Shown here: one piece after another, positions 1 through 64,000 of the stretch
How positions within the stretch are numbered: position 1 is the stretch's first letter
Layout: every line of letters begins with the position of its first letter
Source: Bacteroidales bacterium
GTDB taxonomy: Bacteria > Bacteroidota > Bacteroidia > Bacteroidales > ML635J-15
NCBI GenBank assembly: GCA_963676165.1
Contig: OY781043.1
Location: 2,233,342 to 2,297,341, forward strand
Length of the DNA: 64,000 nt
Direction of reading: 5' to 3'
The notes under the pieces: generated by a model
Told to the model about the DNA's origin: nothing
Seen by the model: only the letters and a program-made list of their open reading frames with translations
Database searches by the model: none
Translations under genes and position numbers: made by a program

Positions 1-611
1 ATTACACCAAAGGTTATATCGATGAAAAAGTACTGAATAATAAGCCTATCGATTTATTCCAGCGTTGGATAAAAGAGGTAGAAAGCATGCAAATTCCGGA
101 CTATAATGCAATGATTCTATCGACAACTGATCACTTGTTGCAAAGTCACAGCAGAGTTGTCTTGCTGCGTGAAATATTAGATGATGGCTTACAGTTTTAC
201 ACCAATTACCTGAGCAATAAGGGCAAAGAAATTCAAGGTTCAAACCGAGTTAGTTTACTCTTCTACTGGGCAGGCTTACAACGGCAAGTTCGCATTGAAG
301 GTCGAATAAAAAAATCGAGCAAAACCGCTTCAGACAAGTATTTTGAAACACGCCCAAGGGCATCACAAATCAGTGCATGGGCTTCAGATCAGAGTCAAGC
401 ACTTATTTCCAACGAAGCTTTCAAGCAAAAGCTCAATGAAATAGAGACAAAATACAAGAACAAACGCATACCACGTCCTGATTTTTGGGGTGGCTATATT
501 GTCACTCCAGAATTGTGGGAGTTTTGGCAAGGACAACCAGCGCGTTTGAATCAGAGATTTTTGTATGAAATAAATGGCAAATCATGGAAGATCTCTCAAT
601 TGCAACCATAA
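1..611 (+). CDS. pdxH: pyridoxamine 5'-phosphate oxidase (N-terminus at or beyond window start)
   Basis: Frame is open from nt 3 (YTKGYIDEKVLNNKPIDLFQRWIKEVE...), upstream of the listed Met. PdxH-like motifs are present: LLFYWAGLQRQVRIEG, RPDFWGGY, WEFWQG, RL..R. Confidence 0.9.
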   Translation, partial: YTKGYIDEKVLNNKPIDLFQRWIKEVESMQIPDYNAMILSTTDHLLQSHSRVVLLREILDDGLQFYTNYLSNKGKEIQGSNRVSLLFYWAGLQRQVRIEGRIKKSSKTASDKYFETRPRASQISAWASDQSQALISNEAFKQKLNEIETKYKNKRIPRPDFWGGYIVTPELWEFWQGQPARLNQRFLYEINGKSWKISQLQP

Positions 612-677
612 AAAAAGCAGGAACTTTCATTCCTGCTTTTCAGTATTTTTCATTGACAGAATTAGTTAATCATAATT
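576..677. repeat. 102-bp direct repeat, copy 1 (pdxH last 11 codons + stop + terminator + last codons of the convergent gene)
   Basis: Manual alignment with 1324-1425 gives 95/102 identical with no gaps. Confidence 0.9.
617..640. terminator. intrinsic terminator hairpin after pdxH
   Basis: GCAGGAA-cttTca-TTCCTGC followed by TTTT, with an A-run upstream, so it could act in both directions. Confidence 0.6.
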
Positions 678-1323
678 ATACTGTTTACGAAATTGGGGAC
701 ACCAAATTTTGGCACTTCATTAAATTAACATTTACCATTTCCACCAAAGGATAATTGTTCCTACAGCGCTTTCTTTCCGATCCCGAATCACAGGATGTTA
801 TTTTTAACTGTTCGGGATGAAAACGACTGTTATTCGTAAAGGTGTTTTCACGAAAGAATGCGGAGCAAGCAATATTCCCGTGGGGTAAACCACCAACGGC
901 AAGCAAACCTTTAATTCACTTTCTTTTCGGCAAAGAAAGTTCACAAAGAAACCTGGCGCTGACCCGCATTTTTCTATTAATCGGATATGTTTTCCGTGAC
1001 CCGCGAATCTCCTCGTACCTGCGGGTCGCGGCTCTAAAAACTCCAAACACACCTCGATTAATAACGAAAAATCCACGAAGGCGCCAGAACTCGTGTCTGG
1101 CTAAGGTGTTTTAAAAATAGTCTAAGGCTTCGTACTATGGATACTGCGTTTTAAAGTTTATAATCAAGCCTACAAAACATCATTAGGTTCCCTATTTAAA
1201 AACAAATTGATGTTTTATATTTTGCTATCAGGGCACCTAAACTCTCATACAAAAGCGACAAGCAGCAAATATCGTGGTGATTAGGCTTTTGTTGCATTGA
1301 AAGTGTCGCAAACAGGAAATGCT
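678..1323 (+). other. 646-bp non-coding, GC-enriched, hairpin-dense insert (candidate structured RNA or decayed element)
   Basis: Only short implausible ORFs. Stems at 780-787/811-818, 919-926/932-939, 994-1004/1021-1031, 1083-1088/1096-1101, 1255-1260/1304-1309 and 1262-1269/1288-1295. Two of these stems contain T:G pairs that are wobble-compatible only if the plus strand is transcribed. Confidence 0.35.
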
Positions 1324-1425
1324 GGCAATTCGTGGAAGATTTCCCAATTGCAGCCATAAAAAAAACAGGAACTTTCATTCCTGCTTTTCAGTATTTTTCA
1401 TTGACAGAATTAGTCAATCATAATT
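1324..1425. repeat. 102-bp direct repeat, copy 2 (orphan pdxH 3' stub GNSWKISQLQP* + terminator + true 3' end of the T9SS fragment)
   Basis: 95/102 identical to 576-677. 5 of the 6 differences inside the pdxH stub (5 of 7 across the whole repeat) are synonymous third-codon-position changes. Confidence 0.9.
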
Positions 1426-1844
1426 CTGCGAGTTGCAGTTTCGCCTTTTACAGTTTCAATGCGAAGCAAGTAAACTCCATCGTTAAGCATATCAAGGTTC
1501 ATAGAAACTTGAGTAGAATTCAATTCTGCTTCACGATAAACAGCTTGTCCAATCATATTGAAAACAGTCACTGATTCCAAACGATTGTCAGCATTCAAAT
1601 ACACATTTCCGTTGCTTACAGGGTTAGGATACACTTCCAAACCAGAGATATTGTTGCTTCCAACACTAGCAAGACCTTTCACAAAGTCATCAGCATCACG
1701 AGGGAGAATTTCATATGAATCGTAAGAATAATCCACACAACCAGTCAACTGGTAAGTACTATCTGGTGTTGGAGTCATATCGTCCCAGTAACTATAAAGA
1801 ACATCATCAACACGAAGATTACCAGATCCATCATTTGCAAAAAT
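1410..1844 (-). pseudogene. 5'-truncated remnant of a T9SS-secreted protein (C-terminal sorting domain only)
   Basis: The C-terminus YPNPVSNGNVYL...GVYLLRIETVKGETATRRIMID is a T9SS CTD. The frame is open upstream to a stop at about 1845 with no signal peptide and no plausible start. Confidence 0.55.
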
Positions 1845-2009
1845 TTAATTTATTACCGCAATTTATTCATCTACTCTCTGTGCAAAATTATGGATTATTC
1901 TTTAATTCACCTTGCAATTTATAAACTTAAACATAAATTAACAAAATCCTTTGGTTAAGCTCACAAATTACTTGACTAATTCATTGTTAACTATTGAATT
2001 AATCACCGT

Positions 2010-4073
2010 TTAAGCATAGATTTTAACTCGCGGTAAATCGATAAAAATTTTTGTTCCTTTTTCAAGTTCAGATTCCACATGGATTTCCCCTTGCATCGCA
2101 TTAATCGCCATTTTACAAAAAGCCAAACCTAGTCCATGAGAAGTGTACCTCTCATCAGTATGCGCCTGAACATCTGACACATAATCATCAAACAAATGTA
2201 TTTGTTTCTCAGGTGATATTCCATAACCATTGTCTTCCACAACAATACGGAAAGCAGGCACTGAATTTAACACAAACTTTTCAGCATAAATGACAATTTC
2301 TGATTCTTCAGGGGTATGCTTAATTGCATTATCAATTAAATTGTCAAATACACGCGACAACAAAGCCGCATCTGCATAAACAGTTACATTTTCATTCACA
2401 GTGGATTCTAATCTAATTTGCTTGACATCTGCTCTGAATTTCAATTGTAAAATGCTAGATTTTAGAAGAAAAGCCACATTAACAGGAGCTGCATTCACTT
2501 TCATTTCCGCCATTTCAAGTTTCCGAATATCAAGCAAATTAAGTACAAGCATTTGCATGCGAATAGTGGATTCTTTGACGATACGAACAAAGTTTGCATC
2601 GGGAGATTCAATGACATCTGTTAAGTGTAAAATTGTCCCGATTGGAGCTTTCAAATCGTGAATTAGCATATGAGACAATCGTTCTTGATACATTTGTAAT
2701 GATTTCATTTCGCGATTATTCTCTTCAACTTTTGCAGCATTATCTTTAAGGTTATCATTTTGAGCTTTTAATTCTTTTGTCCGCTCATCCACCATTAGCT
2801 CAAGCTTTTCATTCATTCCTTGAAGCTTAATTGTCATCTCAAGACATTTCTTTTTCTCATTGATAGCTTCTTTCACCAAAGCATATTCTTGAATTAAAAT
2901 AAACACAAACAGTCCATAATGTGCAATGTAAATTGAGTTGATGTATCCGAGAGTTAGAAACACATCATTCAAGCCACCAAATAATACAACAAGCATTGAA
3001 ATCAATGTCACAAAACCACCTTTTCTATTTCTGAGTAAGACATGTCCTAACACATGAAAATAAAGATAAAAAACAATAACACTAAGCACAATAAGACTTA
3101 GAAAAACATATTTTGTTATTGCATAAGTGGAAAAGAACACAATAAAAACAGCATTAATTGCATACAATACTGATAATATTTTCAAAACAATCTGCTTGTT
3201 TTCCTTTGGATAAAGTTCATTAAAATAATAAACAACAATCAGGGGTAATATGTATGCAAAGAAATGAGCGATTTTAAGAAAATAGCTAAGTGAAAGATTA
3301 GGAACAATATAATAAATCAATCGTCCTTCATTGGTAATTGCCAAGAAAAAGGCAAAAAGTGAAAGGGCTGTGAAAATGAGGTTTTTTCTATCCTTATACA
3401 GTATCGTTTTCAAAAAATGATAAAGGAATATCATGAGTAGAATTCCAGAGACCAAAGCTTGCCAAAATAACAAGCGATGAGATTTCTGCATTATTTTATC
3501 TGCAAGTCCAAAACTAACAAAGTCTGTCATTCCTCCATTTGACATATGAAAGTTTGAGACATGCACAACAACATGATACACGTATAAATGGTCTGATTCA
3601 TGGATTGCCTCGTTGAGGAACACGTGTTTATGCTCTAATGAAGGAATGGTAGATGACTTGTCTGTGCCAGGTTTGCCTTGCGACATGATCAACTCGCCAT
3701 TGACATACACAGCCATACTGGAACCAGCAGGCTTAATATTCATAGCAAAGTTCTGGTTAGCATTATCAAGGAGAATTTTAAGGTAATAAGTTGCATAACC
3801 CAACTCAGGATAACTTTTACTTTTAGGTTGATTACTCCAGGGTGCAGGTGTCTCAATAAGCTGAAAATCGGCATCTTGATCCATAGCATAAAACTCTGGA
3901 TCAAGCTGTTGATCAAAAACAAATTTCCATGTCCCATTAACCGGCACAATCGGATTTCCCTCAAAATTCCATCCACGCAAATCCAACACTCCATCTTTTA
4001 ACAGAGTATTTTCAGAAGCAGAAATAAAACCGGCAAAAAGAAGACTAATTACACCTAAAACTATCGCTCTCAT
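2010..4073 (-). CDS. sensor histidine kinase with 7TMR-DISM-type extracellular and 7-TM input
   Basis: Signal peptide, then an extracellular domain (LDLRGWNFEG..VNGTWKF), about 7 TM helices, a coiled coil, H-box HDLKAPIG, and ATPase boxes DNLIDNAIKHTP, DNGYGI, GLGLAFCK. Confidence 0.85.
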   Translation of the reverse strand: MRAIVLGVISLLFAGFISASENTLLKDGVLDLRGWNFEGNPIVPVNGTWKFVFDQQLDPEFYAMDQDADFQLIETPAPWSNQPKSKSYPELGYATYYLKILLDNANQNFAMNIKPAGSSMAVYVNGELIMSQGKPGTDKSSTIPSLEHKHVFLNEAIHESDHLYVYHVVVHVSNFHMSNGGMTDFVSFGLADKIMQKSHRLLFWQALVSGILLMIFLYHFLKTILYKDRKNLIFTALSLFAFFLAITNEGRLIYYIVPNLSLSYFLKIAHFFAYILPLIVVYYFNELYPKENKQIVLKILSVLYAINAVFIVFFSTYAITKYVFLSLIVLSVIVFYLYFHVLGHVLLRNRKGGFVTLISMLVVLFGGLNDVFLTLGYINSIYIAHYGLFVFILIQEYALVKEAINEKKKCLEMTIKLQGMNEKLELMVDERTKELKAQNDNLKDNAAKVEENNREMKSLQMYQERLSHMLIHDLKAPIGTILHLTDVIESPDANFVRIVKESTIRMQMLVLNLLDIRKLEMAEMKVNAAPVNVAFLLKSSILQLKFRADVKQIRLESTVNENVTVYADAALLSRVFDNLIDNAIKHTPEESEIVIYAEKFVLNSVPAFRIVVEDNGYGISPEKQIHLFDDYVSDVQAHTDERYTSHGLGLAFCKMAINAMQGEIHVESELEKGTKIFIDLPRVKIYA

Positions 4074-4236
4074 ATCTGAGCGAAAGATAAATAATTTTTA
4101 CGGAATTATCCTAAACATAAGCTGCTATTATAATATAGGGACTCTAACCACAGTCAGTTACAGTATTTTACAGTCTTGTGTGGTTAAATATTTAATATCA
4201 CAAATACTTTCAATATGATGATAAAAATTTAAAACA

Positions 4237-4899
4237 CTAAAAAAACAATGGTTGAGGTTTAATAATTATTCCAGAATCATCTTTATACATCTCTACAATT
4301 AATTTTGAAACTTCTGTCATAAAATTTGTATAAGTGTTTTCAGACATCGTACCAGCTTTGTTTAAATTTGCAATACTGGGACCCGTTATTCCGACAGTTC
4401 TCATACTAAAAGTAACTTCCGCTTTATCAAAAATAACTGATGCTGTAATCTGTTGTGGAGTATTCAATTTTGCACCCCACTTTGCACTTTTTATTCTCAT
4501 CATCAACCTACACCCAACACCATATTTCAAGTAATTATTCTCACAATATATAGATCCATGTTGCAAAAACTCTACAACAGTAACCTTCTCTCTTTCTCCA
4601 AATTCCAAATTAAAAAAGCCAAGTAATCCTAATTTCTCTTCATCTCCTTTTCCAAACTCATATGTTTCAACAATGACACCATCTTTCAAATCCTTTATAC
4701 TTTTAGGAGCTTTAGACATGCACTTAATAAACTTGGCTGGGACATCCGGGAAATTGGGAACAATTGTATTATCCCCTTCATCAAAATCAACAAATACTCC
4801 TTTATTATCAATATCAGTGTGCTTTAAAACATTGGAATAACTATCAGCAATTTTCAACATTTCTCCTTCAAGATTAATTTTTGCGGCCTTTTTCATCAT
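4237..4899 (-). CDS. hypothetical protein (no recognised family, no signal peptide)
   Basis: Long ORF filling the gap between flanking genes; no motif recognised. Confidence 0.45.
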   Translation of the reverse strand: MMKKAAKINLEGEMLKIADSYSNVLKHTDIDNKGVFVDFDEGDNTIVPNFPDVPAKFIKCMSKAPKSIKDLKDGVIVETYEFGKGDEEKLGLLGFFNLEFGEREKVTVVEFLQHGSIYCENNYLKYGVGCRLMMRIKSAKWGAKLNTPQQITASVIFDKAEVTFSMRTVGITGPSIANLNKAGTMSENTYTNFMTEVSKLIVEMYKDDSGIIIKPQPLFF

Positions 4900-5031
4900 A
4901 CATTTTTTTGATTATTATTAAACGAAATCACAAACATGCAGTTTATTTACTTCGACAATATACAAAAATCAACGAAAAAAAACAAATAGTAATCTACACC
5001 CAACACAAAAAATCAGAATCAGAGCATACAT

Positions 5032-6192
5032 TTAAAGTCTTGTATGCAATAATTTACGAACACGATGTGGTGTTAAGCTAGCAGTTTCACTAAGCGCATT
5101 AAAACCCGGACGATGAGAAAAGCGATTCTCAATTTCATCGATAGTATTTTCGCCAATATTGTAATCAGCTAAACGTACTTTCATCCCAAGATCAATGAAA
5201 AACGCTTCGGTTTTTGCAATTGCTTGCTGAATAATTTCCTCATTACTTCCTGACTCAATTGACCAAACACGTTTAGCATATTGCAGCAATTTGGCTTTCT
5301 TTTCCTCGCGCATTTCATGCATAACAGCAGGTAAAACAATAGCTAAACTTGCAGCATGATCAACTCCATGCAATGCGGTTAGCTCATGTCCTATCATGTG
5401 AGTTGACCAATCCTCAGGACAACCAACTTTTATAATGCCACTTAAGGCCATACTTGCTTCCCACATAAGGTTTGCAGCATGATCATAATTATCTGGCTCA
5501 ACAAGAACTTTGGGACCAGTTTCTTTCAAAGTCAAAAGTACAGACTCCATCCATCTATCTTGCAATTCTGCATCCACAGGGTAAGTTAAGTATTGCTCCA
5601 TGACATGCACAAAAGCGTCTACAATACCGTTTCTCAGCTGCCTCTCTGGCAAGGAAGCCACAACACGTGGGTCTAACACTGAGAATTTTGGAAACACCAA
5701 AGGATGTCCAAAAGCCAACTTCTCTTTCAAAGCTGCTCTTGACACGACTGCATTCGAATTGACTTCACTGCCTGTTGCTGGTAAGGTAAGCACAGTTCCA
5801 AATGGCAATGCATCTTTTATTTTACCACCTTTTGCTAGAATATCCCAAGGATCTCCATCCTGATATTTTGCAGCCGCAGCTATAAATTTCACCCCATCGA
5901 TAACAGAACCACCACCTACAGCCAAGAGATAATCCACAGATTTGTCGTGAATTAAATCTACAGCTTTCATTAAAGTTTCATAGGTTGGATTTGGCTCTAT
6001 TCCACCAAATGTCAAAACATTATAGCCATCAAGAGCTGACATTACTTCATCGTAAACACCATTCTTCTTTATGGAACCTCCACCATAAAGCACTAGTAAA
6101 TTTGCATTTTGAGGAATTTCTTTGCTCAGTTTAGCAATTTGTCCATTGCCAAAATACACCTTGACAGGATTATAATATACGAAGTTATTCAT
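5032..6192 (-). CDS. iron-containing (group III) alcohol dehydrogenase, YqhD/BdhA-like
   Basis: N-terminus FVYYNPVKVYFG, GGGS.ID, and His-rich metal site motifs. Overlaps the lgt stop by 8 nt. Confidence 0.9.
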   Translation of the reverse strand: MNNFVYYNPVKVYFGNGQIAKLSKEIPQNANLLVLYGGGSIKKNGVYDEVMSALDGYNVLTFGGIEPNPTYETLMKAVDLIHDKSVDYLLAVGGGSVIDGVKFIAAAAKYQDGDPWDILAKGGKIKDALPFGTVLTLPATGSEVNSNAVVSRAALKEKLAFGHPLVFPKFSVLDPRVVASLPERQLRNGIVDAFVHVMEQYLTYPVDAELQDRWMESVLLTLKETGPKVLVEPDNYDHAANLMWEASMALSGIIKVGCPEDWSTHMIGHELTALHGVDHAASLAIVLPAVMHEMREEKKAKLLQYAKRVWSIESGSNEEIIQQAIAKTEAFFIDLGMKVRLADYNIGENTIDEIENRFSHRPGFNALSETASLTPHRVRKLLHTRL

Positions 6193-6991
6193 TTTGATAT
6201 TTTATTTTTTCACGTTTAAACGCTCTGATCATTAACCAGATACCAACAATAACAAAAGGAATGCTTAAAAGTTGACCCATGAGGAGTGGGAAATCCCAAT
6301 TTCCGGTTTCCATTTGAACAGTTTTGGTAAACTCAATGAAAAATCGGAAAGCAAAGACTGCAACAAAGAATAGCCCAGTAATCAAACCTTCTCTCCGGCC
6401 CCAATCTTTTTTGTAATACAATGCCAGCATAACAAAAAAGAACAAGAAATAGAAAATGGCTTCGTATAATTGGGTCGGATGACGAGGTAACTCATCCACA
6501 CGCTCAAAAATAAACGCCCAGGGCACTTGTGTAGGAATTCCCACAATTTCGTGATTCATCAAATTTCCAATACGAACGAATGAACCAGCTAAAGCTGCAA
6601 TGATTGCAAGCCTGTCGATAAGGTACAAAAAGGAAAACTCCTTCCGTTTACGTTGATACAACCACACTGCGATAAAAATACCCAGTGCACCACCATGACT
6701 TGCCAATCCACCTTCCCAGACCTTAAAAATTTCGAGAGGATTGCTCAAATAATATCCTGGGTTGTAGAAAAAACAGTGTCCCAAACGCAATCCGACAAGA
6801 ACACCGACAACAACGATAATAGCAAAGCGATCGACAATTTCCTGTTTCACACCTTCGCGTTTAGCAATTCGGCTATACACCAAATATGCCAATAAAAATC
6901 CCATAGCCAATAAAATGCCATACCACCTAACGCCTCTTGCGCCAAGCTGAAAAGCAACGGGATCAACTGTCCAATCAATGAATGCTAACAT
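6185..6991 (-). CDS. lgt: prolipoprotein diacylglyceryl transferase
   Basis: WYGILLAMGFLLAY, GGLASHGGALG, HPTQLYEA; polytopic membrane protein. Confidence 0.92.
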   Translation of the reverse strand: MLAFIDWTVDPVAFQLGARGVRWYGILLAMGFLLAYLVYSRIAKREGVKQEIVDRFAIIVVVGVLVGLRLGHCFFYNPGYYLSNPLEIFKVWEGGLASHGGALGIFIAVWLYQRKRKEFSFLYLIDRLAIIAALAGSFVRIGNLMNHEIVGIPTQVPWAFIFERVDELPRHPTQLYEAIFYFLFFFVMLALYYKKDWGRREGLITGLFFVAVFAFRFFIEFTKTVQMETGNWDFPLLMGQLLSIPFVIVGIWLMIRAFKREKIKYQNE

Positions 6992-7001
6992 AATTTTCTA
7001 T

Positions 7002-8786
7002 TTAATGGTTACCGTTAAATTTTCCTTCTGAAATTGTAATTGCTGTTTCTATCAATGCCAAATGCGAATATGCCTGAGGGAAATTCCCAAGCAAAGCTTT
7101 GGTTTCAAAATCGATATCTTCACTCAACAGACCTAAGTGATTTGTATATCCTAAAACACGCTCAAACATAGATTGCGCCTTTTGTTTTTCGCCAATTCGA
7201 TACAATGCCGCAATTAACCAAAAAGTACAAATGGTAAATGAAGATTTTGGAGTACCGAAGTCATCTTTGTTTTTGTATCGATACATCAAGCCATCACGAC
7301 TCAAAGCTTTTTCTGTGGCATAAACTGTTGATTTGTATTTTGGGTCATCCGCAGAAATAAATCCATAAGACTCCATCAATAAAGTGGAAGCATCTAAGTC
7401 TGAAGTCCCATAAGATTGAGTAAAAGCCTGAATGTTTTCATTCCACGCATTTTTCAGTACATCAGCTTTAATTTCATCGCGCAAAGCGGACCATTGCTTC
7501 ACATAATCAGACATTTGAATCATTTCAGCAATTTTCACTCCCCTATCCAAAGCAACCCAGCAAAGCACTTTTGAAAAGGTAAAATGTCGCTGTTCATTAC
7601 GGATTTCCCAAATTCCGCGATCAGGTTTTTGCCAATTGCTTTCAACAACTTTCATCATACTACGGGTAATAGTCCACAACTCCTCAGAGTTAGACAAACT
7701 CACGTCGTAGCGCTTAAACAACTGATAAATCACATCCACAACAACACCATAAATATCGTTTTGCTTTTGCTGATATGCAGCATTTCCAATACGTACAGGT
7801 CGGGATCCTTCATATCCTTCCAAATAATCGAGATGCTTTTCTGTCAATTTCTTTTCCCCATTAATTCCATACATAATTTGAATGGACTCATCTTTCACGG
7901 GGATAAGCTTAATGATGTAATTCAAATATCTTCGAGCAACATTCAAATGTCCCAAATTCACCAGCACCTTAATGGTCATAGAAGCATCCCTCAACCAACA
8001 AAATCGGTAATCCCAATTTCGCTCTTCACCAATAGTTTCAGGCAATGAGGTAGTTACAGCAGCTAGTATTGCACCTGTCGGATTATATGTCAACAACTTT
8101 AAGACTAAAGCAGAACGCAAAATTTCATCGTTGTATTTTTGATAGGATTGAGTACGATCTGACCAATTGAGCCAATACAGCTTTGTTCGTTCCATTTTCA
8201 AACAGGCACGATCGGTTGTCACCGGCTTAAGCTTCTGATGGTAAGACAACAAGACAAAAGCATCTTGCTCCAATGCAATTTCATCAGCATTCAAAATGGA
8301 TGCAAAATTGAAACTACTGTACAAATATCCAGAATCATAATCTCCGCTGTCAGTAAAGGATTTGATATAATCCGGATATATTTCCGACTTTGTTTCTCCC
8401 CCAGCATAATTCAAAGCGGGCTGATACAGAATACGAAAAACAGGCTTTCCTTTAACATGCTTAAAGTAGCGTATTACATCAGGAGGAGCATAGTATTCAT
8501 TGTTCTCAATCTTATAGCGAGGCATAAAATCAACAATTTCAAACGCATCTTCTCCATTATCAAAATGGGTAATCAATAAGTTGGTTTTCGCCAAATATTT
8601 CTGAGATACTTGGTATGCATCACTAAGTTCAATAGAAAACTCTCCTCCTTTTTTACGATCTAAGATTTTTGCAAAAATGGAAAGGCTATCAAACTTGGGC
8701 AAACACAACCATTCGATGCTACCTCGTTTCGATACTAAAGCTGCGCTGCGGCAATTTCCAATTACTCCGTAATCTAAGCTTTTCAT
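7002..8786 (-). CDS. glycoside hydrolase family 15 protein (glucoamylase/trehalase-like)
   Basis: GNCRSAALVS N-terminus, CWLRDAS motif, (alpha/alpha)6-type C-terminus ending FPQAYSHLALI. Confidence 0.88.
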   Translation of the reverse strand: MKSLDYGVIGNCRSAALVSKRGSIEWLCLPKFDSLSIFAKILDRKKGGEFSIELSDAYQVSQKYLAKTNLLITHFDNGEDAFEIVDFMPRYKIENNEYYAPPDVIRYFKHVKGKPVFRILYQPALNYAGGETKSEIYPDYIKSFTDSGDYDSGYLYSSFNFASILNADEIALEQDAFVLLSYHQKLKPVTTDRACLKMERTKLYWLNWSDRTQSYQKYNDEILRSALVLKLLTYNPTGAILAAVTTSLPETIGEERNWDYRFCWLRDASMTIKVLVNLGHLNVARRYLNYIIKLIPVKDESIQIMYGINGEKKLTEKHLDYLEGYEGSRPVRIGNAAYQQKQNDIYGVVVDVIYQLFKRYDVSLSNSEELWTITRSMMKVVESNWQKPDRGIWEIRNEQRHFTFSKVLCWVALDRGVKIAEMIQMSDYVKQWSALRDEIKADVLKNAWNENIQAFTQSYGTSDLDASTLLMESYGFISADDPKYKSTVYATEKALSRDGLMYRYKNKDDFGTPKSSFTICTFWLIAALYRIGEKQKAQSMFERVLGYTNHLGLLSEDIDFETKALLGNFPQAYSHLALIETAITISEGKFNGNH

Positions 8787-8864
8787 TATTCTATCGTTAA
8801 TTTATTCCCGTAAATATGGTCATGTGCTAAAATATTTGTATTTTTTGACAAAACCTGATGAATT

Positions 8865-11060
8865 ATGAAAAGAATTATCATTATATCGAACCGATTACCT
8901 TTAAGTTTGGATTTTTCCGGAGATAAAATTTCTGTCAAACAAGGAATTGGAGGCCTTGCCACAGGGATGAAACCCGTACATGAAAACTACGACAGTTTAT
9001 GGTTTGGATGGCCTATGTATGACCCAAAAACTATAGGCAAAGAAAAAACAAAAGAGGCAGAAGCATTGCTACAACAGAACGATTGTGCCCCTGTGTATCT
9101 TGACGAAAAAGACATTGACAATTATTATTACGGATTTAGCAATCGTACCATTTGGCCTCTTTTCCATTATTTTTTGCAATACACTGAGTACAAGACAGAA
9201 TTCTGGGAGTCTTATGTTCGGGTAAATCAACTTTTTGCCGATGCCATTGCAGAACAAGTGAAGGAAGATGATCACATCTGGATTCATGATTATCACCTGT
9301 TTTTATTGCCTCAAATGCTCAGAGAAAAATTCCCGAACATTAACATTGGTTTCTTTCTTCACATCCCATTTCCATCCTATGAAGTTTTTAGACTATTACC
9401 TTGGCGGAAAGAAATTATTCGTGGTATTTTAGGTTCTGATTTAGTCGGATTTCACACGTACGATTATGAACGTCACTTTCGGTCATGTGCTCATCGCCTC
9501 CTAGGTTACGATTCAGATTTCAATAAAGTACAAATGAACACACGGGAAATACATCTTGACGTATTCCCTATGGGAATTGACTACGATTATTTTGAAAATC
9601 TAGCCATAGAAAAACGAAATCGTTCGGTGAAAGACAAATCGGAAATCCAAAAAGAAATTGACAAATATTTCTTAACTGCACCTGATCGTAAACTCATTCT
9701 AAGCATTGACAGACTTGACTATAGCAAAGGTATCCCGAACCGGCTTTGGGCTTACGAACATTTTCTTGAAAAATACCCTCAACATCGAGGTAAAGTTACC
9801 TTGATGATGCTGGCAACACCTACACGCAGTAATGTCCCACAATATCAGCAAATGAAACGTGAGGTTGACGAACTTGTCGGACGAATAAACGGGGAATACG
9901 GAATGATAAACTGGACTCCGATTTGGTATTTCTACCGCAGTATGCCATTGGACAAACTAATTGAACTGTATCTTGCTAGCGATATTGCTCTACTCACACC
10001 AATCAGAGATGGGATGAATTTGGTTGCGAAAGAATATCTTGCATCAAAACCAGACAATAAAGGGGTTTTGATTTTAAGTGAGATGGCAGGTTCTGCAAAA
10101 GAAATGAGTGAAGCACTTATCATAAATCCAAACAACACCTCAGAAATTGCAGATGCCATACACCAAGCAATCACCATGTCGGAAGAGGAGCAATTTCAGC
10201 GAAATAAAACGCTAAAAGAAAGATTGAAACGCTATGACATTGACAAATGGGCAAACGATTTTCTGAGCAGTCTGGAAAAACAATCGAAGAAACGTGAGAT
10301 CTATCGTCCGAAAAACATGGAAACTGTTCGCGATTCAATTTTAACTGATTACGAAGAAGCTGTATCACGCATAATCTTTTTGGATTATGATGGTACATTA
10401 AAATCTTTCCATAACGATCCACAAATGGCTTATCCTGATGAAGGTTTGTACAAAATATTGGGAAAAATAACCTCCAATCCCCAAAACACAGTCATCATTA
10501 TAAGTGGCAGAGACAAAGACACATTGGACAAATGGTTTGGCAACAGAGGTCTTAAGCTCATTGCAGAACACGGTGTATGGGTATGCAAAGAAGGGAATTG
10601 GGAAATGACAGCCCAAATGAATGATGAATGGAAAGATACATTCCGTCCTATTATACAATGGTATGTTGATCGCACTCCTGGAAGTTTCTTTGAAGAGAAA
10701 AACTATTCTCTGGTATGGCATTACCGAAAATCAGACCCTGAGCTTGGGAAAAATCGTGCCATAGAGCTTAAAGATGAAGTGAATAGCATGATTGCCAATC
10801 ACAATCTGGAAATTATGGAAGGAAATAAAGTCATCGAATTAAAAACGAGCGGTATTAACAAAGGACAAGCAGCATTGAATCATATGTCCGGCAAAAATTA
10901 CGACTTTATTTTAGCAATTGGTGATGATTGGACTGATGAGTTTCTATTTCGTGCGTTACCAAAGTCTGCATATACCATAAAAGTTGGTAATATAAATACT
11001 GTCGCACACATTTTAATCGATTCGGTTAAAGATGTCAGAGAATTTCTTAAAATGCTTTAA
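8865..11060 (+). CDS. otsA: bifunctional trehalose-6-phosphate synthase (GT20) / trehalose-6-phosphate phosphatase
   Basis: N-terminus IIISNRLP...GGLATG, WIHDYHL and LTPIRDGMNLVAKEY (OtsA). C-terminal HAD half FLDYDGTL...GDDWTDE (OtsB). Confidence 0.92.
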   Translation: MKRIIIISNRLPLSLDFSGDKISVKQGIGGLATGMKPVHENYDSLWFGWPMYDPKTIGKEKTKEAEALLQQNDCAPVYLDEKDIDNYYYGFSNRTIWPLFHYFLQYTEYKTEFWESYVRVNQLFADAIAEQVKEDDHIWIHDYHLFLLPQMLREKFPNINIGFFLHIPFPSYEVFRLLPWRKEIIRGILGSDLVGFHTYDYERHFRSCAHRLLGYDSDFNKVQMNTREIHLDVFPMGIDYDYFENLAIEKRNRSVKDKSEIQKEIDKYFLTAPDRKLILSIDRLDYSKGIPNRLWAYEHFLEKYPQHRGKVTLMMLATPTRSNVPQYQQMKREVDELVGRINGEYGMINWTPIWYFYRSMPLDKLIELYLASDIALLTPIRDGMNLVAKEYLASKPDNKGVLILSEMAGSAKEMSEALIINPNNTSEIADAIHQAITMSEEEQFQRNKTLKERLKRYDIDKWANDFLSSLEKQSKKREIYRPKNMETVRDSILTDYEEAVSRIIFLDYDGTLKSFHNDPQMAYPDEGLYKILGKITSNPQNTVIIISGRDKDTLDKWFGNRGLKLIAEHGVWVCKEGNWEMTAQMNDEWKDTFRPIIQWYVDRTPGSFFEEKNYSLVWHYRKSDPELGKNRAIELKDEVNSMIANHNLEIMEGNKVIELKTSGINKGQAALNHMSGKNYDFILAIGDDWTDEFLFRALPKSAYTIKVGNINTVAHILIDSVKDVREFLKML

Positions 11061-11113
11061 TTTTTGATTCGACTGCAAATTTTAGAGGAATACTATATCA
11101 ACTATAATTTTCA

Positions 11114-11338
11114 AATACTTGTCAGAGCTAAAGCCCTCTGAGTTTTGCATTTAGCCTCTAACCTCGACATAATATCGAGGTAAATAGGCTTATGAAATTG
11201 AGTTGAGTCAATCCGGGATTGCCCGAAAAAAGTGACCTAATAACTGGATAACCTGTGAAATGCAACGACTAACCACGACCTTCAGGTCGTGGTGGGAAGT
11301 AAATGCAAGTGGAAGGGGCTTTAGCCCTGACAGTAAAA
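11114..11338. repeat. MITE-like / REP-like palindromic element
   Basis: Long imperfect terminal inverted repeats (TACTTGTCAGAGCTAAAGCCC...TTGCATTTA...CCTCGAC versus the reverse complement of CCACGACC...TAAATGCAA...GGGCTTTAGCCCTGACAGTA). Internal hairpins CCTCGAcataatatCGAGG and CCACGACCttcaGGTCGTGG. Confidence 0.4.
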
Positions 11339-11503
11339 TAATAAGCGTATGCTCATCAATTCCTAATTTGAAATATTCTGAATTTATCATACAATTATTA
11401 TCCCCAAAAATGGTAGTAGAACCAATTTATTCTTAGGAACTATTTGAAAATAACAAGCAATTTGCTACTTTTACGAAAACAAACACTAAAACCTATAAGT
11501 ACT

Positions 11504-11860
11504 ATGAAAAAACTATCAATCTTTATGTTTGCAGCAATCTTTGGATTATTTGCTGTATCATGCAACAACGGTGAAGAAGCTACTGACGAAGAAACAAAAA
11601 CGGAAGAAGTAACTGCTAACGAAACTCAAGACGAAGAAGCAATGGACGAAGAAGCAGTTCAACAAACTACTGCTGACGAAACGATGGTTGAAACAACAAC
11701 TGAAGAAACACCTGCAAATGACAAAAAAGCAGTTCAAGACGAATCAGATGTAAAAGAAATAAGCGCGTTAAAAACAGAAATCAACAAAGTTGAAGTTGAC
11801 GCAGAAGAAGTTGCAAAAAGAGGAGAAACAAAAGAAAAATCTAACAAGATTCAACCTTAA
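11504..11860 (+). CDS. acidic low-complexity lipoprotein
   Basis: MKKLSIFMFAAIFGLFAVSC lipobox, followed by Glu/Thr/Asp-rich sequence. Start moved to the ATG at 11504. Confidence 0.6.
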   Translation: MKKLSIFMFAAIFGLFAVSCNNGEEATDEETKTEEVTANETQDEEAMDEEAVQQTTADETMVETTTEETPANDKKAVQDESDVKEISALKTEINKVEVDAEEVAKRGETKEKSNKIQP

Positions 11861-11882
11861 TTCTTTGAAAAAATATTACTTT

Positions 11883-11906
11883 AGGGGCTGATTAGCCCCT
11901 TTTTTT
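11883..11906 (+). terminator. intrinsic terminator
   Basis: AGGGGCT-gatt-AGCCCCT followed by TTTTTT, abutting the next ATG. Confidence 0.7.
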
Positions 11907-12818
11907 ATGCTGTCAATTTGCATCCCCATATACAACACTGTCCCACTGGATCTCTTGCGTGCTCTCAGCAAGCAAGCAAATCGATTGGATTTTTCATATG
12001 AAATCATTTTATTAAATGATGCCTCTACAACTGACATAGAAAACGATTTAAACCAAGCTTCAAAAATTGAGCAGGTAAAGATTTATCATAATGATAAAAA
12101 TCTTGGCAGATCTGTTTCCAGAAATAAATTGGGAGATTTAGCACGCTATGCTTTTCTACTGTTTATCGATGGCGATTCAGGTATGCAAAATGGCAATTAC
12201 CTAAAACAATACAGTGACTATCTAAAAACAGGAATTGTGTGCTGTGGAGGAACAAGTTATCAAGAAGGCAATCAGAACAAAGATGAAATTTTGCGTCTTA
12301 CATACGGTAGGAAACGAGAAAGTCGCGATGCAAAAACACGCAAAATCAATCCATATCAATCCTTTACAACCCACCATTTTTTGATTGACAAGAAAGTATT
12401 TCAACGCATTCAATTTGATACAAGCATCAAAGGATATGGGCATGAGGATACTCTTTTCGGACTAGAATTAAAGAAGCAAAACATACCCATTATTCACATT
12501 GACAATTCGCTTTACCATCTAGGTATTGATAAAACTGAAGTTTTCCTTAATAAAACAAAAGAAGGAGTTAGAAACCTAGCCAATTTATATGCACGTTATA
12601 AGCGTGATGAAGATTTTGCCAATGCAATTCATCTCGTTCGTTTTTACCAGAAGCAAAAATCCATGAGAATGCTATGGATCTGGTCAATTTTCCTCGCAAT
12701 GCTAAATCCAATCATAAAACTCAACTTAAACAGCAAACATCCATCACTGAAATTATTTGACCTGTTCAAACTGAAAATTTTTATTAAGGCTAACAACAAG
12801 CTGAAAAACGAAGAATAA
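11907..12818 (+). CDS. family 2 glycosyltransferase
   Basis: LSICIPIYN...ILLNDASTT and the later DGD are typical of the GT2 N-terminal domain. Confidence 0.85.
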   Translation: MLSICIPIYNTVPLDLLRALSKQANRLDFSYEIILLNDASTTDIENDLNQASKIEQVKIYHNDKNLGRSVSRNKLGDLARYAFLLFIDGDSGMQNGNYLKQYSDYLKTGIVCCGGTSYQEGNQNKDEILRLTYGRKRESRDAKTRKINPYQSFTTHHFLIDKKVFQRIQFDTSIKGYGHEDTLFGLELKKQNIPIIHIDNSLYHLGIDKTEVFLNKTKEGVRNLANLYARYKRDEDFANAIHLVRFYQKQKSMRMLWIWSIFLAMLNPIIKLNLNSKHPSLKLFDLFKLKIFIKANNKLKNEE

Positions 12819-13311
12819 TGAGCTGGACAAGAAAACAAATTTCCATTATGATAATCGTTGCGACAACATCATTCATGGCAATTTTTCTAATTTCATCGGT
12901 TAATATTACTTTACCAGCGATTGAAAAAAGTTTTCATATGAATGTAATACAACTAAACTAAGTTGTAACTGCTTTTTTATTTTCCACAGCAGCATCTATT
13001 TTATGTGGATTTTCTGTCAGTGGCAACATGCTGATCATATTACAATTTATTCAAAGAATTGGAGGCGTTTTTGCAAGTACAACCTGACCAGCTATTTTGG
13101 CATCAGCATTTCCACAATCGTCACGAGAAAGAGTACTTGGCACTTCGGTTACAGCAACTTATTCAGGCTTAGCATTTGTCTCATTTGCAGGAGGTATCAT
13201 CACTCAGTATTAGGATGGCAATTCATTTTGAATGTGAATCTTGTGCATTATCTTTTTTCAATGGATATCCAGGAGTCAATCTTGATACTCGTTACTTCAA
13301 AAAAGTGGTAA
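12818..13311 (+). pseudogene. degraded MFS (DHA2/EmrB-like) transporter fragment
   Basis: MSWTRKQISIMIIVATTSFMAIFLISSVNITLPAIEKSF..QLN*VV has a stop where the LQWVV Trp is expected. There is an internal deletion, a second stop, a +1 frameshift near 13205 (GWQFILNVNLV in another frame), and only the first third of a transporter is present. Confidence 0.7.
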
Positions 13312-13544
13312 TGGAAAACATTATTGAGTAATTCTTCAAAAAAGCTAATTGAAAAACAGTTTTGAATTGGAGTGTGAGTAATGAGGGGTTTTCTTGCAAT
13401 CCCTCAGACTTTCCAACTCACATCAAGGAAAAATCGTCTTTCCCCTCTCAAAGCTTAGACGAGTGAGTTTATTTACAAATCTTCTTATTAAACAGGCAAA
13501 TAATAATTTTTTCACATCTTTGTCACGCATCAATTTGAGAAATC

Positions 13545-14360
13545 ATGAAAAAGACAAAACACTTAATTTACATCGTAACAATGCTTGTATTTCTGTCATG
13601 TTCGACGGTTCCTTTAATTAATCGCAAACAAGTGTTACTGGTACCTCAATCGGAAATGTTAGCAATGAGTGCAACATCCTACCAAGGTTTTTTAGACACC
13701 AATCAAGTTGTCCAGCATACCACAGATGCTAAACGGGTTAAATCAGTAGGGAATCACATTTCTCAAGCTGTCGAATCATTTTTAACCGAAAAAGGGTTAG
13801 AGAATCGCATATCACAATTTGAGTGGCAATTTAACCTGGTTGAAAGCGAAATCCCTAATGCATGGTGCATGCCTGGCGGACGCATAGTCTTTTACGAAGG
13901 CATAATGCCGTATTGTGAAACAGACGCAGGCATTGCTGTTGTTATGTCACATGAAATAGGACACGCAGTTGCCAGACATGGGAACGAACGCATGAGTCAA
14001 TCATTAATGGTTACTATGGGAAACATGGCATTGAGTGAGTTCATGAGTTCAAAACCAGAAGAAACTCAAGCCCTATTTTTGGGTGCATTTGCCATTGGAT
14101 CGCAAGTTGGAGTACTGCTCCCCTATTCTCGTAAACACGAGTACGAAGCAGACAAACTCGGACTTATATTTATGGCAATGGCAGGATACAATCCAGAGGA
14201 GGCAATTCACTTCTGGGAGCGCATGATGCAAAACGGAGGAATTAAGCCACCGGAATTTTTAAGCACACATCCTGCTGATGCAAATCGTATTGCTGCAATG
14301 AGAGAAGCCATGCCTGAAGCGATGAAATATTACGAAGCATCAGACAAAAAATCTTTTTAA
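13545..14360 (+). CDS. M48 family zinc metallopeptidase, lipoprotein
   Basis: Lipobox LVFLSC; HEIGH zinc motif (VVMSHEIGHAVARH); downstream EYEADKLG. Confidence 0.88.
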   Translation: MKKTKHLIYIVTMLVFLSCSTVPLINRKQVLLVPQSEMLAMSATSYQGFLDTNQVVQHTTDAKRVKSVGNHISQAVESFLTEKGLENRISQFEWQFNLVESEIPNAWCMPGGRIVFYEGIMPYCETDAGIAVVMSHEIGHAVARHGNERMSQSLMVTMGNMALSEFMSSKPEETQALFLGAFAIGSQVGVLLPYSRKHEYEADKLGLIFMAMAGYNPEEAIHFWERMMQNGGIKPPEFLSTHPADANRIAAMREAMPEAMKYYEASDKKSF

Positions 14361-14641
14361 AACACATTGAACATCCGCGCTCATTTATTGGTCACATAAA
14401 TGTTGAATCAAGAGAATTATCAAAACAACATTTATAATTGGCGTAAAATAATACCGATTAAACATCAAAATGATGCATACTTTCACTTCGTTCAGTATGC
14501 CTGTTTTGCTGTAATTATCGGCATTAACCATTGTAGTCTCAGGATTTCTTTGTCAATCATCCTGAAACACAATTGGTATAACAACTTCTCCAAAACACAA
14601 GGTATTGGAGAAGTTGAAATGAATTAGCATGTTAAAATGTT

Positions 14642-17600
14642 TTATCGTTTGACAACGAATTGTTTTTTCCCAGAAAGTTGTGGTGAATACAGAATGTAAT
14701 TTCCGGATTGTAGATCGGTAACATCCAAAACGAAGTAACCCAAGCCTTCATTGCGAGTTAATTGTTTCACAATTTTTCCTTGCATATCATACACAACAAA
14801 ATCGCAGGTTTCTCCCATAGATATAAATTCAACAGAAAGTTTATCATCTACTGGATTTGGGAATATTTCAAAGCGTGATTGTAGTTTTGGTGTAGTGCTT
14901 GGACGCTCAACATTTTCATGTGAATTATCTGCAATTGCAGACTTTGCTTGATTTGGATTTGGGAGAATCACAATTGGCTCAAAAGATTCAATCCCTGACG
15001 CCATTAATATTGCACGTGCATCTCCGCCCGATTTGTGATTATAATCTTCTGCAAGTTCATACAAATATGCAAGATCACCCGAAGGTAACTCCTGACATGA
15101 CATGTCTTGTCGAAGTGCTAATTCTATTTGCTTTACTTTAACTTGCTTTAACTTTTCTGTATTTTCTGTTCCTGTTAGCATGGTTTCGATATTTGCAAGT
15201 AGGGTTTCTGCTTCACTCATTTGATTTTGTTTTATGTACATGTCTGCTAATTTTAGCTTTGAGTGTAAGTCTGTTTTGTTTTCCAGATAGTTTATCCAGT
15301 CAAGTTGAGTCTCTTTGGATTCATTGTGAACATATTGCAATTGTAAACGGTCTGTCAGATATTGTCTGGAGGCTTTTGTTTTTTGTATTTTATTCTCCAA
15401 ATCTTCTAAATGATTTATTCCTGTTTGGTATTGGCTGATGTGATTTTTCAATTCAGGACTTAAGTTTGATATTTCAACATCTTCTTTCACGCTACCTGGT
15501 AATGGCGAATTTGCTATCATCACAGAAGTTCGAGACAGCTCATTGGCATTGTCATTCAATAAATATGTGCTCAAAACTGTATCTGTCAAATTAGGAGAAG
15601 CTTCCATTAAGGAGTTATGGACTGCTTGTTGATTGACTTCACTCGCAGTTTGTGCTGCAATTACTAATTCCAATTCATTCACATCTGCTATAAGCGCATT
15701 GTATTCCGATTCAAGACTGTCTTGTTCTGCTTCTTTATTGTTTAGGGTGCTTAGTGTAGGGATAATAATTACTCCTCCGGAGCTCAGGTTTGAAGGGCAT
15801 TCTTGTGCACGGGTCGTGAAAACTGTTTGATTTGATGTTAGGACATTACCGGCGTCATAACTATTTAATACTGCATCAAAAACACTTGAATTGTCAGTTG
15901 ATCCGTAATACTTATATTCATAGTCTGCAAACGTATTGTCTACATAATAATCTGCTTCTGTTGACATTGGTTCTCCATGCAACCAGAATGTATTATCTGC
16001 AGGGGCATTGTCATCACCTTGACTTAATCTCATCATAGTATTTGATATGATGAAATTCCCACTTTGTGTGTTGATTATTCCTCCTGTAAGTGTAATGGCA
16101 TAATCTGTTTGGTCAAAATCATTACACTTATATTGTAATCCGGTATAGCGGTTTCCTGTATGTGTTTCAGCATTTTTCCCCATTGTAACTGCAGATACGC
16201 TTGGACTTGTTCCTCCGGACAAATTGTAGAAATCGTTATAGTAGATCTCATTTTCATCTGCTCCGCTGCTATTAATAACCATGCCCAAACGTCCATCTCT
16301 AAATGTGTTTTCTTCCACTTGATATCCTGTACAACTTTCCAAATATAGTCCAAAACTGTTATTTATTTGAAACGATCCTCCTTGTGTATCGAATACATCT
16401 AAATCATTTCGTGTAAATTGAAGGGCAGAGCTACTCACAATCCATGCTCCACGTTGGTTGTCTGTAAAATCACAGCGATCAACTAATATGTTATCTCCTG
16501 AATTTGATTTAATCCCAAAATACAATCTGGAAAAAAGATTATTTTGATAATTAATGCAAGGTAACTGGGACGGACTATCTAAGCACAAACCATCTAAATC
16601 AAAATCGGTATAATCAGCAATAATTCCAACTCCTCTGTTAGGGTAGCTTTCTGACAGAGATGCTTCATTTTTAAAACGACAGCCTTTTACACCAACGCCA
16701 CTTGCTGTCCACATGTGCAAATGAATGCTTGGATTTTCATTTTTTGCGTAAATTTCGTCATCCCAAATAAAATCGCAATTTTGAAAATGACTGTGCTGGT
16801 CGGTATAGCCTGTTATTGTGACACTTACTATGTTGTTGATAAAATCACTATCATAAGCTCTAACGAGTCCGCCTGCGGCTGCATCAACCCCTCTAACCGC
16901 AAATTCAATTTTTGAATTGTTCAACATTTTGAGATATGGTTGTTTGCAGCTTGAAAATGGGATTTGTAGCTGACCGTCCCAACCTCCACTCAAATCAATT
17001 CCTGCCCAGAATTTATCGCCTTCACATTCATCAAATACAGTAAGGGTGGTATTGTCAAGGGTTAAACGTGAGCCAACACCGGAAGGGTTATCATCCATTT
17101 GAATTTCGTAACCTTCACGAAAGTGAATAATCATATCCTCAATGGTGAGCGATGCTCCCGGTTGAATAATAATGTCTCCTTTTTCCATAAAGACTTCAGC
17201 GACATTGCCAAAGGAGTTGCTGGTGGCTGTCCATGTAACGCTGTTGCCACTTTGAATGATGATGTCTCTGTCATCGCCGCTGGTTTGGATTTGTACGCCG
17301 GTCATGTTCGCATTGGCTGGGGTAGTTTCATAATCATAACAACAATATGCATCATTACCGGTTGTGTAATTATACTCACTCCCATCCATTTGATCGGGAA
17401 TTAAATACATATCAAAACTTTGCGCAGGAGAATTTTCACAAATAGCATTGTTAATTACTGCTGATGAACCAATATTTACAACATTTTCAATTCCCGTAAA
17501 AGTAGAATTGATTCTCCCGAGCCAACCATCAGATCGAATTAGATAATACTTATCATCAATTCGCTCAATTTGTGAGTTCGCATAGTCTGTATATGTTGGC

Positions 17601-18538
17601 AATAAATTAAAGCTTGCATAATGTTGAAAATACGGTGGATTGGTCATTTCAAATTTATGTATTGAGCCAGCATTATTACTAACATACATAAAATTATTGT
17701 CATCAGAAATTTCAAGACCTACAAAACGAGAGCCTGTTGTAGAATTTGTGTAACCATCATTATAAACAGTAAAAAAACCTGTTGTAGGAATAAGTTCCCA
17801 AACGATTACTTCTTGTATATTTGTATAAGCAATAAATGATAAATCAGAGGATAGCTCTAACTCTCCAACGTCAGGTATGTTATCACCTACTTGATATAAT
17901 ATAACATCTGTCATTCTAAATCGAGGGCCTTTAAAGTATAACATTTGAATCGAATCTCCGGAATTTCGACCATCTTCACAACGAGTTTTAACCAAATATA
18001 ACCGTTGTTCATTAGTATTCCCTATAAAATCTGATAATGTAAAAGTCCAATTAGCATAATAATTGCCGGAGTAATTATAATTATGTATTTCAACTTCATC
18101 AACAATTTCTTTCAGATATCTATTATAAGTAGCATAGCGTAAACTGGCCTGATTGTCATTGGTTATTACTACATAAAAGATGTTAAACTCACAACGGCTA
18201 TCGTGATCTTTCGGAGAAATGACCATTTGATTTGTGAGTTTATAACCGGTTGTCGGCTGATCGAATAATTGATCGACAATATTGTTGTTTTCATCATATA
18301 CTGTATTATCAACTACTCTTACAATAAGATCGTCATTTTCATTGTAATAACTTGCATAAACACCATCAGCAGTTGATATGGGAGTAGAAATTGGTTGTGA
18401 TGTGACTGTTGGACCTGTGAAATCAACTTCAACTCCATTAAATGCCATTTTACGCATTTGCTCAGTAGTCTGTGCATTTGCACTAAACGTAAGGATTATC
18501 AAACTAATCCAAATCAAAAATTTATTTTTTTGCATCAT
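14642..18538 (-). CDS. 1298-aa secreted protein with T9SS C-terminal sorting domain
   Basis: Signal peptide ending ANAQT, a central beta-helix-like region, a helical region, and CTD FEIFPNPVDDKLSVEF...GNYILYS. Confidence 0.8.
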   Translation of the reverse strand: MMQKNKFLIWISLIILTFSANAQTTEQMRKMAFNGVEVDFTGPTVTSQPISTPISTADGVYASYYNENDDLIVRVVDNTVYDENNNIVDQLFDQPTTGYKLTNQMVISPKDHDSRCEFNIFYVVITNDNQASLRYATYNRYLKEIVDEVEIHNYNYSGNYYANWTFTLSDFIGNTNEQRLYLVKTRCEDGRNSGDSIQMLYFKGPRFRMTDVILYQVGDNIPDVGELELSSDLSFIAYTNIQEVIVWELIPTTGFFTVYNDGYTNSTTGSRFVGLEISDDNNFMYVSNNAGSIHKFEMTNPPYFQHYASFNLLPTYTDYANSQIERIDDKYYLIRSDGWLGRINSTFTGIENVVNIGSSAVINNAICENSPAQSFDMYLIPDQMDGSEYNYTTGNDAYCCYDYETTPANANMTGVQIQTSGDDRDIIIQSGNSVTWTATSNSFGNVAEVFMEKGDIIIQPGASLTIEDMIIHFREGYEIQMDDNPSGVGSRLTLDNTTLTVFDECEGDKFWAGIDLSGGWDGQLQIPFSSCKQPYLKMLNNSKIEFAVRGVDAAAGGLVRAYDSDFINNIVSVTITGYTDQHSHFQNCDFIWDDEIYAKNENPSIHLHMWTASGVGVKGCRFKNEASLSESYPNRGVGIIADYTDFDLDGLCLDSPSQLPCINYQNNLFSRLYFGIKSNSGDNILVDRCDFTDNQRGAWIVSSSALQFTRNDLDVFDTQGGSFQINNSFGLYLESCTGYQVEENTFRDGRLGMVINSSGADENEIYYNDFYNLSGGTSPSVSAVTMGKNAETHTGNRYTGLQYKCNDFDQTDYAITLTGGIINTQSGNFIISNTMMRLSQGDDNAPADNTFWLHGEPMSTEADYYVDNTFADYEYKYYGSTDNSSVFDAVLNSYDAGNVLTSNQTVFTTRAQECPSNLSSGGVIIIPTLSTLNNKEAEQDSLESEYNALIADVNELELVIAAQTASEVNQQAVHNSLMEASPNLTDTVLSTYLLNDNANELSRTSVMIANSPLPGSVKEDVEISNLSPELKNHISQYQTGINHLEDLENKIQKTKASRQYLTDRLQLQYVHNESKETQLDWINYLENKTDLHSKLKLADMYIKQNQMSEAETLLANIETMLTGTENTEKLKQVKVKQIELALRQDMSCQELPSGDLAYLYELAEDYNHKSGGDARAILMASGIESFEPIVILPNPNQAKSAIADNSHENVERPSTTPKLQSRFEIFPNPVDDKLSVEFISMGETCDFVVYDMQGKIVKQLTRNEGLGYFVLDVTDLQSGNYILYSPQLSGKKQFVVKR

Positions 18539-18751
18539 GATTTGTTGTATTTTTAAAATTTTATAATGGCTTCGGGCAGGCTAACCATTGATATTTGGAA
18601 TTGTCATGTCGGTTAGCCCCGAAGTTTTTACTTTTCGGTCAGCCTGCCACGGCCATACCTTTACATAAGACCGTTGATGCAAGGTGTTGATGCAGTGACA
18701 GGTAAATAAGGCAGTTTCAATCTCATGGTTTTTAAAATCATCAAATAGATT

Positions 18752-20272
18752 TTATTCAATTAATACTTTCCCTGAATATTGATTGTTTATTAAAAGTATA
18801 TAAATGCCAGTTTCAATATTACTTACATCAATTGGGATACTGTTTTTATAACTGTATTTTTCAAAGACAATTCGTCCAAACATATCATACATCTTTATCT
18901 GCTTAAGTGGTTTGTTGTCTTTAGATTCAATATGCAATATGGATTTAACCGGATTGGGATAATATGAAATGTTTTGATTAAAATCAGGTTCTTCAATGGC
19001 ATTCCAACCTTCTGACAATGGGAAATTTAATAAACTATCTGCTTTCATTACGACATTGTATTCTGATCCACTAAAACCCGTAAAAAGATATCCGCCATCG
19101 TATGTTTTACTTATGCCATCAACTCTAAATGCTCCATATGTATAATCTTCTCTAACCAAATTAATCTCATCTAAACATACCATATCAGTAGAATAATAGT
19201 TTAAAAAATAATTGCCAATATCGCCTATTCGAAAAGATCCTAAAACTGCAAAACCTTCTGTCGTCTCTATTAATTTGTATAAATGAATAATATTATAACC
19301 TCCGCGTTGAATAACCCTCTCAGAAATCACATTCCCCAAAGCGTCCATTTTCACCAAAATACCAACAACTATTCCAAAATCTGTATCTGGCGTACTTGTT
19401 TCAGTGTAATATCCTCCTAAAACAAAGCTCCCATCAGGCAATTCCAATACTTCAAAAGTGTCCGGATAAGAATCTCCCCATAGTTTATACCACAACATTT
19501 CACCACTTGCACTAAGTTTAATAACCAAACCTTTATTAAAAGTCTTTTCAGTATCACCTTCATGCCGACCTGTATTACCCACAAGTAACAAATCTCCATC
19601 TTCTGTTAATGTTGCACCTTTTATAGAGCCATTTTTTAAATTTGGTAGATCGGGCATAGTCCATGTCCAGATTGTGTCTCCTACATAATCTGTACACACC
19701 ACATAAGGTTTGTCTTCATGTTCTGCATTAAAGGAACAGGACTCGCCATATGCATAAATTCGTTCGTTTATCGAATCAATTTCTGCACCACAAAAAAAAT
19801 CAAGATATTCATAAGTTGGAGCTTCAATGTCAGGATAGCCAGGGGCATAGCCACCGTAAGTCTTATACCATAAAACTTCAGCAGCCTGATTGAAACATAC
19901 TAATGAAGCAGCTTGATCAATATAGTCACCGGTTTCAGGGTGAAAAAGCTGTGACTCTCCATAAAGAAGGAAGCGGCTTGAGTCGATACGTGTTAGTCCT
20001 ATAGGGAAAATAGATATATCCAAATCAAGGTATCGTGCATCCAATACATTGCCTGATGAATCCCAAATAACACGACCTGCTAATCCAAAAAACATTCCAT
20101 AGTTGCCTGTTGATAAATAGGTGGAATCACTGATCTGAAATGAGTTTTGTTGAAAAATTAAAGGAACGGTATCGTTAAATAGATACGAGAACTCATGATA
20201 AAACTGTTCAGGTTGAGCGTAAGTTATCGTTTTTGCAAAAAGCAAAATGAGTAATAAATGATATTTTTTCAT
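18752..20272 (-). CDS. secreted beta-propeller-like protein with T9SS C-terminal sorting domain
   Basis: Start moved to MKKYHLLLILLFAKTITYAQ. CTD is YYPNPVKSILHIES...GIYILLINN. Confidence 0.75.
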   Translation of the reverse strand: MKKYHLLLILLFAKTITYAQPEQFYHEFSYLFNDTVPLIFQQNSFQISDSTYLSTGNYGMFFGLAGRVIWDSSGNVLDARYLDLDISIFPIGLTRIDSSRFLLYGESQLFHPETGDYIDQAASLVCFNQAAEVLWYKTYGGYAPGYPDIEAPTYEYLDFFCGAEIDSINERIYAYGESCSFNAEHEDKPYVVCTDYVGDTIWTWTMPDLPNLKNGSIKGATLTEDGDLLLVGNTGRHEGDTEKTFNKGLVIKLSASGEMLWYKLWGDSYPDTFEVLELPDGSFVLGGYYTETSTPDTDFGIVVGILVKMDALGNVISERVIQRGGYNIIHLYKLIETTEGFAVLGSFRIGDIGNYFLNYYSTDMVCLDEINLVREDYTYGAFRVDGISKTYDGGYLFTGFSGSEYNVVMKADSLLNFPLSEGWNAIEEPDFNQNISYYPNPVKSILHIESKDNKPLKQIKMYDMFGRIVFEKYSYKNSIPIDVSNIETGIYILLINNQYSGKVLIE

Positions 20273-20337
20273 ACAATGGTTTATTAGTAAAATAATGAAC
20301 GTAAAATTACTTTTTCTTCCCCACAATGCAGTCTGTA
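20273..20337. repeat. gene leader/promoter repeat, copy A (functional, upstream of the 18752-20272 gene)
   Basis: ACAATGGTTTATTAGTAAAATAATGAACGT...ATGCAGTCTGTA aligns with 20624-20686 with a few substitutions and small indels. Confidence 0.6.
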
Positions 20338-20623
20338 GCACTAAAAATGGTAAAATAATTATCAGCTTACAGTGCCTTTATGCTATAAAGTTACACTTTA
20401 ATATCATACCAATCAAATTAATTTACTTTTATTTTTTACAATTATACCCTATTTTCTTTACACCTAACCTCCATAAGCCTCCCTTCACCTATTAACCGCA
20501 TATTATCTGTACACTTACAGTTTTATTATTCAATACTGTCAGCTATTTTTAAAATTTATTTTCTATTTCCCAACCACATGTTGTTGTTTTATGCTTGAAT
20601 AAATCAAAATGAAACTGTTTCTT

Positions 20624-20686
20624 ACAATGGTTTATTAGCAAAATAATGAACGTGAAAATTGTTTTCTCCCCCAAATGCAGTCTGTA
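20624..20686. repeat. gene leader/promoter repeat, copy B (orphan)
   Basis: Same sequence family as 20273-20337. The position of the ATG is AAG, followed by a short decayed frame (KKQFHF...). Confidence 0.6.
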
Positions 20687-20918
20687 CAACAAAAAACAAT
20701 TAATCTGACAGTAATTTCTGTGCTTTTCTGGCTTAAGATTACAATTATTTCATGTTTTCACACACGCTTAGACCATGCAATAGTTTTCATGCACACACAT
20801 TGCACAGAACAAACAATGCTGAGAAAACGATATAAGTATTAAAGGAAAAATCTTAAAAATAAGCATATAATTTGCCGTGAAAGTATTATATTTGTTTGCC
20901 GAATAAAAAACTGTAAGA

Positions 20919-21899
20919 ATGACACAAATTACAACCAAATTCATGGGGCTGGAGTTAAAATCTCCCGTCGTTGTTAGTAGCTCAGGACTAACGAAATCAG
21001 TTGATAATCTGAAGGAAATGGAATCATACGGTGCTGGAGCTGTAATATTGAAATCGCTTTTTGAAGAGCAAATCAATGTTGAAGCAGGTCGCATTATCAG
21101 CCAAAGTAATGATTACCCTGAAGCAGAAGATTACATCCGTGGATACGCTAAACATAACTCAGTGGATGAATATCTTAAACTCATTCGCGATGCAAAAGCA
21201 AATGTATCAATCCCTGTCATTGCAAGTATAAATTGTGTTTCAAGTAAAGATTGGACAGGTTTTGCAAAGAAAATTCAAGATGCCGGAGCAGATGCACTGG
21301 AACTAAACATTAATATTCTACCTGAAAACGGTGATATTGAAAGTTTAGACATTGAAAGTCGCTATTATGAGATTGTTGAGAAAGTCCTCGCAGAAATTGA
21401 TATTCCTTTGGCTGTAAAAATCGGTCCTCATTTTACAAATATCATGAGACTTGTCAAACAGTTACAATTCCGTGGAGTAAAAGCGGTCACATTATTCAAC
21501 CGTTTTTATGAGCCAGAAATTAATATTGACAAAATGGAAATGGCTTCCGCTTCAGTCTTTAGTAAAGACACAGACATTAGACACTCATTACGTTGGGTTG
21601 GTATGGTAAGTGGTCGCATTAAAAATATTGAAGTTGCTGCATCAACAGGCATACATGATGGAGCTGCTGTTGTCAAACAATTGCTTGCAGGAGCACAAGT
21701 TGCTCAAGTATGTTCTGTACTTTATAAAAAAGGAACAAAACAAATTGCCATTCTCAACGACGAATTGAAAGTATGGATGGAAGAACACAATTTTGATAAT
21801 ATTGAAAACTTCAGAGGTAAAATGTCATGGAATAACATTACAGATCCTCAAATATACATGCGCTCACAATTCATGAAATATTTTTCCAGTGTTGAGTAA
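20919..21899 (+). CDS. dihydroorotate dehydrogenase-like FMN TIM-barrel protein
   Basis: FMGLELKSPVVVSSSGLT N-terminus and class 1 DHOD/DPD-like layout. Confidence 0.8.
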   Translation: MTQITTKFMGLELKSPVVVSSSGLTKSVDNLKEMESYGAGAVILKSLFEEQINVEAGRIISQSNDYPEAEDYIRGYAKHNSVDEYLKLIRDAKANVSIPVIASINCVSSKDWTGFAKKIQDAGADALELNINILPENGDIESLDIESRYYEIVEKVLAEIDIPLAVKIGPHFTNIMRLVKQLQFRGVKAVTLFNRFYEPEINIDKMEMASASVFSKDTDIRHSLRWVGMVSGRIKNIEVAASTGIHDGAAVVKQLLAGAQVAQVCSVLYKKGTKQIAILNDELKVWMEEHNFDNIENFRGKMSWNNITDPQIYMRSQFMKYFSSVE

Positions 21900-21922
21900 T
21901 CATATACAAAAGAGATAAAAAA

Positions 21923-21947
21923 AGACAGCTCGAAAGCTGTCTTTTTT
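21923..21947. terminator. bidirectional intrinsic terminator between convergent genes
   Basis: AGACAGCT-cgaa-AGCTGTCT flanked by an A-run and a T-run. Confidence 0.7.
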
Positions 21948-21971
21948 CGTTTTATACATTGATAGTCTTTA

Positions 21972-22439
21972 CTATTCGCATTCTTTATATTGCTCATCAG
22001 TTACTTCGCCAGCCCAAATTGCAGGTCCTTTTGACAATTGAGTGCTAATACCCAAATGCACAAATTCACTATCCGGAGCAGCTCCATGCCAATGGATTAC
22101 ATCTGGTTTAATTTCAACAACATCACCAGCTTTCAAGTGCTGAACAGCTTTTCCTTTTTCTTGATAGCATCCTTTTCCGGACAAGCAATATAATATTTGC
22201 CCTCCCGGATGAGAGTGCCAATAAGTTCTGCTTCCAGGAGCAAAAGTTACATTATAACTCATGGCATCAAAGTTTTCACCATCTACCGTTAGCATTTCCA
22301 CCCATGTTGCACCAGTAAAATTCTCTTGCACTTCTTGTCCTTTAGGAAATATTTGATTTGTTTTCATACTGTTTTCATTTTTTGAATTGCATGACATTAT
22401 AAGCATTGCCATGCAAGATATCAATACTACTTTTTTCAT
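21972..22439 (-). CDS. cupin domain lipoprotein
   Basis: Lipobox LIMSC; cupin motifs WHSHPGGQILY and HWHGA. Confidence 0.8.
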   Translation of the reverse strand: MKKVVLISCMAMLIMSCNSKNENSMKTNQIFPKGQEVQENFTGATWVEMLTVDGENFDAMSYNVTFAPGSRTYWHSHPGGQILYCLSGKGCYQEKGKAVQHLKAGDVVEIKPDVIHWHGAAPDSEFVHLGISTQLSKGPAIWAGEVTDEQYKECE

Positions 22440-22441
22440 AA

Positions 22442-23542
22442 TTATTTGTTTAAATTCTCGGCAAAGAAGGCATCTAATTTGTCAAATGGGATCATATCCA
22501 CACGGTCATACAAATCAATATGCCTTGCATTCGGCACAATCACAAGTTCTTTAGGCTCAGAAGCTCTTTCAAATGCTTCCTCGGTATAATATCTTGAATG
22601 AGCATTTTCACCCATAATAAAAAGAATTGGTCTAGGTGAGATATCTTCAATATAACTCATCAAAGGAAAGTTCATAAATGCCAAAGCACTTGTCAAAGTA
22701 AAATTATCCAAAGTATTTGGATGCCAACCACGTTGCATTCCATAATACTCAAAAAACTCTGCCAAAACAGGAGGCAATCCTTCTGGAAGTGTTTCTGCTG
22801 GCTCTTCAGGCCATGCAGTTTGTGGCATTTCAGGCTCACCATTTTCAAAATCTTTCCAGCGTTGTTCTCCTAACATTTCAAGTGTCTCATTTCGAGCTTC
22901 CTTGCTTAACGAATAAGCGAAACCATCACGATGCATGCTGCTTATGTCATACATACTTGCAGTTGCAACAGCTTTTATGCGATGATCAACCTGTGCAGCT
23001 GTCAATGAAAAACCACCACTTCCACAAATACCTATGACTCCTATTTTCTCTCTGTCAACAAAAGGCTGAGTACCCAGATAATCAACCCCAGCACTAAAAT
23101 CTTCAACAAAAATTTCAGGAGAAGCAACATCTTTTGGCGAACCACCACTTTCACCATTATAGGATTCATCAAAAGCCATTGCAATGTAGCCACGTTTTGC
23201 CATTTCCATTGCATAAACACCTGCTCCTTGTTCTTTTACACCACCATAAGGTGTTCCAATAAGAATAGCAGGATATTTTAACGATTCATCCATGTCAATT
23301 GGCATATACAAATGTGCAGCAATTGAAATTCCATAACGGTTTTTATACTGAACAGGAGTCATACTCACTTGATCGCTCAATTCGAAAGTTAAATAAATAT
23401 CCTCGCCTTGTGCCAGAGTCAAGTCTCCTTGTTGGCTCATTTCAGAATGTGATTTTTCAGCATCATTATTTTGCTTTTCCTCAGAGCAAGCATACAGCAA
23501 AGTCACTCCAACCAAAGCAATTAATATAGTTATCTTTTTCAT
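22442..23542 (-). CDS. alpha/beta hydrolase (dienelactone-hydrolase-like), lipoprotein
   Basis: Lipobox LLYAC; nucleophile elbow GICGSGG; C-terminal HIDLYD. Confidence 0.78.
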   Translation of the reverse strand: MKKITILIALVGVTLLYACSEEKQNNDAEKSHSEMSQQGDLTLAQGEDIYLTFELSDQVSMTPVQYKNRYGISIAAHLYMPIDMDESLKYPAILIGTPYGGVKEQGAGVYAMEMAKRGYIAMAFDESYNGESGGSPKDVASPEIFVEDFSAGVDYLGTQPFVDREKIGVIGICGSGGFSLTAAQVDHRIKAVATASMYDISSMHRDGFAYSLSKEARNETLEMLGEQRWKDFENGEPEMPQTAWPEEPAETLPEGLPPVLAEFFEYYGMQRGWHPNTLDNFTLTSALAFMNFPLMSYIEDISPRPILFIMGENAHSRYYTEEAFERASEPKELVIVPNARHIDLYDRVDMIPFDKLDAFFAENLNK

Positions 23543-23558
23543 ATTTTATATTTTTAGT

Positions 23559-24425
23559 TTACGATAATTTTCCACCAAAAACAGGCATTACAGAAGCTTC
23601 CCCATAATGTTCAATTTTAGGTAGATTTTTAAGCACTTCCATATCTGCATCTGAAATTGTAAAATCCAAATCGGCATTGTTTTGCATATGATCAGGATTA
23701 GCGGTTTTAGGAAGAGGCAATAATCCTAATTGTAGAGTATATCGAATTGATAGCTGAGGGACACTTATTCCATATTTCGCTGCCATATTAATAACTTCAG
23801 AATTTTTCAATAATTCACCATGTGCTACCGGAGAGTATGCCTCTACTAAAATATCGTTACTTTGACAATAGTCAATCAAATCAAAAGGAGTATTACTAGC
23901 ATGAGCTAAGATTTGATTCACCATCGGTTTAACTGTACAATTTTTCAGAATATTCTCGATATCCTCTTTTTGAAAATTTGATACTCCAATTGCACGAATT
24001 TTTCCGGATTTATGTGCATCCTCTAAAGCACGCCATGCTTCACGATTTCCCTCATAATAAGGATCCTCTAAATGGTATTCCATCCATGGTTTTGGGCTAT
24101 GGATTATCATCATATCTAAATAATCCAGACCCATAATGTTTAAAGAAGCATCGATTGAAGCGATTGCCTCATCGTAAGATTTAACTTCAGCTGCCAATTT
24201 TGTCGTAATAAAAAGCGCTTCCCGTTTTAAGCCGCAGGATTTAATCCCAAGACCTACACCTTCTTCATTTTGATATGCTTGAGCAGTATCAATATGACGA
24301 TAGCCCAATTCAACTGCCTTCTTAACAGCCTCAACAACATCAGCATTACTAATCATCCAAGTACCAAGTCCCAACTTTGGAATTTCAACACCATTTGAGA
24401 GTTTATAATTTTCGTTTAATATCAT
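23559..24425 (-). CDS. aldo/keto reductase
   Basis: GLGTW, YRHIDTAQAYQNE and IAIGVSNF-type motifs. Confidence 0.9.
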   Translation of the reverse strand: MILNENYKLSNGVEIPKLGLGTWMISNADVVEAVKKAVELGYRHIDTAQAYQNEEGVGLGIKSCGLKREALFITTKLAAEVKSYDEAIASIDASLNIMGLDYLDMMIIHSPKPWMEYHLEDPYYEGNREAWRALEDAHKSGKIRAIGVSNFQKEDIENILKNCTVKPMVNQILAHASNTPFDLIDYCQSNDILVEAYSPVAHGELLKNSEVINMAAKYGISVPQLSIRYTLQLGLLPLPKTANPDHMQNNADLDFTISDADMEVLKNLPKIEHYGEASVMPVFGGKLS

Positions 24426-24449
24426 AACCTTATGTTTTTAATTATTGAT

Positions 24450-24980
24450 TTATATTATTTTTTTCAGCCATTCATCAATCAAAGACTTTGACGATTTCGC
24501 CTGTGTTCCATTCACTGAAAACCCTTCGAGACACACCGCTTCGGAGGCGAGTTTTTTCATGTCTGAGAAAATTCGCCCAACACCTCCGCCACCATGTGTA
24601 CAAAATGGGACAAGCACTTTTCCTGACCACTTAGTTTGCGATAAGAATGTTGCTACCGGAGGAGCCATTGTACTCCACCAGTTTGGAGTTCCAACAAAAA
24701 TGGTATCATACGTATCAAGCTGCTCTGGTAAAGATTTCAAATCTGGTAAATAATTCGCTTCTATCTCTTTCTTTGCCACATCACAAACCGATGTATAGTC
24801 TTGGGGATAAGCATTTACAGGCTCTAATCTGAAAATATCAGCATTTTTCTGAGCAGCAATTATTTCCGCCACCAGTTTTGTATTTCCTGAATGAGAGTAA
24901 TACACAACCAAGGTCTTGTTTTGAGCAAAATTATTCATATGCATTAATAAAATTAAGAGGATAAAAACGTATCTTTTCAT
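24450..24980 (-). CDS. flavodoxin family protein
   Basis: LVVYYSHSGNTKLVAE FMN-binding loop and GTPNWW motif, with a hydrophobic N-terminus. Confidence 0.8.
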   Translation of the reverse strand: MKRYVFILLILLMHMNNFAQNKTLVVYYSHSGNTKLVAEIIAAQKNADIFRLEPVNAYPQDYTSVCDVAKKEIEANYLPDLKSLPEQLDTYDTIFVGTPNWWSTMAPPVATFLSQTKWSGKVLVPFCTHGGGGVGRIFSDMKKLASEAVCLEGFSVNGTQAKSSKSLIDEWLKKII

Positions 24981-25139
24981 AACATCTATTTTTCGACATT
25001 ACAAAGATGAGCAATTTTATGCAAAAAAAACGACCCAAATTACGGAGATCCCAACCCAAATTACTGAACTTAATGATTCATGTATTGTTTTAATCATTAG
25101 ATACTTATATTTGCACACAACTTAAGAACAACACTGAAC

Positions 25140-26036
25140 ATGAAAGATATTGGAAGCATTAATTCGGTTACAGAATACAACAATGCAATTGGACAAGAAA
25201 CATTGCATCCCTTGGTGAGTATAATCGATTTTTCTCAGATCGAACCATTCTATTTTTTTCGTAAACAAATGGGCATTTATGCGATCTTTCTAAAAGAGGC
25301 AAAATGTGGAAATTTAACGTATGGTTGTAACAATTATGATTACGAAGAAGGGACATTGTTATTTATAGCACCAGGACAAGTTTTAGGTGTTGAAAACAAT
25401 GAAACGAAACAAAAAGGAATCGGACATGCCTTAATCTTTCACCCAGATTTGATTCATGGAACTCACTTAGGGAAACATATTCAAGAATATACTTTTTTCT
25501 CTTATCAAGTTAATGAAGCACTACACTTATCAGCGCGTGAGAGGGAAATTATCAATGATGTTTTTAAGAAAATACAATATGAACTGGAACATGGTATAGA
25601 TAATTTGAGTAAAACACTTATTGTTTCATATATCGAATTATTTTTAAACTACAGCAAGCGATTTTATGAACGCCAATTCATCACAAGAAATCATGTTAAC
25701 AAGGATATTTTAGCGCGCTTTGAAAATGTGATCAATCAGTATTTTAGCTCAATGCAAATGTTAGAAAGTGGACTTCCGACTGTAAACTATTTAGCTGATC
25801 AGCTTTTTATATCTCCAAATTATTTAGGCGATTTGCTGAAAAAAGAAACAGGAAAATCAGCACAAGAGCATATTCAACTCAAATTGACTGAAATCGCAAA
25901 AGAAAAAATACTGGAACCAGGGAAATCCATCAATGAGATTGCTTATGAATTAGGATTTAAGCATCCACAACACTTTAGTCGGATGTTTAAAAAGAATACT
26001 GGCTTATCTCCAAATGCATATCGATCATTGAATTAG
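25140..26036 (+). CDS. AraC family transcriptional regulator
   Basis: C-terminal double HTH (IAYELGFKHPQHFSRMFKKNTGLSPNAYR). Divergent from the flavodoxin-AKR-hydrolase-cupin genes. Confidence 0.9.
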   Translation: MKDIGSINSVTEYNNAIGQETLHPLVSIIDFSQIEPFYFFRKQMGIYAIFLKEAKCGNLTYGCNNYDYEEGTLLFIAPGQVLGVENNETKQKGIGHALIFHPDLIHGTHLGKHIQEYTFFSYQVNEALHLSAREREIINDVFKKIQYELEHGIDNLSKTLIVSYIELFLNYSKRFYERQFITRNHVNKDILARFENVINQYFSSMQMLESGLPTVNYLADQLFISPNYLGDLLKKETGKSAQEHIQLKLTEIAKEKILEPGKSINEIAYELGFKHPQHFSRMFKKNTGLSPNAYRSLN

Positions 26037-26110
26037 AATTCTCAATCATTTTTTTACTTCTACTGCAAGTATAGGCCCACTATTTGAAGCAAAATGGACA
26101 TAAAAATGAT

Positions 26111-27019
26111 TTACTTAACGGTTGTTCTAATAACATCCCTTTCAGACTCAAAAAGTAATTCTTCTTTTCGTGCAAAATTTCGAATCATTTTAATCGTAAA
26201 AAAACCTAAAACAATGACAAGCAAAGACGAGACAATAGAAACGACTGTCATGAAAATATAATCATTTACAGAATCTGCACTTTCAGTTAATTCCATAGCA
26301 ACACGACCAATAATTACAGAAACAATAAAGATAATCCACCATACGGTAATATAATCTGGCTTCTTACTTACAGTTAAACCTCTTTTATCGATTAAAATAT
26401 CGGTTTTCGTATTAAGCTCAACCATAATATTAAATGGTCTAAGGAATGAAATGATAGGAACAAACCAAGCACCAATTGCCCACCCTTTTGAGAACTCAAC
26501 ATTCTTTACTCTTTCATGCAAGTTCAAATAAGCTCTGTAAAACCATGTAATAAAAACAATTGAGCTAATTAAATAAAAACCAAGACTAAGAATACTTACT
26601 ACTAAAACACGAGTATCGCTATTGCTTGCTTCTTCGTAAGACACATGCTTCCCCTCAACGATTCGATGTAACAAATCATATTGTAAGTATGATGAGATTC
26701 CAGAAAGGACATGCAAAAGGCAAACAACTGCAATTGCAAGCACAACCAAATCAGAGCGTCGTAGATTTGATTTCGTCTTACCTGCAACCTCATCGACGTC
26801 AACAAAATCAGATTCCAACTTAGAAATACTATTTTCAGGTTTATGCTTTAAGAGATCTCTATTTTGCATTTCTTTGACTACTGCAGCAACCTTTATCTTT
26901 GGCTCTTTGTACCTCTCACGAAAAATTCGTTCAAGCTCTTCATTATCATATCCTTTGACAATATTCTCCCAATTGTAACCTGTCATATTCAATATAAATT
27001 GTATGTGATTTCTATTCAC
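26111..27019 (-). CDS. DUF4328-like membrane protein
   Basis: Several TM helices and a WFVPIISFLRPFNIMVEL motif. Confidence 0.55.
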   Translation of the reverse strand: MNRNHIQFILNMTGYNWENIVKGYDNEELERIFRERYKEPKIKVAAVVKEMQNRDLLKHKPENSISKLESDFVDVDEVAGKTKSNLRRSDLVVLAIAVVCLLHVLSGISSYLQYDLLHRIVEGKHVSYEEASNSDTRVLVVSILSLGFYLISSIVFITWFYRAYLNLHERVKNVEFSKGWAIGAWFVPIISFLRPFNIMVELNTKTDILIDKRGLTVSKKPDYITVWWIIFIVSVIIGRVAMELTESADSVNDYIFMTVVSIVSSLLVIVLGFFTIKMIRNFARKEELLFESERDVIRTTVK

Positions 27020-27215
27020 AAAACCACACGAGTAGAAACATTACATATACTAATCTCCAAATTTGGCGAAAAGATGAAAATTTACAAAATTTCAAAAACA
27101 TTTCTTTTGAAAACATAGAAATCATCCATCTCATCAATAGCAAAAGAATCAGATCAATTAAACAATTCATCCAATTTCTTTTCACTACCTTTGTTGTACA
27201 TAGAAATACCATACA

Positions 27216-27893
27216 ATGGACGTAAAATATCAAGATAAAGGGTTTGCCATACTCAATAAGGCTGTTAATTTACCTGTCACCCACAACAGTCATATGCCCA
27301 AAGACGCTGATTATCTGAATAAATTAGCAGGACAATTTTTCAATGAAACAATTTATAATCCTCATAGACTCGATTCAAAAACCTCTGGACTTACCATTGT
27401 ATGCTTCAACAAAACAACACTAGAATCTTTTAATAAGATGTTTAGAAACTCAGAAATACAAAAGACTTACACTGCACTAGTCAAAGGTGAGATTCCTGAA
27501 TCGGGAAGCATTGACAGGGAAGTGTTTGACCGCAAGAAACGAAAAAAGCTGTCTGCATTAACAGAATACAAACGCATCTCTCGCTTTGAAACAAAGGAGC
27601 TAGACAAAAACAACAATCCTATCATTCTCAACATCTTAGAACTCAATATTCACACCGGCAGATGGCATCAAATCCGACAACATTTATCAGGATTAAGATT
27701 TGATTTGGTTGGTGACACACAACATGGCGATTGGGATTTTAACAAGAGGGTAATTGAGGAAGTTGGAATAAACAGAATGTGCTTACATGCATCAGAATTA
27801 AAATTTCCACATCCTGAAAGTAAAAATGTGTTGATTATCAAATCAGAAACCCCTGTTGAATTTCAAAAAATCATTGAACATTACACCTCCTAA
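27216..27893 (+). CDS. RluA-family pseudouridine synthase
   Basis: HRLDSKTSGL catalytic Asp motif and HTGRWHQIRQHL. Confidence 0.85.
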   Translation: MDVKYQDKGFAILNKAVNLPVTHNSHMPKDADYLNKLAGQFFNETIYNPHRLDSKTSGLTIVCFNKTTLESFNKMFRNSEIQKTYTALVKGEIPESGSIDREVFDRKKRKKLSALTEYKRISRFETKELDKNNNPIILNILELNIHTGRWHQIRQHLSGLRFDLVGDTQHGDWDFNKRVIEEVGINRMCLHASELKFPHPESKNVLIIKSETPVEFQKIIEHYTS

Positions 27894-28029
27894 TCACTAC
27901 GAACAATTAACATGTTTTAATCCTCCCTTAATTAGAACGATTATATATTCCTACCGTTTTTCATTATTTGTTAAATATCACAAATAGTTCCATTATTTTT
28001 GTAACTTAACTCTTAACCAATAACACAAA

Positions 28030-29808
28030 ATGAAAAAATTATCTATTTTATTTGTCGGAATAATCAGCATTCTGACATTGAGTGCAGAAGCACAAAACAT
28101 TACTGTAGGTGGTGATATCACTACAAACATTTCTTGGGATGCAGACACTGTATTTGTTGATGATACTGTACGTGTTTTAGACGACATTACACTAACAGTA
28201 CCTGCAGGCACCAAAGTCTTTTTCAACGATTTTTATCCAATTTTAGTTGAAGGAACCATTCTTTCTGAAGGAACCATTACCGATACAATTCTCTATTCTG
28301 TTCTTGACACAACAGGATACTCAGAATATAGCCATACAGGCTGGGATGGATTTAGATTTATTGGTACTACAGACATTGCAGGTGATAATGACACCAGTCG
28401 TTTTGCATACTGTATCTTTGAATACGCAATAGAAACCGAAGATTCTTATGGTGGAGCAGCAATTCGTTTCAACGGATTTAGCAAAGCAAGCGTTGAGCAT
28501 TGTGTATTTCGTTACAATTTTGGATATGAAAATGGAGGAGCAATCAACATGCAAAATGAAGCAGTAGTTGATATTACATATTGTGATTTCAACAACAACT
28601 TTGCAGGTCAATCTGGAGGAGCAATTTCATTTGGCTGTAGCACTGATGAAGAATATTTTGATCAACCTGTTGTATCATACTGTACATTCACAAACAACAC
28701 CTCAAATTACTCAGATGACCCATATTACGGTGGAGGTGCAATTCAAATAGCAGGATATTATAATACATTAGTTAAAAACTGCTTATTCACAGAAAATCAC
28801 TCCGAATCTCAAGGAGGAGCATTAACTTGTGCAGGTTATGCAGTTCCTTATATTGTCAACAATGTGTTTGCAGCAAATTCTTCCATTCACAATGGTGGTG
28901 CCATAGGAGTTAAATACTATGCAAGTCCATACATTATTAATAATACATTTTTATTTAACACATCCCAAGCTGCTGGTGGAGCAATGTCTGTAGGATGTGA
29001 CAATGACTCCCTTCTTTTTGCAAACAACATCTGCAGAAACAATATTGCAGCATCATCACAAGAAATATACATAGACACTGAAGATGAATTTATGCATTTT
29101 ACAAACAATAATATTGCCGGAGGTCTTGATGCATACACAAGCATCATTCAAACTAACAATATTGATGCAGATCCAATGTTTATTGACATGATGAATGGTG
29201 ACATTAGATTGAAATGTGGATCACCTTGCGTTAACACAGCATTGGATACAACAGAATACATCCCAGAAACAGACATCCTTGGACTTGAACGACTAGTTAA
29301 TGGCATGTATGATATGGGTGCACTTGAATCTCAACTTCCTGTCATGCCGGATTTATGCCCAGACTTCACCATGTACGACAATGAGACTCAAACACTTGAC
29401 GCGGGTACCGATTACGAATCTTACCTTTGGAACACTACTGAAGAAACTCAGACAATTGAAATTGACGGTGCTGTAGTTGGTTCTGGAACTTATGATTACT
29501 GGGTAGAAGTAACGAATGAATACGAATGCGCTGTTAGAGACAGTATTGTTGTAACAATTGATCATTACAACTCCATTGCAGAAAACAACCAAAGTATTGG
29601 AATTTATCCAAATCCAAATAACGGAAGATTTGAAATTAGAGCAATGGATGCTAAAGTAATCATAATTGACATGAAGGGAAGTGTAATCCGAGAATTCCAT
29701 GTAAACAATCAGAAAATGGTTGACCTAAGTATGGAAAATAAGGGTATTTATTTCATAGAAATTCAATCAGAGCAAGGAAACGAGACACACAAACTCATTG
29801 TTCAATAA
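28030..29808 (+). CDS. parallel beta-helix protein with GGAI (Pmp-like) repeats and T9SS sorting domain
   Basis: Signal peptide, repeated GGAI/GGAL/GGAM units, and CTD IGIYPNPNNGRFEI...GIYFIEIQ. Confidence 0.8.
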   Translation: MKKLSILFVGIISILTLSAEAQNITVGGDITTNISWDADTVFVDDTVRVLDDITLTVPAGTKVFFNDFYPILVEGTILSEGTITDTILYSVLDTTGYSEYSHTGWDGFRFIGTTDIAGDNDTSRFAYCIFEYAIETEDSYGGAAIRFNGFSKASVEHCVFRYNFGYENGGAINMQNEAVVDITYCDFNNNFAGQSGGAISFGCSTDEEYFDQPVVSYCTFTNNTSNYSDDPYYGGGAIQIAGYYNTLVKNCLFTENHSESQGGALTCAGYAVPYIVNNVFAANSSIHNGGAIGVKYYASPYIINNTFLFNTSQAAGGAMSVGCDNDSLLFANNICRNNIAASSQEIYIDTEDEFMHFTNNNIAGGLDAYTSIIQTNNIDADPMFIDMMNGDIRLKCGSPCVNTALDTTEYIPETDILGLERLVNGMYDMGALESQLPVMPDLCPDFTMYDNETQTLDAGTDYESYLWNTTEETQTIEIDGAVVGSGTYDYWVEVTNEYECAVRDSIVVTIDHYNSIAENNQSIGIYPNPNNGRFEIRAMDAKVIIIDMKGSVIREFHVNNQKMVDLSMENKGIYFIEIQSEQGNETHKLIVQ

Positions 29809-29874
29809 TCTGATAAAGAAAACAGATACATCAAAGGGATATCTAAAAGATGTCCCTTTGTTTTTTAACATGTG

Positions 29875-30705
29875 CTATTTCAAACGAATTTCACTGGGCT
29901 CAATGACAAGGTTTCCAGATTTATAAAGCTTTCCAATGGCTTTCTTAAAGGCTTTTTTACTCATTCCAAGCACTGCCTTGATGCTCTCAGGACTACTTTT
30001 ATCACCCAACTTTAACACACCATTATTCTTCTGAAGTCCGTCCAATATTTGTTGAGTATACATATCAATACTTTCAGAATATCCCAAAGGGACAATACTC
30101 AAATCAATTTTACCATCATTTCTAACCTGCTTAACGTAAGCAGTAATTTCCTCTCCTGCCCTAACTCGTTTATGAATATCAGATTTAAAGATAAGCCCAG
30201 AGTATCGCTGGTTTACAACAGCGGTCATTCCCAATTCGTTTTCCCCAGTGAGCAATACCTGAACCATCTCACCTTCAACAAATTTCACATCATCAAAATC
30301 CAGGTACTTATTTATGCGTGTCGATCCTAAAAGCCTCTCTGTTTTAGTATCCAGCAACAAAATTACAGGATATGTTTCTCCAACTTTTAAAATCATATTT
30401 TGCTCAGCATATGGTATCAACAAATCCTTGGGTAATCCCCAATCGACAAAAGCGCCAAAACGAGTTAACTCCTTCACTTTCAGCATTGCAATTTCATTAA
30501 GTTGCAACAAAGGCTTCTCAGTGGTAGCAACCATTCTATCCTGTGAATCTTTATACAAAAACACAGAAATATCATCCCCTTCTTTCATCCCTTCAGGAAT
30601 GTAAACTCCGGGCAATAAAACTTCATGTCCAGATTCATTTGTCAAATAAAATCCATGCTCAGTTTTACGTGCAGCTTTTAGTGTTTGCGTTTTTCCAATT
30701 TCCAT
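29875..30705 (-). CDS. S1 RNA-binding protein, CvfB/YitL family
   Basis: FGAFVDWGLPKDLLIPYAEQ and repeated S1-like modules. Confidence 0.8.
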   Translation of the reverse strand: MEIGKTQTLKAARKTEHGFYLTNESGHEVLLPGVYIPEGMKEGDDISVFLYKDSQDRMVATTEKPLLQLNEIAMLKVKELTRFGAFVDWGLPKDLLIPYAEQNMILKVGETYPVILLLDTKTERLLGSTRINKYLDFDDVKFVEGEMVQVLLTGENELGMTAVVNQRYSGLIFKSDIHKRVRAGEEITAYVKQVRNDGKIDLSIVPLGYSESIDMYTQQILDGLQKNNGVLKLGDKSSPESIKAVLGMSKKAFKKAIGKLYKSGNLVIEPSEIRLK

Positions 30706-30842
30706 GCAACAAAGATAATGATTATTTTCATGTCGCTCAGAGAGTAGACTGCGCCAATCATACCAAACTTATTTCAGATTTATCCTCTAAAATTTAATAA
30801 AGCCATAAATCTTTAGTAGATTTGAGGAGATAAAATTAAGCC

Positions 30843-31061
30843 ATGAATTTTAAAAATTACACACTCGATTTTTTGCGGGAAAAATATCGATTGAGTAAAA
30901 GAGCCTACAACACATGTAAAAAGAATGGGTTAACTGATTTAGAGTGTCTGATGCATTATTATCGCAATCAGAAAGACTTTACAAAGTTACCCAGATGTGG
31001 TGTTATGTCAGATTTTGAGCTAAAACAAATGTGCGAAAAGTACATGACGGCAAACAACTAA
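30843..31061 (+). CDS. small stand-alone helix-hairpin-helix protein resembling the RNA polymerase alpha C-terminal domain
   Basis: LSKRAYNTCKKNGLTDLECL...LPRCGVMSDFELKQM parallels the alpha-CTD pattern VRSANCLK..I..IGDL...PNLGKKSL.EIK. Confidence 0.45.
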   Translation: MNFKNYTLDFLREKYRLSKRAYNTCKKNGLTDLECLMHYYRNQKDFTKLPRCGVMSDFELKQMCEKYMTANN

Positions 31062-31262
31062 TCCTGACTAATTAGAGGTCAACACTCTGATTTTCTGCAT
31101 TATTGAATTTCAAATGAGATTCAACAGGGAAATAATACCCCAAATTACTACCTGACAATAAGTTTTCCTCATTTATCAGTAAACTTTCTTTGTCTCAATC
31201 TAAATGCCAACTGGAAATAAATAATCACACAAAATAAATTTGCTATTTGAACTTATGTTCAT

Positions 31263-31270
31263 TATCTTTG
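31263..31270 (+). promoter_or_regulatory. candidate Bacteroidota -7 box (TAnnTTTG)
   Basis: TATCTTTG lies 24 nt upstream of the ATG at 31295. Confidence 0.35.
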
Positions 31271-31294
31271 CAATGTAAACTAAAAATAAATATT

Positions 31295-31588
31295 ATGCCA
31301 AGAGGAGATAAATCAGGTCCAATGGGGCAAGGCACCATGACAGGACGAAAATTAGGACTCTGCACTGGAAATGAAAGTGCAGGATTCGAAAACCGTATGG
31401 GATTAGGACAACAAAACAGACAATCAACAAGAAGATCCGGCAGAGGATTAGGCTCTGGAAGAGGTCACGGTTTCAGAAACCAAAACTTTGCAACTGGACG
31501 CAGCTTAATTAAAGAAGAAAACGGACTGCTACGTGATGAGGTCAATAAATTAAAAGCACGATTGGAAAAACTTGAAAAGAATTCCTGA
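31295..31588 (+). CDS. DUF5320 family protein
   Basis: MPRGDKSGPMGQGTMTGRKLGLC N-terminal motif, a Gly/Arg-rich middle and a C-terminal coiled coil. Start moved to 31295. Confidence 0.7.
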   Translation: MPRGDKSGPMGQGTMTGRKLGLCTGNESAGFENRMGLGQQNRQSTRRSGRGLGSGRGHGFRNQNFATGRSLIKEENGLLRDEVNKLKARLEKLEKNS

Positions 31589-31610
31589 TTACCAATAAAG
31601 GTAAAAAGAT

Positions 31611-32027
31611 ATGCCGAGACAAAAACGTATGCGACGTGTATCACAAGGTCCTAAGCACAATGGCTTTCGTGCAGTATTTCCTAAAGGACACACTGCAAAA
31701 AACGACAGTATCCAATTGCATTTGGAAGAATATGAAAGCATTAAACTAATGGACTACGAGTTACACTCACAAGAAGAGGCAGCTGATTATATGAGAGTGT
31801 CACGACCTACAATCACACGCATTTACGAATCAGCACGTCGAAAAATAGCTCAAGCGCTCATAGAGGGAAGAAACATAGAAATCGGAGGGGGAAAATTTGA
31901 GTTTGATGATCAATGGATTGTATGCCCACATTGTCATGCACGTTTTTTAAGCAATTTTCAAAAAAGCATTTGTCCATGGTGTAGCAAAGACAATGCATCT
32001 CACACAAAAAAAGAGGATGAAGCATGA
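31611..32027 (+). CDS. DUF134 (UPF0251) putative DNA-binding protein with C-terminal zinc ribbon
   Basis: MPRQKRMRRV N-terminus, sigma-r4-like HTH (EEAADYMRVSRPTITRIYESARRKIA), and CPHC...CPWC. Confidence 0.8.
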   Translation: MPRQKRMRRVSQGPKHNGFRAVFPKGHTAKNDSIQLHLEEYESIKLMDYELHSQEEAADYMRVSRPTITRIYESARRKIAQALIEGRNIEIGGGKFEFDDQWIVCPHCHARFLSNFQKSICPWCSKDNASHTKKEDEA

Positions 32028-32566
32028 CAACAATTGCAATCGCAAGTAATTCAAACAATCTCAAAGGACAAATTGCACATTCACCAGGTCATTGTCCCTA
32101 CTTTTGCATTTTATCTGAAAAAGAAACCATTCGTTTTATTGAAAACCCTGCATACCACGCAGACAAAGCATTTGGATCAATTACGTCAGAGTGTTTACAG
32201 AAAGAAAACATTCAGATGGTAATTGCAGGTTTCTTTGGTCATCGTTTTCAGGAAATTGCGACACAAAACGGAATGCAACTACTTATCCCACCTCCCAGCA
32301 TGCATTCTTTATCTGCCATTATTGATTATGTAAAGAAAAACATTATGCCAAATTTGAATCATAAAGGTCCAGAAGGGGAAGGTCCTCGTACTGGGCAAAG
32401 ACAAGGAAAATGCAATCCCGAAAACAAAGGATTAAGCAAAGATGAAATTCTATCGAAGAGAGAGAAAAGCGGACAAGAAAGGATGCGCAATGCAGGAAAA
32501 GGCATGGGTCATAGTAAAGGACTCAGTCGTGGAATGGAAACCGGAAAAGGACAAAATCGTAATTAA
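32024..32566 (+). CDS. NifB/NifX-family (FeMo-cofactor-binding fold) protein fused to a second DUF5320-like module
   Basis: IAIASN...GHCPYFCIL NifX-like N-terminus. From Met108 (nt 32345), MPNLNHKGPEGEGPRTGQRQGKC repeats the DUF5320 N-terminal motif. ATGA start/stop overlap with the DUF134 gene. Confidence 0.72.
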   Translation: MTTIAIASNSNNLKGQIAHSPGHCPYFCILSEKETIRFIENPAYHADKAFGSITSECLQKENIQMVIAGFFGHRFQEIATQNGMQLLIPPPSMHSLSAIIDYVKKNIMPNLNHKGPEGEGPRTGQRQGKCNPENKGLSKDEILSKREKSGQERMRNAGKGMGHSKGLSRGMETGKGQNRN

Positions 32567-32649
32567 ACAAGCAACACAAAAGAATTCACTGAAAAAAATT
32601 AAACAAATTGCCCCGATATCTGTTTCATGTCGGGTTTCATTTTACAATT

Positions 32650-33420
32650 ATGGACGAAAGACTCATATACATTATTTTTGCCGCACTCATAGGAAGTGTT
32701 GGCAGCATCCTGATCGCAGGATCGATTTTATTGCTTAAGAAAAAGACACTGGAAAAGCTTTCAACCCGATTAATTTCCTTTGCTGGCGGAACACTCATGG
32801 GTGCTGCATTTTTAGGGATGATTCCAAATGCAATGCACACTTCCGGAGATCCACAGAAAGTAGGAATGGTAATTATTGGAGGGATATTATTCTTTTTCAT
32901 CCTTGAAAAAATCATTTTATGGCGAACCTGTAATGACGATACCTGTGACAGAACAGAGCATGCTAGTGTTCCCATTGTATTGATTGGAGATGCATTTCAC
33001 AATTTTGTAGATGGCATCGTAATTACAGCTGCTTTTATGACAAGTATTCCATTTGGAATTGTTGTCACAATTTCTGTTTTTGCCCATGAAATTCCACAAG
33101 AAATTGCAGACTTTGGAATCCTGATAAATAAAGGAATGTCCAAAGGGAAAGCGTTAAAATTTAATATTTTATCAGGAATAACTACTTTGCTAGGTGCTGG
33201 GTTGTCTTATTGGGCACTTGATACAGCAAAACATTTTATTCCGTGGGTATTGGGAATTAGTGCATCAAGCTTCATTTATATTGCACTTGCCGACCTCATT
33301 CCTCAAATGCATCAACGCACAAAAATAAAGGAAAGTGTAATTCAAATTTTATTGATGGTATTGGGTGTGGGAGTAATTTTTACAACCATGTATTTTAAAC
33401 ATAAATTTCACTTACATTAG
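32650..33420 (+). CDS. ZIP family metal cation transporter (ZupT-like)
   Basis: HNFVDG and HEIPQEIADFGIL motifs and 8 TM helices. Start moved to 32650. Confidence 0.88.
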   Translation: MDERLIYIIFAALIGSVGSILIAGSILLLKKKTLEKLSTRLISFAGGTLMGAAFLGMIPNAMHTSGDPQKVGMVIIGGILFFFILEKIILWRTCNDDTCDRTEHASVPIVLIGDAFHNFVDGIVITAAFMTSIPFGIVVTISVFAHEIPQEIADFGILINKGMSKGKALKFNILSGITTLLGAGLSYWALDTAKHFIPWVLGISASSFIYIALADLIPQMHQRTKIKESVIQILLMVLGVGVIFTTMYFKHKFHLH

Positions 33421-33422
33421 TT

Positions 33423-33842
33423 ATGAGAACAAAAATCGCAATTGATTGGACAGATGACATGTCATTCCGTTCAGAAGTAAATGGACATGAAATTATTATT
33501 GATGCAGACGAAAAAGTTGGAGGTAAAAACAGAGGTCCAAGACCGAAACCGCTTATGTTACTAGCCCTTGCAGGCTGTACAGGAATGGATGTCATTAGTA
33601 TTCTTAAGAAAATGCGTGTTGACGTGAAAGACTTCCGTGTTACGGCAGATGCCAACAATACAGAAGAACATCCAAAGCATTACGATGAGATTGTAGTACG
33701 CTATGAATTTTGGGGTGATAATTTACCAAAAGACAAAATTGAAAAAGCAGTTAACCTTTCAGAAGAAAAATATTGTGGTGTTTCTCACGTTTATAAGCAA
33801 GCAATTAAAATGACAGCTGAAATTATCATTCATCAGAAATAA
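33423..33842 (+). CDS. OsmC family protein
   Basis: GPRPKPLMLLALAGCTGMDV and EEKYCGVS, giving the two OsmC cysteines. Confidence 0.85.
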   Translation: MRTKIAIDWTDDMSFRSEVNGHEIIIDADEKVGGKNRGPRPKPLMLLALAGCTGMDVISILKKMRVDVKDFRVTADANNTEEHPKHYDEIVVRYEFWGDNLPKDKIEKAVNLSEEKYCGVSHVYKQAIKMTAEIIIHQK

Positions 33843-33864
33843 TTCTTCACGAAATAAACACAAA

Positions 33865-33899
33865 ACAGGCTGCCCACAAAAGAGCAGCCTGTTTTTTTT
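33865..33899. terminator. bidirectional intrinsic terminator
   Basis: ACAGGCTGC-ccacaaaaga-GCAGCCTGT followed by a T-run, with an A-run upstream. Confidence 0.75.
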
Positions 33900-33914
33900 A
33901 AATGTAATTTAAAA

Positions 33915-36900
33915 CTACTGAACAGATACAAATCGTTTGGTATCAATCAATTTATTATCCACAATTAAAGAATAAAGGTAAACCCCATCAATAAATGCTT
34001 CAGAAGAAATTATAATATGACCTTCACCATAACTTGATAATGGAATTGAATTCAAAATCTTGCCATTATTATCGCGAATTTCAATTCGAGCACTTTGCAC
34101 ATTATTCGGAATAAAATATCCAATGCTTGTACTTTCTCTCCAAGGGTTAGGTACATTCTGATACAATTTAGCATTATTCTCAGGAGCTGGACTTAATACA
34201 ATACCCGATGAACCACAGCAATCTGCAATAACATTTTCCAATGAATCAATTCGATCGGTTAAGTCATTGATTGCAACTTGTAAAGGTTCAATAATACTAT
34301 AAAGATCTACGGTACTACCACTTGTTATGCTCAAGTCTGTTCCAACTAAAGCGATATCCTGAATTTCATTGGTTGCATCTCCATCAGCTTCGGTGAATGA
34401 AGTTAAATACCCATTATTGTCAACCATTGCATCAACCTCGGCTTCGGTCAGATGTGTATCAGTATCGGTGTCATCAAGGTAAGGAGAAAGATCAATTGCA
34501 GTTGCAGTTCCATTATTTGTGATTGTTAAGTCGTTACCGACAAGTTGCAGATCCTGAATTTCGTTTGTAACATCCCCGTCCACTTCGGTAAATGAAGTTA
34601 AATAACCGTTATTGTCAACCATTGCATCAACCTCTGCCTCTGTTAAATGAGTATCGGTATCGTCAAGATACGGAGAAAGATCAATTGTAGTTGCTGCTCC
34701 GTTATTGGTAATTGTTAAGTCATTTCCAACCAATTGCAAATCCTGAATTTCGTTTGTTATATCACCATCAACTTCGGTGAATGAAGTTAAATAACCGTTA
34801 TTATCAACCAGTGCATCTACTTCGGCTTCTGTTAAATGAGTATCGGTATCATCAAGATACGGAGAAAGATCAATTGTAGTTGCAGTTCCGTTATTTGTGA
34901 TCATAAGGTCGTTCCCGACAAGTTGCAGATCCTGAATTTCATTTGTAATATCCCCGTCCACTTCAGTGAATGAAGTCAGGTAACCGTTATTGTCAACCAG
35001 TGCATCTACTTCTGATTCTGTCAATTGAGTATTTGTATCAATACCGGAAAGATCAATCGTACTACCACTTGTTATGCTCAAATCGGTTCCAACTAAAGCG
35101 ATGTCCTGTATTTCATTGGTCGCATCACCATCCACTTCTGTGAAGGAAGTTAAATACCCATTGTTACCAACCATTGCATCTACCTCTGATTCTGTTAATT
35201 GAGTATTTGTATCAATACCGGAAAGATCAATCGTACTACCGCTTGTTATGCTCAAATCTGTGCCTACTAAAGCGATATCTTGTATCTCATTGGTCACATC
35301 TCCATCCACTTCTGTAAAGGAAGTTAAATAGCCATTATTATCAACCATTGCGTCAACTTCTGCTTCTGTTAATTGAGTATCTGTGTTGTCCAGGTATGGA
35401 GTAAGATCAATTGTAGTAGCAGCTCCGTTATTAGTAATTGTAAGATCATTACCAATAAGTTGTAAGTCTTGTATTTCATTGGTCGCATCACCATCCACTT
35501 CTGTGAAGGAAGTTAAATACCCATTATTATCAACCATTGCATCTACTTCTGATTCGGTCAACTGAGTATCTGTATTGTCTAAATACATTGATAGATCAAC
35601 TGTTGTTGCATCATTTGTAAGACTTAATGTATTTCCTGAAAGCGTTAAATCTTGCTCATCTGTATTATCCAGATACAAAGAAAAATCAACCGTATTGGTA
35701 CCTCCGGACAGACTTAGTGTATTCCCTGCAAAACTTAGCTCCTGTGAGTCTGTATTATCAAGGTAGGTTGAGAGATCAATAGTGTTTCCATCCGTAATTG
35801 AAAGAGTATTGCCGGATAAGCCTAATTCCTGTGCTCCAGAAATAGACCAATCTGAACCATTCCAAATTTTCAATCTGTTATTTGTGCTATCATAAACCAT
35901 TAAACCTGTTTCCGTAGTAGAAATTAACCCTCCCAGAGTGGTTAATTCGGTTTCACTTAAACGGTTGACAAGAAAACCTTTGTTATTTTCAGACAAATCA
36001 ATACTCGCATTTAGATTTGGAGAAGCTGTACCAATTCCAAGTGTCATGCGGTCTGTTGCAGTTGTACCTCCAACAACAAAACTGTTTGACTGAGAACTAA
36101 CGGCATTTGTACCTAATGCGACAGAATAGTTTCCTCCTGCATTTGCTGAATAACCTAAAGCGACAGAATTAGTATCAGCAACTGAACTTGCACCAAGCGC
36201 CACAGCATATTGACCATCTAGTGTAATATCACTACCGATACCAACACTGAAATTCGCATTGATTGTCGAGAAATTACCAATACCGACAGAATGGTCATCA
36301 GTCATTAAAGAGTGGTATCCAATGGATATAGAGTATTCTGAACCTCCTCCTATTTGAGTTAGGTGACCGAGACCAATTGCTCCTGTTGAAAGCACATCTG
36401 ACAAGTTTCCAAAACCAATACCATATTGACCTGAAACTCTTGCATCGTACCCCATTAGAATTACATCATTATTATCCGGATCGCAATAAGATCCAATAAA
36501 AATTGTACGTGAACGATTATCATTATTATAATCAGCATAAGTTCCAATACCAACATTATCTTGTCCTTCTCTGTTTGTTCCACCGGCAAGATAACCTAAA
36601 TAAGTATTATTATTTGCATTTGTTGTACTATTGGTTCTGTTATTGTCCCAACCTGCACCATAACCGACAAATGTGTTTTTATCGGCATGTTCTGTATTAC
36701 CACCTGCACCATAACCTATAAAAGTATTACAATTCCCCACACCATTATCTTCTCCTGCACTTGAGCCAAAAAATGTATTCCCAATTCCTGTAGTGTTATC
36801 GTAACCCGGACCGCCACCACCAATTATAGTCATATATTCTCCCCATGTATTATCACTATAATTAGTTGCCGTAGAATTACCTTCTCCTCCAACAAAAGTG

Positions 36901-37436
36901 TTACCAGTTCCTGTAGTATTACTTCTTCCAGCAGTACTTCCAACAAAAGTATTATCACTTGCTGTAGTGTTGTTAAAACCAGCATCTTCTCCTATAAATA
37001 CGTTATCTCTACCTGTAGTGTTGGCCTCTCCACTTTCTTCACCGATAAACACATTATCAGACCCAGTTGTATTATTGTATCCGGCTTCTGTTCCAATAAA
37101 TATATTATCTGTTGCATTATTATTTAATCCTGTTTTTGCCCCAATAAAAACATTATCGGTTCCTATGTCATTGTTTTTACCTGCCTGATAGCCAATAAAT
37201 GTATTATCATTAGAAATTACAGTATTATTCACCAGCCCTCTTCCTGCCTGATAACCAAAAAACGTATTATTGCTACCTGAAGTTAATTCATAACCGGCGC
37301 TATCACCAACTACAGTGTTGAAATCACCGGTTGTACGATTATCCAATGCTCCATCTCCAGCACGATATTCCCCAGTTTGGGCATAAATTGCAATAGCTCC
37401 TAATAGGAAAACCAATAAGAGTAAAAATCTTTTCAT
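33915..37436 (-). CDS. 1173-aa repeat-rich surface/adhesin-like protein with T9SS sorting domain
   Basis: Signal peptide. The N-terminal half is made of short NTF.G..AG..NTTG..N.F.G repeats (adhesin-head or tail-fibre-like). Seven 58-65 aa tandem repeats follow, then CTD LYQNVPNPW...GVYLYSLIV. Confidence 0.8.
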   Translation of the reverse strand: MKRFLLLLVFLLGAIAIYAQTGEYRAGDGALDNRTTGDFNTVVGDSAGYELTSGSNNTFFGYQAGRGLVNNTVISNDNTFIGYQAGKNNDIGTDNVFIGAKTGLNNNATDNIFIGTEAGYNNTTGSDNVFIGEESGEANTTGRDNVFIGEDAGFNNTTASDNTFVGSTAGRSNTTGTGNTFVGGEGNSTATNYSDNTWGEYMTIIGGGGPGYDNTTGIGNTFFGSSAGEDNGVGNCNTFIGYGAGGNTEHADKNTFVGYGAGWDNNRTNSTTNANNNTYLGYLAGGTNREGQDNVGIGTYADYNNDNRSRTIFIGSYCDPDNNDVILMGYDARVSGQYGIGFGNLSDVLSTGAIGLGHLTQIGGGSEYSISIGYHSLMTDDHSVGIGNFSTINANFSVGIGSDITLDGQYAVALGASSVADTNSVALGYSANAGGNYSVALGTNAVSSQSNSFVVGGTTATDRMTLGIGTASPNLNASIDLSENNKGFLVNRLSETELTTLGGLISTTETGLMVYDSTNNRLKIWNGSDWSISGAQELGLSGNTLSITDGNTIDLSTYLDNTDSQELSFAGNTLSLSGGTNTVDFSLYLDNTDEQDLTLSGNTLSLTNDATTVDLSMYLDNTDTQLTESEVDAMVDNNGYLTSFTEVDGDATNEIQDLQLIGNDLTITNNGAATTIDLTPYLDNTDTQLTEAEVDAMVDNNGYLTSFTEVDGDVTNEIQDIALVGTDLSITSGSTIDLSGIDTNTQLTESEVDAMVGNNGYLTSFTEVDGDATNEIQDIALVGTDLSITSGSTIDLSGIDTNTQLTESEVDALVDNNGYLTSFTEVDGDITNEIQDLQLVGNDLMITNNGTATTIDLSPYLDDTDTHLTEAEVDALVDNNGYLTSFTEVDGDITNEIQDLQLVGNDLTITNNGAATTIDLSPYLDDTDTHLTEAEVDAMVDNNGYLTSFTEVDGDVTNEIQDLQLVGNDLTITNNGTATAIDLSPYLDDTDTDTHLTEAEVDAMVDNNGYLTSFTEADGDATNEIQDIALVGTDLSITSGSTVDLYSIIEPLQVAINDLTDRIDSLENVIADCCGSSGIVLSPAPENNAKLYQNVPNPWRESTSIGYFIPNNVQSARIEIRDNNGKILNSIPLSSYGEGHIIISSEAFIDGVYLYSLIVDNKLIDTKRFVSVQ
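34300..35565 (-). repeat. in-frame tandem repeat array, 7 units of 174-195 bp (two subtypes)
   Basis: Unit starts (CAACCAKTGCATC on the plus strand) at 34421, 34616, 34805, 34994, 35168, 35342 and 35531. Units encode LTE(A/S)EVDAMVDNNGYLTSFTEVDGD.TNEIQD... and are roughly 80-90 percent identical by eye. Shorter degenerate units extend to about 35830. Confidence 0.9.
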
Positions 37437-37465
37437 AGTATGTATTTTTTAAGTAGTTTATTATG

Positions 37466-37473
37466 CAAAATTA
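37466..37473 (-). promoter_or_regulatory. candidate -7 box (TAATTTTG) for the 1173-aa gene
   Basis: Matches TAnnTTTG on the minus strand, about 30 nt upstream of the ATG at 37436. Confidence 0.35.
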
Positions 37474-37532
37474 ATATAATTTCTATAACAGCTTATAATC
37501 ATAATTCCAGACAAAAAACCTAACAAAAAGAA

Positions 37533-37569
37533 ACAGGCTGCATAAAAATATTAACAGCCTGTTTTTTTT
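37533..37569 (-). terminator. terminator hairpin downstream of the 1572-aa gene
   Basis: ACAGGCTG-14 nt-CAGCCTGT flanked by A/T runs. The stem sequence is the same family as the terminator at 33865. Confidence 0.65.
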
Positions 37570-37579
37570 GCTCTTAATC

Positions 37580-37599
37580 TAACGTGAGTCGATCTAAAA
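37580..37599 (+). promoter_or_regulatory. box L: third copy of the TAACGTGA.TTCGA..TAA quasi-palindromic box
   Basis: TAACGTGAG-TCGATCTAAAA, overlapping the stop codon of the 1572-aa gene. Same orientation as box M and inverted relative to box R. Confidence 0.4.
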
Positions 37600-40500
37600 C
37601 AATTGCAATTTCATTGTCTCAACCCCATGATCTGTCTTTATCTGTACAAGATAAATACCCGACTTATATGCTTCTAAATTTAGATTTTGACGTTTTGCGT
37701 TGTTTCCATCATGACAAGACAGAATTTTACCTGCAATACTTAATACTTTAATTGAACGAATTGGTTCATTAGAAAGAATTTCTACAATTCCTTCACTTGG
37801 ATTTGGAAACAATGAACAATGTGTTTCATAATTAACACCATCCACAGCAACGAGATCCTCAGCAAAGTATGCAGACACTGTCATGTCGCCAGTAATCGTC
37901 ATATTAACAGGATTATTCGTAGATTCAATTCCATTAATGATCCATTTGTCAAAAACATATCCTTCATCAGGAACCGCTGTCATATCAACCTGATCACCGT
38001 CAACATACAAATAAGTACCGGTTGGCGGAATGGTATGCCCACCTTCTGTAAAACTCGAAATGTCTAAAGAATGTTGCTCTTGAGTTGTCTCAACAAAATA
38101 TGCAGTTGCACTTACAGCTTCATCAATTATTACTGTAATGTATTGTGTAAAATAATCAACTCCATTAATTTCCCAATGATCAAAAGCATAACCCAATTCA
38201 GGAGAAGCAAACAAGCTAATTTCCTGACCATGATTGAATGCATAATAACCAGCTTCCGGGTTCGTTGACCCACCTTCTGTTGTCGAAATATCAAATTGAT
38301 GTGTCACAATAAACTCAGCTTCTATTTCCATATCCTCAGTAATGGTAATGCTTGAAATTGCATCAGTCAAAACTTCGCCATTGACATTCCATTGAACAAA
38401 TGCATTGTATAAATCTGGGTTTGCAATAACATTAAGCTCTGTCCCTTCATTAAAGATATAATCTCCCGGAGGAGGATTTGTTGTCCCATTCCCAACAAGT
38501 GAAACGGACACATTATACTGAGACTCTGTCGTTTCAACAAAGTAAGCCGTAACAGCTTTATCACTATCCATAACAACTGCCAATGCTGCTGTTTCGAATA
38601 TATCCTCGCCAAGCACCCAATGATCAAAAACGTATCCACTTCCCGCAGATGCATAAAGATTAACATTGCTTTCTTCGATATAAGTATGTACTCCTTGCTC
38701 TAAATTAGTTGTCCCTACACCATCTACAGCAACAGTTAAATCATATTCTTTGTAATAATGAACATTCAAAAATGTCTCATCAGAGATATCGTCATCGCAC
38801 TGTGACTTTAAGATAAACTTCAATCCATTATAATCAAAAGCAGTAGGTCCACGATCTATCGTAATGGTTACATCCACAGAACCCCAAGCCGGAATAGTAT
38901 ATGGGTATGGAACATCTCCAACCACAGGACTTCCTCCGATAGAAACTTCAGCGCCATTTGGATTGGATGTATGATCAAAAATTAAGTCATATGTCATTTC
39001 TTCATCTGTTTGACTTGTATTTGCAAGATGCAAGACAAAGACAGCAGACTCATTTTCTTCGACAGATTGATAGGTTACATCTGTACTTAGTTGAACTCCT
39101 TCACGAGGAACGGTCCCCTCTTCCCACGGACAACTTGATTGTCCTGAAACAAGCCTGAAAGCAGGAACACCATATACCTGATCTTCAAGCACCTGAACAG
39201 AATAATCGTCATTTTCATCGTCATCTCCAAGATAATAACCGACTGTAGTTGTATTTGTAGTCTCTGTTGCTACTACACTCCCCCAGGTTGAGCGCCCGTG
39301 GACCGCAACACCACCAAATACACCGGCTCCTCCTACCGCAAGTCCGGCATCAACGGCAACTCCGTAATCAACATAAATATTAAAATCAAATGACGTGGAA
39401 CTGCTGTTGGTAGTTTCAAGTGTATTGGTATATCCGACTCCTCCGCTAAAACTTATGTTTTCAACTTCAGGTGAATTCTCAATAGTTTCATGGTTTCTCT
39501 CTACGAACTGTTGCCATACACTCAGTTGATTTTCAAAATAAGCGGCAGAATCAACTTCATTAATTGAAGTATAATAATCTGTTATATTCTGAAGTTCCGG
39601 AATAACCACATCAAGGACATGGGATTCTGTGTACATAAATGTCGTTTCAATTCCCTGTGGCTGCATGAACAATGTCTGGGCTTGTTCGAATTCGCAGGTG
39701 TTAAAGTTATACTCCAGTACATCTGTTACCCCGTACAACATATTCATTGCCCCGCCAATGTAAACATCTCCGCTGTTACCTGTTATATTTATATTTCCAC
39801 TTGTTTGATACTCTTCGCTCATAGTTGTTGTTACCATACTTGCCCATTCTGTCAGGCCACTTGACCCAGTACCAAGGCTGGTTGTAATATCAAGTTGTGT
39901 TTCAATATCAATTGATGCATCAACTCCGATTGCAAATCCTATCGATAATGCCGACCCTAACTGTGCTCTTACATACGTATCAACACTGCCCTCCTGAAGA
40001 AAACTTTGGGTAAAAGAACTAGAAACCGACTGGTTTTCCTGAAGGAAACTGTAACTCGCATCCCCGGGGGGATTATGTAATATGTGGAAAGGGATTTGCG
40101 GAGTAACGGTTGTATAATTTTGCTCCCGTGGATTATGTCCCAGGACAACCACATCTTTATAAATAGTATCTGTTTGTCCGTCTCTCACTAAAACAGCTTC
40201 AAAATACTTGAGATAATCCTGATCTGCGATTAAGTTGGGCGTCCCGGGAATCAACTCATATTCAATCGTTTCACCCATTTCATAAAATAAAGTATCAACA
40301 TTTTCTCCCATCCCAATCGATGAAACATTTTCACGAATAATGATATAGCCATCACTTGCAGGACAGAAATACCCATTAAATTCTTCATTCGCAGTAAACT
40401 CAATAATTGAAGGCTCATATTGTCTGACAAGTGAAACCGGCTCACCTGAACATGTCTGAACATAACTTAAACCTCCCATTGCTAATGTTGGGTCTAAACG

Positions 40501-42312
40501 ATAAGTCAAATTAAATTCAGTTGTATCATTATGAAAATTAATCGTATCCGCATGTGTAACATCCAAGACCTCTGGAACTGAAAAATATGCCATAACATCA
40601 ATACTACTAACAAGATCCTCATCTGAAGATGTAAACGATGGAACATTCACACGATATTTAGCAGCAGGTAATACAATGGAATAATATCCGCTTGCATCAG
40701 TACTAACAGTTTGATCAAAACAATAGGAATCATCCATACTGTAGAATCGAATATCACCCTGTCCGATAGGTGTATTACAACTAGCTGACAAATAGCCATG
40801 AACGAAAAAGACAGTCGTATCGTTAAAGTCAACACCTGTAACATCATCTGAAACAATCACGTCAACAACATTAGGTTCAAATAAGTGATCACCAAAAGCT
40901 GGTGCAATTTCATAAGTTCCTCCACTAGGCACAGTAACAACATAATTTCCGTCAGTATCAGTTACAACAGCAGTTGTATCATTGTCCACAAGGATATTTA
41001 CTCCTGCAATAGGACAAGATTCTAACATAATATTTCCTGAAATTGCAAAAGATGACAAATCATTAAAATCAGCAGTGGCAGTATTTGCTGATGTATTGAG
41101 AGTTACTACCATATTTTCAGGATCAAAAGTTCTATCTTGGTAAATTGGAGTTACTTGAAAATCAGCTTCTGTATAATAATAAATCTGATTGATTTCATAA
41201 TATCCATCCGCATTAGTTACTGCAGTGTAAGTTGTCGTAGTATCTGTCGGAAGAGCATTTCCAACAAGCTGAACCTGCACTTCAACACCAGGAACAGGAA
41301 CCTGATTTGGTAGTGGAGTTCGAACATATCCACTGATTTGACCATTCGGAAGCGTTTTACCACTTGCATACGCAACAACATCAGAAACTCCAACAGGTTT
41401 AACCTGCAATCTGTATTGATATGTATATCCAGGAATCAGCTCATGTTCCGACCCATTATCAGTTTTAGAATTATAAATATTATCTTCTCTTTCCCAAAGA
41501 AATTCCCATATACCAGTTTCATTATTAAACCAATCAAGATAAAATCCAGAAGCCTGATACGTATTTCCTGTATTATTCCAAGTAAGTGAAATTGTATTGT
41601 CCAAATCTGTTGTCCCTTGCATATTCGGATCAAAGGTTGACCCCTGATTTGTGGTTGAATATTGGTAATTATCATTCACGCGAGCTTTCACTCGGTAATC
41701 ACCAGAAGTACCTGCTGCCAAACTCGAATGCATGTAGGAATTTGTACCTGCAGGTAAGTTTCCACTTACAGTTTGTCCATTTTTCTGAATGGAATAAGCA
41801 TGACTATCAAACATTTCATTACTATCCCATGTCACTTTAACCTTTGTCATATACAAAGCGTCGGATGCTTGTACATTAGAAACATTCGTATATGGCAGGA
41901 GTGTCTGTGATGCAACTAAATCATCACCCCAATAACCAAAGGTAAAAGCATCATGATGATAAATCTTAGCAGTAATATTTACAGTTGTTCCAGGATTCAG
42001 ATGAGAGCAATCTATCGCCTTGTTCTCAACCCGAATAGTTTGATAACCTAATGCCATTCCATTCATCTGATCGCTATCATAAAACGCGCCATTCACATAC
42101 CAATCAATTCGGCTCCAACCACCTCCAATCCAATAGCATGCATTATAGCTCTCACACAAGTCAACCACAACTTTATTATGATATCTTGTGGAGCTCAAAG
42201 TCAAAGTATGAGCCTTAACCTGAACGGAAGCAAAGCTCATCAAAACAAATAAGAATGAGACAATTAGATTGTTGCGCTTTGCAATGTTTACTTTCTTTCC
42301 TACTTTTTTCAT
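37594..42312 (-). CDS. 1572-aa secreted multidomain protein with T9SS sorting domain
   Basis: Hydrophobic signal/anchor at the N-terminus, Ig-like and carboxypeptidase-regulatory-like beta-sandwich regions, an unrecognised central region, four InlB-B-repeat-like modules (GYVFDHW.., GYAFDHW.., GYVFDKW..), and CTD LFPNPSEGIVEI...GIYLVQIKT. Confidence 0.8.
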   Translation of the reverse strand: MKKVGKKVNIAKRNNLIVSFLFVLMSFASVQVKAHTLTLSSTRYHNKVVVDLCESYNACYWIGGGWSRIDWYVNGAFYDSDQMNGMALGYQTIRVENKAIDCSHLNPGTTVNITAKIYHHDAFTFGYWGDDLVASQTLLPYTNVSNVQASDALYMTKVKVTWDSNEMFDSHAYSIQKNGQTVSGNLPAGTNSYMHSSLAAGTSGDYRVKARVNDNYQYSTTNQGSTFDPNMQGTTDLDNTISLTWNNTGNTYQASGFYLDWFNNETGIWEFLWEREDNIYNSKTDNGSEHELIPGYTYQYRLQVKPVGVSDVVAYASGKTLPNGQISGYVRTPLPNQVPVPGVEVQVQLVGNALPTDTTTTYTAVTNADGYYEINQIYYYTEADFQVTPIYQDRTFDPENMVVTLNTSANTATADFNDLSSFAISGNIMLESCPIAGVNILVDNDTTAVVTDTDGNYVVTVPSGGTYEIAPAFGDHLFEPNVVDVIVSDDVTGVDFNDTTVFFVHGYLSASCNTPIGQGDIRFYSMDDSYCFDQTVSTDASGYYSIVLPAAKYRVNVPSFTSSDEDLVSSIDVMAYFSVPEVLDVTHADTINFHNDTTEFNLTYRLDPTLAMGGLSYVQTCSGEPVSLVRQYEPSIIEFTANEEFNGYFCPASDGYIIIRENVSSIGMGENVDTLFYEMGETIEYELIPGTPNLIADQDYLKYFEAVLVRDGQTDTIYKDVVVLGHNPREQNYTTVTPQIPFHILHNPPGDASYSFLQENQSVSSSFTQSFLQEGSVDTYVRAQLGSALSIGFAIGVDASIDIETQLDITTSLGTGSSGLTEWASMVTTTMSEEYQTSGNINITGNSGDVYIGGAMNMLYGVTDVLEYNFNTCEFEQAQTLFMQPQGIETTFMYTESHVLDVVIPELQNITDYYTSINEVDSAAYFENQLSVWQQFVERNHETIENSPEVENISFSGGVGYTNTLETTNSSSTSFDFNIYVDYGVAVDAGLAVGGAGVFGGVAVHGRSTWGSVVATETTNTTTVGYYLGDDDENDDYSVQVLEDQVYGVPAFRLVSGQSSCPWEEGTVPREGVQLSTDVTYQSVEENESAVFVLHLANTSQTDEEMTYDLIFDHTSNPNGAEVSIGGSPVVGDVPYPYTIPAWGSVDVTITIDRGPTAFDYNGLKFILKSQCDDDISDETFLNVHYYKEYDLTVAVDGVGTTNLEQGVHTYIEESNVNLYASAGSGYVFDHWVLGEDIFETAALAVVMDSDKAVTAYFVETTESQYNVSVSLVGNGTTNPPPGDYIFNEGTELNVIANPDLYNAFVQWNVNGEVLTDAISSITITEDMEIEAEFIVTHQFDISTTEGGSTNPEAGYYAFNHGQEISLFASPELGYAFDHWEINGVDYFTQYITVIIDEAVSATAYFVETTQEQHSLDISSFTEGGHTIPPTGTYLYVDGDQVDMTAVPDEGYVFDKWIINGIESTNNPVNMTITGDMTVSAYFAEDLVAVDGVNYETHCSLFPNPSEGIVEILSNEPIRSIKVLSIAGKILSCHDGNNAKRQNLNLEAYKSGIYLVQIKTDHGVETMKLQLF

Positions 42313-42335
42313 ATTGGCAAATTTTGATTTTGCAT

Positions 42336-42343
42336 CAAAGTTA
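42336..42343 (-). promoter_or_regulatory. candidate -7 box (TAACTTTG) for the 1572-aa gene
   Basis: Matches TAnnTTTG on the minus strand, 23 nt upstream of the ATG at 42312. Confidence 0.4.
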
Positions 42344-42385
42344 CCAGCAGATTGTATGAATATGGAAAAATCTGGTTAGCGGCAA

Positions 42386-42403
42386 GTTATCCGTGAGGAT
42401 AAC
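42386..42403. promoter_or_regulatory. perfect 7-4-7 palindrome GTTATCC-gtga-GGATAAC (candidate operator)
   Basis: Exact dyad about 50 bp upstream of the candidate -7 box. Confidence 0.4.
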
Positions 42404-42436
42404 AAAAGGTTAACATTATCTCTAAAGTAAACTATT

Positions 42437-42459
42437 TAACGTGAATTCGACGTAAGAAA
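42437..42459 (+). promoter_or_regulatory. box M: TAACGTGAATTCGACGTAAGAAA
   Basis: 20/23 identical to the reverse complement of box R, and 124 bp upstream of the 1572-aa gene ATG. Confidence 0.45.
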
Positions 42460-42718
42460 CCTAAAACAGAAAGTCATTTTGATGTCAGATTTAGCCTAAT
42501 AAAATACGAAGTAGTAACGGGTTACTTCAAGGATTTTTTAGGCAAAAGATGGTATTAAAATGGCTTTCCTTTACAGGCTTCAAATATTTCCCCATATTCG
42601 TTCATGAAATTTTCTCAAATTATCCCGATAGTCTTTCAAAAATTTCATTTGAATATGAAAAAATCTTTTGAAGCTGCCTGCCAGCCGGTTTACTTTTTAG
42701 ACGGCAGGCTGGTTTGGA

Positions 42719-42741
42719 TTTCTTAGATCGAACTCACGTTA
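42719..42741 (-). promoter_or_regulatory. box R: TAACGTGAGTTCGATCTAAGAAA (read on the minus strand)
   Basis: Overlaps the last five codons (NVSSI) and the TAA stop of the response regulator. Forms an inverted pair with box M around 259 bp. Confidence 0.45.
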
Positions 42742-43598
42742 TTTAAGTAAGTATAAAGATTCTCTTTTTCGTCAAGCAAGAGTTTCTTTCTTAAACGACT
42801 TCTGGAAACTTTTACAGATCCAGGCTCGCGAAATGTAAGATCAGCAATTTCTTTTGTCTGCAAACCTTGTTTTATGAGATAACAAAGCTGGATTTCCCTT
42901 GCAGTCAGTTTATCATGACTCTTCAACAAACACTCAACAAATTGTTTGTTGGGAAATAGATTTCTATCCAACAGTGATTTTGCTCTCTGATTGATTGTTC
43001 GAAGTGCTGATATAACCGACTCAACATCATCATCAAAACAATCTCCTACTTTTATTTCTTCAAGTTTTTGAGCAAGCAAAGTTAAAGTATGATAGTAAAA
43101 GGTCAACACATCACTAGTATCCTGATTTGCATCGTTTAGATACTGAACCATATCATTTAATTTGGCATTTTCTGCCGCAAGAATAATATCAGCTTGCGAT
43201 TTTATTGTTTTTACGTATTCTGCCTGTTTAAGGTGGGAATTAACTCTTGCCAGAAACTCCGTTTTATCCAATGGTTTTCTTAAAAAATCAGATGCTCCAG
43301 CCTCCAAAGCAAACCTCAAATCATCCGGAGTTATTCGGATACCCGTTGCTATAATTATTGGAATATCCTTTGTTTCTTTCTTATTCTTCAATTGACGAGT
43401 TGCCTCAACCCCACTAATACCTGGCATCTCCCAATCCATAACAATCACATCAGGTAATTCTTTTGTTGCGATCTCAATACCAATTTCACCATTCGGAGCA
43501 GATAATAAAGCGTATGGAATTGAGTCTTCAATAATATATTGCATTGCAGTCTGCAAATACTCTTTTTTATCATCAACAATCAATATTTTTTTACTCAT
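42723..43598 (-). CDS. response regulator: REC domain, long helical linker, LuxR/FixJ-type HTH
   Basis: KILIVDD, DVIVMDWEMPGISG, FLRKP, and C-terminal LTAREIQLCYLIKQGLQTKEIADL...VKVSRSRLRKKL. Confidence 0.88.
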   Translation of the reverse strand: MSKKILIVDDKKEYLQTAMQYIIEDSIPYALLSAPNGEIGIEIATKELPDVIVMDWEMPGISGVEATRQLKNKKETKDIPIIIATGIRITPDDLRFALEAGASDFLRKPLDKTEFLARVNSHLKQAEYVKTIKSQADIILAAENAKLNDMVQYLNDANQDTSDVLTFYYHTLTLLAQKLEEIKVGDCFDDDVESVISALRTINQRAKSLLDRNLFPNKQFVECLLKSHDKLTAREIQLCYLIKQGLQTKEIADLTFREPGSVKVSRSRLRKKLLLDEKENLYTYLNNVSSI

Positions 43599-43602
43599 AG
43601 CA

Positions 43603-45078
43603 TTATTCGCTTATACACAATTTAATTAACTCATGAAACACTTTTTCATTTCCGGCATACACAGCATCAGTTATTCGCTTACACCACAAATTCACACCAG
43701 GATTTTCATTGCGCTCAACTTTTTTCAGAACATGAATAATTTCACTCAACTTATAAACAGGTATAACAGCCAGCTTACGACATATTTCTGACAAATCATC
43801 CTTTTCTTTTTGTGTCAATTCAACTTGTAAAGGGCTGGCAGTTAAATCCTCATGAACATCAACACTAGAAAATTCGGGAAGCAGAACCGTGAACATACTT
43901 CCTTTTCCAATTTGAGACATTACTTGAATCGATCCATAATGAGCATCTACAACTAGTTTACAAAAGGCCAATCCTAATCCTGTTGAAAATGTACTTTTTG
44001 ATTTTTCTTGTTTAATGAAATAAAATTTCTCAAAAATGTGAGGTTGATGTTCATCCGCAATTCCCCTACCATTATCAACAACAGAAAATTCACAATGAGA
44101 ACCTTTTCCATCTATAAAGATTTCAATCACTGCATTCGTCGGAGAATACTTAATCCCATTTGTCAGCAAATTAATCAGCACCCTCACTACCAACTCCTTG
44201 TCACAACTCAAAAAGCCGCTTTGTCTAAAGTGAGATTGAATAGAAATCTGTTTCTCATCTGCCAAAACCTGAACCGCATCCATTGCAGCAACAACAACTT
44301 CCTTGACCGACACTCTCTCTTTCTTTAATATTAAGTTTGGCTCTTCAAGTCGATCAATATCAAGAATCTTTTCCAATTGTCGATTCACGTTGAATGCTTG
44401 TCGCTCTATTTTTTGCGATGTAACACTTTGGCTTCCTGTAGATAAATTCATTATCGTGTTTATCGGAACTCGTAAATCATGAATTACATGTCTGGTCATT
44501 TTTTGTTTGTAATCACTCAATTCCTCAACTTTCAATTTCGATTCCTGTAACTGAGTTAACAATCGTTTAATCAGCGATTCAAAAACAATAGAAAAAATAC
44601 CAATTCCTCCCAAACAAAGCACAACAATGGGAAGGATATCCAGCATGATTACATCATTATGAATGAAAGCACTAGACACAACTATTACAATGGATGAAGC
44701 AATAATTATGATAGAAAACAACCTATTAGTCGTCAGAGGAATAACAAACATGAGAATCAATAAAATCGCAATTGTTTCCTCGTGAAAATGTTCATTAGAA
44801 ATATGTGAGGGCAAAATAATTCCAGGATATAACAAATCTGCAACAACAAGAGTTCCTAAAATCATCATTGCCGGCTGCATTTTTAGTTTCTTAAAAATAA
44901 ACAGCGTGTAGGTTATCAGAAAGACACTAATAATAAAAACGTCCTCTAAAAATAAGTTTGTAATGCCCATTGAATAATAATCAAGCATCCCCATAACATA
45001 CCCTAAAGTATAGCAAATAAAAGATACATGAGTTGTAACATAAAGTATTTTCTGATATGATTTCGTATTTTCTGACAT
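43603..45078 (-). CDS. membrane-embedded sensor histidine kinase
   Basis: About 6 TM helices with no obvious periplasmic domain. H-box HDLRVPIN and ATPase boxes LLTNGIKYSP, DNGRGI, GLGLAFCK. About 90 aa of extra helical C-terminus. 4-nt gap to the regulator gene. Confidence 0.85.
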   Translation of the reverse strand: MSENTKSYQKILYVTTHVSFICYTLGYVMGMLDYYSMGITNLFLEDVFIISVFLITYTLFIFKKLKMQPAMMILGTLVVADLLYPGIILPSHISNEHFHEETIAILLILMFVIPLTTNRLFSIIIIASSIVIVVSSAFIHNDVIMLDILPIVVLCLGGIGIFSIVFESLIKRLLTQLQESKLKVEELSDYKQKMTRHVIHDLRVPINTIMNLSTGSQSVTSQKIERQAFNVNRQLEKILDIDRLEEPNLILKKERVSVKEVVVAAMDAVQVLADEKQISIQSHFRQSGFLSCDKELVVRVLINLLTNGIKYSPTNAVIEIFIDGKGSHCEFSVVDNGRGIADEHQPHIFEKFYFIKQEKSKSTFSTGLGLAFCKLVVDAHYGSIQVMSQIGKGSMFTVLLPEFSSVDVHEDLTASPLQVELTQKEKDDLSEICRKLAVIPVYKLSEIIHVLKKVERNENPGVNLWCKRITDAVYAGNEKVFHELIKLCISE

Positions 45079-45345
45079 TCAATCATTACATTCCCACTAA
45101 CAAAAATAAAAATTTGACAGAACATATTACAAAAGAATGATTCTAAAAAAGCATAATTTAGTGTTCAATTCATATAAAGGAAACATTGAATTAATACACA
45201 AACCTCTGAAAAGAAACAAATTACAAACAGAACGACGACTATTCCAATCTGATTTTCAAGTGCTTAAAAAGTTTACATTAAGGTAACATTGCATGTTAAG
45301 TTAATATGAATAATCTTTCTATTTTCGCTGCCATTAAACTAAAAA

Positions 45346-46410
45346 ATGGCTAATAGAATGAAACCACAACTGACTGCATTGATTCTTTTCCTTTTTTTGA
45401 GTCTCTCTCTTTCTGCACAAGATGAATTTTCAGGGGAATGGTACATCGGATTTCAACATCAAGAAGAAGCAGATTACAACCAATTCCAACTTAAAAGAGC
45501 ATACATCACTTACAAAAAACAAATAACACCCTGGCTTAAAGGAAGAATAACACCAGATATCACTATTGACACCGAAGGTGATGGCATGGGCGATGTCGAA
45601 TTAAGAATGAAGTATCTTTACGTTCAATTTGATGTGCCTGATTTTTGGATTTTTACAGACAATAATTTCAAAACCGGGCTTGTTGCTCGTCCATGGATAG
45701 ACTACGAACAAGACATTATACAATACCGCGCCCAAGGACAAATGTACTTGGAAAGAACCAAAGTTGTTCCTTCTACCGATTACGGGATAAGCTATAGCTC
45801 AAACATAGGTGGGAAATATGAAAATCAAGATTTCGAATCTGCTTGTCCCGGGAAATATGCCAACATCAGTGTTGGAATATACAATGGAGGTGGATATCAT
45901 TCCCTTGAGGAAAATAAAAACAAAACGCTTGAGTGGAGAAGTAGCGTTCGCCCTCTTCATGATTTGTTACCTGGCTTACTCCTAACCTATCACGGTGCAT
46001 ACGGAGCGGGTAACAGCACTCGAAACAATCTTTTTTATTACAATGGATATCACATTGGCTATGAGCACAAATGGTTCATTTTGTCAGGACAGTATTATAA
46101 AGGATTAGGAAATTACACTGACAAATTCATCAACAGCATTGATTTAACTCCGTCAGAACATGAAGGTTATTCCTTATTTGCTGAACTCCGACATATGGAA
46201 AGTGGACTGTCTGTTTGGGCACGTTACGACTCCCAGTTCAGAAGACAAAAAGCTCCGGAAATATCCTATACCGAAGACAGACTTATTCTCGCTGCTGCAT
46301 GGAGATTCTACAACAAAAACCGACTGATTATTAGCCGTGACTATTTTGAAGATGGCTATTTTGATCAACCAGAAACCATCTGGGAAGCAACACTTGACAT
46401 CCGATTCTAG
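45346..46410 (+). CDS. putative outer-membrane beta-barrel porin
   Basis: Signal peptide ending SLSAQ, alternating beta-strand pattern, and a C-terminal ...LDIRF aromatic residue. Confidence 0.55.
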   Translation: MANRMKPQLTALILFLFLSLSLSAQDEFSGEWYIGFQHQEEADYNQFQLKRAYITYKKQITPWLKGRITPDITIDTEGDGMGDVELRMKYLYVQFDVPDFWIFTDNNFKTGLVARPWIDYEQDIIQYRAQGQMYLERTKVVPSTDYGISYSSNIGGKYENQDFESACPGKYANISVGIYNGGGYHSLEENKNKTLEWRSSVRPLHDLLPGLLLTYHGAYGAGNSTRNNLFYYNGYHIGYEHKWFILSGQYYKGLGNYTDKFINSIDLTPSEHEGYSLFAELRHMESGLSVWARYDSQFRRQKAPEISYTEDRLILAAAWRFYNKNRLIISRDYFEDGYFDQPETIWEATLDIRF

Positions 46411-46501
46411 TTGTTTACACTTTTCAGAACAGCAATTAATTAGAATTGACATGCTAATATTTTCGATTCAGAAGATTTCATCGTAAATTTGTCAAAAAAG
46501 C

Positions 46502-47608
46502 ATGCAACAATCTTGGATTTCCTACTTCTCAAATTTAGTTAAAGCGCATGGAGGAATTAATTTAGCTCAAGGAATACCCGGCTTTCAACCTCCAACATCA
46601 TTATTGGAATGTCTTAAAAACAGAAGTTATGACCCTGTTCATCAATATGCACCTGGATTAGGAAATCAAAGACTTAGAGATCATATTGCAAAGGAATACG
46701 AGCACACAATTACAGATGATTTTAAGTTTATGATTACCCTTGGGGGCACAGAGGCAATTCAATTGCTTTATCTTTATTTACATCACAAACTCAAAGGACT
46801 GAAAGCTGCTGCCTTTTCACCAGTTTATGAATCGTACCAACACCTCCCACGCATTTACTCTGATGAATTTCGAGCATTACCCATAGAAAGCGACAATTTA
46901 AATGATAAACTTTCAACCTTTTTCCAAACATACAATCCGGATGTTTTCTTCGTAAATTCTCCTGGAAATCCTTATGGTAAAACATTGAATCAATCACAGT
47001 TTGATCATCTATTGGAACTTTGCAACAAACATACATGCTACTTAATCATTGACGCAGTGTATGACAACTTCTATTTTGGAAATAAGAAACCATATTATCC
47101 TTTAGATAAGATGTCGGAACAAGTATTCTACGTCAACAGTTTTTCGAAACGTTTTAGTATCACCGGATGGAGATTGGGATACTTTTATGCTCATAATTCA
47201 CACTTTGATGCAATAAGCGATATTCATGATTATACCGGTCTTAGTTGCCCTTCCATTTTACAAGAAAGTTTGGCTGATTTTCTAGACACAGACGATGCAC
47301 CACAAGCATACATAAACAGAACCCGTGATTTACTCAAAAGCAACTTTCAAGCAAGCATAAAGCAACTTAAGCAGCATGGATTTAAGATACCAGAAACGCA
47401 TGGAGGATACTTTATTTGGGCAAAATTGCCAGAACAAATATCTGACAGCATAGCATTTTCAAAACAACTCTATGCTGACAAAAAAACAGCCATCATTCCG
47501 GGGTCGCATTTTGGAGCAAATTACCATGCATATGTAAGAATCAATATCGCACATGAACAAAAGAAACTATCTTCAGGAATAAGGAACCTCTGCTCACAAC
47601 TTTCTTGA
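46502..47608 (+). CDS. PLP-dependent aminotransferase, class I/II
   Basis: NPGNPYG, and SFSKRFSITGWRLGY carrying the PLP lysine. Confidence 0.88.
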   Translation: MQQSWISYFSNLVKAHGGINLAQGIPGFQPPTSLLECLKNRSYDPVHQYAPGLGNQRLRDHIAKEYEHTITDDFKFMITLGGTEAIQLLYLYLHHKLKGLKAAAFSPVYESYQHLPRIYSDEFRALPIESDNLNDKLSTFFQTYNPDVFFVNSPGNPYGKTLNQSQFDHLLELCNKHTCYLIIDAVYDNFYFGNKKPYYPLDKMSEQVFYVNSFSKRFSITGWRLGYFYAHNSHFDAISDIHDYTGLSCPSILQESLADFLDTDDAPQAYINRTRDLLKSNFQASIKQLKQHGFKIPETHGGYFIWAKLPEQISDSIAFSKQLYADKKTAIIPGSHFGANYHAYVRINIAHEQKKLSSGIRNLCSQLS

Positions 47609-47666
47609 TGTAACACAAGGCTTGTTGTTTATCAGGAAACTATTAACTTTGCGACAAAATTTGACT

Positions 47667-48542
47667 ATGACACAATCAATGACCGGCTATCACAAACTCA
47701 GTTTTGACTATGCCGAAAAAACAATACACATTGAGATTAAAACCCTCAACTCCAAACACTTGGACATTAACACCAGAGTTCCATCCATTTACAAAGAGAA
47801 AGAACTTGCAATTAGAGAACTGATTCACAAATATTTAATTCGCGGTAAAGTTGAATTCAGCATATTTGTTGATATGTGTGGCAGCACTCAAGCATCAACA
47901 ATTAACCAGGATTTGTTTCTATCGTATTACAAACAACTTCAAGACATTGCTAAAAAAACGGATTTGGATTTAAAACATGATGCATTTTCTGTCATCAGTC
48001 GTTTCCCAGATATTATGCGTCAGGAAAGACAAGAAATTGAAGACGATGAGTGGAATACCATTTTGAGTCAAACCAAAGCATGTATCGATCAAGTTGTTCA
48101 ATACCGGATAGACGAAGGAGTCTCACTAAAAAAAGACGTTTTACAATCTGTCAATCACATTATTGAACTTGTTGAAAAAGTTGAACCGTTTGAAAAAAGC
48201 CGTATCCAGGAAGTCAAGACTCGTTTAATGAATAATCTTGAAAAACTTGCTGACACTCCGGAAATTGATGCCAATCGCTTTGAACAAGAGTTGATTTATT
48301 ATCTGGAGAAACTGGACATCAATGAGGAAAAAGTCCGTTTAAGAAATCACTGTGCTTATTTCCAGGACACAATTAAATTAGACATTCCGGTTGGCAAAAA
48401 ATTAGGTTTCATCGCTCAGGAAATGGGAAGAGAAATCAACACTATGGGTGCCAAAGCAAACCAGGTAGACATACAAAAGATTGTTGTGGAGATGAAAGAT
48501 GAACTCGAAAAAGTCAAGGAGCAGCTCTTAAACATTTTGTAG
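47667..48542 (+). CDS. yicC: YicC family stress-induced protein
   Basis: MTQSMTGY...IEIKTLNSKHLDI N-terminus and C-terminal INEEKVRL..H. Start moved to the ATG at 47667. Confidence 0.85.
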   Translation: MTQSMTGYHKLSFDYAEKTIHIEIKTLNSKHLDINTRVPSIYKEKELAIRELIHKYLIRGKVEFSIFVDMCGSTQASTINQDLFLSYYKQLQDIAKKTDLDLKHDAFSVISRFPDIMRQERQEIEDDEWNTILSQTKACIDQVVQYRIDEGVSLKKDVLQSVNHIIELVEKVEPFEKSRIQEVKTRLMNNLEKLADTPEIDANRFEQELIYYLEKLDINEEKVRLRNHCAYFQDTIKLDIPVGKKLGFIAQEMGREINTMGAKANQVDIQKIVVEMKDELEKVKEQLLNIL

Positions 48543-48543
48543 T

Positions 48544-49113
48544 ATGTCAAAAGGAAAACTCATCATTGTATCTGCCCCTTCAGGTTCAGGAAAAACAACC
48601 ATCATTCACCATTTAATGGAACAGGATCTGAATTTGCATTTTTCAGTATCTGCAACCAACCGTCCTGCACGAAAACATGAAAAACATGGTATTGATTACC
48701 ACTTTTTAAGCACAGAAGAATTCAATCAACATATTGATAATGATGAATTTCTGGAATGGGAAGAAGTTTACGAAGGTCGATTCTACGGAAGTTTGAAACG
48801 TGTTATTAATGAGCTTTTAAATGAGGGTAAAAATGTAATTTTTGATGTGGATGTTGTTGGAGGTCTAAACATTAAGAAATATTATCAAGAAGAAGCACTC
48901 GCAATATTTGTTCAACTACCAAGCTTAGAAACATTAGAAATGCGTCTAAGACAGCGAGGTACAGACAATGAAGAAGACATCATGAATCGTCTCGAAAAAG
49001 CTGCCTGGGAAATGAATTTTGCGGAGAAATTTGACAAAGTACTTATCAATGACAAGCTGGAGAAATGTCTCCAGGATGCCACTGATATTGTATCTGAATT
49101 TCTAAAAGCTTAA
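48544..49113 (+). CDS. gmk: guanylate kinase
   Basis: SAPSGSGKTT P-loop, SATNRPAR..E..G.DYHF, and adjacency to yicC. Confidence 0.95.
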   Translation: MSKGKLIIVSAPSGSGKTTIIHHLMEQDLNLHFSVSATNRPARKHEKHGIDYHFLSTEEFNQHIDNDEFLEWEEVYEGRFYGSLKRVINELLNEGKNVIFDVDVVGGLNIKKYYQEEALAIFVQLPSLETLEMRLRQRGTDNEEDIMNRLEKAAWEMNFAEKFDKVLINDKLEKCLQDATDIVSEFLKA

Positions 49114-50054
49114 TTCGAACTTCTCTCAATTGTATACACTAACTGCATACTCATTGTAAACTGTAGAACCGGTCCATGTTCCTGTGCATTAAGTACTTTA
49201 TCAAAGGCTGCATCGCTGGCTTTTTGATAAAAAAGATTTGTACTACCAGTTGCAGTTACTAAGCGTTCATTTCCACGTAAGCGCTGACGTGTATGATCCA
49301 AAAAAGATAAATACTTACGATATTGATTGATTGGATATATACAATTAACCGTTTCATTTAAAGTATTAAACATTGGAACAACTTGCATTCCTAAAGCAGC
49401 ATAAGATTCTTTCTTTGATTGAATAATTTTGATGCATTCAGCACGCATAGCTTCATAAACAACCTGTTTATCAGATACAACTGGTTCAACTTTTATAATA
49501 TCGTAAATCTCATTTTGGGCAGCTTGCATAATAATAGTTTCTGCCAGCTCCAATTTGCTAAAACGGATATGCAAATTCTTTTTCACTTCAAATCCTGCAG
49601 GCACCTCAACATAATTGGTTGAAAATAATTTTTTTTCTACCTCCATACCAAATATAGGCGATTGAGAAATAAAATCGATGTAAAAATCGTCGCTTTCAAA
49701 ACCATCGCCCAAACTTTCTTTGAGCGCATCTATTCGTTGATTGATTTTCAAATGAGTTTCTTCCAAATCTTCGTCAACCTGAGATAATCCAAGTATCATC
49801 ACCCAAGCATCCGGAGCCTGATTCATCATTACAGATGCAGAAATACTCATAACGGAATCCGCTGCACCTGAAGCGTAAGGCTGTACATAATAAGCATTTG
49901 AATTACCAAAATCCTGGTATAAACCTTGATCATAAGATTCATAACTTGAGCGCTCAGCTTTTTGATTGTCATAAAAATTTCCTGCGGCTTGTGAAAATGT
50001 CACAACAGACACAGAAAGCATTAAAATAAAGAGAAATATACGTTTCATAATCAT
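49110..50054 (-). CDS. secreted protein, possibly SIMPL (DUF541) domain
   Basis: Signal peptide, with a layout resembling SIMPL (PDAW..L.. then a later helical region). This is a weak recognition. Confidence 0.4.
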   Translation of the reverse strand: MIMKRIFLFILMLSVSVVTFSQAAGNFYDNQKAERSSYESYDQGLYQDFGNSNAYYVQPYASGAADSVMSISASVMMNQAPDAWVMILGLSQVDEDLEETHLKINQRIDALKESLGDGFESDDFYIDFISQSPIFGMEVEKKLFSTNYVEVPAGFEVKKNLHIRFSKLELAETIIMQAAQNEIYDIIKVEPVVSDKQVVYEAMRAECIKIIQSKKESYAALGMQVVPMFNTLNETVNCIYPINQYRKYLSFLDHTRQRLRGNERLVTATGSTNLFYQKASDAAFDKVLNAQEHGPVLQFTMSMQLVYTIERSSN

Positions 50055-50127
50055 AAATTTTTATTGGCTTTAAGATAGAAAGATTTTTTCAATTAAACCA
50101 AATCACTAATTTTAGACAGAATTAGTA

Positions 50128-51042
50128 ATGATAAATATGGCAAAAAAGAAAAAAGTTGCTTTGGTTCTTTCTAGCGGTGGAGCCAGAGGTTTTGCGCACA
50201 TTGGTGTAATCAACAGCCTTGAAAAACACGGTTACGAAATCACTTCAATTGCAGGTGCCAGCATGGGAGCACTCGTTGGTGGATTATATGCAACGGGAAA
50301 ACTCAGAGTTTTTGAAGAATGGGCTAAAAAGCTTGATCGCAAAGCTGTTTTACGCTTAGTTGATATCACCATCAGTTCCAACGGACTCGTTAAAGGCGAA
50401 AAAATTATCAATGAGTTGGAAAATCTAATCCCGGAACAAAATATTGAGGATTTGAAGATTCCATTTTGTGCTGTCACTACAGACATACTCAATGAAAAGG
50501 AAGTGATTTTCAAAAGCGGCAATCTTTACAATGCCATCAGAGCATCCATTGCAATTCCTACGGTTTTTAAACCCCAAAAAGCTGGAGATGTACAACTCAT
50601 CGATGGTGGAGTTGTTAATCCTATTCCAATTAATCGAATTGCCAGACATAAAAAAGATGTTCTCTTTGTTTCAAATGTGAACGGAAGAAAATCTGTGGAA
50701 ACTCCTGTAGAAACCTATGAATATTACTTGAAAAACAAAGAAAAACAAGCGACAAAAGAAAGCAAAGAGGAAGAACAACTCATTGAGAAAATAAAACATC
50801 GTCTTTCCAAGCTCATTCCTTCAAATAATGAGGATAGAATAGGATATTTTAACCTTATCAATAAATCCACAAGTTTAATGCTTCAAATTATCAGCGAACA
50901 TAGTTTAAAAGAAATGCCACCTGATTTACTTTTCAACATTCCACGAGAGCAATTTGGGACTTTTGATTTCGACAAAGCATCTGATATTATTGCGTTTGGA
51001 GAGTCCTTTACGGATAAAGCATTAAAAAATTACAACAAATAA
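50128..51042 (+). CDS. patatin-like phospholipase
   Basis: SSGGARGFAHIGV oxyanion motif, GASMGA nucleophile, and DGG catalytic Asp. Confidence 0.88.
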   Translation: MINMAKKKKVALVLSSGGARGFAHIGVINSLEKHGYEITSIAGASMGALVGGLYATGKLRVFEEWAKKLDRKAVLRLVDITISSNGLVKGEKIINELENLIPEQNIEDLKIPFCAVTTDILNEKEVIFKSGNLYNAIRASIAIPTVFKPQKAGDVQLIDGGVVNPIPINRIARHKKDVLFVSNVNGRKSVETPVETYEYYLKNKEKQATKESKEEEQLIEKIKHRLSKLIPSNNEDRIGYFNLINKSTSLMLQIISEHSLKEMPPDLLFNIPREQFGTFDFDKASDIIAFGESFTDKALKNYNK

Positions 51043-53283
51043 ATGATAAAAAGAAACATGAAAAACAGCTTACTTGTCGTTTTATTGAGTCTCATACTTT
51101 GGGGATGCAAACAAGAAATACGACTTGTCACAAACAGTCAATCTGATTATACTATTATTTTGCCAAAAGATGCATCAAAAGAAGAAATCAGAGCAGCAGA
51201 GTTTTTAAACTATCACCTACAAAAAATCAGTGATTGTGAACTACAAATCGTTCAAAACGACAAATTACCAGATAGAAATTTCATTCAAATCAGGAAATCA
51301 GATAAAATCACAAGTGCTGATGGGTTCAAAATGAGTACAAAAGATAAAAACATCATTATTGAAGGTGGTAATGGCAGAGGATGCATCTATGCAGTAAGCG
51401 AATTGCTCGAATCGTATCTCGGGGTAAAATATTATAGTCCTGATTATGTTGTCATACCAAAAAGCAGCAGCATTAACCTACCAGAAATAAATACAGAAGA
51501 TAGCTCTCCCAACACATACAGAAATATCAATGGAGCTTTTGCTCAGGATCAAAACTACAAAGACTTTCACAGACTTCATACCATAGAAGACATGTTCACC
51601 AAAGAATATTATGTTCACACTTTTCACAAGTTATTACCTTGGCAAGAATATTTCGAGACTCATCCTGAATATTATGCCCTGATAAACAATCAACGAAACA
51701 AAGACCAACTATGCCTTTCAAACCCAGAGGTGTTAGAAATTGTAAAACATGAATTAGAACAAGAGATGAAGCTTCATCCTGAAATTAATTATTGGTCTGT
51801 TAGTCAGGATGATAACTTCTCATATTGTCATTGTGAAAAATGTAAAAAAATCATTCAAGAAGAAGGTAGTCCCTCCGGTCCTATCATACGGTTTGTCAAC
51901 GAAGTAGCAAAAGCATTTCCTGATAAAACGATATCAACACTTGCCTATCAATACAGTCGGAAAGCCCCAAAGCAGACTAAACCATTAGATAATGTTCAAG
52001 TCATGCTATGTACAATAGAACTGAATCGAAGTGAAGCAATTGCTACAGATGAACGTAGCCAGTCATTTTTAAAAGACATTGAAGACTGGGGAAAAATTTG
52101 TAACCATATCTATGTTTGGGATTATACTGTTGATTTTGCTCACTCTTACTGTCCTTTTCCAAACCTACATGTCCTTCAACCCAACATTCAATTGTTTGTT
52201 AAAAACAATGTAGATGAGCATTTTCAACAAAGCAATACAGCTACAGGGTATGAATTCTCTGAACTTAAATCGTATTTAATAGCCAAACTCCTTTGGAACC
52301 CTGACATAGACACTGAAGAAGTTATCCGTGAATTTACAGATGCCTACTATGGAGACGCAGGTAAGTTTATAAGAGAGTACTTAAAAGAACTGGAAACAGA
52401 AATCACATCAACAGGTGAATTTCTAGACATTTATGGACCTCCGACTAATTACAAAAACACGTTTCTTTCTGCTGATAAGATTGCAAAGTACACGACACTT
52501 TTCGACTCTGCAGAAAAAGCAGTTCAAGACAATGAAGTACAATTGCTTCATGTCCAAACTGCCCGAATGTCTTTACAATATGCTAAAATGGAAATTGGCA
52601 AAAGTGACATGTTTGGATCTAGAGGATGGTACACTGAAAAGAATGGGAAATTTATTCCCAAAAAAGAAATGGTAGATATGCTGGAAACTTGGATACAGAC
52701 AGCAAGAAAAGCAGGATGCGAATATATAAACGAATCAGCACTTAGCACAGAAGAATATTACGAATCAACCAAACGATTTATTGATGTTCAGGTAGACAAC
52801 AACCTTGCATTTCGCAAACAGGTTACAGCGACTCCAATGCCAACAACTAAATACAGCGATGGAGACCTTAGCTATTTAACCAATGGTGTTCGAGGTGCGA
52901 ATGATTTTAAAGTGCATTGGTTAGGATGGGAAGCTAAAGATTTTCAACTAATTCTTGATTTAGAGGAAAACACTAATGCCCAGAGCATAGAAATCTCAAC
53001 ACTATACGATCCGAAAAGTTGGATATTACACCCTCGATCCATAACTTGCTACATTTCAAAAGATGGAATACAATATCAAAAACTGAATAAAATAAGCACC
53101 GAGGGAGAACAAAAGGATGAAACGGTTAACAAAACCTTTGTTTACAATGTAGAAGATGAAGCATTTCGGTTTGTGAAATTTGACATTGAAGGAACAAAAA
53201 AATTGTTTGACTGGCATCCTTCTGCTGGTGGAGGATCATGGACTTTTGTGGATGAGATCGTTGTCAAGAAAGCATCTAAATGA
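51043..53283 (+). CDS. DUF4838-like glycoside-hydrolase-related lipoprotein with C-terminal discoidin-like domain
   Basis: Lipobox LWGC; central NYWSVSQDDNFSYCHCEKCK; beta-sandwich C-terminus. Confidence 0.65.
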   Translation: MIKRNMKNSLLVVLLSLILWGCKQEIRLVTNSQSDYTIILPKDASKEEIRAAEFLNYHLQKISDCELQIVQNDKLPDRNFIQIRKSDKITSADGFKMSTKDKNIIIEGGNGRGCIYAVSELLESYLGVKYYSPDYVVIPKSSSINLPEINTEDSSPNTYRNINGAFAQDQNYKDFHRLHTIEDMFTKEYYVHTFHKLLPWQEYFETHPEYYALINNQRNKDQLCLSNPEVLEIVKHELEQEMKLHPEINYWSVSQDDNFSYCHCEKCKKIIQEEGSPSGPIIRFVNEVAKAFPDKTISTLAYQYSRKAPKQTKPLDNVQVMLCTIELNRSEAIATDERSQSFLKDIEDWGKICNHIYVWDYTVDFAHSYCPFPNLHVLQPNIQLFVKNNVDEHFQQSNTATGYEFSELKSYLIAKLLWNPDIDTEEVIREFTDAYYGDAGKFIREYLKELETEITSTGEFLDIYGPPTNYKNTFLSADKIAKYTTLFDSAEKAVQDNEVQLLHVQTARMSLQYAKMEIGKSDMFGSRGWYTEKNGKFIPKKEMVDMLETWIQTARKAGCEYINESALSTEEYYESTKRFIDVQVDNNLAFRKQVTATPMPTTKYSDGDLSYLTNGVRGANDFKVHWLGWEAKDFQLILDLEENTNAQSIEISTLYDPKSWILHPRSITCYISKDGIQYQKLNKISTEGEQKDETVNKTFVYNVEDEAFRFVKFDIEGTKKLFDWHPSAGGGSWTFVDEIVVKKASK

Positions 53284-53286
53284 CAA

Positions 53287-55902
53287 CTACCATGGCCAGG
53301 TTTTTCCTTTACGTAAAATCAACCCAACTAATATTAAGATCATAAACAGCATATGCATGGCGGCAAACATGGAATGTCGCATCCTTACATCGAAAATTTG
53401 GATGAAGGCAGATTTATCAGATCTCCATGTTCCAGTTTGATAAAACGGATATTTATTGCACAGTTTTTTCGCATCAAGACGATAAGATACTGGCTCATCA
53501 TAATTCTGTAAGAAACGCCAAATCACAGGCAATTCTCGTCTATTTGAAAAATGTGCCTGCGAATTGACATTATGCGCAAAAACAGACTTTAACTCCCTGA
53601 CATTGATTATGTCACTTTGTAAGTTTTCTGGCAATGACTGATAAAGGATACTTTTGCTTTTCTCATCACCGGAAAACTCTGGCAAAATATAATTCAAATA
53701 AAGCAGTGAAATGTAATGCGTCTGCTCCGACTGAAAATCAAAATCGGGCTGACTCAATACCGACTCTGTCATTAACGATTCAAAAGCCAAGGCTGAAGGC
53801 ATGAGGCGGGAAATAACAGGAGCTTCACAGCAGTAATCTATGGATGGAAACTTATTCCAAGGGATCAATGCCCCACTGAAAATCAATTGCGGAATTATAA
53901 GCAATGGAATGGCGATGTATGCCCATGTCTTTCCACGCGAAAGCACAGATATGAGTAATCCTGCCAAAGCCGACAATAACATCAACAAGAAATAATTAAG
54001 TGTCAATGAGGAAAAGAGGTAAGGTAATTTCAGTATTCCCAAAGCAACAATTGAAAAACTCAATGCGTGAAATGCAGACATGGCAAATAAACGAAGAATT
54101 TTCAGCATAAAATAACGGCTATTACCCCGTTCGACGACAAACTCACGTTTTCGCACAGATTGCTCCCGACTAATCTCTGAAACTGAAAATACAAGACCTC
54201 CAAATATTGCAACAACTATGCTCATCATAAAGAAAATTGGCAGGTGTAAATTCTCTTCAGGCAAATAAATATCACCACCAGAAAACCGGCTAACCAGAGC
54301 CAATAATAGCGCCATAACTGGAGCATATATTACACTTAATGCAAAAAAAGCTTTCCGTTGAAATAAGGAATTCAAATCGGCACCTACTGCTTTAAAAAAT
54401 TTAGCCTTTTTTGCCTTGTATTTGATCGGATTTGCTGAAAAATCAAATTGAAAATTCAGTTTAAAATTTTGTCTCCAGAATTCAGGAGGATAACTTCGCT
54501 CAACCGTCCCGTCTTTAGATATCGCTACACGCTTAACAATAGACTCGGCCGAAGATAATTCAGTGCGCTCATCCACAAAAAGTCCAGCACCAGCAGACTG
54601 CCTTCCTGAAACCATAGACACATAGGCAAAGAATTCGTCTGGTGCACCATAAAAAACAGGAGTACCTCCCTCATCCAAATAAAGCAAATTATCAAACTGC
54701 CTCAAAAGCCTCATCTCTGGTTGATGCAGCGTACAACAAATGAGTTTCCCCTGATCAGCAAAACCACGAAGTTGAGTCATTAAATTTTCTGCATCCTGAG
54801 AAGATAAGCCACTTGTCGGTTCATCACAAAGCAAAACATCAGGATTGCTCATTAAAGCACAAGCTAAAGCAACACGTTTTCTCTCTCCTCCAGACAAATT
54901 GGAATCATTCACATCTGCTGGCTTCACATGCGTATATTGCAATAAATCAAAGGACTGCAATAAATTCGCAACCGTAAACTCAGAATTTGAATTGTATTTT
55001 GACTGAATTTGGTGCAATTGGTGAAACAAAGTGATTTCAGGTAGAATATTATCTTCCTGTGGGACAAACCCAAATGACAAATTCGGGTGATTGGATGTAA
55101 CATTACCCTTTCCAAACCGGAAAACTCCTGCTAAACTTTTCAGCAAACTTGACTTTCCGGAACCACTCCCTCCAAGCACTGCAAGCATTCCCTGACCTCT
55201 AACTGCCAAGCTTAATCCTTGAAACAAAGCCTCTCTCCCCTTATACTTCAAATGCAAACCCTCGATTCCTAATTCAAGCAATCTGATTTCAATACCTGCA
55301 AGTTCCAATAAGTCTAAATATTGATATGACCTTCCATCCTTAAACTTCAAAATGGCTGAGTATGCAAATGGTTGAATCTGATTGCTGTCAAAACAATGGG
55401 CATTTTGAAGTATGGAAACATCTTTCAGATAATAAAATACTGCAGAAACACTCAGTGCAAGCACTTCAATCTCATTGTGTTTCGTTTTCAAGCAAAAATT
55501 CCGAATTTTAGACTTATCCTCATCAGGCAAATCCATCATCTCTGCAATCAAGTCTGTAAACTCCTGAGCTTGAAGCGTATCACCATGCATTTCTGAAATA
55601 AACTCATAGAGTCGTATTAACAAAAGCTGTTTCTCTCGTTGATTCAACTCCTCATGCATTTCTTGAGTTAAACGCATGATACGAACAGCATTTGAAGCAA
55701 TTCGCTTAAAATTTAACTTTTGATTGAAATGATGAATATCCGAATTAAATTGTTGAATTAGAATTGAAAATTGAGCATCATCAACGACAGGTTTTATAAA
55801 ACGTTCCAAATAGCCTTTCGCATCAGTACCAATCCGATCTGTATCTACAGAAGAGACAATTGCGAAAACTCGAATTAGTTTTTGATAAAAACAAACCTGC
55901 AT
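53287..55902 (-). CDS. ABC transporter, fused ATPase + ABC-2-type permease with an extra N-terminal domain
   Basis: Walker A GGSGSGKS, signature LSGGERKRV, Walker B LLCDEPTSGL, and a C-terminal polytopic membrane domain. Confidence 0.85.
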   Translation of the reverse strand: MQVCFYQKLIRVFAIVSSVDTDRIGTDAKGYLERFIKPVVDDAQFSILIQQFNSDIHHFNQKLNFKRIASNAVRIMRLTQEMHEELNQREKQLLLIRLYEFISEMHGDTLQAQEFTDLIAEMMDLPDEDKSKIRNFCLKTKHNEIEVLALSVSAVFYYLKDVSILQNAHCFDSNQIQPFAYSAILKFKDGRSYQYLDLLELAGIEIRLLELGIEGLHLKYKGREALFQGLSLAVRGQGMLAVLGGSGSGKSSLLKSLAGVFRFGKGNVTSNHPNLSFGFVPQEDNILPEITLFHQLHQIQSKYNSNSEFTVANLLQSFDLLQYTHVKPADVNDSNLSGGERKRVALACALMSNPDVLLCDEPTSGLSSQDAENLMTQLRGFADQGKLICCTLHQPEMRLLRQFDNLLYLDEGGTPVFYGAPDEFFAYVSMVSGRQSAGAGLFVDERTELSSAESIVKRVAISKDGTVERSYPPEFWRQNFKLNFQFDFSANPIKYKAKKAKFFKAVGADLNSLFQRKAFFALSVIYAPVMALLLALVSRFSGGDIYLPEENLHLPIFFMMSIVVAIFGGLVFSVSEISREQSVRKREFVVERGNSRYFMLKILRLFAMSAFHALSFSIVALGILKLPYLFSSLTLNYFLLMLLSALAGLLISVLSRGKTWAYIAIPLLIIPQLIFSGALIPWNKFPSIDYCCEAPVISRLMPSALAFESLMTESVLSQPDFDFQSEQTHYISLLYLNYILPEFSGDEKSKSILYQSLPENLQSDIINVRELKSVFAHNVNSQAHFSNRRELPVIWRFLQNYDEPVSYRLDAKKLCNKYPFYQTGTWRSDKSAFIQIFDVRMRHSMFAAMHMLFMILILVGLILRKGKTWPW

Positions 55903-56009
55903 ATCATATACAAAATTAGCATAATTTATAAATTCCCAAAGTATTTTCTTAAAATTTGATTGATTTGGTTGAGATATACTAATTTTGTCATAACTAATTG
56001 AGTTATATC

Positions 56010-56810
56010 ATGGAGAAAAAAGTTGTTATCATAACCGGCGCATCTTCCGGAATTGGGAAGGCCCTAGCTGAAGAATATATTCAGCACGGTTTTAATGTTG
56101 TGATGGCAGCCCGCAACGCTGAAAAGCTTAGCGAACTGGAAAAAGCACTCAATGAAAAAGGAGAAGCACTTGCAGTCACGACAGATGTCACAAATGAAGC
56201 TGACTGCGAAAATTTGGTAAAAAAAGCAATTGAGCGCTTCAACCGAATTGATATTCTGATCAACAATGCAGGAATTTCAATGCGAGCTACCTTTCTAAAT
56301 ATGCATTTAGATGTCATGCGAAAGTTGATGGACGTCAATTTTTGGGGGACAGTCTATTGTACAAAATATGCATTGCCACATCTTCTAAAGACACATGGCT
56401 CTGTTGTTGGAATCTCTTCCGTTGCCGGAATGCATTCACTACCTGCACGAAGTGGTTATTCAGCTTCAAAATATGCGATGCAAGGTTTTTTGGACACAAT
56501 AAGAATTGAGCACAGACATCAATTGCATGTGCTGATTTTTGCTCCTGGATTTACTGCTTCCAATGTAAGAATAGCAGCTTTAACTGCAGATGGCTCACCT
56601 CAAGGACAAACTCCCAGAAAAGAAGAAAAAATGATGTCTGCAGAACAAGTAGCTAGAAGAATACGCCTTGCTATCAAGAGGAAACGTCGTTTTATCACCA
56701 TCACACTTGCAGGACATGTAACCAATCTTGTTAAAAAATTCTGGCCTGCACTTTTGGATTGGAGTTTCTACAAAGCAATGAGCAAGGAACCAGATTCACC
56801 CCTGAAATAA
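56010..56810 (+). CDS. short-chain dehydrogenase/reductase
   Basis: TGASSGIG, NNAG and YSASK motifs. The ATG at 56010 is preferred over the TTG at 55998. Confidence 0.9.
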   Translation: MEKKVVIITGASSGIGKALAEEYIQHGFNVVMAARNAEKLSELEKALNEKGEALAVTTDVTNEADCENLVKKAIERFNRIDILINNAGISMRATFLNMHLDVMRKLMDVNFWGTVYCTKYALPHLLKTHGSVVGISSVAGMHSLPARSGYSASKYAMQGFLDTIRIEHRHQLHVLIFAPGFTASNVRIAALTADGSPQGQTPRKEEKMMSAEQVARRIRLAIKRKRRFITITLAGHVTNLVKKFWPALLDWSFYKAMSKEPDSPLK

Positions 56811-56821
56811 TCTGAACATAA

Positions 56822-59182
56822 TTAATTTCGACGATCAAGAATCTCAAATCGATGAACAATTTTGTTTCCATCCTGATCAACTATACTTAAAAAGTGCTTT
56901 CCTGTTTCTGGGGAAAAAGCTAGCTGATGATGTGATTTAGTTGTCGCTACAAACTCATCATCAACATGCCAATAAAGCATAGCTTCAGGATCTTGATGTG
57001 CCGCTTCAAAAACAAGCGCCTGACGTTTTCCATTCAAATCGACGGGAAGATAAATGCGCATCTGATCATCAGGGTACAAAATTTCCATTGCATTTCCCGA
57101 GCCACCGGAACATTCAGGATGCATAGGAGGAGCACCTTGATACCAAGGGTTTTTCTGTCGATAATACCACTCCATTGCAGGAGGTAATACAAAGGCATTT
57201 TCATGCTGCATTTTCTCTTCTGGATAACAGGAAAGATTGACACGATACTCACCAGTCTCATCCAAATGAACTCGCTGATGATATGGACACTGTGGGGAAT
57301 AATATGCAGAAGCAGGAATCCATGTAGTATCTGCATCATCACAAAACGCAGATGCCAAGTATCCAGACTTTTCGCACACAGGCATTTGAATCATATCATC
57401 CCAAGGGCAATCAAACCATTTTGTCAATGCTGGTAAACGGTTAAACAAATCAAACATTATGGGAGCTGCAGTTTTTAAACCGATCAATCCCGGACGACCA
57501 TCTCCCTCAGCATTTCCAACCCAAACTGCTATGGTGTAATCTGGTGTTACTCCGATAGCCCATGCATCACGAAATCCATAAGATGTACCTGTTTTCCATG
57601 CAATGGGTTGAGATGAGGAGAAGTATTCCCAGTTCCCTAATTCTGAAGGTCTCTGAAGTTCCTTCATGGCTTCAAATGCAAACCAAATACCAGCTGCAGT
57701 AAGCCTTGCCTCAGACATTGGAACAGTTTGCTTCACTGAATCATGAATTAAAAATTGCAAATCATGAAAATCACTGGAATAATACATTGCGTTACTTTCT
57801 GTGTAATGAGACAAACGTCGTCCCATTGAAGCATATGCAGCGCAAAGCTCATCCAATCTTGCCTCTGCCCCACCGAGTATCAAAGACAAGCCATAATGAT
57901 TTGCGTGTTGATTTATGCTTTGAATACCCATTTGATGCAGATCATCTAAAAAGACTGGGACTCCATGCACTTGAAGCATATTTACAGAAGGCACATTTAA
58001 GGAGCGGACAATGACTTGAGATGCAGGGACTGCACCATCATAACCGAGATTAAAATTTTGAGGACTAAAATTCCCAAAGCGACTTGGAACATCTTTCACC
58101 AAGGTATTGGGGAGCAATTCTGCTTTACTCAACATGTGCGCATAAAGGAAAGGCTTAAGAATACTACCCGTACTTCGCTTGGCTGTAGCAACATCAACAA
58201 AAGCATCTTGCCCTTCATCGGAAAAAAGCCCAGTGTTCCCCACATAAGCTTTCACAGCACCAGTACGTGTATCTGCAATAATACAAGCTGCATTATGAAT
58301 ACCATTCTTCCGAAGTGTTTTGGCATGTTGCTCTAAAATTTCAGTTGCCATTTTCTGTGTCTCTACCTCCACATGTGTTTCAAAAAGGCTTTGTCTCGGA
58401 TGTTCTTGACGCAAGCGCATTAACAAGTGTGTTGCCTCATGGGGAAAAGCTCGCAATACATCAGGAATTTCCTCTTCAATTGCTAACTCATACTCCCAAT
58501 CATTTAACAATTGATCATCGTACAAACGTTTTAACAAACGATCGCGCTTTGCCTTTAGCATAATGCGATTTTTATTCAAATGGATAGAGGATGGCGCATT
58601 AGGCAGCACAGCCAACAAAGCAGATTCAGCCCAAGTTAAATCCTCAGGTTCTCGTCCGAAATAACGTTGAGAAGCAGCTTGCAAACCTACAACATTTCCA
58701 CCATAAGGGGCATTTGCCGCATACAATCGCAAAATATCTTCTTTTGATTTTTGGACTTCAAGTTTCTGAGCCAAAAACATTTCGGTTATTTTTCTCGACA
58801 TGTTACGATCACCAGCCGGGCGGGTTATTCGAATAAGCTGCATACTAATGGTTGAACCTCCACTCACTACAGATTTAGCTTGGACATTTTGTATAGATGC
58901 TCGAATCATGGACACCCAATCAACTCCACGGTGCTGATAAAACCGTTTATCTTCAAAATGCAAGAGACAAGTTTTGTATTTTTCAGGAATCGCAAAAGTA
59001 TCGCTCATAGGTAAGCGCCATTGACCGTCCGTTGCAACAAGTGCATCGATTAATTTCCCATTGGAATCATACACAACTGCAGATTTTGGAGTATTGACAA
59101 ATTTGATCGGTGTCATCACCCACCAAACGAAGGGAATCAAGCCCAACAATATCAATATCCCAATAATCTGCTTTTTTCTCAT
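56822..59182 (-). CDS. pbpC: penicillin-binding protein 1C
   Basis: Glycosyltransferase-51 motifs (EDKRFYQHRGVD, GGSTISMQL), transpeptidase STGSILKP, and a PBP1C-type C-terminal domain. Confidence 0.9.
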   Translation of the reverse strand: MRKKQIIGILILLGLIPFVWWVMTPIKFVNTPKSAVVYDSNGKLIDALVATDGQWRLPMSDTFAIPEKYKTCLLHFEDKRFYQHRGVDWVSMIRASIQNVQAKSVVSGGSTISMQLIRITRPAGDRNMSRKITEMFLAQKLEVQKSKEDILRLYAANAPYGGNVVGLQAASQRYFGREPEDLTWAESALLAVLPNAPSSIHLNKNRIMLKAKRDRLLKRLYDDQLLNDWEYELAIEEEIPDVLRAFPHEATHLLMRLRQEHPRQSLFETHVEVETQKMATEILEQHAKTLRKNGIHNAACIIADTRTGAVKAYVGNTGLFSDEGQDAFVDVATAKRSTGSILKPFLYAHMLSKAELLPNTLVKDVPSRFGNFSPQNFNLGYDGAVPASQVIVRSLNVPSVNMLQVHGVPVFLDDLHQMGIQSINQHANHYGLSLILGGAEARLDELCAAYASMGRRLSHYTESNAMYYSSDFHDLQFLIHDSVKQTVPMSEARLTAAGIWFAFEAMKELQRPSELGNWEYFSSSQPIAWKTGTSYGFRDAWAIGVTPDYTIAVWVGNAEGDGRPGLIGLKTAAPIMFDLFNRLPALTKWFDCPWDDMIQMPVCEKSGYLASAFCDDADTTWIPASAYYSPQCPYHQRVHLDETGEYRVNLSCYPEEKMQHENAFVLPPAMEWYYRQKNPWYQGAPPMHPECSGGSGNAMEILYPDDQMRIYLPVDLNGKRQALVFEAAHQDPEAMLYWHVDDEFVATTKSHHQLAFSPETGKHFLSIVDQDGNKIVHRFEILDRRN

Positions 59183-60819
59183 TAGTCAAGAATTCTCCAA
59201 TCTGCAAAATACTCAACGACAAGATTAGCTTTGGGTTCAGATTGGTAAAGGTAATTAGAATTGTATGTCCAACCCATAGACTCGGAGCCCCCTCCACTTT
59301 GGGTTGTTATAAAATAACGATTCCCAATGTGTCCAAAATAATCCGCTTGAGCTCTTGGATTATCGGAATCTCCACCACTTGGATCAACAGGTACCCAACC
59401 ATAATTTGGCAAGTAAACCTCAACCCAACGGTGAAAAACGTCATCGCTACTCACAGGATCGTGCATGGAAACCACAGAGCCAACGTAGCGAGCAGGTAAG
59501 CCCGCAGCACGACACATGGCAATATAAACAAAACTATACTCTGAACAGGAACCATTTCCTCTAGCAAGCACAGTTGGAGCAGTATTCCAACCACCGCTCA
59601 TTTCATAGTACATGCGAGGCATAAGGTAATGATATATTTTTCGAGCAATCCAATATGGATTTTCCTCATCTCCCACTGCCTCTTTCACTGCATTGGTAAT
59701 AACGTCATGAGTAATTTGGTATTTCTCATGATTCTCTAGAAAAGTCTCTTTTACAGATGTTGGAATTTCATCCAAACCTCCCACTTTATCAGGAAATATA
59801 AAGTAACGTACATCCCAAGTACGAATTTCAGCTTTCATCATCACTTCATGTACATCTCCCGCTTTCATTTTATCAAGATGAAAATGAGCTGTTTTTTGTC
59901 CCCATTTATCAACCGGAAAATCTGTAGGTTTTTCACTCCATTCGAGAGGAGAAAGCAACTCTTGATTATCACGGTTTGATCCCATCGCAAAATGCACATC
60001 CAAAGAAGTCACCTTGCCGGGGCCAAAATTGGTCGCTTGATGTGTATATTTCACTTCAGCAGTTTGTTCATTTGTTCTTCGATACAAATCATCATCTTGA
60101 CGAACTAATTGAAATATTGCTTCTTCGTTCCAGTCCACATTCCACAAGGTTTCACCATCCCAAGCCAAATCGCAAGCATATTTTCCTGGAGCTTCAGTTA
60201 TGAGCAGAACTTTACCCGTTTCAGGACTTATCATATACAACTCATCATTCATTCGATCACTCACCCAAAGGTAAGTTCCATCAAAAGTAATTCCATAAGC
60301 ATGATGAGCGGGAGCTTTAAAACTTGAAATTGTGGTACCATCTTCAGGACTCAGTTGAATAATTTGATTTTGAGCATCGTCCACTGTCCAAAGATATTTC
60401 CCATCAAAACACATTCCAACAGGTCTAGCAGCAGGAACATCAATGCGATGTAAAATCTCCCCATTTTCAGGATTGATTTTGTAAGCAACTCCTCGATAAT
60501 TCTCTGCCAAAGGAATTCCTCCCTTAACATCCGTTACCCAAAGTGCATTTCCATCGTAAGTCAATCCACTTGGCCAATATGCAGGTGCAGGAATTGTGCG
60601 CAATATTTTACCTGTTTCAGGATGAATGAAATAAATTAAGTCGGTTTTTCGATCAGCCATAACCAATTCACCATCTGCATAGCATAAACCCGTTGGGAAA
60701 TCGGTTGAGATAGAGATCTGCTTTATGATTTCACCAGGATAAGCAAAAGAATTCAGCGAAATAGCAATGAATAATAATCCAAAGATACCGGACAAATAGA
60801 AGCGAGCGTTTTTTATCAT
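59182..60819 (-). CDS. beta-propeller + transglutaminase-like cysteine protease domain protein
   Basis: Repeats of ..DG..LWV.D are glutaminyl-cyclase/NHL-like blades. GNGSCSEYSFVYIAMCRAAGLPARYV...HRWVEVYL..YGWVPVDP is a transglutaminase core. TAATG overlap with the pbpC start. Confidence 0.8.
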   Translation of the reverse strand: MIKNARFYLSGIFGLLFIAISLNSFAYPGEIIKQISISTDFPTGLCYADGELVMADRKTDLIYFIHPETGKILRTIPAPAYWPSGLTYDGNALWVTDVKGGIPLAENYRGVAYKINPENGEILHRIDVPAARPVGMCFDGKYLWTVDDAQNQIIQLSPEDGTTISSFKAPAHHAYGITFDGTYLWVSDRMNDELYMISPETGKVLLITEAPGKYACDLAWDGETLWNVDWNEEAIFQLVRQDDDLYRRTNEQTAEVKYTHQATNFGPGKVTSLDVHFAMGSNRDNQELLSPLEWSEKPTDFPVDKWGQKTAHFHLDKMKAGDVHEVMMKAEIRTWDVRYFIFPDKVGGLDEIPTSVKETFLENHEKYQITHDVITNAVKEAVGDEENPYWIARKIYHYLMPRMYYEMSGGWNTAPTVLARGNGSCSEYSFVYIAMCRAAGLPARYVGSVVSMHDPVSSDDVFHRWVEVYLPNYGWVPVDPSGGDSDNPRAQADYFGHIGNRYFITTQSGGGSESMGWTYNSNYLYQSEPKANLVVEYFADWRILD

Positions 60820-61028
60820 AGCAACAAGTTTTCGTTCAATAAGATAGAATCATTTCAATCTGTTAAGCAACATAAAAAAAAGTTCATCATTTGACAACAT
60901 TCAATTCATATATCTCGTAAAATTAACTAGTATCTTTGAAACTACCATTACAAGAGATGATGATTTTTAACATGCTGATTGACTAAAGATACATTTTTTA
61001 AAAGGGAAACAATCAAAACCAGTTGAAT

Positions 61029-61931
61029 ATGAAATATTTTTACAGCCTTTTAATTTTTGCATTTACGATCAGTACAATCTGTGCCCAATCCAACTTTAAT
61101 GAACCTCCAACTCGTAGTGAATTTGAACAATTAAAATCAAAAGTTCAGGTTTACGAGCGCAATCAAAATAATGTCATGGCACGAATGAACGGCATTAACA
61201 CTGAAATTGACGATGCTTTTCTTCGCTTGGATTCTGTCATGTATGATCAAGAAGCTTATTTAGATTCCATTATTAACCGAATAGCTCTTGAAAGTCAAGG
61301 ATTGCAAGAAGAAGCCGTTAAAAACTTTCTAACTGCAGACGATTTAATCCCATTAGAGTCCAAAATGGAGGAAGATTTTGCTAAACAGCAAGAAGAAAGC
61401 ATGTTTTACAATTCCATTGCAGGTGGTGGAATTTTGCTGGTCTTAATTATTACTCTTGTTTTGTTTTTCATTTCAAATGGGAAACGTAAAAAGTTAAAGA
61501 AAGCGCTATTGGAGCTTCAAGAAAGCAACAAAACCGATATTGAAAAATTGATACAAGAGATCAAACAGAAGTTAGAATCTCAAATAAAGGAAAGCTCAGA
61601 CAGTTTACAAAATGAAAATGACAAGCAAGTATCTGCCTTACGTACAAACATTAATCAAACGACAAAACAATTTGAGGCGCAATCTGAGAAAAATATGGAA
61701 AGTGTCATTAGCAAACTTGAGGATGCAGTAAGCAAATTGGATACGGAATGGAAAACAAATCTAGATACTCTCTCAAAAGCAAAAGACAAGCTAATTGAAA
61801 ACAGCGAAAAACAACAAGGAGAGAAAGTTGCAGACTTTGTGGATTCCACAAACAAGGCAATGAAAAAACTTGAAAATTCGATTAAAAAGTTACAAACTGA
61901 AATGAAGAAAATAGACACAAAAGACTCATAG
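61029..61931 (+). CDS. signal-peptide, single-TM, Lys/Glu-rich coiled-coil protein
   Basis: MKYFYSLLIFAFTISTICAQ, TM helix GGGILLVLIITLVLFFI, then heptad-rich sequence. Confidence 0.5.
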   Translation: MKYFYSLLIFAFTISTICAQSNFNEPPTRSEFEQLKSKVQVYERNQNNVMARMNGINTEIDDAFLRLDSVMYDQEAYLDSIINRIALESQGLQEEAVKNFLTADDLIPLESKMEEDFAKQQEESMFYNSIAGGGILLVLIITLVLFFISNGKRKKLKKALLELQESNKTDIEKLIQEIKQKLESQIKESSDSLQNENDKQVSALRTNINQTTKQFEAQSEKNMESVISKLEDAVSKLDTEWKTNLDTLSKAKDKLIENSEKQQGEKVADFVDSTNKAMKKLENSIKKLQTEMKKIDTKDS

Positions 61932-62066
61932 ACACAAGGAGACAGGGACGAGGGAATTGGATAGCCCTGAAAAGCCGTAATAGACAGGCCTGATATTACA
62001 TCAGGTCTGTCTTGTTTTATAAAGATCTGGCAAAAAACTAAAAGGAGGAGAACTCAACTTGAATTC

Positions 62067-62609
62067 TTATAATAAATCAAACAAATCATTAAATAAAAGC
62101 AAGTCAACATTAGGTTGTTCATTAAAAAAGCTCATAGAGTCATCAATAAAATCCATTAGCAATACTTCTTCTAACTCTCTATTTGTTAGTAAAGTTAAAG
62201 ATAACACCTCCAATTGACTTTTCAAAAGCTCATAAAATTCATATTGTATTTTAGTCATGGGGAAATAATATACCCCCTCAATATGTTTACCTATAGCCCT
62301 ATTAGGATCACAATTAGTAATCTTATATTTAAAATGATCTTTACAAAATTTTCCTAATTTTGAAAAGAACAAATGATATTCATATTTAATAAAGAAATCA
62401 TTTTGCTTGTATTCTCCCATTGAAACAATTAACCATACCTGAGGATTATCTTCTTGCTGGAACAATTCAAAATCAAACCCATACTGGTTTAATAATCTTT
62501 CGATCTCAGCAGGAAGAACAAAAGTTTCCTTTACTTTCTGCCTGAAAAGAGAAACATTATTTATCAATGTTAATACTTCTTCTATTTTATTTTTCAATAC
62601 ATTATTCAT
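62067..62609 (-). CDS. hypothetical protein (AT-rich orphan next to the IS)
   Basis: ORF only; no motif recognised. Confidence 0.4.
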   Translation of the reverse strand: MNNVLKNKIEEVLTLINNVSLFRQKVKETFVLPAEIERLLNQYGFDFELFQQEDNPQVWLIVSMGEYKQNDFFIKYEYHLFFSKLGKFCKDHFKYKITNCDPNRAIGKHIEGVYYFPMTKIQYEFYELLKSQLEVLSLTLLTNRELEEVLLMDFIDDSMSFFNEQPNVDLLLFNDLFDLL

Positions 62610-62960
62610 AATAGTTTTTCAATGTCATGTTTCCCAGATTTATCTAATGGGGGTTTTATTTCCGTCAAATTTTAATTCCCCTTGATGTTTTCCTTTTTTA
62701 TTGTACATCTCAAAAGTACTATTTTAATTATCACAATATTTTACCCTGCGGCTGTATTGGCAAGCCTCCGCTGCTCATGCTACCCGATGCAAAAGCTACA
62801 TCAGTCCGTGTCGGAGTTGTGGACAATGGACTGCTGTAATTTTTTGCATTTCCTCTTTCCCTTGATATGTCGTAAACTTCTTCCACGGAACTTAGAACCT
62901 CTTCCTAGGCTTTAACAAATATACTTTTTTGCCACGAAAAAGGCGCCCCAAGCCACGAAT

Positions 62961-62987
62961 GGTCGGAAGAAAATCCGACCATTTTTT
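62961..62987 (+). terminator. plus-strand intrinsic terminator abutting the transposase stop
   Basis: GGTCGGA-agaaaa-TCCGACC followed by ATTTTTT. Confidence 0.5.
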
Positions 62988-64000
62988 ATGTTTTAAACAT
63001 AAGATCAGGGGTTCCTCCGCATTGACTTACTATTAAGGCAATTGCAAGATTACGAACTTCCATAGCAAATCTTCTTTTGGCTGTTTTATATCCGAGATTG
63101 TTTGCCTTCTTGTATATTAGAATAAGCATGGCCACAATCAAGGTCATATACATCATTACTTCAATACCGTTTTTATTCAAGGAGACTAAATGGCTCACGT
63201 TTAATTCTTGCTTAATAAATCTGAAAAACACCTCTATGTCCCATCTGCGTCGATAAGCTTGAGCTATTTCTTTTGCAGTTAACTTAAAATCATTGGTTAA
63301 GAACCAATATTGCTGATCTTGCTTTTCTTTACTTTTTATAATAATCAAACGAAACTTAGTATTGACTAATTCTTCCCGATAATGAATGTTACCCCGCTTG
63401 TTTTTAATGGGAATACCTGTATAGAGTTTGACTTTAGAATCTTTTATTAAAATAGAGTCTCCTAGATCTAGACCCTGCTTTGGTTTAATGAGTGTTTCTA
63501 ATTCTTCATACTTTCGATTTTCTTTTGCTCTGTATATAAATCGGATGGCTTTTTCAGAGAAACTCTTCATTGTCCGTGAGGATTGAAGTCCCCTGTCTAA
63601 AACGTAAATGTTTTTATGGCTTTTTTCTTTTTTTACGTGGCTTTGAACTACTTCTGGCAAAGCTATATCTTCACTTGAATAACTCGGTGAGGTAAATGTA
63701 TGTATATCACAGGGAAGGACTCCATCGAAAGCAGCACTATATTTTATGGCTTTTTTCCCACTGTTATTTAATCCTTCCGCTAATTTCCCTGCTGTTTCAC
63801 TTACAATCGAGCTATCAACACGAACAAGATTATATTTATGCCTGTCTGTTTCTTGATAATACTCTGAAAACTGATCGTAAATACACTCATAAACTTGTTT
63901 GAAAAAAGAAGAATCAATCTTTGATAGTCTTTCTGAGATAGAACTTCTTCGAACTGTTTCTTCTTGATCTAAATCAAAGAGCAATTTAAACATAGGATCA
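62986..64000 (-). mobile_element. IS4-family insertion sequence, DDE transposase ORF (N-terminus runs off the window)
   Basis: YRRRWDIEVFFRFIKQ (the Y-2-R-3-E-6-K signature) and VLDRG. The frame is still open at nt 64000, and neither IS end could be defined. Confidence 0.85.

Follow-up and report, generated by a model that had tools for sequence, protein, structure and literature searches.

A candidate protein-less MITE-type element between copies of a 103-bp duplication of the pdxH 3' end in a Bacteroidales genome

Introduction

The window analysed here is a stretch of 64,000 nucleotides (64 kb) from a Bacteroidales bacterium, and its first lines are shown above. Close to its left edge, the end of the gene pdxH, encoding pyridoxamine 5'-phosphate oxidase, occurs twice, with a hairpin-rich stretch of DNA between the two copies. 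This arrangement raises the question of what the intervening DNA is and how the gene end came to be duplicated. A preliminary description had proposed that an integrating DNA brought along a pdxH 3' end of its own, and that the DNA between the copies specifies a structured RNA read from the plus strand. In the following, both proposals are weighed against the anatomy of the site, related strains and a homologous element at another locus.

The pdxH locus and its direct repeat

The features of the locus are as follows, with positions referring to the window.

3..611, plus strand: pdxH (pyridoxamine 5'-phosphate oxidase), 5' end cut by the window edge, last 11 codons in repeat copy 1
575..677, no strand: direct repeat copy 1 (proximal), comprising the functional 3' end of pdxH, a bidirectional terminator that is intact and, as a stub, 16 nt from the 3' end of the T9SS gene
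613..640, no strand: terminator hairpin copy 1, AAAAGCAGGAA-CTTTCA-TTCCTGCTTTT
678..1322, no strand: inserted non-coding element, absent in L007, present in L006 and homologous to L026 92-726
1323..1425, no strand: direct repeat copy 2 (distal), where the pdxH stub is an orphan with K->N, the terminator carries a G->A change and the T9SS gene has its true 3' end
1361..1388, no strand: terminator hairpin copy 2, with an A.C mismatch in plus-strand RNA and a G.U pair in minus-strand RNA
1410..1844, minus strand: fragment of a gene with a T9SS C-terminal sorting domain (PF18962, E = 8.5e-13)

The pdxH translation contains PNPOx Pfam domains and matches the 212-aa protein P0001 at 100%, while the nearest match among the GTDB genomes scanned is 51% identical. 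The convergent T9SS fragment is an open frame of 144 codons, in which the first ATG, at 1778, gives 122 aa without a signal peptide. Its sole database match is a 122-aa product from its own genome, and a TAnnTTTG box is located nearby at 1890-1883.

Self-comparison of the window aligns 575-677 with 1323-1425 as an ungapped direct repeat with 96 of 103 positions identical, and the similarity ends abruptly at either edge. The repeats described earlier (576-677 and 1324-1425, 95/102 identical) were reproduced, their full extent being 103 bp; depending on the repeat coordinates used, 645 or 646 bp lie between the copies. Both copies contain the final 11 codons and the stop codon of pdxH (G K/N S W K I S Q L Q P, stop), the terminator hairpin (613-640 and 1361-1388) and, from the 3' end of the T9SS-CTD gene that converges on pdxH, 16 nt. 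This content, likewise described earlier, is borne out by the translations and the PF18962 match. The midpoint of the repeat, 626, nearly coincides with the dyad of the terminator at 626.5, a coincidence found in 2 of 76 possible placements.

The copies differ at seven positions (A/T, A/G, C/T, T/C, A/G, G/A and T/C), which corresponds to a divergence of 6.8%. Five differences lie in the pdxH stub, all of them at third codon positions; of the other two, one falls in the stem of the terminator (617/1365) and one in the T9SS stub (667/1415). The stub differences are mostly synonymous, as had been claimed, although they number five rather than six, with four synonymous and one K->N replacement. 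The terminator of copy 1 is predicted to fold at -13.9 kcal/mol on the plus strand and -17.0 kcal/mol on the minus strand. In copy 2 it is weakened on the plus strand (-7.2 kcal/mol) and nearly intact on the minus strand (-14.6 kcal/mol). A 20-mer of the terminator found nothing beyond chance matches in JGI metagenomes. After the insertion, pdxH and its terminator are still intact, and the event is probably neutral for the host.

Two other origins of the repeat were considered and rejected. A diversity-generating retroelement does not fit, as the mismatches are not confined to the adenines of one copy and no reverse transcriptase is found among the neighbouring genes, and a tandem duplication of a larger segment is ruled out on anatomy. 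Separately, the window contains a second gene-end duplication with an A-B-A layout at 20223-20746.

One reading of this anatomy is an integrase-type element (prophage, ICE or IME) that brought its own pdxH 3' end, copy 1 being attL and copy 2 attR, and that later lost its genes to leave a CIME-like remnant. The e14 element in icd has the same layout, the gene being intact on one side while its orphan 3' fragment lies on the opposite side (PMC13626634), and CIMEs are by definition flanked by att sites and have lost their genes (PMC5704250). The position of all five stub differences at third codon positions also suits this reading. The sections below nevertheless leave it very unlikely.

Empty and occupied sites in related strains

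The empty site predicted for a related strain was found in L007, where pdxH, terminator and T9SS gene are contiguous with a single 103-bp copy. The 646 bp are a true insertion, in support of the earlier view that foreign or mobile DNA entered here. Another related strain, L006, has the same occupied left junction as the window.

Repeat copy 2 is identical to the single copy in L007 at 97 of 101 positions. At three sites, copy 2 carries the allele of this empty site and copy 1 that of the other occupied strain, L006, a pattern that could be expected if copy 1 had arrived with an integrase-type element. However, the identity between the window and L007 is 95.6% in pdxH and 99.3% on the T9SS side, which points to recent mosaic recombination. 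Judged from these sequence comparisons, such recombination best explains why copy 2 shares alleles with L007, and the allele pattern would then say little for an imported gene end.

The age of the insertion bears on the same question. Between the window and L006, positions 678-887 have diverged by 6.7%, and in pdxH the strains sharing the insertion differ at 7.9% of third-codon sites and 8.5% of 4-fold sites. The insertion would be older than the split of the window strain from the L006 strain. As the divergence between the repeat copies is close to this neutral between-strain divergence of about 8%, an old insertion followed by drift in place is enough to account for it. The synonymous bias of the stub differences arises mostly because the functional copy tolerates synonymous changes only. 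The claim that the copies came from different lineages, both under coding selection, is therefore not upheld, since drift in place suffices (6.8% against 7.9-8.5%), and the copy divergence ceases to favour an integrase-type element. Nor does any integrase adjoin pdxH in more distant relatives. A more general warning follows: when the 3' end of a gene is duplicated and the copies differ mostly at synonymous sites, this alone does not justify assuming an integrase-type element that brought the gene end with it.

A homologous element at another locus

A homologous element is present in L026, a segment of the metagenome contig Ga0450804_2172763 (JGI 3300040801), of which 10 kb were examined. The element is thus known from three copies at two loci, namely that shared by the window and L006, and that of L026. 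Window 910-1158 corresponds to L026 172-421 with 88% identity (E = 2e-84), and window 706-776 to L026 119-188 with 76% identity. The right third of the element (1159-1300) cannot be aligned between the two, and 777-909 is missing from L026; this segment is bracketed in the window by CTTTCTTT[C/T]CG (769/919) and CCACCAA[A/C]GG (741/890). The homology ends exactly where the direct repeats of the window start.

The L026 element is flanked on both sides by TGGGTGTC, a repeat of 8 nt, or of 13 nt counting AAAA[A/T]T. It lies inside a unit of about 115 bp with perfect 13-bp inverted repeats, CCTGTTTTCCGAA. As this host unit has ends of the same type, the L026 copy is a nested insertion into a short relative. 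Its neighbours AbiE, RhuM and GmrSD are defence-island cargo. No transposase or integrase was found in the 10 kb of L026, and the P0122 cluster has no further member.

The second locus shows the element at an unrelated site, with the same ends and core and another, short flanking repeat, and L026 contains no pdxH-like sequence. It follows that the 103-bp repeat is target sequence that was duplicated on insertion, and not, as the preliminary description had it, a gene end carried in by the integrating DNA. A site-specific element would carry one att core in every copy. L026, with both ends, no pdxH-like segment and an unrelated bounding repeat of 8-13 bp, hence counts against the integrase-type reading, as does the lack of an integrase or integrase remnant in both the insert and L026. 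The defence-island cargo next to L026 remains a point in favour of that reading.

Element ends and junctions

The ends of the element involve three further features.

681..690, no strand: left terminal inverted repeat, CTGTTTACGA
1306..1315, no strand: right terminal inverted repeat, TCGCAAACAG
653..682, plus strand: sigma-70-like promoter match TTGACA-18-TATACT (11/12), straddling the left junction

From inverted repeat to inverted repeat (681-1315), the element measures 635 bp, with 3 nt and 7 nt added at the junctions. Positions 681-690 pair with 1306-1315 at 9 of 10 positions; the probability of such a match within 25 nt of both ends is about 0.007-0.011, a value that concerns a short repeat and was computed after the repeat had been noticed. 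L026 reads CCTGTTTTTGCG at the position homologous to the left end. The left ends of window and L026 share CTGTTT, and their right ends share TTTTGT..TGCATTG..AAACAGGAAA, so that the terminal AAACAGGAAA is common to both.

The promoter match is a product of the junction: its -35 box lies in the repeat and its -10 box is formed by the element end, and it is absent from the empty site in L007. Sigma-70-type promoters are not what the primary sigma factors of Bacteroidota use, and a function of this match in a Bacteroidota host is doubtful. No Bacteroidota-type TAnnTTTG box is present in the insert.

At both loci, short stretches of the element ends resemble the target flanks (GAAAT/AAAAT on one side, CTG/TTTTT-CG on the other), which would also fit a microhomology-mediated process. 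This leads to a different reading, in which DNA entered passively where breaks were staggered around the terminator, in the course of repair, replication restart or transformation. Microhomology would then have joined the ends, no dedicated transposase would have acted and the inverted ends would be incidental. Insertions with duplications of 46-423 bp and no mobility genes form a described class of events (PMC2853133), and this route has been proposed for restriction-modification units. The second A-B-A gene-end duplication in the window can be cited in the same sense. Against passive entry stands the recurrence of a unit with the same two ends at two unrelated sites, which speaks for a defined element and against random filler DNA. 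Moreover, the L026 duplication is short (8-13 bp) and its target is a related inverted-repeat unit, which is typical transposon behaviour. Passive insertion is therefore considered unlikely.

Coding capacity and composition

The element encodes nothing recognisable. Pfam and PHROG searches with its ORFs and with every stop-to-stop segment gave no match, and neither did a concatenated query of the insert against 5.8 billion predicted proteins. The sole match among 1.84 billion representative proteins was a spurious 68-aa ORF that aligns only with a frameshift, and a weak SIR2_2 match (E = 0.05) was discarded when the exhaustive protein search gave no support for it. The earlier statement that the 646 bp hold no credible ORF is thus confirmed, and these searches also speak against a decayed gene.

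By BLASTN, neither the insert nor the L026 element matched anything in phage and plasmid collections, and of seven scans of viral collections, one produced a chance match (L008) and the others were empty. The 64-kb window contains no further copies of the element ends or core, and the insert no significant internal tandem or segmental repeats. The reported GC enrichment is real, with a G+C content of 52-53% over 951-1100 compared with 31-38% around it. In the whole 64 kb, GACCCGC is found twice, at 961 and 998, and GCGGGTC once, at 1021.

Folding of the insert and the RNA question

Three hairpin structures are predicted within the insert.

766..863, no strand: three-way-junction-like hairpin set, predicted fold
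918..940, no strand: 9-bp hairpin, ACTTTCTTT / AAAGAAAGT, stem kept in all three copies, loop different in each
953..1087, no strand: conserved G+C-rich long hairpin, core of the 88% conserved block 910-1158

The whole insert folds with an MFE z of -4.5 on each strand, and 945-1100 with a z of -4.7. The stems noted in the preliminary description are hence real, but they do not set the insert apart, as two other intergenic regions of the window fold as unusually well. The long hairpin of 135 nt is built from three parts: an outer helix of 8 bp, a middle helix of 17 bp and, at the apex, a hairpin of 12 bp, CCGTGACCCGCG / TGCGGGTCGCGG. Its z is -4.7 as RNA and -4.6 as DNA, and its middle and apical stems are identical in L026.

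Folding of L026 in comparison with random mutants supports the expectation that the central hairpins are selected for pairing. The L026 core reaches an MFE of -57.0, compared with -42.5 +/- 5.1 in random mutants of the window core (p 0.006, both strands). For the 250-nt block, the L026 value is -80.4 and that of random mutants -54.0 +/- 4.7, with 0 of 400 mutants folding as well. As this conservation is equal on both strands, it does not separate a role as RNA from a role as DNA. The closing pair of the 918-940 hairpin is A-T in the window and G-C in L006 and L026 (A918G, T940C), so the covariation amounts to one compensatory pair among two to three sequences.

The left part of the insert behaves differently. 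For the 766-863 hairpins, no structure conservation is evident in comparison with L006, at a divergence of 6.7%, which is about neutral. Applied to two sequences, RNAalifold reported perfect preservation of pairs in 678-887, the left 210 nt. This is an artefact, as random mutants reproduce it, and an output of this kind, in which all changed pairs are kept, is meaningless for two sequences without a random-mutant control.

These results can be held against the proposal of a structured non-coding RNA gene, transcribed from the plus strand and ending at the copy-2 terminator. Here the RNA would belong to a new class, the element would merely be its vehicle and mobility would be secondary. Several observations point in this direction: the insert folds strongly, the pairing of the core hairpin is kept between copies that are 12% different, the 918-940 hairpin shows a compensatory A-T to G-C change while its loop differs in each of three copies, and a promoter-like site reads into the element. 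Each of these has its counterpart. Folding and its conservation are strand-symmetric, which a DNA palindrome explains as well, and other intergenic regions of the window fold equally well. The left 210 nt evolve at a neutral rate with no more pair-preserving changes than random mutants show, the promoter match is of the sigma-70 type with its -35 box supplied by the flank, and the copy-2 terminator is degraded on the very strand on which it should end the transcript (-7.2 compared with -13.9 kcal/mol), not on the minus strand. Nor does a known RNA family come to its aid, as no Rfam family matches the window or the L026 copy. At E <= 1, Rfam searches of window positions 1-3000 and L026 1-1100 returned terminator look-alikes only and no intron domain V, over the whole window, Rfam at the gathering threshold gave nothing relevant, and neither did ARAGORN. 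Altogether, an RNA gene has a low probability. Two specific structured candidates were also dismissed, namely a group II intron, for which there is no Rfam match including domain V and which is ruled out on anatomy as well, and an integron attC site, likewise ruled out on anatomy.

Proposed origin and mechanism

The best explanation, which we hold with somewhat better than even confidence, is that the 646 bp are a small, protein-less, MITE-type non-autonomous transposable element, whose insertion produced a long duplication of the target with the terminator palindrome at its centre. Several features associated with such elements are present: terminal inverted repeats pairing at 9/10, with homologous CCTGTTT / AAACAGG ends in L026; a flanking target duplication, of 8-13 nt in L026 and of an atypical 103 bp in the window; and the absence of a transposase or any coding capacity within the element. 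On the other side, MITEs are typically multi-copy, whereas this element is known from two loci in two assemblies and occurs once in the 64-kb window. Neither the window ORFs scanned nor the 10 kb of L026 revealed a transposase or an autonomous partner whose ends match.

In the proposed mechanism, a putative transposase acting in trans on CCTGTTT-type ends would move the element. At the pdxH site, the two strand-joining events would have been staggered by 103 nt, one to each side of the pdxH/T9SS terminator palindrome. Filling of the gaps would then have produced second copies of the final 11 codons of pdxH, of its terminator and of the stop region of the T9SS gene, so that pdxH stayed intact and the orphan stub came to lie beyond the insert. 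The insertion would have preceded the split of the window and L006 strains, and the two repeat copies would have drifted apart since then. The window copy of the hairpin would have gained mismatches and is probably inactive. The conserved hairpin may represent a cis-acting part of the element, serving transposition as a DNA site or DNA hairpin, or acting as a small RNA.

A target duplication of 103 bp is far beyond the products of ordinary DDE transposases. Alternatively, two insertions close together and a subsequent unequal recombination could have produced the duplication, or the insertion could have been mediated by repair. Distinctly improbable is an undescribed class of protein-less mobile DNA in which the 135-nt hairpin itself is active, as a folded-DNA substrate or a small RNA, and which inserts beside palindromes resembling its own ends. 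Cuts placed symmetrically around the palindrome would then yield duplications of very different length. Both the resemblance of the terminator arm TTCCTGCTTTT to the element end TTCCTGTTTT and the position of the L026 copy, 5 nt away from an inverted repeat related to it, point to such a class. If it exists, it would offer a handle on the mechanism of long and variable target duplication.

Comparison with known systems

To our knowledge, long target duplications of tens to hundreds of base pairs occur with a few insertion sequences and with restriction-modification units, and there is no accepted mechanistic model for them. A small, defined non-coding element with a short duplication at one site and 103 bp at the other would make a compact test case, strengthened by the centring of the long duplication on a terminator palindrome and by the empty site available for comparison.

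MITEs resemble the element in being non-coding, in their terminal inverted repeats and flanking target repeat, in presence/absence polymorphism with a clean empty site, in occurring at unrelated loci, with the L026 copy nested in a shorter relative with the same ends, and in folding into long hairpins. Unlike typical MITEs, with their duplications of 2-10 bp, the element has one of 103 bp here. At 635 bp it lies at the large end of the range, it is present once in 64 kb, its conserved part is the internal hairpin and not the ends, and no parent IS was found among the window ORFs scanned or in the 10 kb of L026.

Variable target repeats of 8-514 bp are described for IS1549 and IS1634 (PMC2266710). 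As in this IS1634 family, the duplications of the element vary by copy and can be long (8-13 bp and 103 bp), and its end begins with C as in the family consensus. The rest of this consensus (C-----YT) fits only some of the element ends, and members of the family are autonomous IS of 1.5-2 kb, whereas no transposase is linked to either element copy.

For the cases termed "insertion with long target duplication" (Nobusato et al. 2000; Furuta et al. 2010, PMC2853133), duplications of 46-423 bp are described. They share with the pdxH locus a repeat of more than 30 bp that is single-copy in a relative with an empty site and overlaps a gene 3' end, as well as an insert without a mobility gene. They differ in that they span kilobases and carry restriction-modification genes, whereas the element is non-coding, is bounded by inverted repeats and occurs at a second locus where the duplication is short.

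Finally, e14 in icd / icdC and CIMEs present the same intact gene with an orphan 3' repeat beyond the insert and copies differing mainly at synonymous sites, and CIMEs also have no genes between the repeats. Their proximal copy is element-borne, whereas at the pdxH locus the repeat is derived from the target and is not accompanied by an integrase.

A duplicated gene end around a non-coding insert

The 3' end of pdxH, the gene of pyridoxamine 5'-phosphate oxidase, occurs twice in the window, on either side of a 645-bp insert. This insert is best seen as an old copy of a hairpin-bearing, MITE-like element not described before, whose insertion made an unusually long, palindrome-centred target duplication.

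Features of the insertion site (window positions)
3..611 (+): pdxH
575-677: repeat copy 1, holding the final 11 pdxH codons with their stop codon, the terminator as a perfect 11-6-11 hairpin, and the 3'-terminal 16 nt of the convergent T9SS-CTD gene
678-1322: insert
681-690 and 1306-1315: terminal inverted repeats of the element, CTGTTTACGA and TCGCAAACAG, 9/10 agreement
1323-1425: repeat copy 2, same contents as copy 1
1410..1844 (-): convergent T9SS-CTD gene fragment, its product bearing a T9SS C-terminal sorting domain (CTD)

The direct repeat reported in the preliminary description is real: 575-677 and 1323-1425 are identical at 96 of 103 positions, with sharp edges and no gaps. Five of the seven differences lie in the pdxH stub, one in the terminator stem and one in the T9SS stub. 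All five stub differences are at third codon positions, four being synonymous and one K->N; the earlier count of five synonymous out of six was slightly off. The midpoint of the repeat (626) nearly coincides with the terminator dyad (626.5), a centring found in 2 of 76 possible placements.

Neither Pfam nor PHROGs matched the ORFs and stop-to-stop segments of the insert, and 5.8 billion predicted proteins contained no match to its segments, in agreement with the earlier view of 646 bp without a credible ORF. The Rfam search proposed at that stage returned only sub-threshold terminator look-alikes, and no tRNA or tmRNA was found in the insert. By these searches, the insert is neither a gene nor a known RNA. 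Phage and plasmid collections held nothing resembling it, and no second copy was found within the 64 kb window. The G+C enrichment noted earlier was confirmed, the centre reaching 52-53% over 951-1100.

Empty and occupied sites in related strains

Two Logan contigs of related strains, L006 and L007, carry a pdxH that is 95% identical. In L007 the site is exactly empty, with pdxH, a single 103-bp copy and the T9SS gene contiguous. L006 has the left junction occupied as in the window and includes the first 260 bp of insert sequence. Both the proposed insertion and the predicted insertion polymorphism were thus correct. Over 678-887, divergence between the window and L006 is 6.7%, compared with 7.9% at third-codon sites and 8.5% at 4-fold sites of pdxH. 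The insertion thus dates back at least to the split of these strains, and the left part of the insert evolves at about the neutral rate. The window copy would be very old and is probably inactive.

Synonymous differences between the repeat copies had been read as a sign of coding selection on both in separate lineages. This is not required, since the 6.8% divergence of the copies is what neutral drift would produce after an insertion older than the strain split, since a functional pdxH copy can accept synonymous changes only, and since only two or three changes (K->N, terminator G->A, possibly one more) are assignable to the orphan copy. At three sites, copy 2 has the allele of the empty-site strain and copy 1 that of L006. 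The T9SS side (window 1426-1578, L007 1429-1581) is 99.3% identical and pdxH 95.6%, and the 20 nt immediately upstream of the repeat (window 563-584) contain 5-6 differences (YEINGKSW vs YKKDGKSW). Judged from these alignments, the relatedness of the window and L007 is a recombination mosaic, which explains the allele sharing of copy 2 and L007 without an element-borne gene end; the pattern suggests that a recombination junction lies at the site of insertion.

A homologous copy at an unrelated locus

An exhaustive protein search with translated 821-1111 gave one hit, a 68-aa 'hypothetical protein' whose alignment requires a frameshift. It is a spurious ORF on homologous DNA, located on a JGI metagenome contig (3300040801; L026). 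The contig matches window 910-1158 at 88% (E = 2e-84) and 706-776 at 76%. Homology ends exactly at the start of the 103-bp repeats of the window, and the extreme ends are common to both (left CTGTTT; right TTTTGT..TGCATTG..AAACAGGAAA). L026 contains no pdxH-like sequence, and the idea that the element carried its own pdxH 3' end is not supported. Because the element itself lacks the repeat sequence, the comparison identifies the 103-bp repeat as target DNA, duplicated upon insertion.

In L026, the 630-bp element has TGGGTGTC on both flanks (13 nt counting AAAA[A/T]T) and sits within a ~115-bp unit bearing perfect 13-bp inverted repeats (CCTGTTTTCCGAA / TTCGGAAAACAGG). Three copies are known, at two loci. 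The element thus occurs at two unrelated sites with its own flanking duplication at each, once nested in a shorter relative. The probability of a 9/10 inverted-repeat match so near both ends is about 0.01. Because of these inverted-repeat ends, the missing coding capacity, the two sites with their own duplications and the nesting, the element is, by its sequence, discrete and non-coding, and built like a non-autonomous (MITE-like) transposable element.

Searches of the window and of 10 kb of L026 found no transposase. A transposase recognising CCTGTTT-type ends may mobilise the element in trans, with staggered joining ~51 nt to each side of the terminator palindrome and subsequent gap filling. 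Passive repair-mediated insertion is a possible rival model. A decayed integrase element as the source of the insert is contradicted by the L026 copy; the same 10 kb contain no integrase. The terminator arm (TTCCTGCTTTT) and the element end (TTCCTGTTTT) are similar, and in L026 a related inverted repeat lies 5 nt from the insertion; taken as leads only, these likenesses suggest a preference for end-like targets.

Downstream of the element, L026 1044-10368 encodes a series of defence and addiction functions: AbiEi/AbiEii, RhuM, YhcG/DUF1016, an MreB-like ATPase and two GmrSD_N proteins. The three-way-junction segment, window 777-909, is missing from the L026 copy. In the window, short direct repeats (CTTTCTTT[C/T]CG at 769/919; CCACCAA[A/C]GG at 741/890) flank it, which would indicate that the window lineage gained it as a nested insertion or that L026 lost it by slippage.

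Folding of the insert

The insert folds far more stably than shuffles on both strands (z about -4.5; core z -4.7). Two further intergenic regions of the window fold as unusually, so a high density of hairpins does not by itself set the insert apart in this genome. The strong folding described earlier was upheld, with evidence of conserved pairing in the core. In the left 210 nt, RNAalifold gave six changed pairs, all kept; this picture recurred in 500 random mutants drawn with the same substitution spectrum. The L006 version is no more stable than random mutants (p 0.29, + strand; p 0.59, - strand); the comparison of window and L006 under this control provides no evidence of structure conservation there.

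The L026 version of the 945-1100 core reaches -57.0 kcal/mol, whereas random mutants of the window sequence give -42.5 +/- 5.1 (p 0.006), and the 250-nt block reaches -80.4 against -54.0 +/- 4.7 (0/400). The 17-bp and 12-bp core stems are identical in both, with substitutions in loops and helix ends, and the two A.C mismatches of the window, at 1050 and 1052, correspond to perfect pairs in L026. All three copies retain the stem of the 918-940 hairpin, with different loops in each and an A-T to G-C exchange at the base. These results argue that pairing potential is under selection. Since conservation of core folding is identical on both strands, RNA is not separable from a DNA palindrome or single-strand hairpin.

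An RNA gene as the real payload of the element is a possible rival model, and a plus-strand RNA ended by the copy-2 terminator had been proposed. This terminator is degraded in + strand RNA (-7.2 vs -13.9 kcal/mol for copy 1) and nearly intact for the T9SS transcript (-14.6 kcal/mol). The upstream GACCCGC, assigned to alternative pairing, is GACCCGT in L026, for which Rfam gave no match. The sole promoter-like site (TTGACA-18-TATACT, 653-682) is of sigma-70 type and straddles the junction, and no Bacteroidota-type -7 box is present in the insert. These findings speak against the plus-strand proposal, and the structured-RNA claim is unproven.

Other features of the window

The adjacent T9SS-CTD gene (1410-2010, -), described earlier as 5'-truncated, is only a fragment of 122-144 codons without a signal peptide, yet a Bacteroidota-type -7 box (TAATTTTG, 1890-1883) lies in the AT-rich 160 bp upstream. 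It may be a truncated pseudogene or code for a short protein that is expressed.

A second duplicated gene end (20223-20398 vs 20580-20746) is a direct repeat of ~170 nt, 130/162 identical with gaps, whose copies lie 181 bp apart, with AT-rich DNA between them. The gene of a 529-aa T9SS-CTD protein (18752..20341, -) has its start codon and leader in the proximal copy; in the distal copy, the start codon is mutated (CAT->CTT on the + strand). The A-B-A layout is that of the pdxH site, without CTGTTT-type ends.

The 220-nt intergenic region 11116-11336 (+), between a trehalose-6-phosphate synthase/phosphatase fusion gene and a small lipoprotein-like ORF, forms one closed multi-stem fold (-86.3 kcal/mol, z -8.1) with an 18-bp closing helix (TTGTCAGAGCTAAAGCCC / GGGCTTTAGCCCTGACAG). 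It has no Rfam family; a further inverted-repeat element and an unannotated RNA are both possible readings. Intergenic 42313-42722, upstream of a 1572-aa ORF, also folds strongly (z -5.8 +, -3.7 -). At 34293-35576, a 174-189-nt unit occurs seven times in tandem (66-83% identity) inside a 1173-aa ORF (33915..37436, -), the predicted product of which is a repeat-domain protein.

Comparison with known elements

As a further lead only, the IS1595 group (ISfinder) has CcTGATT ends and 8-bp duplications. The element is not built like a site-specific integrated element: such elements would have one att core common to all copies, whereas the flanking repeats of the window and L026 elements are unrelated. 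Precedent exists for long, variable target duplications: those of IS1549 and IS1634 span 8-514 bp, by a mechanism that is not agreed (PMC2266710), and 'insertion with long target duplication' of 46-423 bp has been described for restriction-modification units (PMC2853133).
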